In this document: piece after piece, positions 1-64,000 of the stretch | Layout of the letters: each line of letters begins with the position of its first letter | Numbering within the stretch: the stretch's first letter is position 1 | Assembly (NCBI GenBank): GCA_043811375.1 | Contig: JBDRNJ010000039.1 | Span: forward strand, 79,420-143,419 | Direction of reading: 5' to 3' | Source of the DNA: a bacterium | GTDB taxonomy: Bacteria; Zixibacteria; MSB-5A5; GN15; FEB-12 | DNA length: 64,000 nt | Translations under genes and position numbers: made by a program | The notes under the pieces: model-generated | Seen by the model: only the letters and a program-made list of their open reading frames with translations | The model's database searches: none | Told to the model about the DNA's origin: nothing

Positions 1-429
1 CGGCGGTCGTGGTTTCCCGATTTTGTCCGCCAGGCGGCTCCGCAGCGCTATGCCCGGGCCAAAGTGGCCCTCGAAGTATTAAGATCGCAGATTGATCTGT
101 TTGAATCCGGGCAATCATTTGATACCGCCACCATCGAACAGGCCTATGCCGACGCCATCTACCGGTTGTCTCTGGGGCAGGCGGGACCGGTTTTTATCGA
201 CTGGACCTTCCAGCGGCATTACCTGCGCGGGGCGCATGAAGTACCCTGGGGATTGATTCCACGCGCTTTCCGGCATGATGAGGCGATAGCATCGCCTCCT
301 GTCTGGCCCGCATACCGCAATGACACGGCCCAGGCTTTCGATGACCAACGCTCCCGGCGGCAGTTGGAGGGTTATCGTCGCGCCCGGCAGATATGGCAGG
401 CTTACCTGGTGCGGCTGCGTCAGCAGTGA
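1..429 (+). CDS. 3' end of a gene running in from upstream of the window; hypothetical (possibly the C-terminus of a DUF2723-like membrane protein)
   Basis: Frame 1 is open from base 1 (RRSWFPDFVRQ...) to TGA at 427-429; the family guess is a weak resemblance only. Confidence 0.55.
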   Translation, partial: RRSWFPDFVRQAAPQRYARAKVALEVLRSQIDLFESGQSFDTATIEQAYADAIYRLSLGQAGPVFIDWTFQRHYLRGAHEVPWGLIPRAFRHDEAIASPPVWPAYRNDTAQAFDDQRSRRQLEGYRRARQIWQAYLVRLRQQ

Positions 430-585
430 GGGGCGCGCCCCTGTAATGATCGTCGGTGCCCACACTTAACACACAACTTTGAAAAAAGGTTATTGACAGG
501 ACCCACAACCGCCATGTTATCTTGTGGTAGATGCCTGAGAAGCATTAATCATAAACCAAGAACTTAGAACTGGAAGGGAACGGAA

Positions 586-1074
586 ATGAAAAAAGTAACC
601 CTGTTGGCGGTACTGGTGCTGGCGGTAGGCCTGATTGCTTACGCCGGTGAGGAAGCGCAATGGTTTGATATGGAAAACTGCGCTTTCTGCAGCAATATGT
701 GCAAGAACCCCGAACTGATCGACCATATGATCTGGGAGCATCACAACATCGCTAATGGTATGCTCTCCATCACGACGGTCGAGCCGGAGTTCAAGGCTCC
801 GTATACCGAAGCGATGGATGCCATGAAGAAGCTGGGAGAGGCGATGGAGGTCGGTAAAGTCGATATGGCCGAGCTCAAACTGTGTGGCGCCTGCCAACAC
901 TACGGCACCCTGGAAGCGGCCGGCGCCAAATCTGAATACATCTTTGGCGAGGCCGCCGACATTTTCCTGATGACTTCCGATGATCCCGAACTGGTCAAAA
1001 AGATCCAGGAATATGGCCAGCGGAATAATGACGAAATGGCCAAGATGGAGGCAGCCAAGAAAAAAGCTGAGTAG
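586..1074 (+). CDS. Secreted/periplasmic hypothetical protein with two CxxC motifs
   Basis: Signal peptide MKKVTLLAVLVLAVGLIAYA; CAFC and CGAC motifs; purine-rich RBS upstream. Confidence 0.75.
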   Translation: MKKVTLLAVLVLAVGLIAYAGEEAQWFDMENCAFCSNMCKNPELIDHMIWEHHNIANGMLSITTVEPEFKAPYTEAMDAMKKLGEAMEVGKVDMAELKLCGACQHYGTLEAAGAKSEYIFGEAADIFLMTSDDPELVKKIQEYGQRNNDEMAKMEAAKKKAE

Positions 1075-1135
1075 TTACCCGGTTGCGTTTGGCACCGGTC
1101 ATCAGTGTGGACTGAAAAAACTGTCCCAACCAAAT

Positions 1136-1170
1136 GGCGTCAGGCAATACTGCTTGACGCCTTTGGTGTT
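1136..1170 (+). terminator. Probable intrinsic terminator hairpin
   Basis: GGCGTCAGGCA-ATAC-TGCTTGACGCC stem (one G-U pair) followed by TTTGGTGTT. Confidence 0.45.
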
Positions 1171-1261
1171 GAGGGCCTATGCTCAATCGTGAAAGCAACG
1201 ACCGGGACGAGCGTGACGATCTTAGCGATGTTTCGGAAAGCATAACCGAAGGCATTTAACG

Positions 1262-1945
1262 ATGGCGACTCAATCGGAAAACACGGGCTCTGACATCAGG
1301 CCGTCGGATTTTCTCCAGCCGGCTAACCTGCTGAGCCTGTCGCGTATTTTGCTCACGCCCGTCATAGGCTATTTCCTGTCTCAACCCGATTCGCAAGCGA
1401 CTCTTATCTGTGTCATTCTGCTGATCATAGCGGCCATTACTGACGGCCTGGACGGGTATGTCGCCCGGCGAATGAATCTGACCGGTCGATTGGGGATGAT
1501 TCTCGATCCGCTGGCCGATAAGATCATGGCTGCCGCGCTGGTGATATTGTTGATATTTTTCAGGGATTTCCCCTTCTGGTTGGCGGCTGCCATCGTCGGT
1601 CGTGACCTGGCGATCCTGGCGACGGGCACCCTGCTACTGAAAGGGAGCGCCACAGTCACCCCCTCCAGCCTGACCGGCAAATACACTTTTGCTGCCATTG
1701 CCGTTTTGCTGGGCAGTTATGTTATCCGGTTTGAATTCGGCCAATTATTAATGACGTACCTGACGGTGACGCTGCTGTCGGTATCGACCATCATTTATGT
1801 CGGACGCTTTGTTGACCTGAAACGTGGCTCACCGTTCAAGCCGTTTGTCGACCGCCCGGTGTATCGGATAATCAGGGTGGCGTTGACCCTGGCGGTGTCG
1901 GCTGTGTTTCTGTACCGGCTGGCCGGGTTCCTGATGAATGGGTAG
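1262..1945 (+). CDS. CDP-alcohol phosphatidyltransferase family protein (PgsA-like)
   Basis: ANLLSLSR and DGLDGYVARRMNLTGRLGMILDPLADK signature; multiple TM helices. Confidence 0.9.
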   Translation: MATQSENTGSDIRPSDFLQPANLLSLSRILLTPVIGYFLSQPDSQATLICVILLIIAAITDGLDGYVARRMNLTGRLGMILDPLADKIMAAALVILLIFFRDFPFWLAAAIVGRDLAILATGTLLLKGSATVTPSSLTGKYTFAAIAVLLGSYVIRFEFGQLLMTYLTVTLLSVSTIIYVGRFVDLKRGSPFKPFVDRPVYRIIRVALTLAVSAVFLYRLAGFLMNG

Positions 1946-2052
1946 CAAACAGCTCGGGCAACTCCGAGCATCACCCCCCCGAAAGGTCTTTACAACAACT
2001 GCCGATTAGGATAAATTAAACAGCTAAATGAGAATCGGAGAGTGAGAGACCA

Positions 2053-5000
2053 GTGGCGACAAACTTCAATACTTTCAAGGACGGTTTTTCCCTGCCGGAG
2101 GCGGAAAAAGGTATCCTGGATTTCTGGGAAACCAACCGGGTCTACGAAAAGGTCCAGCAGGCCGCCAAAGACCGGCCGCATTTTGTTTTCTACGAAGGGC
2201 CGCCATCGGCCAACGGCGAGCCGGGAGTGCATCATGTAATCTCACGCACGATCAAGGACCTCATCTGTCGCTATCGGAGTATGCGGGGGTTTCGGGTCGA
2301 CCGTAAAGCCGGCTGGGATACGCACGGTTTGCCGGTGGAGATCGCCGTTGAAAAAGAGCTTAAACTTGAAAGCAAAGCTAAAATATATGAGTACGGCATC
2401 AGCAAGTTCAACCGCCAGTGCCGCAAATCGGTTTTTAAGCATGTGACCGACTGGAACGAAATCACTCGCCGCATCGGCTACTGGCTCGACCTGGACGACG
2501 CCTATATCACACTAACCAATGACTACATCGAATCGGTCTGGTGGATTCTCAAGACCTTTTTCGATCGCGGACTTATCTACAGCGGCTATAAGACAGTGCC
2601 GTTCTGCCCCCGTTGCGGCACCGGCCTGTCCAGCCACGAGGTAGCCCAGGGGTACGAGACGGTGCGGGACCCGTCGATTTTCGTCAAGGTCCGGGCAGCC
2701 GACGGCGATTTCAGTTACCTGGTCTGGACCACCACACCCTGGACACTGCCCTCGAACGCCGCGTTGTGCATGAAAGCCGATGCCGACTACGTGACCGTCG
2801 AACACGAAGGGGAGAAACTGGTGCTGGCTGCGGCGCTGGTGGAGCGTATGTTCGGCGAGAATAAAGAGGTCATCGAGCGGCATAAAGGAAGTGATTTCCT
2901 CAAACGACGTTACCGGCCGCTGTTTGACATATTTACCGATCAAGCTGATCAGGCCTATTATGTCATCAACGGTGATTTCGTCACCCTGGAGGACGGCACC
3001 GGTATTGTCCATATAGCGCCCGGTTTTGGAGCCGACGACTATGAAATCGGCCGGAGCTTCGGACTGCCGGTTTTTCAGGCGATCGAGGCCAGCGGTATCT
3101 TTAAGGATTTTGCCGGCAAATACGCCGGGATGTTTATCAAGGATGCCGACCCGGTGATAATAGCTGACCTCAAATCAGATGGGCGACTGTTCAAGCAGGA
3201 AATCTACGAGCACAGCTACCCCTTCTGCTGGCGGTGCGAATCGCCCCTGATCTACATTGCCCGGCAGTCGTGGTACTTGAAAACAACCGAGTTCAAACAG
3301 CAACTGATTGACAACAGCAATGCCATCAAATGGTGCCCGGATGAGATTCGCACCGGCCGGATGCAGGACTGGCTGGAAAACAACGTCGACTGGGCGCTCT
3401 CACGCGAACGCTTCTGGGGCACGCCGCTGCCGATCTGGATTTGTGACGAAGAGAACTGTGGCCAAAAGATTGCGGTCGGCTCCATTGAGCAGTTGCGGCG
3501 GGAGGCGGTCAACCCCCCGGACGAGATCGACCTGCATAAGCCGATGATGGATGAAATCAAGCTGACCTGTCGGTGTGGTCAGACTATGAGCCGGGTACCG
3601 GAGGTGATCGACGTCTGGTTTGATTCCGGCGCCATGCCGTACGCCCAGTGGCATTATCCGTTTGAAAACAAAGAGGAGTTCGAGAGCAAGTACCCGGCCG
3701 ACTTCATCTCCGAGGCGGTGGACCAGACCCGGGGCTGGTTTTATTCGCTGCTGGCTATCTCCACGCTGCTGTTCGGCAAACCGCCGTTTAAGAATGTCAT
3801 CGTGATGGAGATGATTCTCGACAAGGAAGGCAAGAAGATGTCCAAGAGCAAAGGGAACGTTGTTAATCCCTTTGCTGTCATTGATCGTTTCGGTGCCGAT
3901 CCGCTGCGCTGGTACCTGGTGTCCACTTCGCAACCCTGGCTGCCGATCCGGTTTGACTTGGACATCCTGGCGGAAGTGGTGCGCAAGTACTTCGATACCC
4001 TGCGCAACACTTATTCGTTCTTTGCCATTTACGCCAATGTCGACCACGTGGCCGAGTCGGCACAGGCAGCCGATCAGTCGATCGAAGAATATCTTCAGAG
4101 CAAGGCCGATCGGCCGGAACGGTTCGATCTCTGGATCGAATCGCGCTACCAGAGCCTGGTCAAAAAGGTCACGCATGGCTTTGACAACTATGAGATCACC
4201 CGGCCGGTGCGCAGTATCCAGACGTTTGTCATTGATGACCTGTCCAACTGGTACGTGCGCAATAACCGCCGTCGCTTCTGGGCCGGCGGTGACGATCCGT
4301 CCAAAATGCGCGCCTACCTGACTCTGTATCGCCTGTTGACGGGGATTTGCCGGTTGACGGCGCCGGTGACACCGCTTTTCTCGGAACTGTTATTCCGTGA
4401 ACTTACGATGGCCGATGGTTATCCGGATAATGCGCTGACATCGGTGCATGCGGCTGCTTATCCGCAGACGGACGAGTCCGGGATCGATTCCCAACTGGAA
4501 GAAAGTATGCAACTGGTGCAGAAGATCGTATCGCTGGGTCGAGCGGTTCGTTCGCGCAAGAATCTCAAAGTCCGCCAGCCGTTGTCGCGTATCCTGATTG
4601 CGTTGCCTTCGCATACCGACCAGAAGGGCCTTGAGGGCTACCTTGATATCGTCAGGGAGGAACTTAATATCAAGGAGATCGTGTTCAGCACTGAGGCCGA
4701 GCAGTGCGTCAACCTGGCGGCTCGCCTCAATTTCAAGACCGCCGGACCGAAACTGGGTGCCGATGTCAAGAAAGTGGCTGCGCAGTTGAGCCGACTCGAT
4801 TCGGAAACAGTGCAGCAAGTCGCCGCATCCGGACAGTTATCCCTTGATGTTGACGGTCGGCAGATCAACCTTGCCGGTGAGGATGTCCAGATTATCCGCA
4901 AAGACAAGCCGGGTTACGCCGTGGAAAGCGATGGTTCGGTTACGGTGGCCCTGGTGACGGTGTTGACTGAAGAATTGATAGGTGAAGGGTTCGCCCGCGA

Positions 5001-5238
5001 AATCGTCAACAAGATTCAAAATATGCGCAAGAGTTCCGGTTTGGATATAACCGACTACGTTGATGTTCGTGTCAGTTCATCTGAGCGATTGAGAGAAGCG
5101 GCCGAACAGCACGACGAGTTCATTCGGCGGGAAACGCTGGCCCGCCGGATCGAGTTCACCGATGCGGAAATGGTCGGCGACGGCAAAGAATGGAATATTA
5201 ATGGTGAGAAGGCCGCCATCGCGGTGGCGAAGGCATAG
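2053..5238 (+). CDS. ileS: Isoleucine--tRNA ligase (type 2 IleRS)
   Basis: FYEGPPSANG, GWDTHGLPVE, WTTTPWTLPSN, GTGIVHIAP, KMSKS; long C-terminus with EGFAREIVNKIQNMRK typical of IleRS2. Confidence 0.97.
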   Translation: MATNFNTFKDGFSLPEAEKGILDFWETNRVYEKVQQAAKDRPHFVFYEGPPSANGEPGVHHVISRTIKDLICRYRSMRGFRVDRKAGWDTHGLPVEIAVEKELKLESKAKIYEYGISKFNRQCRKSVFKHVTDWNEITRRIGYWLDLDDAYITLTNDYIESVWWILKTFFDRGLIYSGYKTVPFCPRCGTGLSSHEVAQGYETVRDPSIFVKVRAADGDFSYLVWTTTPWTLPSNAALCMKADADYVTVEHEGEKLVLAAALVERMFGENKEVIERHKGSDFLKRRYRPLFDIFTDQADQAYYVINGDFVTLEDGTGIVHIAPGFGADDYEIGRSFGLPVFQAIEASGIFKDFAGKYAGMFIKDADPVIIADLKSDGRLFKQEIYEHSYPFCWRCESPLIYIARQSWYLKTTEFKQQLIDNSNAIKWCPDEIRTGRMQDWLENNVDWALSRERFWGTPLPIWICDEENCGQKIAVGSIEQLRREAVNPPDEIDLHKPMMDEIKLTCRCGQTMSRVPEVIDVWFDSGAMPYAQWHYPFENKEEFESKYPADFISEAVDQTRGWFYSLLAISTLLFGKPPFKNVIVMEMILDKEGKKMSKSKGNVVNPFAVIDRFGADPLRWYLVSTSQPWLPIRFDLDILAEVVRKYFDTLRNTYSFFAIYANVDHVAESAQAADQSIEEYLQSKADRPERFDLWIESRYQSLVKKVTHGFDNYEITRPVRSIQTFVIDDLSNWYVRNNRRRFWAGGDDPSKMRAYLTLYRLLTGICRLTAPVTPLFSELLFRELTMADGYPDNALTSVHAAAYPQTDESGIDSQLEESMQLVQKIVSLGRAVRSRKNLKVRQPLSRILIALPSHTDQKGLEGYLDIVREELNIKEIVFSTEAEQCVNLAARLNFKTAGPKLGADVKKVAAQLSRLDSETVQQVAASGQLSLDVDGRQINLAGEDVQIIRKDKPGYAVESDGSVTVALVTVLTEELIGEGFAREIVNKIQNMRKSSGLDITDYVDVRVSSSERLREAAEQHDEFIRRETLARRIEFTDAEMVGDGKEWNINGEKAAIAVAKA

Positions 5239-5252
5239 GATGGGAGGTAGCC

Positions 5253-5636
5253 ATGCGCAAGACCGATCTGAAGAAATATGAAAAACTGCTGCTGGAGAAA
5301 AAAAAGTCCCTCCTGGAACAGATTGCGTCAACCATGAAAGATCGGGTTTCGACAACTATCCGTGAATCAACCGGTGACATTTCATCCTATTCCTACCACA
5401 TGGCCGATCAGGGCACCGATGCTATGGAACGGGAACTGGCTTTCATGTTTGCTTCCAAATCGGGCCGTCTCGTCTATCACATCGATCAGGCGCTGAAGCG
5501 TATAAAGGACGGTAGCTACGGTAAGTGCGTCAAATGCGGCAAACCGATCAGTTCCGCCAGGTTGACAGCCGTCCCTCACGCCCGGATGTGCATCGAGTGC
5601 AAATCAGCCGAAGAGGGTTCTAAAGCTGGTAGTTAG
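5253..5636 (+). CDS. dksA: TraR/DksA family C4 zinc-finger protein
   Basis: Coiled coil with HMADQGTD, then CVKC...CIEC zinc finger; GGGAGG RBS; lies between ileS and lspA. Confidence 0.85.
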   Translation: MRKTDLKKYEKLLLEKKKSLLEQIASTMKDRVSTTIRESTGDISSYSYHMADQGTDAMERELAFMFASKSGRLVYHIDQALKRIKDGSYGKCVKCGKPISSARLTAVPHARMCIECKSAEEGSKAGS

Positions 5637-6207
5637 CAATCGCACAAGCCTGCTGACCCCCGCAGCGATCATCCTGGCCACCGTAGCCGTCGATCAGATT
5701 TCCAAAATCTGGGCAGTTAACCTGTTGGCGGAACAACCCACGCGGGAAGCGCTGGGTCGGTTTTTGATGTTCACCCTTGTTTATAACGAAGGCGGCGCCC
5801 TGGGAACCAGCTTCGGCTCCTCAACCTACTATCTCGTATCATCATTGATTATATTATCCTTTGTCCTCTACTACCTGTTTGTCAATCGTTATTCGGCTCG
5901 GATCGCCTGGCCGCTGTCCTTTACGGCGGCGGGGGCAATCGGCAATATCATTGATCGCATCAGGCTGGGTAAGGTGATTGACTTTATCGATGTTGATATT
6001 TTCGATATAAACCTGGCCGGCTTTCACCTTGATCGCTGGTGGACTTTCAATGTCGCCGATGCTGCTATAAGCTGCTCAATCGTGTTTTTGCTGTACACAT
6101 TAATGTTTTCGCGTCACCGACAGGCGCCGGTATCAGCAATGGCTATCGATGAAATCGACTCGCAGCGAGCCAAAGAATCGGGCGGCCCCCCTCCCGACCA
6201 CAGTTAA
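5626..6207 (+). CDS. lspA: Lipoprotein signal peptidase II; start probably a non-canonical CTG
   Basis: DQISK, NEGGA, GNIIDR, FNVAD motifs; the DQISK helix lies upstream of the first ATG/GTG/TTG (5725). Confidence 0.9.
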   Translation: MVVSNRTSLLTPAAIILATVAVDQISKIWAVNLLAEQPTREALGRFLMFTLVYNEGGALGTSFGSSTYYLVSSLIILSFVLYYLFVNRYSARIAWPLSFTAAGAIGNIIDRIRLGKVIDFIDVDIFDINLAGFHLDRWWTFNVADAAISCSIVFLLYTLMFSRHRQAPVSAMAIDEIDSQRAKESGGPPPDHS

Positions 6208-6473
6208 ATTCTTGCGATCCAACAACATCCCAACTCGCCCGGTTGCAGGGGGCACCCTGGGGCAAAGTACAACCAGCCCGGCTCACGATCTTTGGCAGCG
6301 ACAGCCTGAGACTGAAGATAGGTAATACTTTCGGGAATCTTGCTTATTCGCCAAAGACGAGGCGAACTGTCGAGAGTGATCGGGTGCATCTGTAATGTGC
6401 TCATACATAAGGTGATAGAAAGCCCCCCGGATTATTATAAGCCGGATGACGGGCGGGAGGTAAAAGGGTGAGA

Positions 6474-6491
6474 TAATGAATTTTTTCACAA
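6474..6491. promoter_or_regulatory. Rex-like operator upstream of dsrA
   Basis: TAATGAA-TTTT-TTCACAA matches 12/14 positions of TTGTGAA-N4-TTCACAA. Confidence 0.55.
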
Positions 6492-6498
6492 CTTTTCC

Positions 6499-6533
6499 TT
6501 GACGGAAAGCCCTCTATTCACTATAGAGGGCTT
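6499..6533 (+). promoter_or_regulatory. Candidate sigma70 promoter of the dsr operon overlapped by an 11-bp perfect inverted repeat
   Basis: TTGACG (6499-6504), 17 bp spacer, TATAGA (6522-6527); AAGCCCTCTAT-TCACT-ATAGAGGGCTT at 6507-6533. Confidence 0.5.
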
Positions 6534-6654
6534 CTGTGAAATGAATGACCTGTTGAGATTTATGGAGACTATTGTAGCTACTACGTTAGCCGTAAGCTAA
6601 ATAATGAATCTGAAGGCAAGAATCAACACAATATATACTACCTGAGGAGACACA

Positions 6655-7866
6655 ATGGCAGATCTTCCTAAGACCCCCATGTTGGATGAACTGGAGAAGG
6701 GTGCCTGGCCCAGCTTTGTTAAAGAGATAAAGATGGCTGCGAAAAGGAGCCCGATGTCCAGGGATCTTCTTGGTCAGTTGGAACAATCCTATAACGAGAA
6801 AATCGGCCACTGGAAACACGGTGGCATCGTCGGTGTTATGGGCTACGGTGGCGGTGTCATCGGCAGATATTCGGATTTGCCCGACAAATGGCCGGGTGTT
6901 TCCCATTTTCACACTATGCGCATTAACCAACCGGCAGGGTGGTTCTATAAGACTGATGCATTACGCGGTATCTGTGATATCTGGGAGAAGCACGGTTCGG
7001 GCATGACCAACATGCACGGATCAACTGGTGATATTATCCTGCTCGGTACCAACACTGATGCACTTGAGCCGATTTTCTCCGACCTGGCCAAAATAGACTT
7101 CGATATTGGTGGATCAGGCTCAGATGTTAGAACACCAAGCTGTTGTGTCGGACCGGCTCGATGCGAGTGGGCTTGCTATGACACCCTGGCGCTCACGCAC
7201 GATCTCACAATGCATTTCCAGGATGAGATCCACCGTCCCGCTTTCCCATATAAGTTCAAATTCAAGATGTCCGGCTGCCCCAACGATTGTGTGGCCTCAA
7301 TTGCCAGGGCCGACATGTCCATCATCGGTATGTGGCGGGACGCCATTCAGGTGGATAAAGACGCAGTCGCCGAGTATGCCGACAAGGGTATGGATATCAG
7401 GTCTGACGTGCTTGATAACTGCCCGGCCAAGTGCATGGAGTTCGACGGTAAGGAACTGCATATCGACGACAGTTACTGCCGCAAGTGCATGCACTGCATT
7501 AATGTCATGCCCAAAGCCCTTAGGCCCGGCAAGGACCGCGGCGCCACCATCCTCATTGGCTCCAAGGCACCCATCGTTGAGGGCGCCCTGCTCTCATCGG
7601 TGCTTTTCCCGTTCATCAAGATCGAAGCTCCGTATGACAAGATAAAGGATACGGTTGAAAAAATCTGGGATGTCTGGGGTGAGGAAGGCAAGAACCGCGA
7701 GCGTGTCGGCGAGTTTATACAGCGCGTCGGCATGGGCAATTTCCTGGAAGCCATCGAGGTAGAACCGGTAGCTGAAATGGTGGCGGCTCCTCGTGATAAC
7801 CCGTACATCTTCTACGAAGAATACTTTGAAGAAGATGAGGGTGAAGAAGAAGAAAACGAAGGCTGA
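6655..7866 (+). CDS. dsrA: Dissimilatory sulfite reductase alpha subunit
   Basis: [26 protein letters not shown], siroheme/4Fe-4S ligands CVGPARC and [15 protein letters not shown]. Confidence 0.98.
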
Positions 7867-7910
7867 TATCAGCCAACAGAACATGATATATCAGGATAGA
7901 GGTATCAGAT

Positions 7911-8993
7911 ATGACTGAAGCAACACAAGAGAGAAGAACTGATTACGGTCCGCCTCATTACGAGCGATTCTTACCGCCCGTGGTCAAGGCGAACTACGGC
8001 AAATGGAAGTATCACGAGATTCTGAAGCCCGGCGTGATGGTTCATGTTGGAGAATCGGGGGATAAGCTCTACACCGTCAGAGCCGCGTCGGGAAGGCTGT
8101 TGAGTATCGATAAAATCCGCATGTATTGCGATCTGGCGGATAAGTACTGCGACGGCTACATCCGTTTCACCAGCCGTCACAGCGTTGAGTTCATGACCAC
8201 CAAAAAGGAAAACATAGATCCGTTAATCAGCGACCTTAAGAAGCTCGGCCATCCTGTGGGCGGTATCGGGAACGCTATCACCAGTATTGTTCATACTCAA
8301 GGCTGGGTTCACTGTCACTCGGCCGCAACCGATGCATCCGGTATCGTCAAGGCTGTGATGGACGACCTGATTGAGTATTTCGAGGAGAGGAAGCTGCCGG
8401 GTAAGCTGCGTATCGCCCTGGCCTGCTGCCTGAACATGTGCGGCGCGGTACACTGCTCCGACATCGCCATTCTGGGTATCCACCGCCGCCCGCCGCGTGC
8501 GAACCATGCATTGCTGAAGAAGCAGTGCGAAATTCCCAGCGTAGTGGCATCATGTCCTACGGCGGCTATCCGTCCGGCCACGGTCGACGGCAAACCGTCC
8601 GTGGAAATCATGGAAGAACGGTGCATGTTCTGTGCCAACTGCTTCACTGTCTGTCCGTCGCTGCCGATGAACGACCCGCTCAACGACGGCATATCCATCT
8701 GGGTTGGTGGTAAGGTGTCCAATGCTCGCACCGAGCCGATGTTCTCGAAACTGGCAATACCGTTCATCCCCAATAATCCTCCGCGCTGGCCTGAAGTGGT
8801 CACGGCTATCAGAGGTCTGGTTGAGTTGTGGGCCAAGAACGCCCGCAAATACGAGCGCATGGGCGAATGGATCAACCGTATCGGCTGGCCGCGATTCTTC
8901 AAGATGTCCGGTATCGAATTTGAAAAACAACACATAGATGACTTTAAACATGCCGGCCTGACATACAAACGGTCGACTCACTTGACGTTTTAA
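7911..8993 (+). CDS. dsrB: Dissimilatory sulfite reductase beta subunit
   Basis: [48 protein letters not shown]. Confidence 0.98.
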
Positions 8994-9004
8994 GAGGTAT
9001 TCAC

Positions 9005-9250
9005 GTGGCCAAGACGGTCGATGAAATTGCGGATGCCATGTTCAACCTGGTGAAGGACGCTCAGGGCCTGAGAAAACTGAAGGCTATGGATCTGATCAAG
9101 TCGATGAGGGAGTTCTTCGGCGATGAGGCTGACAAAAAGCTTTGCAAAGAGGCTATCAAGTCGCTCATCAACTCCGGCAGGTGTGTCTACACCTACTTCG
9201 GAGGCAGTTACATAGAGCTTCCACATAGGGAAGGCGCCGCGAACGACTGA
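9005..9250 (+). CDS. dsrD: DsrD, activator of DsrAB
   Basis: 81 aa directly after dsrB; KKLCKEAIKSLINSGRCVYTYFGGSYI winged-helix motif; GAGG RBS. Confidence 0.85.
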   Translation: MAKTVDEIADAMFNLVKDAQGLRKLKAMDLIKSMREFFGDEADKKLCKEAIKSLINSGRCVYTYFGGSYIELPHREGAAND

Positions 9251-9277
9251 GCTCCAGGCGCCCGGGGTTGGACATTA

Positions 9278-10783
9278 ATGAGAGTAAGCATTCCGAGGCT
9301 GGTAATAGCCGGCCTGTCGGGCGATTCCGGCAAAACGCTGGTCAGCCTGTCCCTTCTGGCAGCACTGCGACGGAAGGGAACGGCTCTCTCTGTCTTTAAG
9401 AAAGGTCCCGATTACATTGATGCCGCCTGGCTGACTCGCACCGCCGGGTCGACTTGCCGCAATCTCGATACTTACCTGGTTGACACCGAAGGCGTCTGCC
9501 GGACATTTACCCGTTATGCCGCTGAAAGTGAATTGGCGGTCATCGAGGGTAACCGGGGACTGTTCGATGGTAGAGATGCAGAAGGGACACACAGTACCGC
9601 CGAGTTGGCCCGGCTGCTTCAGGCGCCGGTGGTGCTGGTAGTCAACTGCACCAAGGCCACCCGAACCGTAGCCGCTATCGTTAATGGTTGCCGCTCTTTC
9701 GATCCTCAGCTTAATCTGGCCGGAGTTATTCTAAACCAGGTCGCCGGTGAGCGACACGGTCGTGTCATAAGTGATGCCATCGAACGCTACTGCCGACTGC
9801 CGGTGCTGGGTCATGTGCCCCGCTTGCGGGATGAAGCAGCCCTCATTCCGGGACGTCATCTCGGCCTGGTGCCACCGGCGGAACACCGCAGTGATGCCGC
9901 TTTTGACGAACGGCTGGCTGGCGTGGCCACTACTCACCTTAATCTGGACCAACTGATCAGAATCGCGACTGAAGCGCCGCCACTGGAAATACCGGAGGCT
10001 GAACCCGTGGACACAATGGCGCCGTCAGTCCGGATCGGGTATTTCGACGACCCGGTGTTCACTTTCTATTATCCGGAGAATCTTGAAGCGCTGCAGGCTC
10101 ATGGCGCCGAGTTGGTGCCGATTAATTCGCTCACGGCGCGGGAACTGCCGGAAGTGGATGCGCTCTATATCGGTGGCGGTTTTCCGGAAACACATGCCGC
10201 CCAATTGGCCGGCAATAGAGCATTGCTGGAAGCTGTGCGGCGACAAGCCGAGAACGGGTTGCCGGTGTATGCCGAATGCGGCGGGCTGATATTCCTGTCG
10301 CGAAGACTGATTGTGGGCGACAGTGTCTACCCGATGGCCGGTTTGTTGGAAATTGATCTGGGTTGGCAATCACAACCGGTCGGTCACGGTTATACCGAGT
10401 TGCATGTGGATCAACCCAACCCTTTCTTTGTAGCCGGCACCACTTTTCGCGGTCATGAGTTCCACTATACCGGGGTCCGGCGCGGTTCGAAGAACACGAC
10501 CACTTGCCTGGAAGTCAAGACCGGAGTCGGGCTGGGCCGGGGCCGTGACGGACTGGTGTACAAGCAGGTCCTGGCCGCCTACACGCATCTGCACGCGGAC
10601 GGCGTGCCCACCTGGGGTGCGGCCCTGACGGCACGTGCTCGTGAGTATCGGCGCAGCTGCAGTGATCCCGGCGACGCCACGATCGACCAGAGTGGAGGGG
10701 TGGCAGGCGAACGTTTCGATGGTAATACGACACACAATTTAATTACGGTAAAACAACAGCCGGTAAGCTCCGCAGGTGGATAA
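9278..10783 (+). CDS. dsrN: Siroheme amidase (cobyrinate a,c-diamide synthase family)
   Basis: GDSGKT, KKGPDYID, IEGNRGLFDG, GGGFPE, AECGG, GHEFHY; position within the dsr cluster. Confidence 0.92.
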   Translation: MRVSIPRLVIAGLSGDSGKTLVSLSLLAALRRKGTALSVFKKGPDYIDAAWLTRTAGSTCRNLDTYLVDTEGVCRTFTRYAAESELAVIEGNRGLFDGRDAEGTHSTAELARLLQAPVVLVVNCTKATRTVAAIVNGCRSFDPQLNLAGVILNQVAGERHGRVISDAIERYCRLPVLGHVPRLRDEAALIPGRHLGLVPPAEHRSDAAFDERLAGVATTHLNLDQLIRIATEAPPLEIPEAEPVDTMAPSVRIGYFDDPVFTFYYPENLEALQAHGAELVPINSLTARELPEVDALYIGGGFPETHAAQLAGNRALLEAVRRQAENGLPVYAECGGLIFLSRRLIVGDSVYPMAGLLEIDLGWQSQPVGHGYTELHVDQPNPFFVAGTTFRGHEFHYTGVRRGSKNTTTCLEVKTGVGLGRGRDGLVYKQVLAAYTHLHADGVPTWGAALTARAREYRRSCSDPGDATIDQSGGVAGERFDGNTTHNLITVKQQPVSSAGG

Positions 10784-10819
10784 ATCCGGCGTATTTTCAT
10801 TCTTGAGAAGAGTATCATC

Positions 10820-12502
10820 ATGGCCAAGGTAGTTAAGAAGAAAAAGAAAAAGCTGGGAGGGCTGTCCCGCGGCACCGGAACTTCAGGAGTGGAGATGTCG
10901 TCGTTGCGGCCGCAACTGATTGAAAAAAAGCCGCCCTGCGGACACACCTGCCCTAATCACAACAAAATTCGGAAAGCCCTGATGACGATCTCCAGGGCCG
11001 AGGATTTCGAGAAGACATACGAACAAGCCCTGGAAGAAGCCTGGCAGATCTGGATGGAGACCAGCCCCTTTCCGTCAGTATGCGGCCGGGTTTGTCCACA
11101 TCCGTGTGAAACCGAGTGCAACCGCAACGCCCTGGAGGGAACCGTCGGTATCAATGCCTTTGAACGTTATCTTGGCGATTTCGCTTTAGAAAAGAAACTG
11201 GTTCCCGCCAAACTCACCGAAGAAAAGCGGTCGGAGAAAATTGCGGTGGTCGGTTCCGGCCCGGCTGGTCTTACCTGTGCCTATCATCTGGCGCGGCGTG
11301 GCTACCCGGTTACTGTTTTTGAAGCCTTTCCCAAGCCGGGCGGTATGTTGCGTTACGGTATCCCGGATTATCGCCTCCCTCTCGACATTCTTGATGCCGA
11401 GATCAACCGGATAGTCGATATGGGTGTGGAATTGAAATGTGGCGTAAAAATCGGTAAGGATGTGACGCTGGACCAGTTGCGCAGTGAGTATAAGGCGGTA
11501 TTTGTCGGTCTGGGTGCACATTCCGGTCTTATGCTGCGGGCTGAGGGAGAAGACGCTGAAAACGTCTTTACCGGAACCGATTTCCTGCACCGAGCGAACG
11601 ATGGCGAGTCAATTGATGTCGGCAATAAAGTTGTGGTCATCGGTGGTGGCGATACAGCTGTTGATGCTGCTCGTGTCTCCCGTCGGCTGGGAGCCGATGT
11701 GACCATTCTGTACCGGCGTACCCGTAAGGAGATGCCGGCGATTGAAGCCGAGATTGAAGGCGCCCTTGAAGAAGGCGTCAAGATCGAATATCTGGCGGCC
11801 CCGACTAAAATCCATAATGAGAACGGCAGGGCCACCGGCATGGTCTGCCAGCGCATGGAACTGGGCGAGCCGGACGCCTCCGGAAGGCGCCGGCCGGTTC
11901 CGATCGAAGGCGACACGTTTGATCTTGAATGCAGCACCCTGATTGCCGCCATCAGTCAGGCGCCGGACTTCACCGGCTTTGACATCCTCATCGAGGGCAG
12001 GGACTGGATCAAGATCGATGACAACAGCCGGACCAAGGAAGACGGCATTTACTCCGGCGGCGATAACGTTAACCTGGGTATTGCCATCACGGCCGTTTAC
12101 CACGGTCGGCGGGCGGCTGAAGCGATCCACGAAACAATCTCCGGCGAGAAATTGCCTGAAGAACCGACGATGGCAGTTATCAAGACGGACAAGATGTACC
12201 TGGCCTACTATGAGGCCAAACAACCGACCCCGGTCAAAGAGATGCCGGTGGCTGATCGACTTAAATCGCTGAGTGCCGAGATCGTTACTACCTGGTCTCA
12301 GGAGGAAACGATCGGCGAGGCCAAGCGGTGTCTGAGTTGCGGTGAATGCTTCGACTGCGGCACCTGCTGGAGCCTGTGCACCGACAATGCCATCATCAAG
12401 CCGTTGATCAAGGGTCAGCCGTACAAGGTGAAGATGGAGTTCTGCAACGGCTGCAAGAAATGCGCTGAGAACTGCCCCTGCGGATACATTGAAATGCACT
12501 GA
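10820..12502 (+). CDS. dsrL: DsrL iron-sulfur flavoprotein, NAD(P)H:acceptor oxidoreductase (DsrL-2 type)
   Basis: PPC...CP, CGRVCPHPCETECNR, FAD site GSGPAG, GGGDTA, YRR, C-terminal CLSCGECFDCGTC and CNGCKKCAENCPCG. Confidence 0.9.
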   Translation: MAKVVKKKKKKLGGLSRGTGTSGVEMSSLRPQLIEKKPPCGHTCPNHNKIRKALMTISRAEDFEKTYEQALEEAWQIWMETSPFPSVCGRVCPHPCETECNRNALEGTVGINAFERYLGDFALEKKLVPAKLTEEKRSEKIAVVGSGPAGLTCAYHLARRGYPVTVFEAFPKPGGMLRYGIPDYRLPLDILDAEINRIVDMGVELKCGVKIGKDVTLDQLRSEYKAVFVGLGAHSGLMLRAEGEDAENVFTGTDFLHRANDGESIDVGNKVVVIGGGDTAVDAARVSRRLGADVTILYRRTRKEMPAIEAEIEGALEEGVKIEYLAAPTKIHNENGRATGMVCQRMELGEPDASGRRRPVPIEGDTFDLECSTLIAAISQAPDFTGFDILIEGRDWIKIDDNSRTKEDGIYSGGDNVNLGIAITAVYHGRRAAEAIHETISGEKLPEEPTMAVIKTDKMYLAYYEAKQPTPVKEMPVADRLKSLSAEIVTTWSQEETIGEAKRCLSCGECFDCGTCWSLCTDNAIIKPLIKGQPYKVKMEFCNGCKKCAENCPCGYIEMH

Positions 12503-12567
12503 TGAAGTTGATATGCAAAAAAGAACGTTAACTGTACAATACTACTATCTAAAATGGAGAGTTTGTC

Positions 12568-12885
12568 ATGCCAATTTTTGAACTCGGTGAGGTCAAGATC
12601 GAAGTCGACGAAGACGGCTTTATGGATGACCCGGAACTCTGGAACGATGAAATTGCCAAGGCGTTGGCCACAACCGAAGGTGTGAACGATTTGACTGAAG
12701 AGCACTGGAAACTGGTTCGCTACCTGCGGGAATACTACCTGAAATTCGGCATTGCTCCGATGATCCGCAAGCTGTGCAAGGAGACCGGTTTCCCCCTCAA
12801 GAAGGTCTACGAACTGTTCCCTTCCGGTCCCGCCAAGGGTGCCTGCAAGGTGGCCGGACTGGCCAAACCGACGGGGTGCGTCTGA
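12568..12885 (+). CDS. dsrC: DsrC sulfur carrier protein
   Basis: DEDGF, LTEEHW, LFPSGPAKGACKVAGLAKPTGCV with both C-terminal cysteines. Confidence 0.97.
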   Translation: MPIFELGEVKIEVDEDGFMDDPELWNDEIAKALATTEGVNDLTEEHWKLVRYLREYYLKFGIAPMIRKLCKETGFPLKKVYELFPSGPAKGACKVAGLAKPTGCV

Positions 12886-12986
12886 TCGATTTTGCGGCTT
12901 AGGCGGGGTCTGGCGGTGCCGACAAACCTCCACACCTCGCCGCTGCTGATCTGATGGATGCCGTTTCCAGCGGCAGAAGTACGGAT

Positions 12987-13577
12987 ATGACCCTCAACAG
13001 CCTCCTGACGCAAAGCAAAGCAGCCGTATTGCAAAGGTGGCGGGACCTGATCGTTCAGACGTATCCTGACGAAGTATCCAGGTTTCTCCAGCGGGAAACG
13101 GATCGCTTTGCCAATCCGGTGGGGGATACTATCTTCCGCGGGACAGAAAGTATCTTCGACCTGTTGCTGAACGCGCAGGCGACACCGGAGGACATGACCG
13201 AGGCTGTCGACGGTATTGTTAGAATCAGATCAGTTCAGGAGTTCAACGCCTCCCAGGCAGTAGTCTTTGTCTTTCTGCTCAAAAAGGCTATTCGTGAACA
13301 GTTGGGTGAGAAGGTCCAAGGCAACGGCGTTACCGACGAGTTACTCGACCTGGAATCGAGAATCGATCAGATTGCGCTGGCGGCTTTCGACTGCTGGGCC
13401 GGATGCCGGGAGCAGATTAACGACATCCGGGTGAATGAGATAAGAAACGGCGTGTTCAAGCTGCGCGAACGGATAAACCTCCCCCGGGATCACCCACCGA
13501 ACTGCGGTGAATGTTCCTCAACGGCGGACACGGATGGCCCGGGTGGTAACATGAAGGAAGGTAGATCGGGAAGATGA
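12987..13577 (+). CDS. dsrT: DsrT (RsbRD N-terminal-like domain protein)
   Basis: DRFANPVG and IVRIRSVQEF..SQA motifs; directly upstream of dsrM; alternative ATG at 12954. Confidence 0.88.
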   Translation: MTLNSLLTQSKAAVLQRWRDLIVQTYPDEVSRFLQRETDRFANPVGDTIFRGTESIFDLLLNAQATPEDMTEAVDGIVRIRSVQEFNASQAVVFVFLLKKAIREQLGEKVQGNGVTDELLDLESRIDQIALAAFDCWAGCREQINDIRVNEIRNGVFKLRERINLPRDHPPNCGECSSTADTDGPGGNMKEGRSGR

Positions 13578-14566
13578 ACTTATTCTTTTCCCTGATAGCG
13601 GTGACGGTACTTATCCTCCTGGCCTGGCTGGGATCGCAGTCAACTTCAATGGAGTTATTATTAGGTGCGATCGTGCCTTATACCGCCCTGGTTGTCTTCA
13701 CACTGGGCATCATCTGGCGTGTGGTGCGGTGGGCCAGATCGCCGGTGCCATTCAGGATCACCACCACCTGCGGACAGCAGAAGACGCTGCCCTGGATCAA
13801 GTCCAGTCGGCTGGAATGCCCGCACAGTGTCTGGGGTGTCATCGGGCGCATGGCGCTGGAAGTGCTGTTTTTCCGTTCGCTTCTGCGCAACACCAAACTG
13901 CAGTTGCGCGATGGTCCCCGACTGTCCTACGGCACCAACCTGTATCTCTGGCTCGGCGGGTTGGCGTTTCACTGGTCGTTTTTAATTATCCTCGTCAGGC
14001 ACACCCGGTTCTTTGTCGAGCCGGTACCGACATGGGTGCTGGGACTGCAAAATCTGGATGGCTTTTTCCAGGTCGGCTTGCCGGTTATCTACATCTCCGG
14101 CCTGCTCCTGGTGGCGGCCCTGACCTACCTGTTCTTCCGCAGAGTTGTGACTCCGCAGATGCGCTACATCTCACTGGCCGGGGACTACTTTCCACTACTT
14201 TTGCTTTTGGGCGTGGCTGTTTCCGGTGTCCTGATGCGCTATTTCTACAAGGTCGATATCGTGGCCGTCAAGGAACTGGCCCTGGGACTGTGGAACTTTG
14301 AGCCCATTATCCCGGTCGGAATCGGTGCCATCTTCTATGTCCATCTTTTCCTGGTCTGTATGCTGCTGATTTATTTCCCCTTCAGCAAGCTGGTGCACAT
14401 GGCGGGTATATTTCTCAGCCCCACCCGGAACCTGGCCAACAACAACCGCATGCGTCGCCATATCAATCCCTGGAACTACCCGGTTAAGGTTCATACCTAC
14501 GAAGAGTGGGAAGACGAGTTCCGGGATGTTATGAAGGCGGCTGATATGCCGTTGGAGAAGGAGTGA
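13574..14566 (+). CDS. dsrM: DsrM membrane b-type cytochrome
   Basis: SPVPFRITTTCGQQK, FFRSL, FHW..RH, YFPFSKLVH, SPTRN. Confidence 0.95.
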   Translation: MNLFFSLIAVTVLILLAWLGSQSTSMELLLGAIVPYTALVVFTLGIIWRVVRWARSPVPFRITTTCGQQKTLPWIKSSRLECPHSVWGVIGRMALEVLFFRSLLRNTKLQLRDGPRLSYGTNLYLWLGGLAFHWSFLIILVRHTRFFVEPVPTWVLGLQNLDGFFQVGLPVIYISGLLLVAALTYLFFRRVVTPQMRYISLAGDYFPLLLLLGVAVSGVLMRYFYKVDIVAVKELALGLWNFEPIIPVGIGAIFYVHLFLVCMLLIYFPFSKLVHMAGIFLSPTRNLANNNRMRRHINPWNYPVKVHTYEEWEDEFRDVMKAADMPLEKE

Positions 14567-14568
14567 GC

Positions 14569-16188
14569 ATGTCCGACGATCTACCCAAAGCTGAACAACT
14601 GGGCCGGGTTGGCTATCGGCCACCCCGCAAGAAGTGGATGGATCCTTCGGTGGAGTTCCGTAAAGGGACCTATAACTACAGCACCGTTCCTAAGAACATG
14701 AAATACCTAGACCTGCCCAATCCTCGCAAGTGGCAACCGACCGATGACGACTGGCAGCTACCGGATAACTGGAAACAAATCATCCTGGATGGATTTCGCG
14801 ATCGCCTTGACAAGTATCGTTCACTGCGCGTATTCATGGATATCTGTGTACGCTGCGGCGCCTGCGCCGACAAGTGCCATTATTTCATCGGTTCCGGTGA
14901 TCCCAAGAATATGCCGGTGCTTCGCGCCGAGCTGCTGCGGTCGGTTTACCGCGGGGAGTTCACGACGGCCGGGAAAATCCTGGGTGGGATTGCCGGTGGT
15001 CGCAAACTGACAATGGGAGTACTGAAGGAATGGTTTTATTACTTCTTCCAGTGTACTGAGTGCCGTCGCTGTTCGGTGTTCTGCCCCTACGGCATCGACA
15101 CCGCCGAGATCACCATGATGGCCCGCGAACTGCTCAACCTGGTGGGCGCCAGTATCGACTGGATAGGCACTCCGGTCGCCAATTGCTTCCGTACCGGCAA
15201 TCACCTGGGCATTCAGCCGCACGGCTTCAAGGACAGCATCGATTTTGCCGTTGACGAGCTGGAAGAACTCACCGGTGTAAAGGTGGAAGCTCCGATCAAT
15301 AAAAAAGGCGCTGAGATACTATTCATCGCTCCCTCGGCCGATTACTTTGCTTCTCCACACTATTACACGCTGCTGGGCTACCTGGCGCTTTTTCATGAGA
15401 TCGGCCTGGATTACACCTGGAGCGCCTATGCCTCCGAGGGCGGCAATTTCGGACTGTTTCATTCCTCGGAGATGATGAAACGTCTCAATGCCAAGGTCTA
15501 CGATGAGGCCAAACGACTCGGTGTCAAGTGGATCATCGGCGGCGAATGCGGACACATGTGGCGGGTGTTGCACCAGTACATGGACACCATGACCGGCCCG
15601 GCTGATTTTCTCGAGGAACCGGTGTCTCCCATCACCGGCACCCGCTTTGAGAACACCAGGACCACCAAAATGGTGCACATAGCGGAATTCACATCCGATT
15701 TGATTCGCCACAACAAACTGAAACTGGACCCCAGCCGAAACGACAACTGGATTGCTACCTATCATGACTCGTGCAATCCGGCCCGGGCGATGGGTCTGCT
15801 GGAGGAGCCGCGGTATATTATCAATAAGGTGGCCAACAACTTCCATGAGATGCCGGAAAACACCATTCGCGAGCAGACATTCTGCTGCGGTAGTGGTTCC
15901 GGTCTGGGCACCGACGAAAACCTGGAAATGAGGCTGCGCGGCGGGCTGCCGCGAGCCAACGCCGTGAAATACGTACAAGAGAAACACGGTGTCAATATCC
16001 TGTTGTGCATGTGCGCCATCGACAAGGCCACCCTGCCGCCCCTGTTGGAGTACTGGGTCCCTGACGTCGAAGTGGGGGGAGTGCACGAACTGGTCGGCAA
16101 CGCGCTGGTGATGACCGGCGAAAAGAACCGCACCGCCGACCTGCGGGGTGAACCCTTCCCGGGAAAGGAGGGCAGTGACGATGCATGA
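14569..16188 (+). CDS. dsrK: DsrK, HdrD-like Fe-S catalytic subunit
   Basis: CVRCGACADKC, CTECRRCSVFCP, GECGH, YHDSCN, CCGSG; alternative GTG at 14563. Confidence 0.96.
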   Translation: MSDDLPKAEQLGRVGYRPPRKKWMDPSVEFRKGTYNYSTVPKNMKYLDLPNPRKWQPTDDDWQLPDNWKQIILDGFRDRLDKYRSLRVFMDICVRCGACADKCHYFIGSGDPKNMPVLRAELLRSVYRGEFTTAGKILGGIAGGRKLTMGVLKEWFYYFFQCTECRRCSVFCPYGIDTAEITMMARELLNLVGASIDWIGTPVANCFRTGNHLGIQPHGFKDSIDFAVDELEELTGVKVEAPINKKGAEILFIAPSADYFASPHYYTLLGYLALFHEIGLDYTWSAYASEGGNFGLFHSSEMMKRLNAKVYDEAKRLGVKWIIGGECGHMWRVLHQYMDTMTGPADFLEEPVSPITGTRFENTRTTKMVHIAEFTSDLIRHNKLKLDPSRNDNWIATYHDSCNPARAMGLLEEPRYIINKVANNFHEMPENTIREQTFCCGSGSGLGTDENLEMRLRGGLPRANAVKYVQEKHGVNILLCMCAIDKATLPPLLEYWVPDVEVGGVHELVGNALVMTGEKNRTADLRGEPFPGKEGSDDA

Positions 16189-16564
16189 TGCTTCCAAGAT
16201 CATAGTTGGCCTGCTGATATTCCTGGCCCTGATAGCCTTTCCCCTCTGGTACAACGCCGCCGGCGGCAAGGCCGACTACGTTCCGCAACTGGAGAAACCG
16301 GATACGGCCACCCAGTGTGTGGCCGAGGTTGCTTACATGACGGCTAACCACATGGACCTGCTCAACGAATGGCGCGACCGGGTAGTCCGCATTGGTGAGC
16401 GGTTATACGTTGATCATCTGGGCCGGACGCATGAAATGAGTCTGACCAAAACCTGCCTGAATTGCCACGCCAACCGGGACCAATTCTGTATCCGCTGCCA
16501 CGACTATATGGGGGTCGCTCCCTATTGCTGGGACTGCCATGTCGACCCCAAGGAGGTCAGGTGA
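16181..16564 (+). CDS. dsrJ: DsrJ periplasmic triheme cytochrome c
   Basis: N-terminal TM helix, HMDLLNEWRD, three CxxCH motifs (CLNCH, CIRCH, CWDCH). Confidence 0.95.
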   Translation: MHDASKIIVGLLIFLALIAFPLWYNAAGGKADYVPQLEKPDTATQCVAEVAYMTANHMDLLNEWRDRVVRIGERLYVDHLGRTHEMSLTKTCLNCHANRDQFCIRCHDYMGVAPYCWDCHVDPKEVR

Positions 16565-17349
16565 TGTCATTTGACAGACGCAAATTCATCAAGTTTTCGG
16601 GTCTGACCGTACTGGGGCTGGCCGGCCGAACGGTCGGCGATACTTTGTCCAAAACAGATACGACCGAAGTGGCGGAAACCGGGTCGCTTCAGCAACCGCT
16701 GACGGCGCATCGCTGGGCAATGGTGGTTGACATGAAGAAATGCCGGCAACAAGAAGGTTGCCGTGACTGTATCACCGCCTGCCACCGGGAACACAACGTG
16801 CCCCATTTTGACAACCCCAAGGACGAAATAAAGTGGATATGGAAGTCATCCTTTAAACATGCTTTCCACGAGCAGGAGCACGAGTATCTTCCCGATGATC
16901 TTAAGAACAGCCATGTCCTGCTTTTGTGTAACCATTGCGACAATCCACCCTGCACCAAAGTGTGTCCCACCCAGGCGACCTGGAAAAGAGAGTCCGACGG
17001 TGTTGTTATGATGGATTGGCACCGATGTATCGGCTGCCGTTACTGCATGGTGGCCTGCCCGTATGGCTCGCGCAGCTTCAACTGGCGGGACCCGCGTTCG
17101 TTTATCGAAGAAATAAAACCGGAGTATCCGACACGCACTCGCGGCGTGGTGGAGAAGTGTACTTTCTGCGATGAACGTCTGGCCCGGGGTCTGCCGCCGG
17201 CTTGTGTGGAGGCTTGCAAAGAGAAGGCGCTGGTGTTTGGCGATCTGGAAGATCCCGAGTCGGAAGTCCGGCAGCTTCTGCAGGGCCAAATGGCGCTCCA
17301 GCGCAAACCGGCCCTGGGAACGATACCCGAAGTTTATTATCTGGTGTGA
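16564..17349 (+). CDS. dsrO: DsrO periplasmic Fe-S protein
   Basis: Tat motif DRRKFIK; CNHCDNPPCTKVCP, CIGCRYCMVACPY, KCTFC; TGATG overlap with dsrJ. Confidence 0.95.
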   Translation: MSFDRRKFIKFSGLTVLGLAGRTVGDTLSKTDTTEVAETGSLQQPLTAHRWAMVVDMKKCRQQEGCRDCITACHREHNVPHFDNPKDEIKWIWKSSFKHAFHEQEHEYLPDDLKNSHVLLLCNHCDNPPCTKVCPTQATWKRESDGVVMMDWHRCIGCRYCMVACPYGSRSFNWRDPRSFIEEIKPEYPTRTRGVVEKCTFCDERLARGLPPACVEACKEKALVFGDLEDPESEVRQLLQGQMALQRKPALGTIPEVYYLV

Positions 17350-17356
17350 GGGTTCA

Positions 17357-18526
17357 ATGATAGAACGCGTGTTCAGTGGTGGTCGAAGTTACTGGGGGTG
17401 GGTAGCTTTTCTGTTCATCGTCATCGGTGTGGGAACCCTCTTCTACCTGCGTCAGTTCCAGGAAGGTCTGTATATCACCGGCATGGGCCGGGATGTTTCC
17501 TGGGGCTTATATATCGCCCAGTTCACCTTTCTGGTGGGAGTGGCCGCCTCGGCGGTGATGGTGGTTCTGCCATATTATCTGCATGACTATAAAGCCTTCG
17601 GTAAAATTACTATTCTCGGAGAGTTTCTGGCGATAGGCGCGGTGGTCATGTGCATGACGTTCATTTTCGTCGACATGGGCCAGCCGTTTCGGATCCTCAA
17701 TGTCTTTCTGTACCCGACGTTGAATTCGATGATGTTCTGGGACACGGTCGCCCTGAGCGGCTACCTGGTGTTGAACATATTGATCAGTTTCGTCACCCTC
17801 GAAGCGGAGCGCCGCTCGGTGCCGCCGTCGAGATGGATAAAACCGATAATCATCCTGTCCATTCCGTGGGCGGTCAGCATTCATACCGTGACGGCTTTCC
17901 TGTATGCCGGTCTGGCGGCGCGGCCGTTCTGGATGACGGCTGTTTTAGCGCCCCGGTTCCTGGCATCGGCCTTTTCGGCCGGTCCGGCCCTGTTGCTTCT
18001 GATCTGTCTCATACTGCGCCGGATCAGCCGCTTCGACGTCGGCCGCGAGCCAATCCAGAAATTGGGCGTTATTGTCACCTATGCCATGGCTTTTAATGTC
18101 TTCCTGATCCTGATGGAACTGTTCACGGCCATCTACAGCGGTATCCCCGAGCACCTGACACATTTCCAGTACCTCTATTTTGGTCTTGAAGGCCACAGCA
18201 CACTGGTGCCGTGGATGTGGACCTCGGCGGTGCTGGCGGTGCTGTCGCTGGTCTTGCTGCTGGTGCCGAAGGCTCGACGCAACGAGAAAATCCTGATTGT
18301 CGCCTGCCTGAGCGTCTTTTTCTCCATCTGGATCGACAAGGGTCTGGGGATGGTGGTCACCGGGTTTATACCTAATCCGATGGGTGAAGTTGTCGGCTAC
18401 TGGCCGACAGTTCCGGAGTTGTTTATCTCACTCGGAGTATACGGTATGGGGGTGTTGATAGTGACGGTGCTGTACAAGATCGCCCTGTCGGTCAGGCGCC
18501 AGTTGCCGACGCAGCCGTTGAGATAG
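17357..18526 (+). CDS. dsrP: DsrP NrfD/PsrC-family membrane subunit
   Basis: TGMGRDVSWGLYIAQFTFLVGVAASAV, SIHTVTAF, APRFLASAF; about 10 TM helices. Confidence 0.95.
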   Translation: MIERVFSGGRSYWGWVAFLFIVIGVGTLFYLRQFQEGLYITGMGRDVSWGLYIAQFTFLVGVAASAVMVVLPYYLHDYKAFGKITILGEFLAIGAVVMCMTFIFVDMGQPFRILNVFLYPTLNSMMFWDTVALSGYLVLNILISFVTLEAERRSVPPSRWIKPIIILSIPWAVSIHTVTAFLYAGLAARPFWMTAVLAPRFLASAFSAGPALLLLICLILRRISRFDVGREPIQKLGVIVTYAMAFNVFLILMELFTAIYSGIPEHLTHFQYLYFGLEGHSTLVPWMWTSAVLAVLSLVLLLVPKARRNEKILIVACLSVFFSIWIDKGLGMVVTGFIPNPMGEVVGYWPTVPELFISLGVYGMGVLIVTVLYKIALSVRRQLPTQPLR

Positions 18527-18567
18527 CCGGAGCGGACTCTCTGCGGTAGTCACAGCTATCGGCGCTG

Positions 18568-18596
18568 TTGACTTCTGAGAGAGATAAAGATACACT
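18568..18596 (+). promoter_or_regulatory. Sigma70-type promoter for the persulfide reductase-hem operon
   Basis: TTGACT, 17 bp, TACACT; followed by hairpin GGGGTTGG-AAACAA-CCAACCCC (18606-18627). Confidence 0.6.
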
Positions 18597-18648
18597 GATA
18601 ACCCCGGGGTTGGAAACAACCAACCCCTTGCTTCTGTGAGATAGAGCC

Positions 18649-20340
18649 TTGGACAGATCGGATTTTGTCATTATCGGCGGTGTGGCGGTCGGGCCGAAAA
18701 CAGCGGCCACCCTGGCGCGGCGTCTGCCGAACGCCGGTATTACCCTCTTTCAGAAAGAAGAACAGATTTCGTACGCGCAGTGCGGTCTGCCTTACATTGC
18801 GTCCGGCGAGTTGGGGGATTTGAAAGAGCTTACCGTTACCCCGTATGGTGTCGTTCGCGACACCGATTTCTTCAGGAACACCAAGGGTTTTGAGGCGATC
18901 ACCGGCGCCGAGGTGATTGGCATTGACCGTGAGAAGAAAATCGTTTCGGTCAGGATGAACCAAAGCGGCGAGACGATCAAACATGCTTACGGCAAGCTGG
19001 TCATCGCCACCGGTGCAGTACCGAACCAACCTCCGTTTCCGGTGCCCGACAGCCCGCTGGTCAGATCGTTTACGCGCCCCGATGACGCCGTCAGTTTCCG
19101 CAGGCTGGCCGAGCAGGGGAAGGTCGGCCAGGTTGTCATTGTGGGTGGTGGTTTTATCAGCTGCGAGCTGGTCGATGCCGTACGTGACATGTGGGGTATC
19201 GAAGCGACCCTGGTTGAAAAGGAAAATCAACTGCTGCCGTTTGTCCTCGATTTCGAAATGGCTGCCATCGTCCGACGGACCATCAGCGGGAACGGTGTAA
19301 AGGTCTTGACGGAGACGACGGTGGATCGAATTGACCTGGATGCGGACGGCCGACCGGTCGTTCACATAGCGGGACATGGGGCGATTTCTACCGATTACGT
19401 CTTTCTTTGTCTGGGCGTGCATCCGGAGACGACACTGGCGCACAAGTGCGGCCTGGAAGTCGGCGAAACGGGCGGGATTGTGGTGGACTCGCATCTGCAG
19501 ACGTCCGATCAGGATATTTATGCCGGTGGTGACTGCATCGAGTCGTGGCATCAGGTGACGGGAGAGAAGTTCTTCCTGTCGATGGGGTCGCTGGCCAACC
19601 GACACGGCCGCGTGATTGCCGAGAACCTCGCCGGAGGCAATGTTGAGTTTCCCGGAACCTTGGGTGCATTTCTGCTGAAAGTGCTGGACGTCAACGTCGG
19701 TTCGGTTGGTCTCTCGCAGCAGGCGGCAGAGAAGGCCGGCTTTGGGGCGAAAGCGGTCTGGGGTACTTTTCCGGACAAACCTGATTATCATCCGGATAAG
19801 CAGATGTTTGTTCTCAAACTCGTGTATAACGAGTCTGACGGAAAACTGCTGGGGATTCAGGGAGTCGGTGCGGGAGATGTCTGCCGGCGGGTTGATGTTT
19901 TTTCCTCGTTCCTCCGGTACCGGGGCACTTTGGACGATCTCATCGACCTCGAACACGGCTACACCCCGGCATACTCCGAACCGCTCGATCCGCTATACCA
20001 GATGGCGACAATAGCGGCAGGGCAACGGAACGGAATGGATTTCATCGACCCGGGCTCAGACTTCTCGGGCTTCACCGGCCGGATAGTCTGGCTTGATGTG
20101 CGCGAGACGGAAGAAGCCGACACCAAGCCGCTGCCGGTGGCCATCAGTGAGATGGGCCAGAGGGTCGTCAATATCCCCCTGAATGATTTACGAGGGCGTC
20201 TTGACGAGCTTGAGCACGGGAAGAAAATGATCGTCGTCTGTCAACGAGGTTCGCGATCGTACCAGGCGGCCCTGACCCTGAAGCAGTCGGGCTTCGATGA
20301 TGTACATGTCTTGGGTGGTGGGCTGGCAACCTTGATGTAG
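18649..20340 (+). CDS. CoA-disulfide/persulfide reductase fused to rhodanese (Npsr/CoADR-RHD-like)
   Basis: IIGGVAVG FAD site, SYAQCGLPY redox Cys, GGGFISCE, YAGGDC, C-terminal LDVRE...CQRGSRSY rhodanese; TTG start. Confidence 0.88.
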   Translation: MDRSDFVIIGGVAVGPKTAATLARRLPNAGITLFQKEEQISYAQCGLPYIASGELGDLKELTVTPYGVVRDTDFFRNTKGFEAITGAEVIGIDREKKIVSVRMNQSGETIKHAYGKLVIATGAVPNQPPFPVPDSPLVRSFTRPDDAVSFRRLAEQGKVGQVVIVGGGFISCELVDAVRDMWGIEATLVEKENQLLPFVLDFEMAAIVRRTISGNGVKVLTETTVDRIDLDADGRPVVHIAGHGAISTDYVFLCLGVHPETTLAHKCGLEVGETGGIVVDSHLQTSDQDIYAGGDCIESWHQVTGEKFFLSMGSLANRHGRVIAENLAGGNVEFPGTLGAFLLKVLDVNVGSVGLSQQAAEKAGFGAKAVWGTFPDKPDYHPDKQMFVLKLVYNESDGKLLGIQGVGAGDVCRRVDVFSSFLRYRGTLDDLIDLEHGYTPAYSEPLDPLYQMATIAAGQRNGMDFIDPGSDFSGFTGRIVWLDVRETEEADTKPLPVAISEMGQRVVNIPLNDLRGRLDELEHGKKMIVVCQRGSRSYQAALTLKQSGFDDVHVLGGGLATLM

Positions 20341-20390
20341 GAGTTGCACAGTGTCCGATCAAATGCAACAGCCCGGGAGAACAGTTCCTT

Positions 20391-21611
20391 ATGGCGACAA
20401 ATAACTGGCAACTGACCGTGTGTGGTATCAGCCACCGGACATCTTCTCTGGCGGAGCGGGAACCGCTGCAGATCGGACACGATGAGATAGCCGCCGCCCA
20501 GAGTACTTTCCGCGGCCTGCCGGGAGTGATGGAATCGATCATCGTGGCTACCTGTAACCGGGTGGAGTTTTATTCTGTTGCCGAACGACAGGCATCGCCT
20601 TTCAAAACGGCGACGTCGTTCTATCAGGCGATACGCGGGATCGACATTTCAAATCTTGAAGAGAAGTTCTACACCCGGCGCAGCAAACATGCCGCCGATC
20701 ATCTGTTCCGGGTGACGGCCGGGCTGGATTCGATGGTACTCGGTGAAAACCAGATACTCCGGCAGGTGAAAGATGCCTACAGCTCCGCCTGCGCGGTGAA
20801 GGCGACCGGTAAAGTGATCCACCGGCTGTTTCACCAGGCTTTTCGCATCGGCAAGCAGGTCCGCACCGATACCGAAATGGGCCAGGGCGCCTGCTCGGTC
20901 AGCAGCGCCTCGATGGAAATGTTGAGGCACAAGATTGGCGACTTAAAAGCACCCATAGTGCTCTTCGTGGGCATCAACCAGATGATCCACCTGGCCGCCA
21001 ACGGACTCAATCGTCCGGATGGAGCGAAATTCCTTTTTGCTAACCGCACCGTCGAGAAGGCGGTTGAGTTCGCCGGACGATATGGAGCCACCGGTCACTC
21101 GCTGCAGGAACTGCCGCACCTGTTGGGCCGGGCCGACCTGGTGGTAACCTGTACCGGGTCCACCCGCCCGGTGATCACACGCGAAATGATCGATATTGTC
21201 ATGGCTGCCCGTACGGACAGGAGGCTGACGATTATGGATATGGCGATTCCGCGTGACGTCGAGATCGCAAAAGACCATCATGCCGACATCGATTTGTTTG
21301 ACCTGGAAGATGTCCAGGCTTTCGTGCGCAACCAGCAGAAGAAGAGAGAAAAAGCCATTCCCCAGTCTGAAGAGATAGTCCAGTACCGACTGGACGAGTT
21401 CATGTACTGGTTTGATCACGTCCGCCATGAGCCGGCCTACAATGGCATGGGGAGTTCTTTTGAGGCTGCCCGGCAACAGGAACTGGGGGATGTGCTGGCT
21501 AAGCTCTCGCCGGAACTGCGCCGCGAGGTAGACGACGCCAGCCGTCGGCTGATGACGCGCCTGCTGCGTATTAAAACCACTACTACTCAATCACCTGGAA
21601 AATCGGAGTAA
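20391..21611 (+). CDS. hemA: Glutamyl-tRNA reductase
   Basis: GISHRT, ATCNRVE, SMVLGENQILRQVK, NRT, DMAIPRDV. Confidence 0.92.
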   Translation: MATNNWQLTVCGISHRTSSLAEREPLQIGHDEIAAAQSTFRGLPGVMESIIVATCNRVEFYSVAERQASPFKTATSFYQAIRGIDISNLEEKFYTRRSKHAADHLFRVTAGLDSMVLGENQILRQVKDAYSSACAVKATGKVIHRLFHQAFRIGKQVRTDTEMGQGACSVSSASMEMLRHKIGDLKAPIVLFVGINQMIHLAANGLNRPDGAKFLFANRTVEKAVEFAGRYGATGHSLQELPHLLGRADLVVTCTGSTRPVITREMIDIVMAARTDRRLTIMDMAIPRDVEIAKDHHADIDLFDLEDVQAFVRNQQKKREKAIPQSEEIVQYRLDEFMYWFDHVRHEPAYNGMGSSFEAARQQELGDVLAKLSPELRREVDDASRRLMTRLLRIKTTTTQSPGKSE

Positions 21612-21618
21612 TTGTCTT

Positions 21619-22257
21619 ATGGCCAATGAGTATTTGCCGGTCGGTCTGTCATTGAAAGTCCGTTCCTGTCTGGTAGTGGGCGGCGGCAAGGTTGCCCTGC
21701 GCAAAATTGAAACGCTGCTGGATTATGATTCACAGATCACGGTAGTGGCGCCGGAACCGGATGAGAAAATCACGTACTACGCCGAAAAAGGAAAGCTGCA
21801 ACTCAAGCAACGAGCCTATCGTTCGCCGGAAGCACAACAGTATGGCCTGGTTATCTCCGCCAGCGATGACGCCGGCGTTAACGAAACAGTCCATCGGGAC
21901 TGCCGCGACACCGGAGTACCAATCAACGTCGTCGACAATCCGGCCATGTGTGATGTCGTCTTTCCGGCCGTGTTGAAACGTGACTGCCTGACCGTAGCTG
22001 TGGCCACCGACGGCAAAGCACCTTTTCTGTCGGGACACCTGCGCCTGATACTGGAGAACGTCTTCCCTAAAAGGTGGAGCATGCTGGCGAAGCAGGCGGC
22101 TCAATTCAGAACAAAACTGTACCGGCACTTTAAGGACCAACCGGAGAAGAGAACGGCCGCAATCGAACGTTTCCTGGAGGCCGATTGGCAAACCCTGCTC
22201 AAAGACAAAAATAGCGACGAGATCGAGCAGGAAGTGGACCGGATACTTAAGGGGTGA
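21619..22257 (+). CDS. Precorrin-2 dehydrogenase/sirohydrochlorin ferrochelatase (SirC/CysG-B/Met8-like)
   Basis: LVVGGGKVALRK, NVVDNP..CD, VAVATDGKAP. Confidence 0.9.
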   Translation: MANEYLPVGLSLKVRSCLVVGGGKVALRKIETLLDYDSQITVVAPEPDEKITYYAEKGKLQLKQRAYRSPEAQQYGLVISASDDAGVNETVHRDCRDTGVPINVVDNPAMCDVVFPAVLKRDCLTVAVATDGKAPFLSGHLRLILENVFPKRWSMLAKQAAQFRTKLYRHFKDQPEKRTAAIERFLEADWQTLLKDKNSDEIEQEVDRILKG

Positions 22258-22264
22258 TGCGACG

Positions 22265-23818
22265 ATGGCATCGGCAAACACAGGTACGGTTTATCTTATC
22301 GGAGCCGGACCCGGTGACCCGGATCTGATAACCGTCAGGGGGCGCCGGTTACTCAACGACTGCCGGGCTGTTGTTTATGACAACCTGGTTCCATTCGAAT
22401 TGATCGTAACTCTCCCGGCGACAACCGAAAAACACTATGTCGGCAAGCAGGCCGGGAAAAGCTGCCGTTCACAAGAGGAGATCAACCGGTTACTGGTGCG
22501 ACTGGCGAGTGAAGGAAAAAATGTGGCTCGTCTTAAGGGAAGCGATCCCCTCATATTCGGGCGTGGCGCCGAGGAAGCACAGTATCTCAAGAAAAACGGC
22601 ATCAGGTTCGAGATTGTGCCGGGTGTTACTTCCGGCATTGCGGCGCCGGTCTATGCCGGTATCCCCTGTACCGATCGTGATCGAGCTTCCTTTGTACTCT
22701 TTGTGACCGGTCACAAGGCGGCCGACAAAGCCGTCTCCGATGTTCCCTGGGAGTGGGTAGCCAAAGCGAACCACGGGACCGTCGTGATCTACATGGGTGT
22801 CGGTGAAATCAGTGACATCGTCACTTCTCTTGTTGAAAAAGGGATGCCTGCTGAGACGGCAGCCGCCGTGATCGAGCGCGGTACTTTCCCATCGCAAAGA
22901 GTCTTCACTACCACTCTGGCCGAACTGCCCCGGACCGTGACCACTCAGGACGTGCGTTCACCGGCTTTGTTCGTTTTGGGCAAAGTCGTCGAACTGCGCC
23001 CGATTATGCAATGGTTCGAGGCTCGCCCGCTGCTGGGAGTGCGCGTAATGGTCACCCGACCGGCCGATCAGGCCCAGCCGATGTACGATTCGTTGCGGCA
23101 ACTCGGCGCCGAAGTGTCGGCCTGTCCGACTATCGCCACTGCCGAACATATCGACGATAACGGCTGGCAGGCTTTTGAGAAACTCTCATCAGAAAACCGA
23201 TGGTTAGTATTTACCAGTGAGAACGGAGTGCGCTACTTCATGCGGCAGTTTTTCTCACAGTGGCCTGATGTCCGTCGGTTGGGCTGTTTCAGGATAGCGG
23301 CCTTAGGTCATGGCACCGCCGGGGCGCTGGCCCGGTATAACCTGAAGGCTGACTTCGTACCAACCGAGGCAACTACGGCGGCCTTTGCCCAACAACTGGC
23401 CGGCAGCCGGTCATGGGAAAACAGCGAAGTAGTCCGGGTGCGCGGCAACCTGAGTGTTGATAACATTGACCGCAGCTTAGCTGCTGCCGGTGCCGGTGTC
23501 TTGCCTCTTACCGTCTACCGGACGTTTCACCCGACCTGGCCGGAGGGACTTACCGAAAAGTTGCTTCAGTATCCCCCGGACGTGATTACTTTCACCAGCG
23601 GCACAAGTGTCACGGGGTTGTTTGAAATACTACCGGCGGACAACGTCAAATCAATACTATCGGGGGCGAAAGTGCTGACAATCGGACCGGCTACTTCAGC
23701 GGTGGCCCGCGAGCACGGCCTCGATGTCACTATCGAAGCGCGCCGGCACTCTATCCCGGCCATGATAGACGAACTGGTAGCCTACGCCACTGAACATTCT
23801 TTACGGAGGTCGTCATGA
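22265..23818 (+). CDS. cobA: Uroporphyrinogen-III C-methyltransferase / uroporphyrinogen-III synthase fusion (CobA/HemD)
   Basis: YLIGAGPGDPDLIT, RLKGSDP..FGRG, VPGVTS; C-terminal half with VTRP, FTSENGV, FTSGT, IGPAT. Confidence 0.93.
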   Translation: MASANTGTVYLIGAGPGDPDLITVRGRRLLNDCRAVVYDNLVPFELIVTLPATTEKHYVGKQAGKSCRSQEEINRLLVRLASEGKNVARLKGSDPLIFGRGAEEAQYLKKNGIRFEIVPGVTSGIAAPVYAGIPCTDRDRASFVLFVTGHKAADKAVSDVPWEWVAKANHGTVVIYMGVGEISDIVTSLVEKGMPAETAAAVIERGTFPSQRVFTTTLAELPRTVTTQDVRSPALFVLGKVVELRPIMQWFEARPLLGVRVMVTRPADQAQPMYDSLRQLGAEVSACPTIATAEHIDDNGWQAFEKLSSENRWLVFTSENGVRYFMRQFFSQWPDVRRLGCFRIAALGHGTAGALARYNLKADFVPTEATTAAFAQQLAGSRSWENSEVVRVRGNLSVDNIDRSLAAAGAGVLPLTVYRTFHPTWPEGLTEKLLQYPPDVITFTSGTSVTGLFEILPADNVKSILSGAKVLTIGPATSAVAREHGLDVTIEARRHSIPAMIDELVAYATEHSLRRSS

Positions 23819-24789
23819 GTTTCCCCGCCAGGCGTCTTAGAAGGCTGAGAAAAACCCGGCAGTTGCGGCAACTGGTGGCCGAAACCCGACTGTACCCGGC
23901 AGATTTCATTTATCCCATTTTCATAAGCGAGCTCGTCCAACGACCGGAGCCGGTGCCGTCGATGCCGGACATTTTCCGCTATCCGCCCGAAGAGGCCGCC
24001 CGTGAAGCCGACCGCGTGTTCAAGCTCGGCATTCCGGCGGTGCTGTTGTTTGGCGCACCGCGCCACAAAGATGCCACCGGGTCATCGGCGCTCGGTTCGG
24101 ACGGGATCGTTCAGAGGACTATAAGAGAGACGAAGTCTCTCAATCCCGATGGCGTGATAGTCACTGATGTTTGTCTGTGCGAGTACACTGATCATGGTCA
24201 CTGCGGTGTTCTCAGTGGCGACAGTGTTGACAACGATGCCACGGTTGAAATCCTCGCCCGGCTGGCGCTCAGCCACGCCGAGGCCGGGGCCGATATAGTA
24301 GCGCCGTCGGATATGATGGACGGCCGGGTACGGGCGATCCGCACTGCTTTAGATGAAAGCGGCTACCGGGAGGTGGCCATCATGTCGTACGCAGCCAAGT
24401 ACTGTTCGGCTTTCTATGGACCGTTTCGAGATGCGGTCGGCTCGGCGCCGCAGTTCGGTGATCGCAGATCCTACCAGATGGACCCGCCCAATGCCCGGGA
24501 AGCGCTTCAAGAGATTCAGCTTGATATCGAAGAGGGAGCTGACATCATCATGGTCAAACCGGCGCTGGCCTATCTGGATGTAATCCGTCGAGTCAGGGAC
24601 AGGTTTGATCTGCCACTGGCGGCCTACAATGTCAGCGGTGAGTATGCTATGGCCAAACTGGCGGCTGAGCGGAATCTGGCCGACGAAAAGCAACTGGTCC
24701 TGGAGATCCTCACTTCCATTAAAAGAGCCGGCGCGGATATCATTATCTCCTACCATGCTCCCCAGGCCGCCCGCTGGCTGCGGGAGTGA
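23815..24789 (+). CDS. hemB: Porphobilinogen synthase (ALA dehydratase)
   Basis: DVCLCEYTDHGHC, APSDMMDGR, SAFYGPFRDA, MVKP, YNVSGEY. Confidence 0.97.
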   Translation: MSFPARRLRRLRKTRQLRQLVAETRLYPADFIYPIFISELVQRPEPVPSMPDIFRYPPEEAAREADRVFKLGIPAVLLFGAPRHKDATGSSALGSDGIVQRTIRETKSLNPDGVIVTDVCLCEYTDHGHCGVLSGDSVDNDATVEILARLALSHAEAGADIVAPSDMMDGRVRAIRTALDESGYREVAIMSYAAKYCSAFYGPFRDAVGSAPQFGDRRSYQMDPPNAREALQEIQLDIEEGADIIMVKPALAYLDVIRRVRDRFDLPLAAYNVSGEYAMAKLAAERNLADEKQLVLEILTSIKRAGADIIISYHAPQAARWLRE

Positions 24790-24790
24790 C

Positions 24791-24884
24791 CGGTGGCATC
24801 ACCAGTGGCATCGCCACATCTATTAGTGGCTTGCCACCCCCCCCCACTACGCGCGTTAGAATAATCACCTTTTGAGACAACCTC
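24791..24884 (+). repeat. Truncated copy of the REP-containing MITE-like element (family A)
   Basis: GTGGCATCGCCAC...CTACGCGCGTTAGAATAATCACCTTTTGAGACAACCTC, shared with the copies at 44640, 48510 and 60134. Confidence 0.75.
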
Positions 24885-24979
24885 TATACTGTGGATCACC
24901 CGGCAGAGAATCCTTTAGTTTGACCTGCCGGTGCGCGGAGGTTTTATTACCGGGCAAATCATAAACCATGGACTGAAGA

Positions 24980-27262
24980 TTGAAGCTGCCCTTTCCACGC
25001 TCGACACGAACCCTGACGATCCTCGGCCTGCTGGTCATCTCGTTGGTGGTAGGTCTGAGTCTGTTCATTTCCTCGCTGCAGGGAAAGTCATTTAACGAAG
25101 AGCAACTGGTCTGGGACGCCATCTGGCTGGATGCCTGGGCGCTGCTGTTTGCCCTGACAGTATTGATCATCTGGGGCTCGCCTCTGAGCTGGCGGGTCAA
25201 GGCACCACTTCTGATCGGTACTTTTTCATGCTATGGGCTGGTTACGGTCAGTCTTTTCTTTAACGGCACACCCTTTGGGATGAACGGCTGCTGGGGCGAT
25301 CAGAAGTTCCGGATGGCGATGATCCTCAAATTCTCCACCTGGTGGATACCGGGAGATTTCTACTACAAGGATCTGCCCTCATTCTATCCGCCGGTGTACT
25401 ACTACCTGCTGTCATTGGGGGCGCGAATTCTGTCGGTAGAAGCATTCAAGATGATCAAGGTTGGCTCGATAGTGATCTACCTGGTGGGTCCAACCGTGCT
25501 ATATCTGATGTGGCGACAGATGCTTTCGCGGAACCGGGCGCTGCTGGTGGTGCTGGCCACCTTTTTATTTTGTTCCCAAGGTAAGATCATGCCCCTGTCT
25601 GCTCCGCATGCCTTTGTGGCCAACGCCATGTTTATTCCCTGGTGGTTGTACTATATCGAGCAGGTGAAACGACCCTTAAGAGGCCGACGGCAGTATCTGG
25701 TCGGAGCTCTCATTGGCGCCGCCATCTTTTCAACCTACATCTACCCCTTCTTCATAGGAGCTTTTCTGCTGCTGCTGCGCGCTACGTTCCTGCGGAAATG
25801 GGTCGCCCGCGGTGAAAGTCAATTCCGGTGGAAATCGGCCCTGACCGTGCTGTCTTTTTCCGCCGTACTCTCCGCACCATTCTGGCTCCCCTTGTTGATT
25901 TCACTGATTACTTTCGGCAGCGGTGCCAGTGAGCGCGGGTGGCATCACATGGGCAGCACCGGGATACTATTTAGCTTCCAGAGTTTCTCCATTCCCGGTA
26001 TGGCATTCCTGGCAGCGTTGTATTACCTGTTGCGACACCGGGTCTCTCCGGTGTATCGGGCTTTACTGATGTTAACCGGCGCCACGATGGTGTTCTATCT
26101 GCCGGGGGCTTTTCTGGGTGCGGTGGGGGAGCCGGTCAATCTGATCAAAGCCAATGAATTCATGATCGTGATGGCCGGGCCGGTAGTGGGTTTGGCGGCT
26201 GCCGCTATGGTGCGTGCCGGACGGCTCCACCATCGACGCGGCCTGGCGACAGTGGTAGTCATCGGCCTTTTGTCGTTGGTTTTTCTGCATAACTTCAATG
26301 GCTTGATTAAACATCCAATGGTCAAGACCGCCCGCACGACCCGTGCACCCGGATGCGGGGTCGACCCCGGCGAAATGTCCTCCCGTGTCGGCAGCGTCTT
26401 CCTGACTGCCCAGGAGGAGTTGTTTGCCTTCTATCCAGTGTATGCCTTCATTGCCATTAATCAACATTACTCGCACCCGGCCTCGCAGTATTTGGATCGC
26501 TACCGCATGCTCCATCTACTACAGGGTATCAGTGACCCCGGGCTGTTTCATCTGGCGTTGAGACACAATCGTTTTGATGCTGTGGACTACTTCCTGCCAC
26601 GTCAAAAAGAGGGTCAGTTTCAGATACTGCTGGCGCTAAGCAATTACCCCAATCGCTACAGCCATCAGACCCTTGTTTACGATACGACGCTTCTGTCCGA
26701 CACCACGCTGTTCCGCAAAGAGAAGGGGGAGCATTTGTATAAGGTGTTAGACAATGCACAACAGGACAACCCGATTCCCGTCTCGACACCGTCTGACTGG
26801 CAACAATTGTTGCGGCTGCATCTGTTGCGCGGCTACCTGAATGATACCGGTCAAGAACTGCTCGACAAGCGTCTCGATATCGACCGGGCGGGTTGGCGGC
26901 GTCTCATTGATGATGAAACCGACAGATCGTTTGGAGACAGGATAGAACTATTGGATGCCTACGCTGTTCGTGATGGTGACAGCCTGCATCTCCTGCTGGC
27001 CTTTTATGTTGCCGATCATTTCTACAGTGACCAGAAGGTTTTTGTGCACCTGTACCCCGGTCATGGTGAGACGATGTTTGACAACTTTGATTTCACTCCC
27101 ACTCCGCCGGTACGAAGCTGGAAAAAGGGCGATATTGTTTTCAACAGGCGCACTATCCTTTGCAGCGAAGACTATGAAAGACTCCGTCTCGGTTTTTTCT
27201 GGAAGGAACAGCGGTTGGGCAAGGGAGTATGGATGTCACTCAGGGGAACCTGTCGGGAGTAA
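24980..27262 (+). CDS. GT-C membrane glycosyltransferase resembling arabinofuranosyltransferase AftA
   Basis: GDQKFR...DFYYKDLPSFYPP and VFLT...FYPVYAF....HYSHPASQY..R resemble AftA N- and C-domain motifs; about 13 TM helices plus a periplasmic tail. Confidence 0.7.
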   Translation: MKLPFPRSTRTLTILGLLVISLVVGLSLFISSLQGKSFNEEQLVWDAIWLDAWALLFALTVLIIWGSPLSWRVKAPLLIGTFSCYGLVTVSLFFNGTPFGMNGCWGDQKFRMAMILKFSTWWIPGDFYYKDLPSFYPPVYYYLLSLGARILSVEAFKMIKVGSIVIYLVGPTVLYLMWRQMLSRNRALLVVLATFLFCSQGKIMPLSAPHAFVANAMFIPWWLYYIEQVKRPLRGRRQYLVGALIGAAIFSTYIYPFFIGAFLLLLRATFLRKWVARGESQFRWKSALTVLSFSAVLSAPFWLPLLISLITFGSGASERGWHHMGSTGILFSFQSFSIPGMAFLAALYYLLRHRVSPVYRALLMLTGATMVFYLPGAFLGAVGEPVNLIKANEFMIVMAGPVVGLAAAAMVRAGRLHHRRGLATVVVIGLLSLVFLHNFNGLIKHPMVKTARTTRAPGCGVDPGEMSSRVGSVFLTAQEELFAFYPVYAFIAINQHYSHPASQYLDRYRMLHLLQGISDPGLFHLALRHNRFDAVDYFLPRQKEGQFQILLALSNYPNRYSHQTLVYDTTLLSDTTLFRKEKGEHLYKVLDNAQQDNPIPVSTPSDWQQLLRLHLLRGYLNDTGQELLDKRLDIDRAGWRRLIDDETDRSFGDRIELLDAYAVRDGDSLHLLLAFYVADHFYSDQKVFVHLYPGHGETMFDNFDFTPTPPVRSWKKGDIVFNRRTILCSEDYERLRLGFFWKEQRLGKGVWMSLRGTCRE

Positions 27263-27264
27263 AG

Positions 27265-27774
27265 ATGCCTTACGAAATTGAAGTTGTCCGGGGCGATATC
27301 ACCCACACCGACACCGAGGCAATCGTCAATGCCGCCAACAATCATTTTTGGATGGGTGCCGGGGTGGCCGGGGCGATCAAGCGGGCCGGTGGCGATGTTA
27401 TCGAGTCCGAAGCGGTCAGGAAGGGTCCGGTCCTACCGGGGGAAGCGATTTATACCGGGGCCGGGCGACTACCGTATAAGGCCGTTATCCATGCCGCCGT
27501 GATGAGTCAGGACCTGCGCACCTCCGGTGAGTTTATCCGCCAGGCGACTATCGCCTGCCTCAATATCGTCGAGAAGCTTAGAATTCAGTCGGTCGCTTTT
27601 CCGGCTTTCGGTACTGGTGTGGGTCGGTTTCCAATGACCGCCTGTGCCAACGTTATGGTAAAAGCGGTGCGGGGCTACCAGTCACTATCGGAGCACGTCC
27701 GGCGCGTGCAGTTCTGCATGTTCGATGAGTTGGGGTATTCGGTGTTTAGTAAACGATTGCAGCGAGACGACTGA
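27265..27774 (+). CDS. Macro domain protein (ADP-ribose binding/hydrolase, YmdB-like)
   Basis: GDIT, AIVNAAN, GAGVAGAI, VIHAA, AFPAFGTGVG. Confidence 0.92.
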   Translation: MPYEIEVVRGDITHTDTEAIVNAANNHFWMGAGVAGAIKRAGGDVIESEAVRKGPVLPGEAIYTGAGRLPYKAVIHAAVMSQDLRTSGEFIRQATIACLNIVEKLRIQSVAFPAFGTGVGRFPMTACANVMVKAVRGYQSLSEHVRRVQFCMFDELGYSVFSKRLQRDD

Positions 27775-27796
27775 GCAACAGCCGAATTTCCGCCAC

Positions 27797-28330
27797 CTAC
27801 CTTTTCCGGATTTTGAGCTGCCCGTCAAACTGAATCGGTGCACCGGAATCGTTTTGGTAGAGGCCGTGAATGGTGCCGAAGAGATGTTTGGAGGTAATAG
27901 AATCAACGACGAACGCTCCGGACTCGGGCAGAAATATCTTGGATTCGGTCGCAACGTCAAAACGACCCAGCAGGTGCACGAAAGAATTACCGGGCAGTTC
28001 GACCGTTCCGGCAACCGGCATCGGTGGTAACTGAAGGTACAACCGGCAGCGCAGGTACTCATCAAATCCGAGCGCAAAAACTCGTTTATCATCAGGTTGC
28101 TGCCAGCGAGTACCGGTAGTCACCACGACAGTGGCTGCTTCGCCGGGGATTGTTTTCCGGCGGGCGTAGGGGTCGTTCAGGGCTGTGTCATACAGGAAAG
28201 AAGCCTCCTCCACTTTGATCTTTTTTCGGTAGCCCTCGCTGGTCAGGTACAGGTCGAGTCGGTAGCGGCTGGCGCAGCCGATGAGCAGAGTCAGAGTACA
28301 GAGCAGACAAACAAATCGGGTAATAGTCAT
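27797..28330 (-). CDS. Hypothetical lipoprotein
   Basis: Lipobox LLIGC after a hydrophobic stretch; start uncertain (28330-28372). Confidence 0.65.
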   Translation of the reverse strand: MTITRFVCLLCTLTLLIGCASRYRLDLYLTSEGYRKKIKVEEASFLYDTALNDPYARRKTIPGEAATVVVTTGTRWQQPDDKRVFALGFDEYLRCRLYLQLPPMPVAGTVELPGNSFVHLLGRFDVATESKIFLPESGAFVVDSITSKHLFGTIHGLYQNDSGAPIQFDGQLKIRKR

Positions 28331-28424
28331 GGAAGCTGTTCTTAAGATCATGTTAGAAGTTACCTGACTCATTGTCTGCTGTCAATCCCTTAGCCACCCT
28401 CCGGATCACCTGCCCCGCCGCCGT

Positions 28425-29552
28425 TTACAGGGGCATTTCCACGATGCGGTAACGCTTATATAACCGGGCGCCTAATTGTTCGACGCCGCGACGCATCAGA
28501 TCGTTGGTTTCTAAAATCCACGACAACTCAGCCCAGGTGTAGCCCCTCTCGACACCGCGCTGATACGACCGTACATACAGCATTGAATCAATCCCCCGCT
28601 TGCGGAACTGAGGGAGTATACCCAGCATGATGATCCGGCAGCCGTCGACTTTGTTTTTGATCTTGGTGTGCCACAACAGCTTCGGCAGCCCCAGCGGGAA
28701 GAGCTTTCCGTTCAGGTGGATCAGTGCCTGATTGATATTGGGGACAGCCAGCAAGAAGGCCACCGGCTGGCCGTCATGCTCGGCGATCAGCACCAGCTCA
28801 GGGTCGACAATCTGCTTAAGCTGGCGCGCCATGTGGAAAAACTCCTCTTCCGACATCGGCACAAACCCCCAATTTTTTTCCCAGGCGCTGCGGTAAATGC
28901 CGTTGATATGGCGCACTTCATTGTCAAAATCGGACATTCTGATGCTGCGCAGGGTAATGTGGGTGCGTTGCTGCATGCGGTCGACCACGGTCTGGATGCG
29001 CCGGGGGATGGGAACATCGTCGGTGAGTTTGTAGGCCAGCAGGTCCATCGTTTTTTTCAGGCCAAAGCGTTCGGCCAGTTTGGGCAGATACGGTTCATTA
29101 AAGGGCATCATAACCACCGGCGGGGAATCGAAACCTTCCACCAGGATACCGCACTCGTGGTTGGTGGAGAAGTTCATCGGTCCGCGCATTTTCTCCATGC
29201 CTTCCTTTTTGAGCGTGATCATGGCTACTTTCAGAAGAAGAGCAGACAACTCTTCGTCGTTGGGGCAATCGAAAAAGCCAAAAAAGCCGGTTTGCTCGCT
29301 ATGGAATTCGTTGTGGCTGAAATTGACGCAGGTAGCGATACGGCCGACAATCTGCCCGTTGCGACGGGCCAGAAACAGCTTCACCCGTGCGGCGCGGTAG
29401 AAAGGATTCTTTTTAAAATCAAAAAACCCGGCGCGTTCGGATGTCAGCGGTGCTACATAGCAGGGATTGTCCCGGTAGAGTCGATTGGGAAAGGTCACGA
29501 ATGCCCTCAATTGCGACCGTGACTCTACTTCGATTATTTCTATGCCGGACAT
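28425..29552 (-). CDS. GNAT-fold acyltransferase, candidate bacterial ceramide synthase (bCerS/YghO-like)
   Basis: GRI, GFFGFF, GPMNFSTN, NWGFVP, FRKRGID, AELSWILETN; directly downstream of the spt-like gene. Confidence 0.75.
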   Translation of the reverse strand: MSGIEIIEVESRSQLRAFVTFPNRLYRDNPCYVAPLTSERAGFFDFKKNPFYRAARVKLFLARRNGQIVGRIATCVNFSHNEFHSEQTGFFGFFDCPNDEELSALLLKVAMITLKKEGMEKMRGPMNFSTNHECGILVEGFDSPPVVMMPFNEPYLPKLAERFGLKKTMDLLAYKLTDDVPIPRRIQTVVDRMQQRTHITLRSIRMSDFDNEVRHINGIYRSAWEKNWGFVPMSEEEFFHMARQLKQIVDPELVLIAEHDGQPVAFLLAVPNINQALIHLNGKLFPLGLPKLLWHTKIKNKVDGCRIIMLGILPQFRKRGIDSMLYVRSYQRGVERGYTWAELSWILETNDLMRRGVEQLGARLYKRYRIVEMPL

Positions 29553-29558
29553 ACTCTT

Positions 29559-30812
29559 CTATGAAATGAGTCCCTTTTCGCGGCCGACTCGAGCAACGAC
29601 TTCCACTACCCGGTCGAGCTGAGCGTCGGTTTGAGTGGCCGTGTAGGAAGTACGGATCATCGCCTGGCCCGGTGGTACCGCCGGTGAAATGACCGGATTG
29701 GTGAAGACGCCGTTGTCGAACAGGGCTTTCCAGAAGGCGAAGGCATCCATGTCGCCGCCGATCACTATCGGGACAATGGGCGTCTCGGTGTTGCCGATAT
29801 TAAAACCGAGTTTTTTGAATTCTCTCCGAATGCGACTACCATTCTTCAACACCTGCTCGCGTCGTTCCGGTTCGGACTCGATGATGTCCAGAGCCGCCAG
29901 CACGGCGGCGGCGTTGGCCGGTGGAATGGAAGCGGAGAAAATCAGTGCCCGAGCCTTGTGCTTGATATATTCGATAACGTCCTTTTCTCCGGCAATCACC
30001 CCCCCCAGCGACGCGAACGATTTGGAGAAAGTCCCCATCTGCAGGTCAATCTTGTCCAGCAGCCCAAAGTGCTCGGCGGTCCCGGCGCCGGTCTCGCCCA
30101 GGACACCGATGGCGTGGGCATCGTCTACAAGTACCCGGGCGCCGTGTTCCTGTGCTATTTCGACCAGGCGGGGCAGGTTGACTATATCGCCCTCCATGGA
30201 AAACACGCCGTCAACTGCTATCAGCACGCCGCCCCGGCTGTTAATCTTGCGGACATTGGTTATTACTCGCTGAAGGTCATCCATGTCATTATGCGCGAAC
30301 TTGTAGACCTTGCCATAGGACAGACGGGCGCCGTCGACAATACAGGCATGAACCTGGCGGTCGATAATGACGGTATCACCTTTTCCTACCAATGTCGAGA
30401 TAGCTCCTAAGTTAGTCTGAAAGCCGGTCGAGAACACCAGCGCCGCTTCTCGTTGGAGAAATGCCGCCAGCCGATGTTCGAGTTCCAGGTGCATATCCAG
30501 GGTGCCGTTAAGAAAGCGGGATCCGGTGCAACCGGAACCGAATTTCAAAGCGGCGTTGGCTGCCGCTTCTTTCACCCGCGGATCATTGACCAGCCCCAGG
30601 TAGTTATTGGAACCGGCCATGATGACCTGCTTGCCGTCGATAACTACCTCATCACCGGGTGGTGATTGCAGCGGGTGGAAGTAGGGATAAATGCCCATCT
30701 CCCTTACCTTTTGCGGCTCGTCGTATTCAAAACACCGCTGGAAAAGATCGGAAAAGACGGACTCTGTCTTGTTTTCAGTCCGCAAGCACGGCTCCTTGGA
30801 TGGGGTCAGCAA
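29559..30812 (-). CDS. PLP-dependent alpha-oxoamine synthase, probable serine palmitoyltransferase
   Basis: GIYPYF, GSNNYLGL, GSRFLNGT, DGVFSMEGD, DDAH, GTFSKS, FSAS; start uncertain. Confidence 0.82.
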   Translation of the reverse strand: MLTPSKEPCLRTENKTESVFSDLFQRCFEYDEPQKVREMGIYPYFHPLQSPPGDEVVIDGKQVIMAGSNNYLGLVNDPRVKEAAANAALKFGSGCTGSRFLNGTLDMHLELEHRLAAFLQREAALVFSTGFQTNLGAISTLVGKGDTVIIDRQVHACIVDGARLSYGKVYKFAHNDMDDLQRVITNVRKINSRGGVLIAVDGVFSMEGDIVNLPRLVEIAQEHGARVLVDDAHAIGVLGETGAGTAEHFGLLDKIDLQMGTFSKSFASLGGVIAGEKDVIEYIKHKARALIFSASIPPANAAAVLAALDIIESEPERREQVLKNGSRIRREFKKLGFNIGNTETPIVPIVIGGDMDAFAFWKALFDNGVFTNPVISPAVPPGQAMIRTSYTATQTDAQLDRVVEVVARVGREKGLIS

Positions 30813-30916
30813 CTACTTGATCGCATCTGCAGATAAAACCATTTTGGATACGGTTTGTCAAGATAATAGCGGGTCTTGGTGGTCTCGGCTCCGGCTTCGA
30901 TAGAGTGGTTTTTTCC

Positions 30917-30945
30917 TTGACTAAGCAGACCTAATTTGTTAACTT
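30917..30945 (+). promoter_or_regulatory. Candidate sigma70 promoter of the large surface-protein gene
   Basis: TTGACT, 17 bp, TAACTT with an extended TG. Confidence 0.5.
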
Positions 30946-31205
30946 TATTATTATGATCAAGGTACCTGCCGCTGGCCAGGTACCGATCACTGCGAGTTTG
31001 TGTTCTCGTTCTTTACTGGCATAAGGCAGTTATCTAGAAGTAAGGGTATCTAAAATCGTATCTGAGATCAAGAACAAAGTCAGGAAACGAACGAAGAAAA
31101 TGAGAAGGAGGTGCTTATCGCATTAGGTAATCCATTATGATCACGGGTCGCTACGAGTGACCCATAACTTCAAGAGTAACTAATTTCGTTGGGAGAGGTA
31201 AACCA

Positions 31206-34200
31206 ATGGGTAAATTGAAAAAACGGATTCCAACTATGGTGTTGGCATTGTCAGCCTTGATACTTTTTGTGGTGGCTCTCAGTTTTGCCACTACTGAGGA
31301 TCAAAAAGAGGATTATGTGCAGCAGCAAAATGCTGTACGTTCGACTTCACCGGCTGGATCGCTTGATCCCGATGTTGCCGCCAAGCTTGCCATGGAAGCT
31401 GAGATTCAGGCAAAGATTGAGGCTGAACAAGAAAGCGGCGGGGAAGATCCCCCCCCGGTGAAAGCCGCCTATTCGACAAAAGACAATAAAATCGGTATCA
31501 GCAGTATCGCGGGACACCCTGTCCTTAAGCGCGACCCCGGGAGTGTCCTGCTGACTGAAGATTTCGAGCTCGAAACCTTCCCGCCGGCAAGTTGGGATAC
31601 GACCAACACCGATCCCGGCTACGGCTTTTTCCGTGGCTCCTGGACTGGCGGAGGTACCTACGCGGCTATGGTCACCTGGCACGCTTCCGGCTACCAGCAA
31701 GACGAGTGGCTGCTTTCGCCGTCGATTAACGTTTCAGCGGCCAGCTCCGATCTGAAGCTTGAATTCTGGATGCTAAAAGGGTATTCCTGGCCCCACGACT
31801 TCAAAGTCTATGTGGACGACGGCTCAGGTATGACCGAGATATGGGATTCCTATGATGTCGCGTACCCTGATTTTGCGTGGTACGCAGTAGCTATTGACCT
31901 GAGCAGCTACGCCGGAGGTTCCGATATCAAACTCGGTTTCCAGTATTATGGCGAGGATGCCGACCTGTTTGGCCTCGATGATATCAATGTCAACGATGAT
32001 GCTCCGCAAGTCGGTCGCTGCTGTTACGGCGATCCCGGGGCTCCCGACTGTGCTGATAACTTACAAACCGAGTGTGACGCCCTCAGCGGTACCTGGACTG
32101 CCGGTCTTAACTGCACTGATCCTTGTCCGGTTGCCGGCGCCAACGATGATTGTAACTCCGTTACTCCGGATGCGCTGCCGGCTACCTGGGTCGGCAATAA
32201 CGAGGGCGCTACCTTCGATACGTATTGCCAGTGGTTCGGCGATTACCCGAATGTCTGGCATGCGTTTACTATTACTGAGTGTATGGACATTACCATTGAC
32301 TACTGTGGCACAGCAGCCGGCTGGGGCAATGGCTGGCTGAACCTGGTAACGGACTGCGATTGCCCGGACGGCACGCTCCTGAGCTATTCAGGTTATGACT
32401 TTAACTGCGCCAACGGTAATCCACAGATTTACTTCAGTGGTCTGGAGGCCGGTACTTACTACTACCCGGTTATGCTTGATCCGGGCAATGGCGCCGTAGG
32501 TGACTATGAACTCTACGTCTACGGCGTTCCATGCCCGCCGGCGCCTGAAAATGACGACTGCGCCAGCGCTGAAGAGATCGGTGATGTCACCGACCAACCC
32601 TTCTCCACCACGACGGCAACCAATGACGGCGCTGGTTACACCACCGGTCCGAACCTCTGGTACTGTTACACCGCCACCTGTACCGGCGACGCTACCGTCA
32701 GCCTGTGTGGTTCCAGCTATGACACGAAAGTAGCGGCCTATGACGGTTGTTCCTGTGATCCGCTGGGAACCCTGCTCGCTTCTAACGACGACTTCTGCAG
32801 CATGCAGTCGGAGATTACGTTCAGCGTTACTGAGGGTAATCAATACCTCATCGAAGTCGGTGGCTATGGTTCTGCTTCCGGCGATGGTCTGTTGTCTATT
32901 TCGTGTGAAGTGACCGGACCCGCTGAACCGGGTGACAACTGCAGCGACCCCATCAAGGTTGAGATCCCGTCGTTGCCATGGTGTGATAATGGTCAGACTA
33001 CCTGCGGCCGCGGCAACAGTTATGAAGATCCGAGTGATGCCATCTGTATGGGCTACTATACCAACGGTGAAGACATCTTCTACGAGATCGTTGTAACAAC
33101 GGCGGTGACGGTGAACTTCCACCTGGATCCGAAGGGTACTTCGTACTCCGGTATGGGCTTGTTCACCTCTTGTCCGCCGACTTTAACCAACTGCATCGAC
33201 CATGTGACCAGTTCGTCGAGCTCGCCGAAGTCGATGACCTGCGTCAGTCTCGACCCCGGCACTTACTACCTGATGATCGATACCTGGTCGACCCCTTTCT
33301 GTATCCCAGATTTCGATCTGTGTATTGTCGATACCACCTGCGAGTCTCTTGGGAACGATGACTGCGCTGACGCCACTGAGATTGGCGAGGTCGTTGACCT
33401 GGCCTTCTCGACCAGCTCGGCAACTAACGATGGTGGCGGCAGCTGCCAGTATGCACCGAACATCTGGTACTGCTACACTGCGACCCAGACCGGCAACGCC
33501 GTTATCAGCCTGTGCGGTTCCGGCTACGACACCAGGATGGCTGTCTACGACGGCTGCACCTGTGGTCCGCTGGGAACCGAACTGGGTTGCAATGACGATG
33601 CCTGCGGCTTGCAGTCTGAGGTTACAATTCCGGTCGTGACCGGCAATTCTTACCTGGTCGAGGTTGGTGGTTACAGCAGTAACACCGGCGACGGTATCCT
33701 CAACATTTCGGTTGAGCAACCGTGTGACATCGTCTGCAGCGGTACGGCAGAGGGCGAGCCATGTATTGGTAACGATGAAGAAGATGTCACCAATGGTGGC
33801 TGCAATTCCGATCCACCGGTGTTTGGCTCGATTGCCTGCGACGAGACGGTCTGTGGCCAGTGGAACACATACCTGTATGCAAGTTCCAATTACCGCGACA
33901 CCGACTGGTACAAGTTTACGCTGACACAGTTCTCCGACGTGACTATCACTGCTGTGGGTGAATTCCCGATCGTAACCGGATTCCTCGAGCAAGTAGTTCC
34001 TGGTGGTGGTTGGGACTGCACTAATTTCACCGGCTACATCAGCCCGTACTTAACGGCTGATGAATGTGATACGATTGTTGTACAGCAACTTGCAATGGCT
34101 CCCGGTGACTACGCAATCTTTGTCGGCGGTCAGGTGTACACCGGCTTTGGCTGCGCACAGGGTACCTTTGAATACTCCATCTCGGTCGAGTGCGTACCGG

Positions 34201-35192
34201 CAGTACCGACCTACTGTGCCGGCAGCGGCGGCTGTGATGAGTACATTGAAAACGTCACTTTCGAGACCATCAACAACACCACCGGTTGTGACATGTACGG
34301 TAACTATACCGCGCTGTCCGCGACGGTAGAAGCCGGTAACAGTTACCCGATCACAATCACGGTCGGTGGCGGTTACAGTTCCGACACCAGTAACGTCTAT
34401 GTTGACTGGAACCAGGATCTGGACTTTGATGATCCCGGTGAGGTAGCCAGCTTGAATCCGGGTGCGGGCTATGGACCGTATTCCGGCAGTGTTACCGTGC
34501 CGGGTGATGCGCTTCCCGGCGATACCCGGATGCGTGTCCGGTTGTCCTGGAATACCGACCCGGTACCATGCGGCACGCAGTCCTACGGTGAGGTCGAGGA
34601 CTACACTGTTACGGTCGGCGGCGAACCGGCAATCACCTACCTGTTCGAGCCGGATCCCGTTTTGGTGGCGCAGAAGTTCATAATCGTTCCGATGTCCGGT
34701 TTCATCTACCTGAGCGGCGATGCTGTTGGTGGTGATGTCAATGATATGACCAACATCTCGTTGGAAGTCGGTGGCTGTGCTGTCGCGATAGCGGCGACTG
34801 AAATCATCCCCGGCGGCTATGGTGAACTGACGGGTGATGTCATGAAATTGACGTTCGGCATCAAAGAGTACATTGTGTGCGAGGAGGGCGGCGCCCTGAT
34901 CTGGAATGAGATCGAATCCTTCTTCGATGTCAACTACGATCTCAGCAGCGTGCCAGGTCAGATGACCGGTCAGGTAACCATGATCGGCCACACCTCCGGC
35001 GACCTCGACCTGAGCGGTGCGGTCGACGTGGGCGATCTGACCTTCATGGTGGCCTGGTTGTTCACTGGCGGCGATGCACCTCTGGTTCCTGAGGTGGGCG
35101 ATGTTGACGCCAATGGGGGCACCGATGTTGGTGATTTGACCTACCTGGTCGGTTACCTGTTCACCGGTGGTTCGGCTCCAACGCATAAGTAA
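31206..35192 (+). CDS. Large secreted Cys-rich multidomain protein: cleaved-adhesin-like domain, repeated NDDC beta-sandwich modules, GEVED domain, C-terminal dockerin-like domain
   Basis: Signal peptide; EDFE..FP...DEWLLSP...GLDDI; duplicated ~120-aa module; YGEVEDY; two Ca-loop repeats GDLDLSGAVDVGDL / GDVDANGGTDVGDL. Confidence 0.85.
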   Translation: MGKLKKRIPTMVLALSALILFVVALSFATTEDQKEDYVQQQNAVRSTSPAGSLDPDVAAKLAMEAEIQAKIEAEQESGGEDPPPVKAAYSTKDNKIGISSIAGHPVLKRDPGSVLLTEDFELETFPPASWDTTNTDPGYGFFRGSWTGGGTYAAMVTWHASGYQQDEWLLSPSINVSAASSDLKLEFWMLKGYSWPHDFKVYVDDGSGMTEIWDSYDVAYPDFAWYAVAIDLSSYAGGSDIKLGFQYYGEDADLFGLDDINVNDDAPQVGRCCYGDPGAPDCADNLQTECDALSGTWTAGLNCTDPCPVAGANDDCNSVTPDALPATWVGNNEGATFDTYCQWFGDYPNVWHAFTITECMDITIDYCGTAAGWGNGWLNLVTDCDCPDGTLLSYSGYDFNCANGNPQIYFSGLEAGTYYYPVMLDPGNGAVGDYELYVYGVPCPPAPENDDCASAEEIGDVTDQPFSTTTATNDGAGYTTGPNLWYCYTATCTGDATVSLCGSSYDTKVAAYDGCSCDPLGTLLASNDDFCSMQSEITFSVTEGNQYLIEVGGYGSASGDGLLSISCEVTGPAEPGDNCSDPIKVEIPSLPWCDNGQTTCGRGNSYEDPSDAICMGYYTNGEDIFYEIVVTTAVTVNFHLDPKGTSYSGMGLFTSCPPTLTNCIDHVTSSSSSPKSMTCVSLDPGTYYLMIDTWSTPFCIPDFDLCIVDTTCESLGNDDCADATEIGEVVDLAFSTSSATNDGGGSCQYAPNIWYCYTATQTGNAVISLCGSGYDTRMAVYDGCTCGPLGTELGCNDDACGLQSEVTIPVVTGNSYLVEVGGYSSNTGDGILNISVEQPCDIVCSGTAEGEPCIGNDEEDVTNGGCNSDPPVFGSIACDETVCGQWNTYLYASSNYRDTDWYKFTLTQFSDVTITAVGEFPIVTGFLEQVVPGGGWDCTNFTGYISPYLTADECDTIVVQQLAMAPGDYAIFVGGQVYTGFGCAQGTFEYSISVECVPAVPTYCAGSGGCDEYIENVTFETINNTTGCDMYGNYTALSATVEAGNSYPITITVGGGYSSDTSNVYVDWNQDLDFDDPGEVASLNPGAGYGPYSGSVTVPGDALPGDTRMRVRLSWNTDPVPCGTQSYGEVEDYTVTVGGEPAITYLFEPDPVLVAQKFIIVPMSGFIYLSGDAVGGDVNDMTNISLEVGGCAVAIAATEIIPGGYGELTGDVMKLTFGIKEYIVCEEGGALIWNEIESFFDVNYDLSSVPGQMTGQVTMIGHTSGDLDLSGAVDVGDLTFMVAWLFTGGDAPLVPEVGDVDANGGTDVGDLTYLVGYLFTGGSAPTHK

Positions 35193-35214
35193 TCGACAAC
35201 GCTTCCGAACAAAC

Positions 35215-35248
35215 AACCCGCCGGTCATTAGATCGGCGGGTTTTCTTA
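35215..35248 (+). terminator. Rho-independent terminator
   Basis: AACCCGCCGGTC-ATTA-GATCGGCGGGTT then TTCTT; lies between convergent genes. Confidence 0.75.
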
Positions 35249-35288
35249 TGGGTTTGCAGGCGCCGGTATAACGGTTGCTCTGTTTAGA

Positions 35289-36137
35289 CTACGACTGATA
35301 CGGGTGCAATAGACGTCTGATCAACGCCGAAGCCAGATATGTGATGCTGGCCAGTATGATCACGGTCGCCCCGGGCGGAAGATTGTAACTGTAGCTAAGA
35401 CCCAGGCCGACAGTGGTAAAGGCGGCACAGAGCCCGGTTGCCAGCAGCATTGTTCGTCTCATGGTACGGCAGAAATGTCCGGCCACAGCAGCCGGAATAG
35501 TCAGCAGTGCGATCACCATTACGATCCCCACTACCGTTACCAGAATGACCACCGTCAGCGCCGTTATGGTAAGCAGCAGCAAATAAAACAGCCCGACCCT
35601 GATGCCGCGCACCTGCGCGAATTCCTCATCAAAGCTGACGGCCACCAGTTGACGGTAAAACAGCAACCCTACCGCAAGAACCAGCAGGTCCAGACCCACT
35701 ATGAGCCAGAGGTCGCCGGTGGTAACCAGCAGGATATTACCGAACAGGTAGCTCATCAAATCCTGGTTATAACCGGGAGTGGCGGCGATGAAGATAATAC
35801 CGACGGCCATGCCCACGGCCCAGAGGGTGCCGATTACCGTGTCTTCTCTCTCGTGAGCCCGTCGGTTTACCAGCGTCATGGCAACCGCTGCCAGCAGTGC
35901 CGCCGCTACCGCTCCGTGAGTCGGATGCAGACCGGTCATGCCGTGCACGTGCGCCAGGTAGTACGCCAGGCCCATGCCGCCCAGGACACTGTGAGCGATA
36001 CCTCCCACCAGGTAGGTGATCCGACGGGTGACGACATAGGTACCGACCACGCCGCAGGCTACACTGGCCAGCAACCCGGTCAGCACGGCGTTGAGCATAA
36101 AGCCGTGGTGAGCCAGGGCGTAAAAAAACTCGATCAC
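35289..36137 (-). CDS. znuB: Zn/Mn ABC transporter permease
   Basis: IAHSVLGG, YLFGNIL, SFDEEFA, VGIVMVIALLTIP. Confidence 0.9.
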   Translation of the reverse strand: MIEFFYALAHHGFMLNAVLTGLLASVACGVVGTYVVTRRITYLVGGIAHSVLGGMGLAYYLAHVHGMTGLHPTHGAVAAALLAAVAMTLVNRRAHEREDTVIGTLWAVGMAVGIIFIAATPGYNQDLMSYLFGNILLVTTGDLWLIVGLDLLVLAVGLLFYRQLVAVSFDEEFAQVRGIRVGLFYLLLLTITALTVVILVTVVGIVMVIALLTIPAAVAGHFCRTMRRTMLLATGLCAAFTTVGLGLSYSYNLPPGATVIILASITYLASALIRRLLHPYQS

Positions 36138-36889
36138 CGGTTCTCCTCGTGGGAGTTGTGCCGGTCGTGCCGTACCAGTCGAACCTGGCGACCATACAAC
36201 TCAGCCATGATATCTTCTTCCATGGCGCTGGTGGGGTGAACGGCGACCGATCGATTGACACAAACCACCCGCTTTACGAACTGGGAGACAAAAGCCGGGT
36301 CGTGCGATACCATAACGATGGTCAGACGTTGGTTAAGCCGACGCAGCAGTTCAAACAGTTCCTGTTCAACGGCCAGGTCCAGGTTGGCCGTCGGCTCGTC
36401 CAGCAACAATATTTCCGGCTCGGCCACCAGCGCCCGGGCTATCAGCAGTCGTCGCTGTTGCCCGCCCGAGAGGCTGGAAAACACCTGATGTCGCTGTTCC
36501 CACAGGTCAACTTCGTGTAGTACTCGATCGACGATTTCGCGGTCGCGGCGTCGTTGCGCTCCCCAGCGGGGCAGGTTGCCCAGGCGGCCCATGAGGACGA
36601 TGTCCGACACATCGGCGGGAAACTGCTGATCCAGCCGTATCTGCTGCGGCATGTATCCCAGGCGGGGGCGCACCCGCCGGGGAGACTGCCCCAGTACCCG
36701 TACCGTACCGCGACTCGGCCTGACCAGTCCCAGGATAAGTTTCAACAGCGTTGTCTTGCCGCCGCCGTTGGGCCCCACCACCCAGACAAACTCCCGTTCG
36801 GATATGGTCAGGTTAACGTCCGTCAGCACCGGTGAACTGTCATAACCGAAATCAACACCGCTTAAGGCTATCACCGGCCGGTCTTTCAC
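36134..36889 (-). CDS. znuC: Zn/Mn ABC transporter ATP-binding protein
   Basis: GPNGGGKTT, LSGGQ, LLLDEP, VSHD; His-rich tail. Confidence 0.92.
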   Translation of the reverse strand: MKDRPVIALSGVDFGYDSSPVLTDVNLTISEREFVWVVGPNGGGKTTLLKLILGLVRPSRGTVRVLGQSPRRVRPRLGYMPQQIRLDQQFPADVSDIVLMGRLGNLPRWGAQRRRDREIVDRVLHEVDLWEQRHQVFSSLSGGQQRRLLIARALVAEPEILLLDEPTANLDLAVEQELFELLRRLNQRLTIVMVSHDPAFVSQFVKRVVCVNRSVAVHPTSAMEEDIMAELYGRQVRLVRHDRHNSHEENR

Positions 36890-36959
36890 CGTTTCCGTCC
36901 TTTCGTTTCGTTATCGTTTGATTCCACCCGGTGTGAATTGCAACGACATTGATGCCAAC

Positions 36960-37850
36960 TTACCCGGCACGTCCGGTCAACCCTTGTGATATTTTGTGTG
37001 CCATATCCCGCAGGTTGTTCAGGTAGTCTTGCGCCAGAGGGTCCAGCAATACCACCTGGCCACCGATGGCGGTTGCGATCGCTTCTGCCCCTGAGGACGA
37101 AAACTGGGCCTGCACGAAAATGATTTTGACGCTGTCCTGCCGGGCTTGTTCCACCAAAGCCGTCAATTGTCGACCGCCGGGCTCCTTGCCGGCTTGCTCA
37201 ACCGCCACCTGTTGCAAACCGTATGCGTCGGCAAAATATCCGTAAGAAGGATGAAAAACATAAAACCTGCTGTCTCGCCACGGCGCCAACAATCGGGCTA
37301 TCTCGGCATCGATGCTGTCCAGATCAGCTTCGAAAGCAGCCAGGTTCCCACGATATATCAGGGCATGGGCCGAATCGAGTCGGCACAGTTGATCGCAAAT
37401 GGTAGCCGCCTGAATCTTGACCAGTTGCGGGTCTAACCAGATATGGGGATCGGTACCATGGTGATGATGATCGTGGTGATCGTCAGCCATGACACGAAGT
37501 TCGATACCGCGCCGGGTGTCGATCACCGGCAAATCGGGGAAACCCGCAATGATTTTATCCACTAAGCGTTGTTCGAAAGGAACACCGATACGGAAATAGG
37601 TGTCGGCCTGCGAAAGTCGAGCCACCTTCCGGGGAGTAAGGTCCAGTGTCGCCGGCGATTGACCCGGCCCGACCAGTACCTCGACATCCACCAGGTCTCC
37701 GCCCACACGTTCGACAAAATATACCTGCGGCAGGATGCTTACAAACAGGTTGAGCCGGGCGCCCTTTTCCCGACTCTCCTCAGCCTCAGTTATCAGCCCC
37801 GCTGACGATAGAGCCAGCAGCAATACCAGGTACCATCGCCTTCGTGTCAT
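36960..37850 (-). CDS. znuA: Zn ABC transporter substrate-binding protein
   Basis: VSILP, His loop DDHHDHHHHG, DPHIWLDP, VFHPSYGYF; GAGGAG RBS. Confidence 0.9.
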   Translation of the reverse strand: MTRRRWYLVLLLALSSAGLITEAEESREKGARLNLFVSILPQVYFVERVGGDLVDVEVLVGPGQSPATLDLTPRKVARLSQADTYFRIGVPFEQRLVDKIIAGFPDLPVIDTRRGIELRVMADDHHDHHHHGTDPHIWLDPQLVKIQAATICDQLCRLDSAHALIYRGNLAAFEADLDSIDAEIARLLAPWRDSRFYVFHPSYGYFADAYGLQQVAVEQAGKEPGGRQLTALVEQARQDSVKIIFVQAQFSSSGAEAIATAIGGQVVLLDPLAQDYLNNLRDMAHKISQGLTGRAG

Positions 37851-37896
37851 AAATCGATAGCTCCTCGGCTGTAATGGATAGCGACCACCAGCCATC

Positions 37897-38175
37897 TTAT
37901 GGGTGCCTTCCCCTGCCTGCCGGTTTCTTGGTGCAAACCAGGTGAAACTCATGGCAGCCCCGACACTCCTGCAATGAATGATCCCGGGCAAAACGGTCCC
38001 AGTGACGCATCTGGTTAATGGTCAATGTCCCGTTACCGCGACATAAAGGGCAAACATTCTCCAGAGCCGCGAATACCGCCTGTCGTATGAAACGCGAGCG
38101 GTTCTCTATCCCCTTAAACGCTGCCAGCAGCGATTCATCTGCCTTGAAAGTAATGATCTCAGATTTTTTGCTCAT
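37897..38175 (-). CDS. Ribbon-helix-helix (CopG-like) regulator with Cys/His-rich metal-binding C-terminus
   Basis: IITFKAD beta-strand, NRSRFIRQAV helix, CPLC...H...H...CRGCH..H..C; first gene of the znu operon. Confidence 0.75.
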   Translation of the reverse strand: MSKKSEIITFKADESLLAAFKGIENRSRFIRQAVFAALENVCPLCRGNGTLTINQMRHWDRFARDHSLQECRGCHEFHLVCTKKPAGRGRHP

Positions 38176-38251
38176 ACGAAGCCAACCCGGATTTCATTTG
38201 ATCCCGTCCCGGTAGTACGCTGATGGATCCTCAACTCACATCCCGAGGTCA

Positions 38252-38279
38252 AGTAATACGTTGTATTACTGATTGTCAA
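38252..38279 (-). promoter_or_regulatory. Perfect palindromic operator next to a -35 TTGACA upstream of the regulator-znu operon
   Basis: AGTAATAC-GTT-GTATTACT (38252-38270); minus-strand TTGACA at 38279-38274. Confidence 0.65.
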
Positions 38280-38527
38280 GACCAACCGTTGATTTTTGCC
38301 GGGCCGGTCCACTGTGGGGGCGCTCCTATACTTTATGGGCCGGCAGGTACGGTTAACGGCAGTTTTCCCGTGGTGGAGGGTTCTCCTCTCTGGTATGATA
38401 ACAGTCCCAACGGTCACGTTACCGGGTGTTGTTCAATATGTTACCGGGCGGTGGCGGGTAAAATCAAGATATGTGGGCTGGTGGCATGGGGTTTACACTA
38501 CCGGCAGCAAACAAAAAGGTGAAGAGC

Positions 38528-38893
38528 ATGAAAAAAAGAAAATTCGTCGATCAATCCGGCCTGACTCTGCTGGAAGTGCTGATAGCCATGCTGATCATGA
38601 GCATCGCGTTATTGCTGTTGCTCAATATGGCTATGGTGGCGCTGGACGGCAATGACTGGTCCAACAAAACCACAATTGCCACCCAGTTAATGCAGGAAAA
38701 GCTCGAGCAATTGCGCAACAGTAGCAGCCCGGCCAGTGGAGCCGATACCACCCTGGCAGTAAGCCGTAGGTGGGTGGTGAGCAATGCCGGCAGTCACCTG
38801 CGCCAGGTAGATATCTACGCTACCTGGGAGGATATCTCGGCCAACTGGGTTACCGACTCACTGTCAACCTTCATCAAAACCAATTCTCTATAG
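38528..38893 (+). CDS. PilV-like minor type IV pilin
   Basis: Prepilin cleavage motif G|LTLLEVLIAM. Confidence 0.82.
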   Translation: MKKRKFVDQSGLTLLEVLIAMLIMSIALLLLLNMAMVALDGNDWSNKTTIATQLMQEKLEQLRNSSSPASGADTTLAVSRRWVVSNAGSHLRQVDIYATWEDISANWVTDSLSTFIKTNSL

Positions 38894-38901
38894 GTGCCGA
38901 C

Positions 38902-39732
38902 ATGAACAAATGGATCAAGAAAGCCAAAAGCCGGGGAGGTACGACCTTCCTTGAGGTAATGATAGCCCTGTTGATCATGAGCGTCATCACCGCGGCTATT
39001 TTCAACCTGTACGTTACCCAGCACAAGAACTACATGACCCAGGATGACATCACCAATATCCAGCAGAACGTGCGGGCCTCGATCGATGAGATGTCCCGGC
39101 ATATCCGGATGGCCGGCTACGACCTGCCGCTGGGCTTTCCGGCTATCACGGCGTCCAACACCAACCCGGATACGATCTGCATTACCTACCTTCACAACGG
39201 CTGCGACACTTACCTGAGTGCTCCGATGCCTCAGCCATCGGCGGAGCTGAAGTGCGCCACCGATATATCGTGCTTCAATGACGGCCAGTGGGTGTACATT
39301 TATGATCCGGATTCGGCCGTGGGTGAGTGGTTTGAGATAACTCACGTTCAGGCGGCGGCCTTTCACATTCAGCACAACACGATGGTGCTCAGTCGCAAGT
39401 ACCAGGCCAACGCCCTGATCCTGGCCATGTCACAGGTGAAATTCTTTATCGACAGCACGTCCAATCCCGACCACCCCAATCTGATGCTTCAGATCATGGG
39501 CCAGACGCCGCAAGTGTTTGCCGAAGACATCACCGATCTGCAGTTTAGATACACGATGAAAAACGGTGCCGTCGTTGACGTACCGGCGGTGGCTGACAAC
39601 ATAAGAGAAGTAGCCATCGTTGTGACGGGAAGGTCGCAAAATCGTGATGTTGAACTGGCTGATCATCCTGAGGACCAGTATCGCCAGAGAACATTTTCGA
39701 CATCGGTCTTTCTGAGAAACGTCGGTATCTGA
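38902..39732 (+). CDS. PilW-like minor type IV pilin
   Basis: G|TTFLEVMIAL, QQNVR...IRMAGY, C-terminal RTFSTSVFLRN. Confidence 0.82.
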   Translation: MNKWIKKAKSRGGTTFLEVMIALLIMSVITAAIFNLYVTQHKNYMTQDDITNIQQNVRASIDEMSRHIRMAGYDLPLGFPAITASNTNPDTICITYLHNGCDTYLSAPMPQPSAELKCATDISCFNDGQWVYIYDPDSAVGEWFEITHVQAAAFHIQHNTMVLSRKYQANALILAMSQVKFFIDSTSNPDHPNLMLQIMGQTPQVFAEDITDLQFRYTMKNGAVVDVPAVADNIREVAIVVTGRSQNRDVELADHPEDQYRQRTFSTSVFLRNVGI

Positions 39733-39749
39733 CAAGGAGACAACATTCG

Positions 39750-41411
39750 ATGAAAACATCTTACATCTATTCCGAACAGGGCATGGCTACCCTGATAGCC
39801 CTGATAATGGTCGCCATGCTGACCCTTCTGGGACTGGCGGCGCTTAGCACGTCGGACGACGAGGTCAGCATTGCCGGCAACGAGCTTCAGGAGACACGCG
39901 CCTTCTATGCGGCCGAAGCCGGACTGGAGAAAGTGGCCGCCTACATGCTTAGCCAGTTCGACTCCACGGGCGTACCACCCACGGTCATGCCGAGCGGTAG
40001 TGATTATATAAACAACACTCATGTGACCTACGCTGCCGTCAGCGACGGCCCGGCCACCACCAAGGACCTCTCCAACGGCACCCTGGCCGGCCTGCATGCC
40101 CTGGTGCAATCGTTTTCCATGACCGCCGCGGCCACCAATGCCGCCCAGAACACTTCCATGCAACTGGCGCAGTCTTTCGAAGCGGCGCTGGTGCCGATTT
40201 TCCAGTTTGCCGTATTCTATAACAATGATCTTGAGATCGCTCCCGGACCTGACATGACTCTCATGGGGCGAGTCCATTCCAACGGCGATATGTGGCTCCA
40301 GGCCGGCAGCAGTCTAAAAATGGACAGTTATGTCACTGCTTCCGGTAACATCCGGCACGGTTGTATGGGAGCCGGTACAGCATCCGGTGGGGATGTGTTG
40401 ATAAAAGATGGCGGCGGCAACTATGTCTCCATGAAGGAAGGCTCCGGCTGGCTGGAATCCATCGATGGCCACTGGTACGATTCATCGGTCGCCCGCTGGC
40501 AGGGACGGGTCCAGGATTCCACCCATGGCCAGCCGGCGTTGAACCTGCCCCTGTCAAGTACCGCCGCCGGGGATCCCCACAAGATAATTGAAGGAAAAAC
40601 CGGTAACGATGATTCCTACGAGCGCAAGGCGACTCTCAAGTTTATTGATCGGACGGCTTACCGGGATGTCGCCGGCGCCTGGGTCGATGTGACCGCCGAT
40701 ATGGTCTCCAAGGGAATTATCACCTTTACGGACGACAAGTTCCATGACGGGCGCGAGGGTACCTGGGTCGACTGCATGGAACTGGATGTGACAGAGCTGT
40801 ATGACGAAGGTTACGGCCCGGCCAACGGTGTCATCTACTACTCCGACCAGACGTCCGATTTTCCCGCCCTGCGCCTCAACAACGCTTCTGAACTCGATGC
40901 CGGGCTGACGGTAGCCTGTGAAAACCCGGTCTATGTGAATGGTGACTATAACAGCACGAAAAAGAAGCCGGCAGCTATACTTGGCGATGCTGTCACGTTC
41001 CTGTCCAACAGTTGGGACGACAGTAAGAGTTCGGACCCTGTCAATGATCGAGCGGCTTCCAATACGACCGCCAATGTCTGCTACCTGACCGGTAACACCG
41101 AGACTACCGCCTCCGACTACAGCGGCGGCCTTGAGAATCTACCCCGCTTTCTGGAGAAGTGGTCCGGCAAAACATTTACCTGGCTTGGCTCGGCCATCAA
41201 CCTGTGGAACTCTGTGCAGGCCAACAGCCCCTGGAGCTACGGTTCATACTACACGGCGCCTATACGGGACTGGGCTTTTGATACTGACCTTGATGACCCC
41301 AACAATATGCCGCCGGAAACGCCGATGTTGCGGGTGTTTCAGCGTATCGGCTGGCATCAGCAGCATGTCGGTTACGATGCTTCACACGGTCAGGGCGAGG
41401 TTACCTATTAA
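39750..41411 (+). CDS. PilX-like minor pilin with large C-terminal domain
   Basis: G|MATLIAL lacking Glu5, AFYAAEAGLE, GRVHSNG. Confidence 0.8.
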   Translation: MKTSYIYSEQGMATLIALIMVAMLTLLGLAALSTSDDEVSIAGNELQETRAFYAAEAGLEKVAAYMLSQFDSTGVPPTVMPSGSDYINNTHVTYAAVSDGPATTKDLSNGTLAGLHALVQSFSMTAAATNAAQNTSMQLAQSFEAALVPIFQFAVFYNNDLEIAPGPDMTLMGRVHSNGDMWLQAGSSLKMDSYVTASGNIRHGCMGAGTASGGDVLIKDGGGNYVSMKEGSGWLESIDGHWYDSSVARWQGRVQDSTHGQPALNLPLSSTAAGDPHKIIEGKTGNDDSYERKATLKFIDRTAYRDVAGAWVDVTADMVSKGIITFTDDKFHDGREGTWVDCMELDVTELYDEGYGPANGVIYYSDQTSDFPALRLNNASELDAGLTVACENPVYVNGDYNSTKKKPAAILGDAVTFLSNSWDDSKSSDPVNDRAASNTTANVCYLTGNTETTASDYSGGLENLPRFLEKWSGKTFTWLGSAINLWNSVQANSPWSYGSYYTAPIRDWAFDTDLDDPNNMPPETPMLRVFQRIGWHQQHVGYDASHGQGEVTY

Positions 41412-41432
41412 TAACCCTGAAGTCCGAGAGAC

Positions 41433-41464
41433 AAAGACCCGCCCAACCGGGCGGGTCTTTTTTT
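41433..41464 (+). terminator. Rho-independent terminator
   Basis: AAAGACCCGCCC-AACC-GGGCGGGTCTTT followed by a T tract. Confidence 0.85.
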
Positions 41465-41590
41465 GTCAGGACAAGCAGAGCATCCCCTCTCCCCATATCC
41501 AAGCCTTAAGTTAACAGCCCCCCTTTCAAGTAGTTACGTTTCCCAAAGAACCGCCGGAGCAACCTGGCGGCAGATTTCCTGATTTTCTCC

Positions 41591-41619
41591 TTGACAAGGG
41601 CACAAATGTGCAGTATTAT
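41591..41619 (+). promoter_or_regulatory. Sigma70 promoter with a palindromic (LexA-like) operator in the spacer
   Basis: TTGACA, 17 bp, TATTAT; GCACA-AA-TGTGC palindrome at 41600-41611. Confidence 0.65.
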
Positions 41620-41664
41620 AATCTCAGGCCGATAACAATGACAGTAAAAACTCAGAGAGTCAAT

Positions 41665-41913
41665 ATGGATCAATCGGAAATAGGCAGTAATGGTATCGCT
41701 GGTGAGATATTGGCCGCTGGAGAGCCGTCGGCTGTTGGTGAGCCATTGGCTTCATTTGAAACCGGGTTGGCGTTGTCGACCGAGACCGGCAATGCCGAAA
41801 CGGGCTATTGTTATCTGAACGCCGGCACCTGCCCCGACTGCGCGGCCGCCATGGTTCGATTGGGAGGCTGCTTTGCCTGCCCGTCCTGTGGTTATGAAAG
41901 TTGTGCCGGGTAA
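41665..41913 (+). CDS. Small zinc-ribbon protein
   Basis: CPDC...GGCFACPSCGYESC, resembling the C-terminal Zn ribbon of class II ribonucleotide reductases; start uncertain. Confidence 0.65.
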   Translation: MDQSEIGSNGIAGEILAAGEPSAVGEPLASFETGLALSTETGNAETGYCYLNAGTCPDCAAAMVRLGGCFACPSCGYESCAG

Positions 41914-41950
41914 GATGGCGGGACACTATTGAAACAGGGGGAAAGCTCTT

Positions 41951-44638
41951 ATGAGATTGAGTGATTTGGCAAAATGGGGTGTGCCCGAGAGAATCATCGC
42001 CGGTTGGCGGCTGCGCCAGGGCGAGTCACTTTTACCGGTGCAGGCTCAGGCGGTACGCAAAGGTCTGCTGGGCCGAAAGACGGATGGCGGGGTGGATAGT
42101 CCGGTGCGGATGTTGATCTCGGCGCCTACTTCTTCAGGCAAATCATTTTGTGCCGAAATGGCGATGGCCCGGGCTTTGTCGTGTCGTCGCAAGGCGGTTA
42201 TGCTGGTGCCGCTGAAATCACTGGCGGAACAGAAACATGCCCTGTTTGAAAAAACCTATGGATCACTGGGAGTAAAATGTTTGATCGCCACCGGGGATCA
42301 CCCGGAAAATGACCGCCGGTTTATCACCGGAGATTACCAGGTGGCGGTAGCTATTTACGAGAAGTTTGACCTGTTGTTGACGGGTGTCCTGGATGCTCTG
42401 AAGAATATCGGCCTGGTGGTGATTGACGAAATCCAGACAATCGCCGAACCGGGCCGCGGGGCGGTGCTGGAACGGCTGCTGACAAAAATACTGGCCTCGA
42501 TCTACCGGCCATCGCTGGTCGGCCTGTCGGCGGTGATCGGTGATGGCGACAGTTCGGCCGGGCGGCTGGCATCCTGGCTTCAGTCAACCCTGGTCGAAGA
42601 GACAGCTCGACCGGTCGATCTTATCCGCGGCGTGGCGGTGGCCGGGAAGTTCTACTATCGGTCATACAACAGCGGCCTTGATGGCAGCGAGCCGTTTGCG
42701 GACGGTGAGACGGTTCAGCACCCGTTTGACACCTTTGTACAGCAGGTCAAATCTCATCCCGGACCTACGCTGGTATTTCTCAAGTCGCGGCGGGAAACGG
42801 TAGATAGCGCCTTCCGACTGGCGGCCGCCGTCGCCTGGCCCGAGGCCGGTCGGGCACTTAAGCTTCTGGACGAGGAGGAACCGTCGTTTCTGGTTCGCTC
42901 GTTGCGTCAGGCGCTGACACGCGGGGTTGCTTTTCACAACGCCGACCTGTCGCCACGACAGCGAGCTATAGTGGAACAGGCTTTTATGGACGGAGAAGTG
43001 CGGGTGATTTTTGCCACCACGACACTGGCCCTGGGAGTTGACCTGCCCGTGGAGACGGTCTACCTGGAGACGGTCAAATACAGCGCCGGCAACTATGACG
43101 GTCGTCCGACCCTGGTTCCGGTCACGCGTGCCGAATTTGACAATATGACCGGACGCGCCGGGAGATTGCGCGGTGACAATTGTACGCCGGGGCGGGCCAT
43201 TATCATGGCCCGGTCGGACCTTGACCGCGATATCCTCTGGCAGAACTATATCGCTCCCGAAAGACCGGAGCCGATCAGGTCAGCCTTCGACTCGCTGCCG
43301 CCGGAAGACTGGTTGCTGGACATGATTACCTGCGGGCTGATAACCGATCCGGACTCGATCGAACAGTTGTTTGACAGAACCTTCTATGCCGCCATTGGGC
43401 AGGGTGATCAGACGCCGGATTTTGACTCGGCCCTGGCGCACCTGCAGCACTGTCGACTGATTCACCGGGAGAGTTCGAATGGTGCGGTGACCGTTTCGCC
43501 GACCGGAAAGGCAACGGCGCTGGCCAGCCTGTCGGTGGCACAGGCAGAGTACCTGTTGCAGAAGCTGTCCGATGACCCTCCCACCACCATTGCCGGCTGC
43601 ACGGCACTGGTTCTGAGTGCTCCGGGCTGGACACTGCCCCCCGGGATGCTGACCGCCTTCGAATTGGCGGAGAATATGCCGGTCAGGATGTTGTACCAAC
43701 ACTTCGACCACCTGCTTCAGGATGCTGCGATCCTTCTGGGCGAGAGTCGCCGTCAGGAACCCCTGACCTACACCGCAGCCGTACGGTTAAAGGCGTGGTT
43801 ACTTCTGCACCAGTGGCGCGAACTCACACCGGTGCAGCAACTCGAACAACAGTTCCAGTTGCACCTGGGACAGATTCTGGCCCTGGGGGAAACGGCGGCC
43901 CATCTGGTGCACGGCCTCGATGTACTGGCTGCGACCACTAACCATCACACGTCGTTGCCGGACGACCTGAGCCGATATGTTTTCAGCCTTCGCATGGGTA
44001 TGCCGGCCGGCCTGGAACGACTGTATGCCCGCCTGGGTCGGATTCTCAACCGCAGCGATTTCCTGGCTCTGCACAATGCCGGGGTGGAAAGTATAACCGG
44101 TCTGCAAGAGTTGTCGCAGGCACAATTGGGCCGGTTTATCAAAGGGGAGAACAAACTGAGCTTATTAAGAGAGAAACTGCAACTTATTTCACAGGAGAAC
44201 ACCATGCAAACACAAACAACGCCGAGCCAGTCGTGTCTGCCGGCGGCGATGGCCGTGTCCGTTCGACCTGAATTGATTGAGATCGACGGTACTTTCGAAC
44301 GGGAACGCTACCTGGTCAAAATCAACGGCTTTCCGATCCGCCTGACCGGCAAATCATTCAAGTATTTCACGAAACTGGCCTGGTCACGACTCAACCGCGA
44401 TTCCGGCTGGATGTACAAGGAAGATATCGAAACCGGTTTCAACCAGGCCCGGTATCTCTACCGCATGAAGAGAGAAATTGTCTCGGCCCTGAACCTGGCC
44501 TGGGGGGTAATAGAAAACAATCGATTGGGTTATTATCGTCTCAATGCCGACCCCGGCGCCATCCGGGTGAACCTGGATAATCTTCGTGTTCACCCCGATT
44601 ACGAAGTGAGCAATCTGGCCAACCGGAGCGCCAACTGA
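41951..44638 (+). CDS. Ski2/Hel308-like SF2 helicase with an added C-terminal winged-helix domain
   Basis: LLPVQ, APTSSGKS, VPLKSLAEQK, YEKFD, VIDEIQ, LSA, FHNADL, ATTTLALGVDLP, MTGRAGR; C-terminal IENNRLGYYRL wing. Confidence 0.88.
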   Translation: MRLSDLAKWGVPERIIAGWRLRQGESLLPVQAQAVRKGLLGRKTDGGVDSPVRMLISAPTSSGKSFCAEMAMARALSCRRKAVMLVPLKSLAEQKHALFEKTYGSLGVKCLIATGDHPENDRRFITGDYQVAVAIYEKFDLLLTGVLDALKNIGLVVIDEIQTIAEPGRGAVLERLLTKILASIYRPSLVGLSAVIGDGDSSAGRLASWLQSTLVEETARPVDLIRGVAVAGKFYYRSYNSGLDGSEPFADGETVQHPFDTFVQQVKSHPGPTLVFLKSRRETVDSAFRLAAAVAWPEAGRALKLLDEEEPSFLVRSLRQALTRGVAFHNADLSPRQRAIVEQAFMDGEVRVIFATTTLALGVDLPVETVYLETVKYSAGNYDGRPTLVPVTRAEFDNMTGRAGRLRGDNCTPGRAIIMARSDLDRDILWQNYIAPERPEPIRSAFDSLPPEDWLLDMITCGLITDPDSIEQLFDRTFYAAIGQGDQTPDFDSALAHLQHCRLIHRESSNGAVTVSPTGKATALASLSVAQAEYLLQKLSDDPPTTIAGCTALVLSAPGWTLPPGMLTAFELAENMPVRMLYQHFDHLLQDAAILLGESRRQEPLTYTAAVRLKAWLLLHQWRELTPVQQLEQQFQLHLGQILALGETAAHLVHGLDVLAATTNHHTSLPDDLSRYVFSLRMGMPAGLERLYARLGRILNRSDFLALHNAGVESITGLQELSQAQLGRFIKGENKLSLLREKLQLISQENTMQTQTTPSQSCLPAAMAVSVRPELIEIDGTFERERYLVKINGFPIRLTGKSFKYFTKLAWSRLNRDSGWMYKEDIETGFNQARYLYRMKREIVSALNLAWGVIENNRLGYYRLNADPGAIRVNLDNLRVHPDYEVSNLANRSAN

Positions 44639-44639
44639 G

Positions 44640-44761
44640 GCGGTGGCATCGCCACATCTATAGGCATCGCCAGTGGCTTGCCGGTGGCAAGCCACTTTTA
44701 TTGGCGGGAGACAAGCTCCTGCTCTATGTGCGTTAGAACAATCACCTTTTGGGACATCCCC
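44640..44761 (+). repeat. Truncated copy of the REP-containing MITE-like element (family A)
   Basis: GGTGGCATCGCCAC...TTGGCGGGAGACAAGC...CGTTAGAACAATCACCTTTTGGGACA. Confidence 0.75.
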
Positions 44762-44786
44762 TGACCGTCGTAACTGTCCGTGACGT

Positions 44787-45524
44787 TCATGGGTGTAAAG
44801 TCCAGTTAACCCCCAGCATCACGGTCGGGCCGGTCATATCGTATTGCCGTGCTCGGCGACTGTTTTCCCCGGTCACCTGGTCGATTATTTCCAGATCAAG
44901 TTCCGGTCTGGCGTATGAATACTTGAAGTCGAGACGCAGCCATACCCGTTGGCTGAATCTGAAATCACTGCCTGCCCGGAGATGCCAGGCGAGTCCCTGC
45001 CCGAAATCATGGTAACTTTCCAGAGTGGCATCATCATAAGGTGCCGATTCTCCTGTGGCCGGCTCATCAGTCGGCCACATGTTGGAGTAGGCACTGAAGC
45101 CGCCACCAAAATACGGTCGAACTTCCGAACCGGGCACTCGCAACAGCAGGTCGACATCGGCACTGAGCGAGGCGAATTTCTGTTTCGGCAGGTCGGCCAG
45201 GTTCAGTTCGTACCAGAATACCTGGGGCACTCCCCTCAGAATCAACGGCGACAGGCGGGTATAATCGATTACCACAGCCAGACCGTAACCTTCAGAGATA
45301 TCATCCGTCGCCGGTACGAACACCAGCGCCGTTCCGGCCTCGAAATTCGATGAAGTGTCGGCATTCGTTTGCGGCAGTGACATCCGGATTACCCGTTCGC
45401 CCCGAGCGCGAGCATCACCGCCATCGCCGGCTGCGATTGCCGTACGGCCGGGTGCCGGCAGCATAATCGCCACAAGACAAATCAGACCGATCCGCTGTAG
45501 CTAATGATAAAAGACATATCTCAT
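44787..45524 (-). pseudogene. Outer-membrane beta-barrel protein with an in-frame TAG at codon 8
   Basis: GAGGTG RBS + ATG at 45524, TAG at 45503-45501, in frame with ORF 45473-44787; barrel-type motifs PYFGGG, LRLDFKY, VMLGVNW. Confidence 0.55.
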
Positions 45525-45798
45525 AATCACCTCGTCAGGTATTTGCTGGAAACCCGAGTTCTTCCTGGGAAAGAACTCGTCCCGATTACTGTTGGTCAAC
45601 CATTAATCATTCACAATTACTATGCTATGGCCGGGTCTCAGTGTCGGCGACGTCTGTCGATTCTTGTATTGTTAAGACTGACAGTGGGTTAGCTAAACCA
45701 CAAAACTCATTTGGGAAATTAGAGACAGTAGCTGACTCTGGTTTGGAGCCTTTCGTTTCAGTCTTTTGACAAAGCGCCGATAGATATGCAAAACAGCT

Positions 45799-48183
45799 AT
45801 GAAGACCATTGTAAAGACCACTAAGAAGCTGCCGCTTAAGACAACCGGTCCGTCGGCAGGCGTCCCTGTATTGCCGTTGCGAAATGGTGTGCTTCTCCCG
45901 GGATCGATTATGACCGTGTCCCTTATTCGGCCTGAAGAGGTCGATCTTGTTCAGTACTGCCAAACCCACCGTAAGGAACTGCTGGTGAGTCATTCGTCGG
46001 AAGCAACCTCGGACGGAGCGGCGCCTGTTTCCCAGGTTGGTGTCATGGCAAGTATATGTCATGTTTTTCAAGCTGCCGATGGGTTGCCGATGGTTACACT
46101 GGAAGGTATCCGGCGGGCGGTTCTGGTGGAAATTACCGCGGAGACTCCCTTACTCCTGGGCACTGTAAATGAGATCGAATTGTCCGATGACGCCGCCCGG
46201 ATTAGTACCTCTGAAATCATGGCTTGCTTCAGGATGACCCGTGAATCTGAGACAATCGGTATGTTGCAGAAGCATTCCGGTGACAACTCGTTGCTGATCG
46301 ACCGGATTTCAGCAGTCCTGAATCTGCCACCGTCTGCCCGGCAGGAACTGCTCGAAACGGTGAACCTCAAAGATCGGTTGACTCTTCTGGAATCTTTTCA
46401 AAAAACACCGGCGCCGGCATCTTCAGTTAACTGTGGTGAAATCGGAGTGTCGTCAGATAGTCGCCGAGAGAGCAACCTGGCTGACGCCGCGCACATAAGA
46501 GCTTTGATCGAAAAGTCGTCTTTTCTGCCCGATGAAGTGGCGGCCAGAGCTACGCACGAGGTTGATCGGTTGACTCAATTGCCGACGGCTTCGGCCGAAT
46601 ACGGCGCCACCAAATTCTACCTTGACTGGCTGTTGTCTCTCCCCTGGGGAAAATGCTCGGGCGAGGATTATGACATAACTCACGCCGAGAAGATTCTCAC
46701 AACTGAATACTACGGCCCCGCCAGTCTCAAAGAACAGATTCTGCAGCGACTGTCCGTTCGCAAGTTGCAGCGGGGTGCCGGCGATGCCCCCACCCTGTGT
46801 TTCATTGGCGCCCCCGGAACCGGCAAGGCTTCGCTGGCCAAAGCAATTGCCCACGCTCTGGGCAAGGAGCTGATCAGGATATCCGTCGGAGGGATCACCG
46901 ACGTCGGCGAAGTGAAGGGAATGCCCCGCACGTTCCTGGCCGCCCTGCCCGGGAAAATTATACGTTCCCTGCGCAACGTTGAGTCCTGCGACCCGGTGGT
47001 GCTGCTGGAGGACGTCGACTATTTCAATCTCCACAATGACGCCTCGGTCAATATGGCGATGCTGGAGGCGATCGATACTCGTCGCAACGCCCGCTTTCTG
47101 GACAACTACCTGGGCATTCCTTTTGATCTGAGTAAAATCTTCTTCATCTGTTCGGTGCGTTCCTTCGAGGAAATTCCGGAGCAGTTCATACCGCGCCTTG
47201 AGATCATTGAGTTGCCCGGTTATACCGAGAAAGAAAAGCGAGCCATTTCCAAACGGTACCTGATTCCCAATCTGCTGAATAGACTCGGGTTGACCAAAGC
47301 GGAGGTGAAATTTACCGATCAGGCGCTGACCAGGATTGTCACCAACTACACCCAGGAAGCCGGGCTGCTGTCGTTTTCGCAGAATATCGAGAAGATATGC
47401 CGCAGAATCGCTCTGGAGAAACTCCAGAAACCGAAAAAGTCGTGGACGATAAACGACCGTAACCTTGAATCCTACCTGGGCCCTGCCCTGTTTTTCCCCG
47501 AGCGAGCTGAAGCAGCCCCCGAAATCGGTACCGCAGCCGGACTGGCCTGGACCGGTGCCGGCGGCGAACTAATGTTTATCGAGGGCCTCAAGATGAAGGG
47601 CAGTGGTGATATTATCACCACCGGGTCACTCGGCGAAGTGATGCGGGAATCTATCCAGGCCGCCCATTCCTATGTGCGTTCCAAGGCCGACATGCTGGGG
47701 ATAGATTTCAGTGACTTCAACGATTTTGATATCCACGTTCATTTTCCCTCTGGCGCTATTCCCAAAGACGGCCCTTCGGCCGGTGTTACCGTCTGCCTGG
47801 TCATTGCCTCGGTGATGTCGGAACGCCCTATCCGCAATGATATCGCCATGACCGGGGAGGTCACCCTGCGCGGGCGGGTATTGCGCGTGGCCGGAATCAA
47901 GGAGAAGATATCAGCCGCCCACCGGTCCGGTATCTATCACGTGGCCATGCCTCAGGGCAATCAGAAAGATATCAAGGAGTTGCCCCGGGAAATGGTGCGC
48001 AAGATGAAATTCACGTTCATCGAGCGCGTCGACGAACTGTTCGAAACCTGCCTGCTTAATTTCACTCCTTCCTCGTACACCCTGGAAAAAGTTTTCGCCG
48101 AGGAAATCAGGAAAGTCAAGCGTAAGAAAAAAACTCCCCCACAGAAGCGCCGGACTCCGCGGGTAGCCAGGAAACAGGAATAA
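45799..48183 (+). CDS. lon: Lon protease homologue (LonA architecture) with degenerate ATPase motifs
   Basis: PVLPLR N-domain, [24 protein letters not shown] (catalytic Ser), GIKEK (catalytic Lys); Walker [10 protein letters not shown], Walker B LLEDVD. Confidence 0.9.
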
Positions 48184-48284
48184 AAACTTATTCCAGCAGG
48201 CTGTTTGAGCCCGGAATCTGTTTGACAACGGCCAATTATCGTGTATTATTCCATTATACTGTAGCCATCTGAAAAGCTGGCTAT

Positions 48285-48356
48285 GGGGGTGTAGCTCAGT
48301 GGTAGAGCACCTGCCTTTTAAGCAGGGTGTCGATGGTTCGATCCCATCCACCCTCA
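48285..48356 (+). tRNA. tRNA-Lys(TTT); CCA not encoded
   Basis: Acceptor stem GGGGGTG/CACCCTC, D arm GCTC-AGTGGTA-GAGC, anticodon arm CCTGC-CTTTTAA-GCAGG, T loop GTTCGAT; upstream TTGACA/TATTAT promoter. Confidence 0.96.
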
Positions 48357-48509
48357 CTTTTTTTGGAATCGATTTTCTTACGGTAACATGCAGGGCAAAA
48401 CCCGAAGGGATTGTACCAATCATAACAATTATCTCCAGGTCCGGATAGCGGAACCGCTAAAGGGTTCCGCCCTGCTCACCGGGCCATTTGGGTGCGCGGC
48501 GTATGTCCT

Positions 48510-48685
48510 GAGGTTGTCCCACAAGTCAGCTTTGGGTGCATTTAACGTTGCATCTAATAAATCGTCACTCGGCAAACCCGCGTAGCAGCGGGCTTTATGT
48601 CCGCCGGTGGCATCGCCACTTCTATTGGCGGGAGACAAGCCCCCGCTCTACGCGCGTTAGAATAATTACCTTTTGGGACAACCTC
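48510..48685 (+). mobile_element. Complete MITE-like element (family A) with 12-bp perfect terminal inverted repeats and an internal GTAG-type REP doublet
   Basis: GAGGTTGTCCCA...TGGGACAACCTC; internal CGCGTAGCAGCGGGCTT...AAGCCCCCGCTCTACGCG. Confidence 0.7.
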
Positions 48686-48708
48686 TCCACATGCGCCGCG
48701 ATCTACCG

Positions 48709-48734
48709 GCAGATGTGGACATCTGCCAGTCACG
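48709..48734. repeat. REP-like palindrome (family C), also at 63213-63238
   Basis: GGCAGATGTGGACATCTGCCA is identical at both sites. Confidence 0.65.
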
Positions 48735-48781
48735 TGAATGGTTATATGATAAAAAGGCGTCAGGTGAAAGTGACTTGTCAC

Positions 48782-51109
48782 CTAACACGGCGGCGGCGCG
48801 GGGCCGCCGAGGAAGAGATAGGCCACCAGATAAGCTAGGTCAGCGACATCAATACTGCTGCTGCCGTCAATGTCGGCTGCTTCCATGCACAGCGGCTCCG
48901 GGCCGCCCTGGAAGAGATAAGCTACCAGGTACGTTAGATCACCCACATCACATGCGCCACTGTAGTCCACATCGCCGCGTACTTCACAGCAGTATTTGAT
49001 CGCAAAGCAGTGGGGACCATCCCAGCTCGGTTCGTACGGATAGCAGCCGCTTGACCACAGCCACTGACCGTGGGGTGGGAACCAGCAGGAGTCAAGGCAG
49101 ATTTCTCCACCCGAGTATTCCTGCGGGATGGGGCCGATCGTAATCGTATGCGTAATAGTGTCGAACCCTTGAGGTATACCACCCGAAATAGACATACACG
49201 CACCACCAATGCCGATCGTATCCGTCGCTGAACCGGTCACGCCATAGTAGTTTATTACGTCACCCCAGTAGAAGAAATATCCGAAAGCATAGGTGCCGAG
49301 AGCCGTCGTTGTTGTCCATGTGGCACCGGATGGGGAATAGACTCGGAAACCGTTGGTCAAATCCTCAACTGTATTGCTGAGATCATTGTAGAAACGCAGG
49401 TAGAAGGTGATTAGCCGGCCGGTTTGTACCGTATCACCCTGTAGCAGGCCATCCACGTGGTCGACCGTAATCTCTCCGCTGGGTGTCGGAGGACATTCTG
49501 ACATGTTATCACAATAAGGTGGACCCCATCCGCAGAACAGATATTCACAGAATCTGCAAAAGTCGAGCACGTTAATGCCGGTGCAACGGTCCAGGTCAGC
49601 TACTCCAAGGAAATCCGGTGCCGGTCCACCCTCAAACAGGTACCGATAGAAGTAAAACAGGTCGCCAATATCGATGTCACCGCTGCCGTCAATATCGGCA
49701 CAACTGATAGTGTCGCAGGCATCACCAATGCCGTCACCGTTGACATCTTCCTGACCGGGATTAGAGACCTGCGGGCAGTTGTCACAGCTATCGCCATGCT
49801 GGTCACTATCCGAGTTCTCCTGATCCGGGTTGTAAGCACTCAGGCAATTGTCGCACGAATCACCAACACCATCTATATCGAGATCTTCCTGCGATACATT
49901 GTAAGCTAAAGGGCAGTTGTCATCGGGGCAGATGTTGATTGGGAAGCCGGGATCGCCGTAGCCGTCACCGTCGAAATCGGTGCAAGTGTCGCACATGTCG
50001 CCAAAGCCGTCGTAGTCACCATCGGCTTGATCAGCGTTGGCGACACCCGGACAGTTGTCGCACACATCACCCACATCGTCGCCATCCGTGTCAACCTGAT
50101 TCGGGTTGTACGTGTAAACACAGTTGTCATCAATACTCAGGATGCTGTCGCCATCGATATCACTGCTGTCATGGGGGCGGTAGAAAGCCCCCATGTCATT
50201 GCGGGTGCCATCCGGATCATCGTACTGGGAGTCAGGATCACCGGCGTCGATGCACTGCGATCCTGAAAGAAGGTTATAGTCGTGATTGACAGTATCTACG
50301 AACAGAGCATCCCCATAGATGTTGCCGACACCAGGGGTGAAATTGTAGTCACCCACGTTATTGAAGGTGCAGTTGTATTCAGCAAGGAAATCACCCTGCA
50401 TAGCCCAGGGATCAGCAAAAAAGACGATGTTGTTCCTTGCTTCTAACGGTCCACTACCCTGGTTTGTGATACCGCTGTGAGTCGTTACTGAAATCGTATT
50501 GTTGTAAATGACAGTGCCGGAAATCGTACCCAGCGCCCTAATCTCGCCCACCCCTGTGTTCCCATAGATTACATTGTAACATATGGTGTCATTCCAGCTG
50601 CTATACTCTAAGTGTATCGCTGCACCATAACTGTCTGCGTTGTTGGCGCGGATCAGATTGCCCTTGATGAGAGCGTCAGTCGTGTTGTTCAAGTCAATAC
50701 CGGGAGAATTATTGTCTCTGTCGCTCGAATTGCCTGTGACGACGTTACCCATGACTGTCGGCGATGAACCGTCACAGAATACTCCACCAAATCCACTGCC
50801 GGTAACGGTGAATCCCGAAATCGCCGCGCCCTTCGGTTCGCCACTAACAAACGATACCACCGCCTGAGTCGGGCTTGCGGCCCGAATCACTGTCGAACCA
50901 GTCCCGTCTGAACTAATGACAACAACCAACTTACCCATAAAGTCAATGTTCTCAAGATACGTCCCCGGCGCAACCAGCACCGTGTCACCACTGGACGCCG
51001 AGTCAATCCCCGCCTGGATAGTCGGATGATCCGCCGGGACATGAATGGTGGCGGCATTAGCAATGACAGCACAGAAAACGCATGCTACAGCCAGGATCAA
51101 GACTCTCAT
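48782..51109 (-). CDS. Secreted protein: right-handed beta-helix (pectin-lyase-like), thrombospondin type-3-like Ca-binding repeats, two dockerin-like domains
   Basis: Signal peptide, VPADHPTIQAGID..GDTVLVAPGTY, CIDAGDP..DMGAF, repeated DxDGDxxGDxCDNCP, GDVDYSGACDVGDLTYLVAYLF. Confidence 0.85.
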   Translation of the reverse strand: MRVLILAVACVFCAVIANAATIHVPADHPTIQAGIDSASSGDTVLVAPGTYLENIDFMGKLVVVISSDGTGSTVIRAASPTQAVVSFVSGEPKGAAISGFTVTGSGFGGVFCDGSSPTVMGNVVTGNSSDRDNNSPGIDLNNTTDALIKGNLIRANNADSYGAAIHLEYSSWNDTICYNVIYGNTGVGEIRALGTISGTVIYNNTISVTTHSGITNQGSGPLEARNNIVFFADPWAMQGDFLAEYNCTFNNVGDYNFTPGVGNIYGDALFVDTVNHDYNLLSGSQCIDAGDPDSQYDDPDGTRNDMGAFYRPHDSSDIDGDSILSIDDNCVYTYNPNQVDTDGDDVGDVCDNCPGVANADQADGDYDGFGDMCDTCTDFDGDGYGDPGFPINICPDDNCPLAYNVSQEDLDIDGVGDSCDNCLSAYNPDQENSDSDQHGDSCDNCPQVSNPGQEDVNGDGIGDACDTISCADIDGSGDIDIGDLFYFYRYLFEGGPAPDFLGVADLDRCTGINVLDFCRFCEYLFCGWGPPYCDNMSECPPTPSGEITVDHVDGLLQGDTVQTGRLITFYLRFYNDLSNTVEDLTNGFRVYSPSGATWTTTTALGTYAFGYFFYWGDVINYYGVTGSATDTIGIGGACMSISGGIPQGFDTITHTITIGPIPQEYSGGEICLDSCWFPPHGQWLWSSGCYPYEPSWDGPHCFAIKYCCEVRGDVDYSGACDVGDLTYLVAYLFQGGPEPLCMEAADIDGSSSIDVADLAYLVAYLFLGGPAPPPC

Positions 51110-51233
51110 AGAGCCTCCCGTCTAATTGGTTTCCTGCACAACCAATATAGTGAAAATGGGCTGGTTGGTCAACGGAAATTAACATACCTGTCAGTGACGA
51201 AGCGGGGTTCTGGCTGCTAATGTGAGGACTGTC

Positions 51234-51815
51234 CTAAGGATCAGTTTCAGAGGCTGAATCTTCTGTCGATCGCTGCGGGTCGGTAATGGTGCCGGATACG
51301 TTGTTGAGAATCGTGGTCGAGTGCAGTTGCTGGTCGGCCTGAAGCCCCCAGCCGGTCATGACATCCTCACCCCGGGTAATGCGGACAAAGACATCTGTTT
51401 TGATACTGTCGATTTCGGCATCCCAGTAAAGATATTCGGTCTCCAGTTTGATGCCGTCGGATGTAACCACTACCACGTGTCCAAAAAGCGACATGCTGCC
51501 GGAGGTCTCTCGAATAATACCGGAGTCGCCGACGATATCAGCCGAATGAACTCCGGCGGAGTCGTAGACATCGATATCCAGCGTGTAGGCCATGGTCGAA
51601 TCAAGGGCCTCGAACCTCACGATATTCTGCGCGGCGACTTTGGTGGCCACCCGGCCACGGTCGTACAGGTAGATGCGGGCGCCGCTGACTTCGGAGTCGG
51701 GACGTGACGAAGAATCACTCAGTCCCGCCTGGTCAGTTGAAGCCGTTTGTTGGTCGCCGCAACCGATCAGGCCGAAGGTGAACGCCAGGCATAATATGAT
51801 CAATTGTTTTCTCAT
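51234..51815 (-). CDS. lptC: LPS export protein LptC
   Basis: Lipobox LIGC, beta-jellyroll pattern GHVVV...LETEYLYWD...TGWGL; downstream of kdsD/lpxL. Confidence 0.8.
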   Translation of the reverse strand: MRKQLIILCLAFTFGLIGCGDQQTASTDQAGLSDSSSRPDSEVSGARIYLYDRGRVATKVAAQNIVRFEALDSTMAYTLDIDVYDSAGVHSADIVGDSGIIRETSGSMSLFGHVVVVTSDGIKLETEYLYWDAEIDSIKTDVFVRITRGEDVMTGWGLQADQQLHSTTILNNVSGTITDPQRSTEDSASETDP

Positions 51816-51868
51816 CTCACCACTGTTACGTATATCGGCCGGTAAAGGTCGAACATTTTGCCAAAATG

Positions 51869-52777
51869 TCAAGCACTCTGGTGGGGCCGGGTGTGCCAGC
51901 GATTATGCAGCCAGATCCATTGCGATTTATGATCCGTTATGATCTCTTCCAGAGCTCTCACGCAGGCGGCTGTAAGCAGCCGGGCATCTCGATCAGTATC
52001 ACCGCTGGGCACTGTTTTCACCTCCGGCCGGACTATTATGCGGTAACCATCGTCTATTGTTCGCAGACATGCCACCGGCAGGATAGCCGCCCCGGCCTTC
52101 AAGGCCAGCAGGGATGGCACAATGGGAGTGTTGGCCAGGCGACCGAAAAAAGGCACAAAAGCACCGCGCACCCTGATCGAGTCGGTGTCTATCAGGACTC
52201 CCAACCCATGCCCGGCATGCAGCCAGCGCAGGACTTCGCGAGGCGAACTGGTGGTGGCGAAATTCACAATGCCCATGGCCTCGCGGTTGCTTACCAGCAG
52301 TTGGTCAAGGCGGGCATCGTACAGACGACGACCGACCACCCCAACCTTGTAACCAAGACCGGAAAAATAAGCTGCCAGCAGTTCAAAATTGCCGATGTGG
52401 CCGGTGACACACAGCAGGCCCCGGCCGCGACGGTAGGCAGTGTCGAAAATGTCCAATCCCTCAATCGATACCCGGGGACTGATCTCGGTGGCGAAATGGT
52501 TGCGAAATCGACAGATATCGGCCAGGTTCTTGCCGGTGTTTACGAAAAAGCTGCGCGCTATTTCACGCTTCTCCGACGGGGTGAGACTGTCGTCGAAGGC
52601 CAGAGAAAGATGCCGGTCGATGCGATATCGGTCGCGTGGCAGGAGGTGATGAGCCACCAGGCCTAACCACGCTCCCACAAACAACGCCAGGCGGCGTGGG
52701 ACAGTGTCGAAAAACTTCTGCACCAGCCATACCAGCAGGTAGACGGTGTTCCTCTTGAGCCTTTTACCCGGTCGCAT
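51869..52777 (-). CDS. lpxL: Lipid A late acyltransferase (LpxL/HtrB family)
   Basis: HIGNFE, LIDTD, VPFFG, QWIWLHNRW. Confidence 0.88.
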   Translation of the reverse strand: MRPGKRLKRNTVYLLVWLVQKFFDTVPRRLALFVGAWLGLVAHHLLPRDRYRIDRHLSLAFDDSLTPSEKREIARSFFVNTGKNLADICRFRNHFATEISPRVSIEGLDIFDTAYRRGRGLLCVTGHIGNFELLAAYFSGLGYKVGVVGRRLYDARLDQLLVSNREAMGIVNFATTSSPREVLRWLHAGHGLGVLIDTDSIRVRGAFVPFFGRLANTPIVPSLLALKAGAAILPVACLRTIDDGYRIIVRPEVKTVPSGDTDRDARLLTAACVRALEEIITDHKSQWIWLHNRWHTRPHQSA

Positions 52778-52778
52778 C

Positions 52779-53744
52779 TCAGACAAGTTTCGACTTGAGA
52801 ATATCGTGCAGGTGGATGATCCCCACTAATTGTCCGTGCTCGTCAACAGTGGCAAGTTGCGTAATGGAATGTTTCTCCATCAGCGCCAGGGCGGCATCCA
52901 GTACTGCCTCACAGGAGATTGTCCTGGGATTTTTAACCATCACTTCAGCGGCAGTCAGACGGTAGAAATCGTCATGCTTCTCAACCAGGCGGCGTAAATC
53001 GCCATCAGTAAAAATGCCGCCCATCCCGCCGTCGGCATTCTTCATCACTACGCAGCCGAGCCGCTTGCCGGTCATTTGCAGAATCATCTCCTTCATCGAG
53101 GCCCCGGAATCGACCAGCGGCATTTCATCGTCAACATGATGCAGCTCCGAGACACGCTTGAGCAATCGTTGTCCGAGAAATCCGCCCGGATGAAGTATGG
53201 CGAAATCCGACGGGGAAAAGTTGCGGGCTTTCAGCAGGGCCACCGCCAGGGCATCGCCCATGACCAGGGCCGCCGTTGAGGAGGAAGTCGGCACCAGGTT
53301 ATTGAGGCCGGCTTCTTTCTCGACCGAACAGTCAAGAACGATGTCCGCTCGCCGACACAGGTCGGAACCAGGCGTGCCGCACAGGATAATTATGGTTACA
53401 CTCAGCCGTCGTGCTGCGGACACCAGCATGTCCATCTCGCCCAGCCGACCTGATTTCGAAATCAGCAGCAGCAGGTCTTCAGAACGCATCAGACCCAGGT
53501 CACCATGCATTGCCTCGACTGGATGCAGAAAGAACGATGGTATCCCGGTGGAATTGAAAGTTGCCGCGATCTTCTTGCCGATCAGGCCGGATTTGCCCAT
53601 GCCGGCCACGATGACACGCCCGTTGCAATACAGGATGGCCGTCACGGCGCGGTCGAAATTCTCGTCCAGCCGTTCCACCAGACTGGCCACGGCCGCGGCT
53701 TCGGTTTCGATCACCTGACGGGCATATTCTCGTAACTTTGTCAT
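52779..53744 (-). CDS. kdsD: Arabinose-5-phosphate isomerase (KpsF/GutQ)
   Basis: GMGKSG, HPVEAMHGDLG, PTSSSTA, HPGG, paired CBS domains. Confidence 0.95.
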   Translation of the reverse strand: MTKLREYARQVIETEAAAVASLVERLDENFDRAVTAILYCNGRVIVAGMGKSGLIGKKIAATFNSTGIPSFFLHPVEAMHGDLGLMRSEDLLLLISKSGRLGEMDMLVSAARRLSVTIIILCGTPGSDLCRRADIVLDCSVEKEAGLNNLVPTSSSTAALVMGDALAVALLKARNFSPSDFAILHPGGFLGQRLLKRVSELHHVDDEMPLVDSGASMKEMILQMTGKRLGCVVMKNADGGMGGIFTDGDLRRLVEKHDDFYRLTAAEVMVKNPRTISCEAVLDAALALMEKHSITQLATVDEHGQLVGIIHLHDILKSKLV

Positions 53745-54271
53745 ACCAGGAAACTCTGAGGATCCTTGTTGATGGCCTCAAAAAAACATTCCAGAACTTC
53801 CCTGACCGCCCCCTGGCCGCCTTTCTCTCGCGTGACATAGGATACCACTTCCTTCAAATCCTCAGCGGCATCGGCCACGGCTACCGACAGTGCGACCTTT
53901 TTGGCCAGTCCGATATCGAGAATCTCGTTACCCACAAAAGCGACGTCGGCATAAGTCAGGTTCAATTTTTCCAGGAGGGGTTCGATCTGTTTGATCTTGT
54001 CTTTCATTTCCTGCAAAACGTGTTTGACACCGAGGTCTTTCATGCGAGTGTCGGTTGCGGCCGAGTACCGTCCGGAAACAATGGCCAGCTCAAGACCGGC
54101 CCGCATAGCCAGCACCATGAACAGTCCGTCGGAGATATTGAACCGTTTTAGTTCAAATCCGTCAGGTCCGAAATAGATGCTGTCGTCGGTCAGTACGCCG
54201 TCGACATCAAGAGCCAGCAGTTTGATCGTTTTCAACCGTTGAACAAAATCCTGACGCGATAGTTTCGACAT
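53741..54271 (-). CDS. kdsC: KDO-8-phosphate phosphatase
   Basis: DVDGVLTD, KRFNISDG, GGQGAVRE. Confidence 0.93.
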   Translation of the reverse strand: MSKLSRQDFVQRLKTIKLLALDVDGVLTDDSIYFGPDGFELKRFNISDGLFMVLAMRAGLELAIVSGRYSAATDTRMKDLGVKHVLQEMKDKIKQIEPLLEKLNLTYADVAFVGNEILDIGLAKKVALSVAVADAAEDLKEVVSYVTREKGGQGAVREVLECFFEAINKDPQSFLV

Positions 54272-54286
54272 GGGCGGCAACCGGAC

Positions 54287-55078
54287 TCAGACTCTCTGTA
54301 TTTCAAGGACCGAAGTCAACAGGCGGTCCATTTGCGTTAGCGGCAGCATGGCGGCGGCGTCGGAGAGGGCTTGTGACGGATCAGGATGTGTCTCCACGAA
54401 CAGGCCGTCAATACCGACGGCGGCGGCCGCACGAGCCATCGGAATCACGTACTCCGGCTGGCCGGTCGACACCGCCCCGCCCCCGCCGGGAAGTTGCAGT
54501 GAATGGGTGGCATCAAAAACCACCGGATAACCGCCGTCCTTCATTATCAACAGCGAACGAAAGTCAACGACGAGATTGCGATAGCCAAAAGTCGAGCCCC
54601 GCTCGGTCAGCATCACCTTTTTGGAGGCCGCCTTGGCCGCAATTTTGGCCATGTCTTCAGGAGCCAGAAACTGGCCCTTCTTGATATTGATCCAGCGGCC
54701 GGTCGCGGCTGCCTTGACGACTAGGTCAGTCTGTCGACAGAGAAAAGACGGAATCTGGATAATATCCGCCACCTGCGCCACCGACTCAATCTCAGCGGTC
54801 TCGTGAACGTCGGTCAGGATGGGCAGGTCAAACGTCTGCTTCACCCTGGATAAAATTGCCAGCCCTTCGTCGAGCCCAGGGCCGGAATATGAACCGGCCG
54901 AGAGACGATTGGCTTTCTTGTAGGATGATTTGAACACATACGGCAGGTGGTGACGTTGCGCCAGTTCCGCGACACGTTCGGCAACCGTCAGACAGATGTC
55001 CTCCGATTCGACAGCACACGGCCCGGCGATCAGGAAGAACTCGCCCTGCTCGATTCTGTCCAGGGTCGATCTGCTCAT
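54287..55078 (-). CDS. kdsA: KDO-8-phosphate synthase
   Basis: AGPC, KANRLS, QIPSFLCRQTDL, KKGQFLAP, ERG, FDATHS. Confidence 0.96.
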   Translation of the reverse strand: MSRSTLDRIEQGEFFLIAGPCAVESEDICLTVAERVAELAQRHHLPYVFKSSYKKANRLSAGSYSGPGLDEGLAILSRVKQTFDLPILTDVHETAEIESVAQVADIIQIPSFLCRQTDLVVKAAATGRWINIKKGQFLAPEDMAKIAAKAASKKVMLTERGSTFGYRNLVVDFRSLLIMKDGGYPVVFDATHSLQLPGGGGAVSTGQPEYVIPMARAAAAVGIDGLFVETHPDPSQALSDAAAMLPLTQMDRLLTSVLEIQRV

Positions 55079-55189
55079 GCCGGGCAATATACGCCACGCC
55101 TGTCAAAAGGGAAGAGATTATTGCCGCGCCTTCATGTGACACCGGGTAACTGTCGCTCTCAGATACGCGCTTGGCAGAAATACCGCCTG

Positions 55190-55550
55190 AGCTTGAGTAC
55201 GTCAGGACCCTTGCGGTCCTGACGTATCCAATGAAGATGTCGGAACCGCAGGGGTTCCGACCTTGGTCCTGACGCCTGGGGCGTGGACATAATAGTCAGG
55301 AGTACAAGACTCCTGACCTACAATTGGGAATAGCCTGAGAGCTTGAGTAGGTCAGGACCCTTGTGATCCTGACGCCTAAGTTACCGGGACGTGAAGCCGT
55401 TCAGCCGAGACGCTGATCGAAATCGATGGCCGTTGGATGGAAGCGATCCCGATAGCTTGAGTAGGTCAGGACCCTTGCGATCCCGACGCATAAGTTACCG
55501 GGACGTGAAGCCGTTCAGCCGAGACGCTGGTCGAAATCGATGGTCGCTGG
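55190..55550. repeat. Cluster of GTAG-type REP palindromes (family B) with a ~97-bp direct repeat at 114-bp period
   Basis: Five units related to GTAGGTCAGGAnnCTTGYnnTCCTGAC, in both orientations; 55340-55436 is repeated at 55454-55550. Confidence 0.8.
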
Positions 55551-56705
55551 CCGGATGCTGTACCGATAGTACTCGTTGCGATAGCCGCTCACCGGTCGCA
55601 ACTGGTCGAGCCAGTAAGCTTGATCATCACGATGACAGACGAAGAAGCGTTGTTCGTCCTGGGCGAACATTGCCTGATGGTACTTCAGGTAGATAAATCG
55701 ATAGTCCAGACCGACCATCTCAACTTTGCCCGATTCATGTGACATCACGTATCTGACACGTTTGCCCAGCCCGGAGCAGTGTCGCTTGGCCTGCTCCACC
55801 TTGCGATACGTCTCAGTCAGCGGTAAAGCATAGGGGTAGTTGCCGACGGTGGGCCGGCACTGGAAAGCATAGTACTGCTGCACGCCCATATACGACAGCT
55901 CGTTCCACAATTCCGCCAGCGTGGTCGGGTCGTCGGAAATACCGCGCACGATCGGGTGCTGGTTGATACAAACTACCCCGGCGTCCAGCAGCCGCTGTAC
56001 CGCTTCACGTGCCTGTGGAGTCAACCCCCGGGGGTGGTCGAAATGACACATAGTATAGATGCGATGGTCAGGTGTCGAGTATCTGGCCAGCATCTCATAC
56101 AGGGCGTCATCGTTGAGATAACGATACGGGTTATAGGCCGGCATCTTGGTGCCGATACGAATGATCCGCACGTGCTCGATCTTCCGCAGAGCCGCGATAA
56201 TGCTCTCCAGGCGAGAGGTCGACAACAGCATGGGGTCACCACCGGTCAGCAGGACATTGTCCACCTCCGGGTGCTGCCGGATATACTGAAGCGCCGGCTT
56301 GAGATCGTACGCTACCTCGTGGCTTTGGTTCATGAACAGCCGCTTGCGAAAACAGTAGCGGCAAAAACCGGCGCAAGTCTCATTGACGAGCAACAGCACC
56401 GTCGACCGGTACTTGTGCTGTACACCCTTGCGCACCGTGATCTGACTTTCGCTGGACGCGTCCAGTTCACCCCAGTCGATTGTTTCATCCGGGTGGGGTA
56501 TGATCAAACGGCGAATCGGGTCGTTGGGATCATTGAAGTTTATCAGGCCCAGGTAGTAGTCCGTAGCCCGGAAGGCATAACGAGCCGTCACTTCCTTCAG
56601 GTTGGTCTTTTCCTGTTGAGTTAATCCGCTTATCCTGTCCAGGCTGCGGACAGTCCGGGTCTGTCTCCGACCAATCCCCGCCTGGTGGTCATCTTGCCAC
56701 TTCAT
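55515..56705 (-). CDS. KamA-family radical SAM protein (lysine 2,3-aminomutase-like)
   Basis: HKY, CAGFCRYCFRKR, LLTGGDP, RIGTK, HFDHP; AGGAGG RBS. Confidence 0.9.
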   Translation of the reverse strand: MKWQDDHQAGIGRRQTRTVRSLDRISGLTQQEKTNLKEVTARYAFRATDYYLGLINFNDPNDPIRRLIIPHPDETIDWGELDASSESQITVRKGVQHKYRSTVLLLVNETCAGFCRYCFRKRLFMNQSHEVAYDLKPALQYIRQHPEVDNVLLTGGDPMLLSTSRLESIIAALRKIEHVRIIRIGTKMPAYNPYRYLNDDALYEMLARYSTPDHRIYTMCHFDHPRGLTPQAREAVQRLLDAGVVCINQHPIVRGISDDPTTLAELWNELSYMGVQQYYAFQCRPTVGNYPYALPLTETYRKVEQAKRHCSGLGKRVRYVMSHESGKVEMVGLDYRFIYLKYHQAMFAQDEQRFFVCHRDDQAYWLDQLRPVSGYRNEYYRYSIRPATIDFDQRLG

Positions 56706-57130
56706 ATCAGCCTCCTTACTTCCTGCAGGCTCTCTCCTTTTGAGAACAGGCGGCATCGCTTTGGAGCGTTACCCTTGCTACTTTGTCTTCGCTGCCGTGT
56801 GCGTTTCTTTCGCGGTCTGGCAACTATCTCAGTTGCAGAACTTCGGAGAGCCGGGCTATGTGGGGTGGACAGTGTTGTCTGTTCTACGTACAACGTCCAC
56901 CTATGTAATATACTCCCTTTAATAAGTCCCGGCAAGGCTATTATCACAGAAAGTTGACCCAAAACAGATGCTGCCAACTCTTAATCTTTATGTTGTATGG
57001 CGGTATCTTTAACAACAACAATAGCTTATGCCGCCGCACTCTCTAAGATGGAACGATACCGCTACAAATTGAGAAATATGGCCCCACAATGGAGATACAG
57101 ACAGCCGATGTTATCATAAAGTACAATATA

Positions 57131-57165
57131 ATACTTGACAGTATCTAATAAAACATTACTATATT
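57131..57165 (+). promoter_or_regulatory. Sigma70 promoter with a palindrome over the -35 box
   Basis: TTGACA (57135) and TACTAT (57157); ATACT-TGAC-AGTAT at 57131-57144. Confidence 0.55.
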
Positions 57166-57191
57166 AAAAAACAACCATGGGAGATCTCAGA

Positions 57192-57668
57192 ATGGAGTAT
57201 CGTGAAGGTGTTATTAAAAACACCGAGTTTTTTACAACTGCCGAGCTTGCCGATAAGCTTAAGATGAACGTGCAGGTGATCACCCGTAAGGTTAAATCGG
57301 GTGAGATTGCTGCCTACAAGATCGGTAAAGACTGGCGTATACCGGAACTGGCCGTCTTTGAATGGTTAGAACGCCACTCCAACCGAGATATTCGAACCGG
57401 TGACCGCCAGAAAGTGGTGGCCAATTTTGTAAAAAACGACCACATAGAAAAACTGCCCGCCCAGCACCGGAAGCGGAAATTTCTGCTGGAATACATCCTG
57501 GCCCAGTTTGAGCCCAATCACCTGTACACCGAAGACGAGGTCAACCGGATAATAGCCCGCCATCATGAGGACTTCTGCACGGTGCGGCGGGAATTCGTGG
57601 CCGAGAAGATGATGGACCGTATCAACGGCAAGTACCGCCGTCGCACCGGCTACCGTCTTTCCCCTTAA
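57192..57668 (+). CDS. Excisionase-like HTH fused to a DUF2087-like domain
   Basis: FTTAELADKLKM...GEIAAYKIGKDWRI; LPAQ.RKR...YTEDEVN..I...HEDFCTVRRE; alternative ATG at 57177. Confidence 0.8.
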   Translation: MEYREGVIKNTEFFTTAELADKLKMNVQVITRKVKSGEIAAYKIGKDWRIPELAVFEWLERHSNRDIRTGDRQKVVANFVKNDHIEKLPAQHRKRKFLLEYILAQFEPNHLYTEDEVNRIIARHHEDFCTVRREFVAEKMMDRINGKYRRRTGYRLSP

Positions 57669-57845
57669 TACCGGTCGAGCCAACGGGTGTTGGGGCCATG
57701 CGTCGACTTTGTTCCCTCAACATGAGCAGACATCAAGGTTTACCCTGCATCTGATTGCGGAAAATAAGCAAGAAAACCGTCGGAAAGGCTTGATTTGCCG
57801 GTCTGCAGGCCGATACTTTGAGTATGCGACAACCGGGTGTAACAG

Positions 57846-59267
57846 ATGGCTAAGAATAAAGTAAAGATACTGGTCATTGACGATGACCCCAAAGTCTCCT
57901 GGATCCTTTCCGAAGGGCTCTCATCGAAATTCGATTTTGTGTCTGCCCGTGACGGTATCGAGGGCCTTCAAATGGTTTCTACTGAGAAGCCGGAGTTGAT
58001 CCTGCTGGATATCAAGATGCCCGGAATGAACGGAATCGAAGTACTCGAAAAGCTCAATAAGGCTCCCGATCGCCCGGAAGTGATCATGATCTCCGGTCAT
58101 GGTGAGACAGAGTACGTAGTGCAATCGGTCAAACTGGGCGCAGCGGAGTTCGTCAACAAGCCGTTTGATTCCGAGGAACTGGAGATTCATATCAACGGTG
58201 TTCTCGAACGAAGTCGGCTCAAGCGACAGGTAAAACATCTCGAAAGTGAGTTGCAGGCCAAGGGCGGGCAGGAAAACTTTGTTGGTGACTCAACGGCTAT
58301 GCAGAAAGTAAAAGAGATCATTGAGCAGGTGGCCGATTCGGAGTTGACGGTTCTCATTCGAGGAGAATCCGGCACCGGCAAGGAAATCGCCGCCCACCTG
58401 TTGCATCTACAGTCCGGTCGTCGCAAGAAGGCATTCATCAAGGTCAATTGTGCCGCCATTCCGCGTGATCTGCTGGAAGCGGAGCTGTTTGGATACGAAA
58501 AAGGTGCTTTTACGGGAGCTCACAAGACCAAGCAGGGCAGGTTCGAACTGGCCGAAAAAGGGACGATATTCCTCGACGAAATCGGTGATATGCCGCTGGA
58601 ATTGCAATCCAAATTGTTGCAAGTACTCGAACAACAGGAGTTCGTTCGGGTGGGCGGGATCCACAATATCCACGTTGACGTGCGGATCATCTGCGCCACT
58701 AACCGCAACCTGGAAAATGCCATCGAGCAGCAGGGATTTCGAGATGATCTGTTTTACCGGCTCAATGAAATAACGCTGTTTCTGCCGTCACTTCGGGAAA
58801 GGCCGGAAGACATACCACTGCTGGTGAACCATTTCGTCGACAAATACAACAAAGCCTACGGTAGAGAATTCGCTCAGGTATCGCCCAATGTCACCGGCCA
58901 ACTGATTAACTTCTCATGGCCAGGCAACGTCCGCCAACTCGAAAATATGATCAAACAGGCGGTGGTGCGTGGGGACGACTCTATCATGATTGACCTGATA
59001 TCATCAGCCTCGGCTTATATTGCCTCACCACAGACTTCTGTTGCGCAATATGCTGCCGTCCCGGCAATGACCACCCCAGACACATCCGATGGCTATTCTC
59101 TAAAGGCTCGTATTGGCAAGACAGTGGCTGAAGAAGAGAAAAAACTGATCAGCCAGATTCTGACCAAGACAAACTGGAACCGTCGCAAAGCCGCCGACTT
59201 GTTGGAAATAAGCTACCGCTCCCTGCTGTATAAGATCAAAGACTACCGTTTAGACGCCCCGAAATAG
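57846..59267 (+). CDS. Sigma54-dependent response regulator (NtrC/AtoC family)
   Basis: Receiver domain (IDDD, LDIKMP, KPF), GESGTGKE, GAFTGA, FLDEIG, WPGNVRQL, Fis-type HTH. Confidence 0.96.
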   Translation: MAKNKVKILVIDDDPKVSWILSEGLSSKFDFVSARDGIEGLQMVSTEKPELILLDIKMPGMNGIEVLEKLNKAPDRPEVIMISGHGETEYVVQSVKLGAAEFVNKPFDSEELEIHINGVLERSRLKRQVKHLESELQAKGGQENFVGDSTAMQKVKEIIEQVADSELTVLIRGESGTGKEIAAHLLHLQSGRRKKAFIKVNCAAIPRDLLEAELFGYEKGAFTGAHKTKQGRFELAEKGTIFLDEIGDMPLELQSKLLQVLEQQEFVRVGGIHNIHVDVRIICATNRNLENAIEQQGFRDDLFYRLNEITLFLPSLRERPEDIPLLVNHFVDKYNKAYGREFAQVSPNVTGQLINFSWPGNVRQLENMIKQAVVRGDDSIMIDLISSASAYIASPQTSVAQYAAVPAMTTPDTSDGYSLKARIGKTVAEEEKKLISQILTKTNWNRRKAADLLEISYRSLLYKIKDYRLDAPK

Positions 59268-59484
59268 CAGACTCGCTCTTCGATCACTGAATCATAATGC
59301 GGGACCGTGCATTATTTGTGCAGGTCATTGCACATCTACGTTAATTTAATTGATTCAAAGCCGCTGCACTAACAAAGTTTACAATTCGCAATCTTGTTGT
59401 AATGCAACACGATACATGAGTCAAACAACAGGCCGAAAGCAAGTTTAAGAAATATGATAAAATTTTTTACACTTATTACAGTTA

Positions 59485-59500
59485 TGGAATGCCAGTTGCT
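59485..59500 (+). promoter_or_regulatory. Sigma54 -24/-12 promoter
   Basis: TGGAATGCCAGTTGCT with exact GG-N10-GC spacing. Confidence 0.65.
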
Positions 59501-59533
59501 GTTTGATTGTTGAACAATGTAATTGGACTTTGC

Positions 59534-59977
59534 ATGAGTAAGATAAACGAAAAACCGGATGTGGACGTGGAATTTCTTGATCGGGTCGATCTCGAATTAA
59601 AGAGAGCCAAGCGTTATCGCCTTTTTGTGTCTCTTATGGCACTGGATCTTTCGCAGCTCCGTGAAACCGGCAATGGCCCGGGGTTTGGGTCATTGAGTGA
59701 TCTGCTGCAGGTGGTGCAGGACAACGTCCGTATTATGGATAATGTAACGATGTTGGGGGATAAAAATCTGGTCCTGCTGCTGCCGGAAACATCACGGCAG
59801 GGTGCGCAAATTGCCGCTCGGCGATTGACCGATTTGATACGCACCAGCCTTCAGGCTATGATCGGTGAAGCTGTGGACCCGACTATCCCGCTGGAGATGG
59901 CTTCCTTTCCTGATGCCGCCGGGACCAAGTCCATCACTGATTTTCGGCAAGAGTTATCACGGCAGAATATGAAGTAA
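59534..59977 (+). CDS. Stand-alone degenerate GGDEF/nucleotide-cyclase-fold protein
   Basis: ELKRAKRY...SLMALDL, VRIMD, LLLPET...GA..AARRL, ASFP; the GGDEF position reads LGDKN. Confidence 0.72.
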   Translation: MSKINEKPDVDVEFLDRVDLELKRAKRYRLFVSLMALDLSQLRETGNGPGFGSLSDLLQVVQDNVRIMDNVTMLGDKNLVLLLPETSRQGAQIAARRLTDLIRTSLQAMIGEAVDPTIPLEMASFPDAAGTKSITDFRQELSRQNMK

Positions 59978-60133
59978 TTGCCCCTGTTTTTTTTACCTCC
60001 CGTTTTCCCGTAAGATCGTCCACCCCCTCAGGACGATCTTTTGTTTTATACGTAAGATCGGGACGCGCTCTGCCGGATCGGTGGGGCTGATGTTGCTGTC
60101 GTTTCACCAGTCGGTTGGCGAGGGGGCGGCGGG

Positions 60134-60344
60134 CTGGTTGTTTCAAAAGGTGATGATTCAGCTCGCGCAGGGTAGGGGCTTGTCTCCCACCAACAGAAGT
60201 GGCGAGGCCACTGACTTGTACTGGCGTTGCCACCGGCGGACGCAATAAATGTGCCCTCGGCACCCGCTACGCGGAGTTGGAGAATCGCAGTTTCGTTTGG
60301 TGTGGGAAGTGACATAGCCGAAACTTACTTTTTGAGACAGCCCA
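60134..60344 (-). mobile_element. Diverged complete copy of the MITE-like element (family A), reverse orientation
   Basis: Ends GGTTGTTTCAAAAGG / CTTTTTGAGACAGCC; interior is homologous to 48510-48685. Confidence 0.65.
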
Positions 60345-60380
60345 CATCAGGTTCTGCCGGCAGGGACAGAAAAGCACGAA

Positions 60381-60412
60381 TAAAGGCAGGAGCATGTGCA
60401 TATGCTCCTGCC
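60381..60412 (-). terminator. Probable terminator of the minus-strand membrane-protein gene
   Basis: GGCAGGAGCAT-N6-ATGCTCCTGCC followed by TTTATT on the minus strand. Confidence 0.6.
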
Positions 60413-60448
60413 CTGTTCAATTCGAACTTGTTGTCAGGGTACGATTGT

Positions 60449-60874
60449 CTACCGCTGACCGGCGGTCGAGTAGTCGGCTTTCTCGACCTTCTGATCGACT
60501 GGAAACACCGGGCGCTTTTCCGGACCGGAGGCCAGGATCCACACCGCTACAAAGCTGATCGGTGGGAATATCATCAGCACTCCCCAGATAGTCGGTTTCT
60601 CGCGCACCCTGGCTACCTCAGCCCATATCCAGGCGAAGGCAAAGATGTTAATGAAGGGCACCAAGAACAGCAGGAACCAGTACCAGGGCTTTTGAGCCAA
60701 CTGAACGATCTGGAAAAAGTTCAGTATCGGGATGAAACCCCACCAGGCGATGTCGTGGCGACTGACTTTCTGCGCAATCTTATACTGCGCAAAGGCGAAG
60801 TAGAAATAGACGAATGCCATGATCAGCCACATATAGGTGGCCATAGCACCGCCATCGTAAGTTGTTTCGTACAT
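60449..60874 (-). CDS. Small membrane protein (DUF5684-like)
   Basis: YKIAQK...AWWGFIPILN...AQKPWYW..LFLVPFIN; AAGGAGG RBS. Confidence 0.8.
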   Translation of the reverse strand: MYETTYDGGAMATYMWLIMAFVYFYFAFAQYKIAQKVSRHDIAWWGFIPILNFFQIVQLAQKPWYWFLLFLVPFINIFAFAWIWAEVARVREKPTIWGVLMIFPPISFVAVWILASGPEKRPVFPVDQKVEKADYSTAGQR

Positions 60875-61171
60875 GTCCGAACCTCCTTAGTAAGTCCCGC
60901 CGGACAGGGGCGGGGCTGAGAGTTGAAATGGCGTCATTCCTATTTTCGTCCGTTTGGAAGATATTCTTTAGGTCGATATTGAGTTAGCCAACTCGTAGTC
61001 ATACAACCAGATAGCTTCCCGTGCTCGGTTGCGCCGTTCGACCGGAGATACAATCACCACGTAAATGCTTGTCAGTGTCCACCCGGCCGCCTATCCTTAA
61101 CCTTTGGATCGGAGCTATTGAAAAAGCCGGGGGAACCCGGCCACGGAGCAAAGAGAGGAATCGACAACCTG

Positions 61172-62005
61172 ATGAAACAATCGGCTCTCTTTTTGGCAGT
61201 GGCGATGTTGCTTTTATCGATTGGCTGCGGCCCTTCCAAACCCGGAAAAGAAGAAGTCGTCGGTTGTTATCCATACGAAATGAGTGTCCGTGTAGATGAT
61301 CACCAGATGACCGTCAGTTGGCAACAGCGCTGTGATCGACTGATCAGCGGGTACAATATCTATATCAGTGAGACACCATTGGTCGGGCGGTATCCCGGTC
61401 CCGAACTATCAGCCTCTATTACGCCATTCAATGATGAACCCTTTCCGGGTGATACTATGCCTGACGATATCGAACAGTTCATTGCCGAAGGTCTGGACAA
61501 TGGCGTCAAGTACCATGTATCGGTACGGATTGTCTTTCCCGACCGGACTGTATCGGTTCCCTCCAACGAAATGACGGCAGTCTGTGGCCCGCGGGGGATT
61601 ATCGAATTGCCGATTCGCTATAAATCCGCCAACGACGGTTTTGCTTTCACTCGCAACAGCTACGTGGCGGCCGACGACCTGGATAATGATCTCTACTTTT
61701 ACTCCCGTGACGGCATTGATTATTTGGTCGCTCCTGACCGACTCGACGGTTTCCTGAAAGCCAATCGTATGCAATTGCTGCCGTTTCGGGGAGAACTGGA
61801 ACACGTTGCCGGTCAACTGGCCGACCGGCAAGCCGACCCCGGCAGCGACCGGATAGTTATATCCACCGGTGACTGGGTCTATCTGGTCACGCCGGACGAC
61901 ACCCGGGTGCTGGTGAAAGTGCTCGGTGTCAGCGGCGATGGCGACAGGCGCCGGGTGCGACTGTTTTTTGCCTATTGCCCACTGGCCGGGGAGAACGTAT
62001 TCTGA
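61172..62005 (+). CDS. Lipoprotein with a fibronectin type III-like domain
   Basis: Lipobox LSIGC; VSW...GYNIY...GLDNGVKYHVSV...SNE. Confidence 0.75.
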   Translation: MKQSALFLAVAMLLLSIGCGPSKPGKEEVVGCYPYEMSVRVDDHQMTVSWQQRCDRLISGYNIYISETPLVGRYPGPELSASITPFNDEPFPGDTMPDDIEQFIAEGLDNGVKYHVSVRIVFPDRTVSVPSNEMTAVCGPRGIIELPIRYKSANDGFAFTRNSYVAADDLDNDLYFYSRDGIDYLVAPDRLDGFLKANRMQLLPFRGELEHVAGQLADRQADPGSDRIVISTGDWVYLVTPDDTRVLVKVLGVSGDGDRRRVRLFFAYCPLAGENVF

Positions 62006-62125
62006 GGCAGCCGTCAAGCGGCCGCAACGGCCAACCGATATGACGAAACAGACAGCCGTCGGTCGGCAATACAATCAATGTGGAACCGGTCGGCTGAGTT
62101 TTAGCCCGAGGAAGGGAGACAGGTA

Positions 62126-63094
62126 TTGCAGTTTAACAAGGACGTTCTCAAGATAGACGCCGCCGGGGTCACCGATGAACTCTGTCGGACAATAGCCAAC
62201 CAGATTGGCGGCACTCTGAAGAAACGCGGCGCTGTGGTCGGTATCTCCGGCGGGATCGATTCATCGGTATGTCTCGGTCTTTGCGCCCGGGCACTGGGGC
62301 CGCAAAAGGTCTTAGGCGTCATGATGCCGGAAAAGGATTCCTCGCCCGAAAGTGAGACTCTGGCGCGCAAGCTGGCCGATAAGTTCGGGGTTGAAACTAT
62401 CATGGAGCCGATAACCGACGGTCTGGCCGGGATGGACTGTTACCACCGCCGCGACGAAGCTATCAAAAAAGTCTTCCCGGAGTACGACGCCGACAGCTAC
62501 AAGTGCAAGATAACTATCCCGTCGAATATCCTCGAGAAAGATTCGTTCAACTTCTTCACGCTGTCAATTGAAGACGAAGCCGGCCGGGAGAAAACCAGTC
62601 GGATGCCTCTGTCGGTCTACCTGCAGGTGGTGGCGGCCTCCAATCTCAAACAGCGCCTGCGCATGACCACGCTTTATTATTATGCCGAAAAGAAAAACTG
62701 GGCGGTTGTCGGTACCGGCAACAAGGACGAGCACGAACAGGGGTTCTTCGTTAAGTACGGCGATGGCGGCGCTGACCTCAAACCGATTGCCCACCTGTTT
62801 AAGATTCAGGTCTACCAGATAGCCGAAGAGCTGGGTGTCCCCGAAGAAATCCTCAGTCGCACACCGACAACCGATACCTACAGCGCCGAGGTAACGCAGG
62901 CCGAGTTTTTCTTTGGACTCGATTTCTACAATATGGATATGCTCTGGTATGGTCTCGAAAACGATGTGCCCCCGGCCGACGCCGCTAAAGTGCTGAACCT
63001 GTCGGTTGAGCAGGTCGAGCGGGGTTACACCAATATCCGGCGTAAAATTGAGGCGACCGAGTATCTTCGGGCGCACCCGCTGGAGATCAAGTAA
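62126..63094 (+). CDS. nadE: NH3-dependent NAD+ synthetase
   Basis: GISGGIDSS, NLKQRLRM, GFFVKYGDG, PIAHLFK, PTTD; TTG start with AAGGGAG RBS. Confidence 0.92.
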   Translation: MQFNKDVLKIDAAGVTDELCRTIANQIGGTLKKRGAVVGISGGIDSSVCLGLCARALGPQKVLGVMMPEKDSSPESETLARKLADKFGVETIMEPITDGLAGMDCYHRRDEAIKKVFPEYDADSYKCKITIPSNILEKDSFNFFTLSIEDEAGREKTSRMPLSVYLQVVAASNLKQRLRMTTLYYYAEKKNWAVVGTGNKDEHEQGFFVKYGDGGADLKPIAHLFKIQVYQIAEELGVPEEILSRTPTTDTYSAEVTQAEFFFGLDFYNMDMLWYGLENDVPPADAAKVLNLSVEQVERGYTNIRRKIEATEYLRAHPLEIK

Positions 63095-63212
63095 GGAGGC
63101 GGTGCGCCTTACATCCGGATAAACCGGTCACACCCTGCACCATCGCGATGAGTGAGCCGCAGGCGAAGCGACATTGCGATCTGCACACGTATGCTCAGCA
63201 TGATGGCACCGG

Positions 63213-63238
63213 GGCAGATGTGGACATCTGCCACCCAC
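63213..63238. repeat. REP-like palindrome (family C), second copy
   Basis: GGCAGATGTGGACATCTGCCACCCAC; on the minus strand it begins GTGG. Confidence 0.65.
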
Positions 63239-63306
63239 GGAACTCACCGAATGGCACCAGGCCCGCACAATCAAGGTGCGTTTATCTAAAGGTTACCAAG
63301 GAGTTG

Positions 63307-63711
63307 TCAAGGGTATGTGATCACCCATTTAAGACTATCAAGCTGTTTTTTTGAAAGAACCCACCTCTTGAGCATCTTGTCCTCTTCCAGGTAGGCACTC
63401 GGTCGCTGTCCCCTCTCATGCCTGCTGACGAAGTAGTTGTAGTCATATACCATTAGTGTTAACCCCATTTGTTGCTTTAGATTGAAATCGGACCCCACCC
63501 AATTTTCATCCTTTGGATTCAGATAGATGCCTACCATGGCTTGATGCAGAGAACTGTCGGGATATCGTAGGTTCAATAACGTTATGAGTTTTATGTTGCT
63601 GTTATTCCTTAGAAGCAAATCATGCCTAAGTACTTCCATCGAGGGCGGGCAGCCGCTTAACAAAATCCCGACTGTACTTGCAACAAGTACACCTGCCAAC
63701 ACTCCTCTCAT
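63307..63711 (-). CDS. Hypothetical lipoprotein in AT-richer DNA
   Basis: Lipobox LLSGC; start uncertain (63711-63720). Confidence 0.65.
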   Translation of the reverse strand: MRGVLAGVLVASTVGILLSGCPPSMEVLRHDLLLRNNSNIKLITLLNLRYPDSSLHQAMVGIYLNPKDENWVGSDFNLKQQMGLTLMVYDYNYFVSRHERGQRPSAYLEEDKMLKRWVLSKKQLDSLKWVITYP

Positions 63712-63860
63712 TTTCAACACTCCCGAACCTCCTTGAGTTCAGCGTTTTGCTATCAGTATGATGTGTAACGCTTGGGTGGCCCATCCGCTTGGCGGTGGGT
63801 TTCTTCTGGTGCAGACCAGTAACGCATAGTCTCCCACCATGAATAGTGGGCCACCGGACG

Positions 63861-64000
63861 GTATAAACCGGGAACATAGGTAACAGACTAGACCGTAAAC
63901 ATAGGTAACAGGTTAACTTACGGTACGACCCAAGGAGGTGTTCAGTGCCGTGGAAAGAGACCTGTACAATGGATCAACGGATGAAGTTTGTAATTCGTTA
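63861..64000 (+). mobile_element. Left end of an IS481-family insertion sequence; transposase starts at 63945 and runs off the window
   Basis: Direct repeat AACATAGGTAACAG at 63873 and 63898; AAGGAGG RBS; GTG start giving MPWKETCTMDQRMKFV. Confidence 0.75.

Follow-up and report, generated by a model that had tools for sequence, protein, structure and literature searches.

The window, a 64,000-nucleotide stretch of Zixibacteria DNA, carries two open reading frames, separated by 37 bp, that encode a small zinc-ribbon protein and a Hel308-fold SF2 helicase with a winged-helix tail. The initial annotation described them as a two-gene unit with its own promoter and operator, and we recovered these elements, including a near-consensus promoter, together with hairpins on both sides (Table 1). 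The pilX-like gene upstream of the unit matches Pfam PilX_N. The literature searched holds no description of the operon or its box; subscription papers and supplements, which were outside its scope, may cover the Fibrobacter box or bacterial Hel308-like genes.

Table 1. Features of the two-gene unit, by position in the window.
Feature	Position	Strand	Remarks
Terminator-like hairpin	41433..41460	+	12 pairs, T run; closes the upstream pilX-like gene and insulates the unit
Sigma-70-type promoter TTGACA-17-TATTAT	41591..41619	+	11/12 consensus matches; layout kept in orthologues
Palindromic operator GGCACAAATGTGCA, likely LexA box	41599..41612		Between -35 and -10; consensus TGCAC-N4-GTGCA, one mismatch
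Zinc-ribbon protein, 82 aa from ATG	41665..41913	+	N-terminus variable; C-terminal six-cysteine zinc ribbon resembling the class II ribonucleotide reductase tail
Hel308-fold SF2 helicase, 895 aa	41951..44638	+	Body residues 1–751, disordered linker 752–770, winged helix 771–891
Walker A / motif I APTSSGKS	42122..42145	+	Intact; P59, T60, G63, K64 invariant (42 rows)
Motif II DEIQ (residue 159)	42425..42436	+	DExQ replaces DExH; DExQ in 51/52
Motif VI NMTGRAGR (residue 398)	43142..43165	+	N replaces Q; N in 44/52, Q in none of 50 parsed
In-frame internal Shine-Dalgarno AGGAG (44193-44197) and ATG (44204-44206, Met752)	44193..44206	+	At the helicase/tail boundary
Predicted second product, free 144-aa winged-helix protein	44204..44638	+	In frame with the helicase
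OmpR/PhoB-type winged helix (structure model)	44270..44626	+	Two extra C-terminal helices
Predicted recognition helix GFNQARYLYRMK	44435-44470	+	Within the winged helix
Terminator-like hairpin	44672..44696	+	11 pairs, T run; closes the unit

The likeness of the helicase to Hel308 spans residues 5–739 (NCBIfam PRK02362, E 3.8e-82), at a score of 277 bits that lies under the family cut-off of 887; against NF040935 it scores 185 bits and does not reach the cut-off of 1200. The best match to the predicted structure is Hjm/Hel308 2zj5 (E 1.7e-40, TM 0.89 by target), and comparison with 2zj5, 2zj2, 2va8 and 2p6r (TM 0.84–0.90 by target) resolves the predicted body, residues 1–751, into the five domains listed for Hel308 (PMC13623763): RecA1, RecA2, winged helix, ratchet and helix-hairpin-helix. 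The profile match and the predicted fold bear out the Hel308-like organisation first noted. The closest known systems, with the best sequence matches over residues 5–739, are archaeal Hel308/Hjm and the HELQ and DNA polymerase theta helicase domains. The Zixibacteria protein differs from Hel308/Hjm in that: (i) identity is ~23–26% and scores fall below the family cut-offs; (ii) the paired non-standard motifs, found as originally claimed, are DExQ and N where the archaeal rows have DExH and Q; and (iii) it is bacterial, with a LexA-type box upstream and an extra OmpR-type tail with its own start. Because the DExQ/N motifs differ from those of characterised Hel308, helicase activity is a prediction only; the Walker A and B residues are intact.

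Hel308 is stated to be absent in bacteria in a 2024 paper (PMC12278908). A quick tree of 38 rows, made with the careful search unfinished, leaving out HELQ, ASH-Ski2 and verified HamB and with four Nanoarchaeota-phylum sequences and one plasmid as its archaeal rows, places the Zixibacteria helicases in one clade (98) that joins plasmid-borne bacterial Ski2-like helicases (SH-aLRT 87, not firm). The term "archaeal-type" used in the initial annotation suits the predicted fold, but for the core this provisional grouping calls for a qualification. The sister helicases in this tree, from plasmids and islands (~1010–1050 aa; Rhizobium WP_231283981.1, Ralstonia QVX41855.1), are 28–35% identical to the Zixibacteria protein, align with as much as 99% of its helicase body, and share DExQ (5/6) and N-x-x-GRAGR (6/6). 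They differ by ~260 extra N-terminal residues, by stopping about where the helicase body stops and by their sporadic occurrence, and no characterisation of them was found in the literature searched. Lhr families matched over short stretches only (E 2.8e-10 and 4.7e-9), with no full-length match, and the Lhr rows form a separate long branch of the quick tree.

We then considered whether the unit could be a Hachiman-type anti-phage system, in which the helicase would sense damaged DNA and trigger an effector. HamB, a Ski2-like bacterial helicase tied to DNA damage, is the best PADLOC match (E 1.8e-28), Hachiman reacts to DNA damage according to PMC12278908, and related plasmid helicases can occupy defence islands. 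However, the HamB matches are confined to short core stretches, and the HamB features described in that paper, an N-terminal helical bundle binding the nuclease HamA, a DEGH motif and a C-terminal OB-like barrel, are not seen in the Zixibacteria helicase. Its alignment with Hel308 runs from residues 5–10 onward, with no N-terminal HamA-binding bundle, and neither a HamA-like (DUF1837) nor any other nuclease neighbour occurs in the window unit or the orthologous neighbourhoods read. BREX type 2 BrxHI has BrxD, PglW, PglX and PglZ as neighbours and combines a HAS barrel with an Lhr-like C-terminus (PMC12839542); none of these four lies beside the helicase gene, and the BrxHI match is limited to residues 53–365. 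The tail is present in 194 of 198 near-complete Zixibacteria genomes, nearly always as one copy, which argues for a core gene and not a defence island, and the locus of the unit is stable, often preceding lon. A defence island was rejected on the strength of this single-copy conservation and the partial nature of all PADLOC matches. Lacking HamA and the N-terminal bundle, the unit is not Hachiman; the reading as such a system is extremely improbable, and the anti-phage role suggested initially is not borne out.

The tail motifs INGFPIRLT and IENNRLGYYRL were confirmed, and structure modelling supports the OmpR-like winged helix proposed for this region. The model (pLDDT 88.7) has an N-terminal beta-sheet, three helices and a C-terminal beta-hairpin wing, and the top 19 structural rows are all OmpR/PhoB-type winged helices; for BaeR, Z is 10.2 (rmsd 2.6, 90 aligned), the upper end of the scores in a group that includes VanR, AdeR, CadC and ToxR. 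In contrast to those proteins the tail has no receiver domain or membrane sensor, is 7–20% identical, and shows two extra C-terminal helices and another recognition-helix sequence. None of 32 members has a significant Pfam match, so that there is no Trans_reg_C signature; Foldseek returned no row below E 0.001, and the tail profile, run against PDB sequences, found nothing below E 0.08. The protein may be a helicase-transcription-factor hybrid, as first suggested.

An internal start at the helicase/tail boundary was absent from the observations of the initial annotation. Linker ATGs with a duplex energy of ≤ -10 kcal/mol occur in 29 of 52 orthologues and in none of 455 equal windows taken from other parts of these genes; at ≤ -7 the counts are 44/52 and 20/455. 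Folding at the start site is weaker than at any of the 70 coding positions sampled, and predicted disorder begins at Met752. The tail is therefore likely to be made also as a separate, predicted DNA-binding protein from this conserved start. Among the members tested, those of families f6, f9–f14, f16 and f17 have a weak start or none, so the helicase-tail fusion works without it.

Helicases often bear accessory winged helices. BrxHI is one example (PMC12839542), and the tail could similarly be a non-specific duplex-binding arm of an SOS-induced Hel308-like repair helicase, with the internal start a fusion relic or a competitor without regulatory role. Such an arm would agree with the retention of the fusion in several families without a clear internal start, and with our finding no DNA target for the winged helix (the palindrome upstream of recA was examined). 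The start is, however, kept across families whose helicases are only 30–45% identical, and would thus have outlasted a neutral relic; moreover, conservation is higher in the tail than in the helicase body, and in G120 the tail persists on its own behind the box. That genome (95% complete) has the box and the zinc-ribbon gene, its free tail has a start site of its own (-9.0), and no helicase orthologue was detected in it (best E 6.5e-6). On balance, a mere accessory arm seems rather unlikely.

Among the best 150 representatives, 98 are ≤200 aa long, a number that includes fragments of fused genes and for which the context was seen in a few cases only. A strict recognition-helix pattern is kept by 39 of 42 fused copies, against 24 of 57 free ones. 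In G179/L135, G516, G037 and L263 the gene appears to be split, but the breaks resemble assembly frameshifts or stops, and these cases do not figure among the natural free tails; L332, where the profile matched the wrong stretch, was left out. Free tails are seen in archaeal contexts, although they are rare in archaea (1/201 genomes, class of G201), and in a G043 prophage. These contexts could point to a domesticated mobile-element regulator, a damage-induced winged helix that controls prophages or integrative elements carrying related proteins, with the fused helicase aimed at their DNA. Free relatives are found in the G043 prophage and on a phage-like contig, the genome of the window has a distant relative beside an integrase, with a boxed promoter where that element ends, look-alikes of 131–142 aa in the Atlas fall in clusters rich in phage records, and the nearest helicases outside Zixibacteria lie on plasmids and islands. 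Two viral-contig scans, annotated phages and PHROGs nevertheless yielded no confirmed relative, and strict single-copy conservation suits housekeeping better, which makes a mobile-element regulator very improbable.

We analyzed the operator by its distribution. The box lies upstream of 51 of the 52 orthologous units (0 in 30 shuffles), which are related genes, biased to the window's own order, and not independent events, and upstream of 23/30 lexA genes (shuffle mean 3.05, max 8), in 22/30 in promoter position between -35 and -10. The lexA of the window's own genome also bears the box, and its LexA has the cleavage and catalytic motifs. A strict promoter-plus-box pattern found nine places in five whole genomes (four lexA, four helicase unit, one DinB-like gene) and none in the reversed control; the site in the window, with G as its first base, falls outside the strict box pattern. 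Box variants follow lineage, with TGAAC-N4-GTTCA both at lexA and at the helicase in G037. The operator also occurs at one DinB-like gene and one divergent ImuA-like gene, both named from their sequences. From this distribution, the operator is likely a LexA box, and the damage inducibility predicted in the initial annotation gains support since the operator is common to lexA.

The LexA box of Fibrobacter succinogenes is TGCNC-N4-GTGCA. That of B. subtilis is CGAAC-N4-GTTCG (PMC9578287), and the Zixibacteria operator is like the LexA/SOS regulons of both organisms in being a palindrome with a four-base spacer that lies in the promoter and is found at a DinB-like gene as well as at lexA. It differs in that the box regulon appears very small: each genome has very few sites, most recA genes lie outside, and the helicase unit is the main conserved target.

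The box was found at 6/30 recA genes, which is not above chance (shuffle mean 3.2, max 6), and recA was rejected as a LexA target. That recA should lie outside the box set is odd for an SOS regulon. A one-component damage sensor would give recA another route: the helicase body, bound to single-stranded DNA, would switch the fused winged helix and activate repair genes, e.g. recA via CTGAC-N7-GTCAG, while the free tail would tune or block the response. Such a sensor would work like DriD or PafBC. In its favour, the tail fold is of OmpR type, and recA, mostly without a LexA box, has this palindrome upstream in 15/15 loci of family f1. In other families, however, the palindrome is not at the same place before most recA genes and the tail is kept; the other intergenic near-matches in the window's own genome are not at repair genes, and the analysis turned up no link of the tail to the recA palindrome. 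OmpR-type domains, furthermore, usually read direct repeats, which counts against the palindrome as a tail site. We consider such a sensor quite improbable.

The first gene of the unit is confirmed, and the zinc-ribbon gene is present in 44/52 orthologous units; the pairing proposed initially holds to this extent, but the gene is absent from some lineages. Residues 46–81 match positions 724–759 of the 759 of NCBIfam PRK08665 (E 2.2e-6), and these last 36 residues also match the end of the NrdJ of the same genome. Unlike the NrdJ C-terminal ribbon, the mini-protein is a separate gene with two additional invariant cysteines; the CxxC, CxxC-x2-C and last C are invariant in 54 rows. A split-off piece of NrdJ was rejected, because the genome's own NrdJ retains its ribbon. 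PADLOC gave no match for the zinc-ribbon gene. A coupling between this gene and the internal start, seen at first in six loci, was rejected as a rule, those loci being one clade: members of f9, f14 and f17 carry the zinc gene but no clear internal start, and f3 carries the start but no zinc gene. A complex prediction for tail, zinc ribbon and Zn scored 0.01 and counts neither way.

Based on these observations, we propose, with a probability of roughly 0.55, that the unit is a damage-induced core operon, likely repressed by LexA, whose two genes give three proteins: the zinc-ribbon mini-protein, the Hel308-like helicase-winged-helix fusion, and a free winged helix predicted to bind DNA. LexA would bind the palindrome between -35 and -10, and RecA-triggered cleavage of LexA would free the promoter. 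The helicase, by analogy with its family, would translocate 3'-to-5' on single-stranded DNA at stalled forks or recombination intermediates, while the free 144-aa winged helix would be translated off the same mRNA from the internal start. Fused and free forms may read one duplex site via the conserved recognition helix, so that the free form could by itself regulate the damage response at a second tier and the fused form could carry the motor to such sites. The zinc-ribbon protein might be an accessory factor, the weakest step.

A wider reading, which we put forward as a tentative idea with the odds against it, is a two-tier response in which LexA would govern little beyond itself and the operon. 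The winged helix, free and tethered to a Hel308-type motor, would be the transcription factor that passes the signal on, and on damaged DNA the helicase body would gate the copy attached to it. Free copies would allow prophages and integrative elements, as well as some archaea, to use or mimic the relay, and the tails would form a new regulator family.

A whole bacterial phylum keeps a Hel308-like predicted fold, although Hel308 is described as absent from bacteria in PMC12278908. The Zixibacteria helicase thus provides a model, bacterial and easy to express, for the repair family to which HELQ and polymerase theta are linked, and offers a natural DExQ/N variant. The SOS regulon is of unusual shape, tiny and mostly without recA, and the tail represents an as yet unnamed family of winged helices. 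More surprising is the internal start, through which a DNA-binding domain is apparently made in a free form as well as in one joined to a motor; the domain is retained alone where the motor is lost.

The unit pairs a zinc-ribbon gene with a helicase gene of predicted Hel308 fold, whose product has a predicted C-terminal winged-helix tail. All motifs named in the initial annotation are located in its sequence, and the proposed own promoter is borne out by a sigma-70-type element ahead of the pair, which is bounded by two terminator-like hairpins. We propose, at a probability of roughly 55%, that the unit is best explained jointly by LexA control, an active helicase, a real second product from an internal start, and regulation by that product, a free tail lacking the helicase body.

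Coordinates of the unit and neighboring features in the window
Feature	Position	Strand	Remarks
Zinc-ribbon ORF	41665-41913	+	82 aa; ORF reading
Helicase ORF	41951-44638	+	895 aa; ORF reading
Promoter, sigma-70-type	41591-41619		TTGACA-17-TATTAT
Terminator-like hairpins	41433-41460 and 44672-44696		Flank the pair on both sides
Internal start	AGGAG 44193-44197; ATG 44204		ATG = Met752, in frame with helicase
Pseudopilin cluster, pilus-type	38471-41411		Upstream of unit; two N-methylation-motif genes, PilX-like gene
Lon-like gene	45799-48183		Walker A GAPGTGKA, Walker B LLEDVD, both apparently degenerate
Small ribbon-helix-like protein	37897-38175	-	CxxC...CxxC; immediately before metal ABC transporter operon
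Metal ABC transporter operon	35289-37991	-	

Named relatives are mostly Zixibacteria, and the genome of the window is accordingly taken to belong to this phylum; other labels stand on some records. In relatives, the pseudopilin cluster is not conserved next to the unit. The Lon-like gene, often immediately 3' of the helicase in relatives, is here separated from it by an outer-membrane-protein gene on the opposite strand. The ribbon-helix-like protein is possibly a metal-responsive regulator.

Hel308 families are the top sequence matches of helicase residues 5-739, with scores under the family cut-offs, and the closest solved relative by sequence is Hjm (2zj2, E 2.4e-50). Hjm and Hel308 are also the best structural matches of the AlphaFold model (pLDDT 87.2), with TM-scores by target of 0.83-0.90 over the top seven rows. 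Motif II reads DExQ in 51/52 orthologues. Motif VI carries N in 44/52, and Q is absent from all 50 that could be parsed; judged by cut-offs and motifs, the helicase is not a Hel308 member. The Q/N pair recurs in plasmid-borne bacterial helicases of ~1010-1050 aa (DExQ 5/6, N 6/6). A quick, preliminary tree built from 38 cores, with a thin archaeal sample, unites 23 Zixibacteria rows in a single clade (SH-aLRT 98), which joins six plasmid helicases (SH-aLRT 87) separately from that sample; the helicase may derive from archaea or from the mobile clade. Retesting five genomes with weak first-pass helicase scores gave no orthologue. The helicase is predicted, with high likelihood, to be catalytically active.

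An anti-phage module had also been suggested. PADLOC matches of the helicase (HamB, SngC and BrxHI) are confined to short core stretches, and the tail is near-universal, being found in 194/198 near-complete genomes, nearly always as a single copy, by profile search (117/121 genomes with a single protein as query), which argues against such a module and leaves a Hachiman-like defense highly improbable. Assignment of the helicase to Hachiman, BREX or Lhr was likewise rejected. Published papers describe BrxHI (PMC12839542), state that Hel308 is missing from bacteria (PMC12278908), and place Ski2-like enzymes in eukaryal and archaeal genomes (PMC10946056) and the wider helicase group in all domains (PMC13623763).

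Three further observations concern related helicases. First, an uncharacterized Ski2-like clade (~1010-1050 aa; loci L298-L300, L317-L319) is carried by plasmids and islands across many phyla; one member adjoins KAP NTPase, TatD and TIR genes. Second, many genomes of the Nanoarchaeota phylum (L307-L316 and others) match Hel308 in two separate places, a ~220-aa first RecA domain and a ~520-aa remainder, frequently on different contigs; as read from sequence, Hel308 is naturally split in these genomes. Third, two orthologues of ~1025-1070 aa (L085, G035:C5; L334, G005:C17) carry a long insertion ahead of the tail and retain the internal start.

Three bases 3' of TTGAC, a palindromic box with the consensus TGCAC-N4-GTGCA, or TGAAC-N4-GTTCA as a variant, is present in 51/52 orthologous upstream regions and in none of 30 shuffles; the sole exception is a truncated locus. 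In units devoid of the zinc gene it sits 46-136 bases ahead of the helicase. The lexA gene of the genome of the window has the same promoter/box layout, and with up to two mismatches the box occurs in 23/30 lexA upstream regions (shuffle mean 3.05, maximum 8), immediately after TTGAC in 22 of the 23. The strict promoter-plus-box pattern marks nine places in five whole genomes: four lexA genes, four helicase units and one gene reading as DinB. Among 101 genomes, 85 hold one to four such sites, most devoid of a gene assignment, and the reversed-pattern control gave 13 matches in 12 genomes. The box was not enriched upstream of recA (6/30). The Fibrobacter LexA box is TGCNC-N4-GTGCA. We infer that the box belongs to LexA because it co-occurs at lexA and the unit, which supports the suggested damage inducibility; judging from sequence, the unit is very likely under LexA control. 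Published work counts the autoregulation of LexA and the control of dinB among the core features of the SOS response (PMC8565304), shows that the spacer of the B. subtilis box is likewise 4 bases long (PMC9578287), and includes a study of Fibrobacter LexA (PMC3091678).

Other promoters were noted alongside. At 15/15 family-f1 recA loci (upstream of G000:C39:18219-19322, L121, and 14 others within L100-L128), a palindrome, CTGAC-N7-GTCAG, lies ~25 bases 5' of the extended -10. At L071 (G042:C64), a divergent gene reading as ImuA/RecA-like shares the unit's upstream region, which holds a second perfect box. An integrative element (G000:C83:17850-25421; L292:7850-15422), with excisionase-like, sigma-like, primase and integrase genes, is edged by a promoter with a LexA-type box, and next to its integrase lies a truncated sequence distantly related to the tail. 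A comparable boxed promoter, with a comparable downstream stretch and no clear gene, is found at C71:22967.

The tail (residues 771-891) follows a disordered linker (752-770) in the AlphaFold model and fits no family in Pfam, NCBIfam, PADLOC or PHROGs. For a model built from 32 orthologues (pLDDT 88.7), the 19 best-ranked matches among 48,161 chains are all OmpR/PhoB-type domains (BaeR, Z 10.2), in agreement with the OmpR-like fold first proposed; Foldseek again placed this family first, yet with no E < 0.001. On the predicted recognition helix, GFNQARYLYRMK is invariant across the 32 orthologues. A helicase-gated activator, with the tail acting while fused, is decidedly unlikely.

Many linkers read E-E-V-x-M, because their DNA holds a Shine-Dalgarno site followed by an in-frame ATG, predicting a 144-aa product. 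The best ATG reached -10 kcal/mol or lower in 29/52 linkers versus 0/455 equal-sized windows from the same genes, and -7 kcal/mol or lower in 44/52 versus 20/455. In the window the internal site scores -7.4 (helicase start, -9.4), and its region is less folded than any of 70 coding positions sampled. Such a site is also present in 118/121 distinct fused genes of a second set that overlaps the first (ATG, GTG and TTG counted); both sets are biased to the order of this genome. The site is weak or missing in tested members of families f6, f9-f14, f16 and f17. In-frame second products are known from ClpB, IF2, McrB and Tn5 transposase; a short product consisting of a helicase's DNA-binding domain alone had no precedent in the literature searched. 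The second product is probably real, and a tail serving as a plain accessory arm is unlikely.

Free tails also occur as genes. Genome G120 (family f19, 95% complete; L325, G120:C73, minus strand) has the box, the zinc-ribbon gene and a free tail that is preceded by a site of its own; no helicase lies between the two genes, and no helicase orthologue was found elsewhere in the genome. Others lie in a genome labeled Nanoarchaeota that gave no helicase match, in four further archaeal-looking contigs, in one phage-like contig and in a prophage of G043. Among the best 150 of 255 cluster representatives, 98 are of at most 200 aa, and some of these are pieces of fused genes. Proteins of 360-635 aa carry a more distant relative as their C-terminal domain; one of them adjoins an integrase in the genome of the window. 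Control of mobile elements is very unlikely. Free winged-helix genes in archaeal contexts (L209:6001-6450; L256, L261, L274, L278, L287) are at most 58% identical to the tail, and are rare (1/201) in the archaeal class examined.

The end of the zinc-ribbon protein resembles the C-terminal ribbon of NrdJ, a ribbon still present in the genome's own NrdJ. Its six cysteines are invariant over 54 rows and its N-terminus varies freely. The gene accompanies the helicase in 44/52 units; two of the remainder are truncated loci, and the true losses fall mostly within one clade of the quick tree.

No prior description of this zinc-ribbon/helicase-tail system was found in the open main texts searched. In the mechanism we favor, LexA would repress the unit and DNA damage would release this SOS control, under which the helicase would work like Hel308; the free tail would, at somewhat better than even odds, regulate in a sequence-specific manner.
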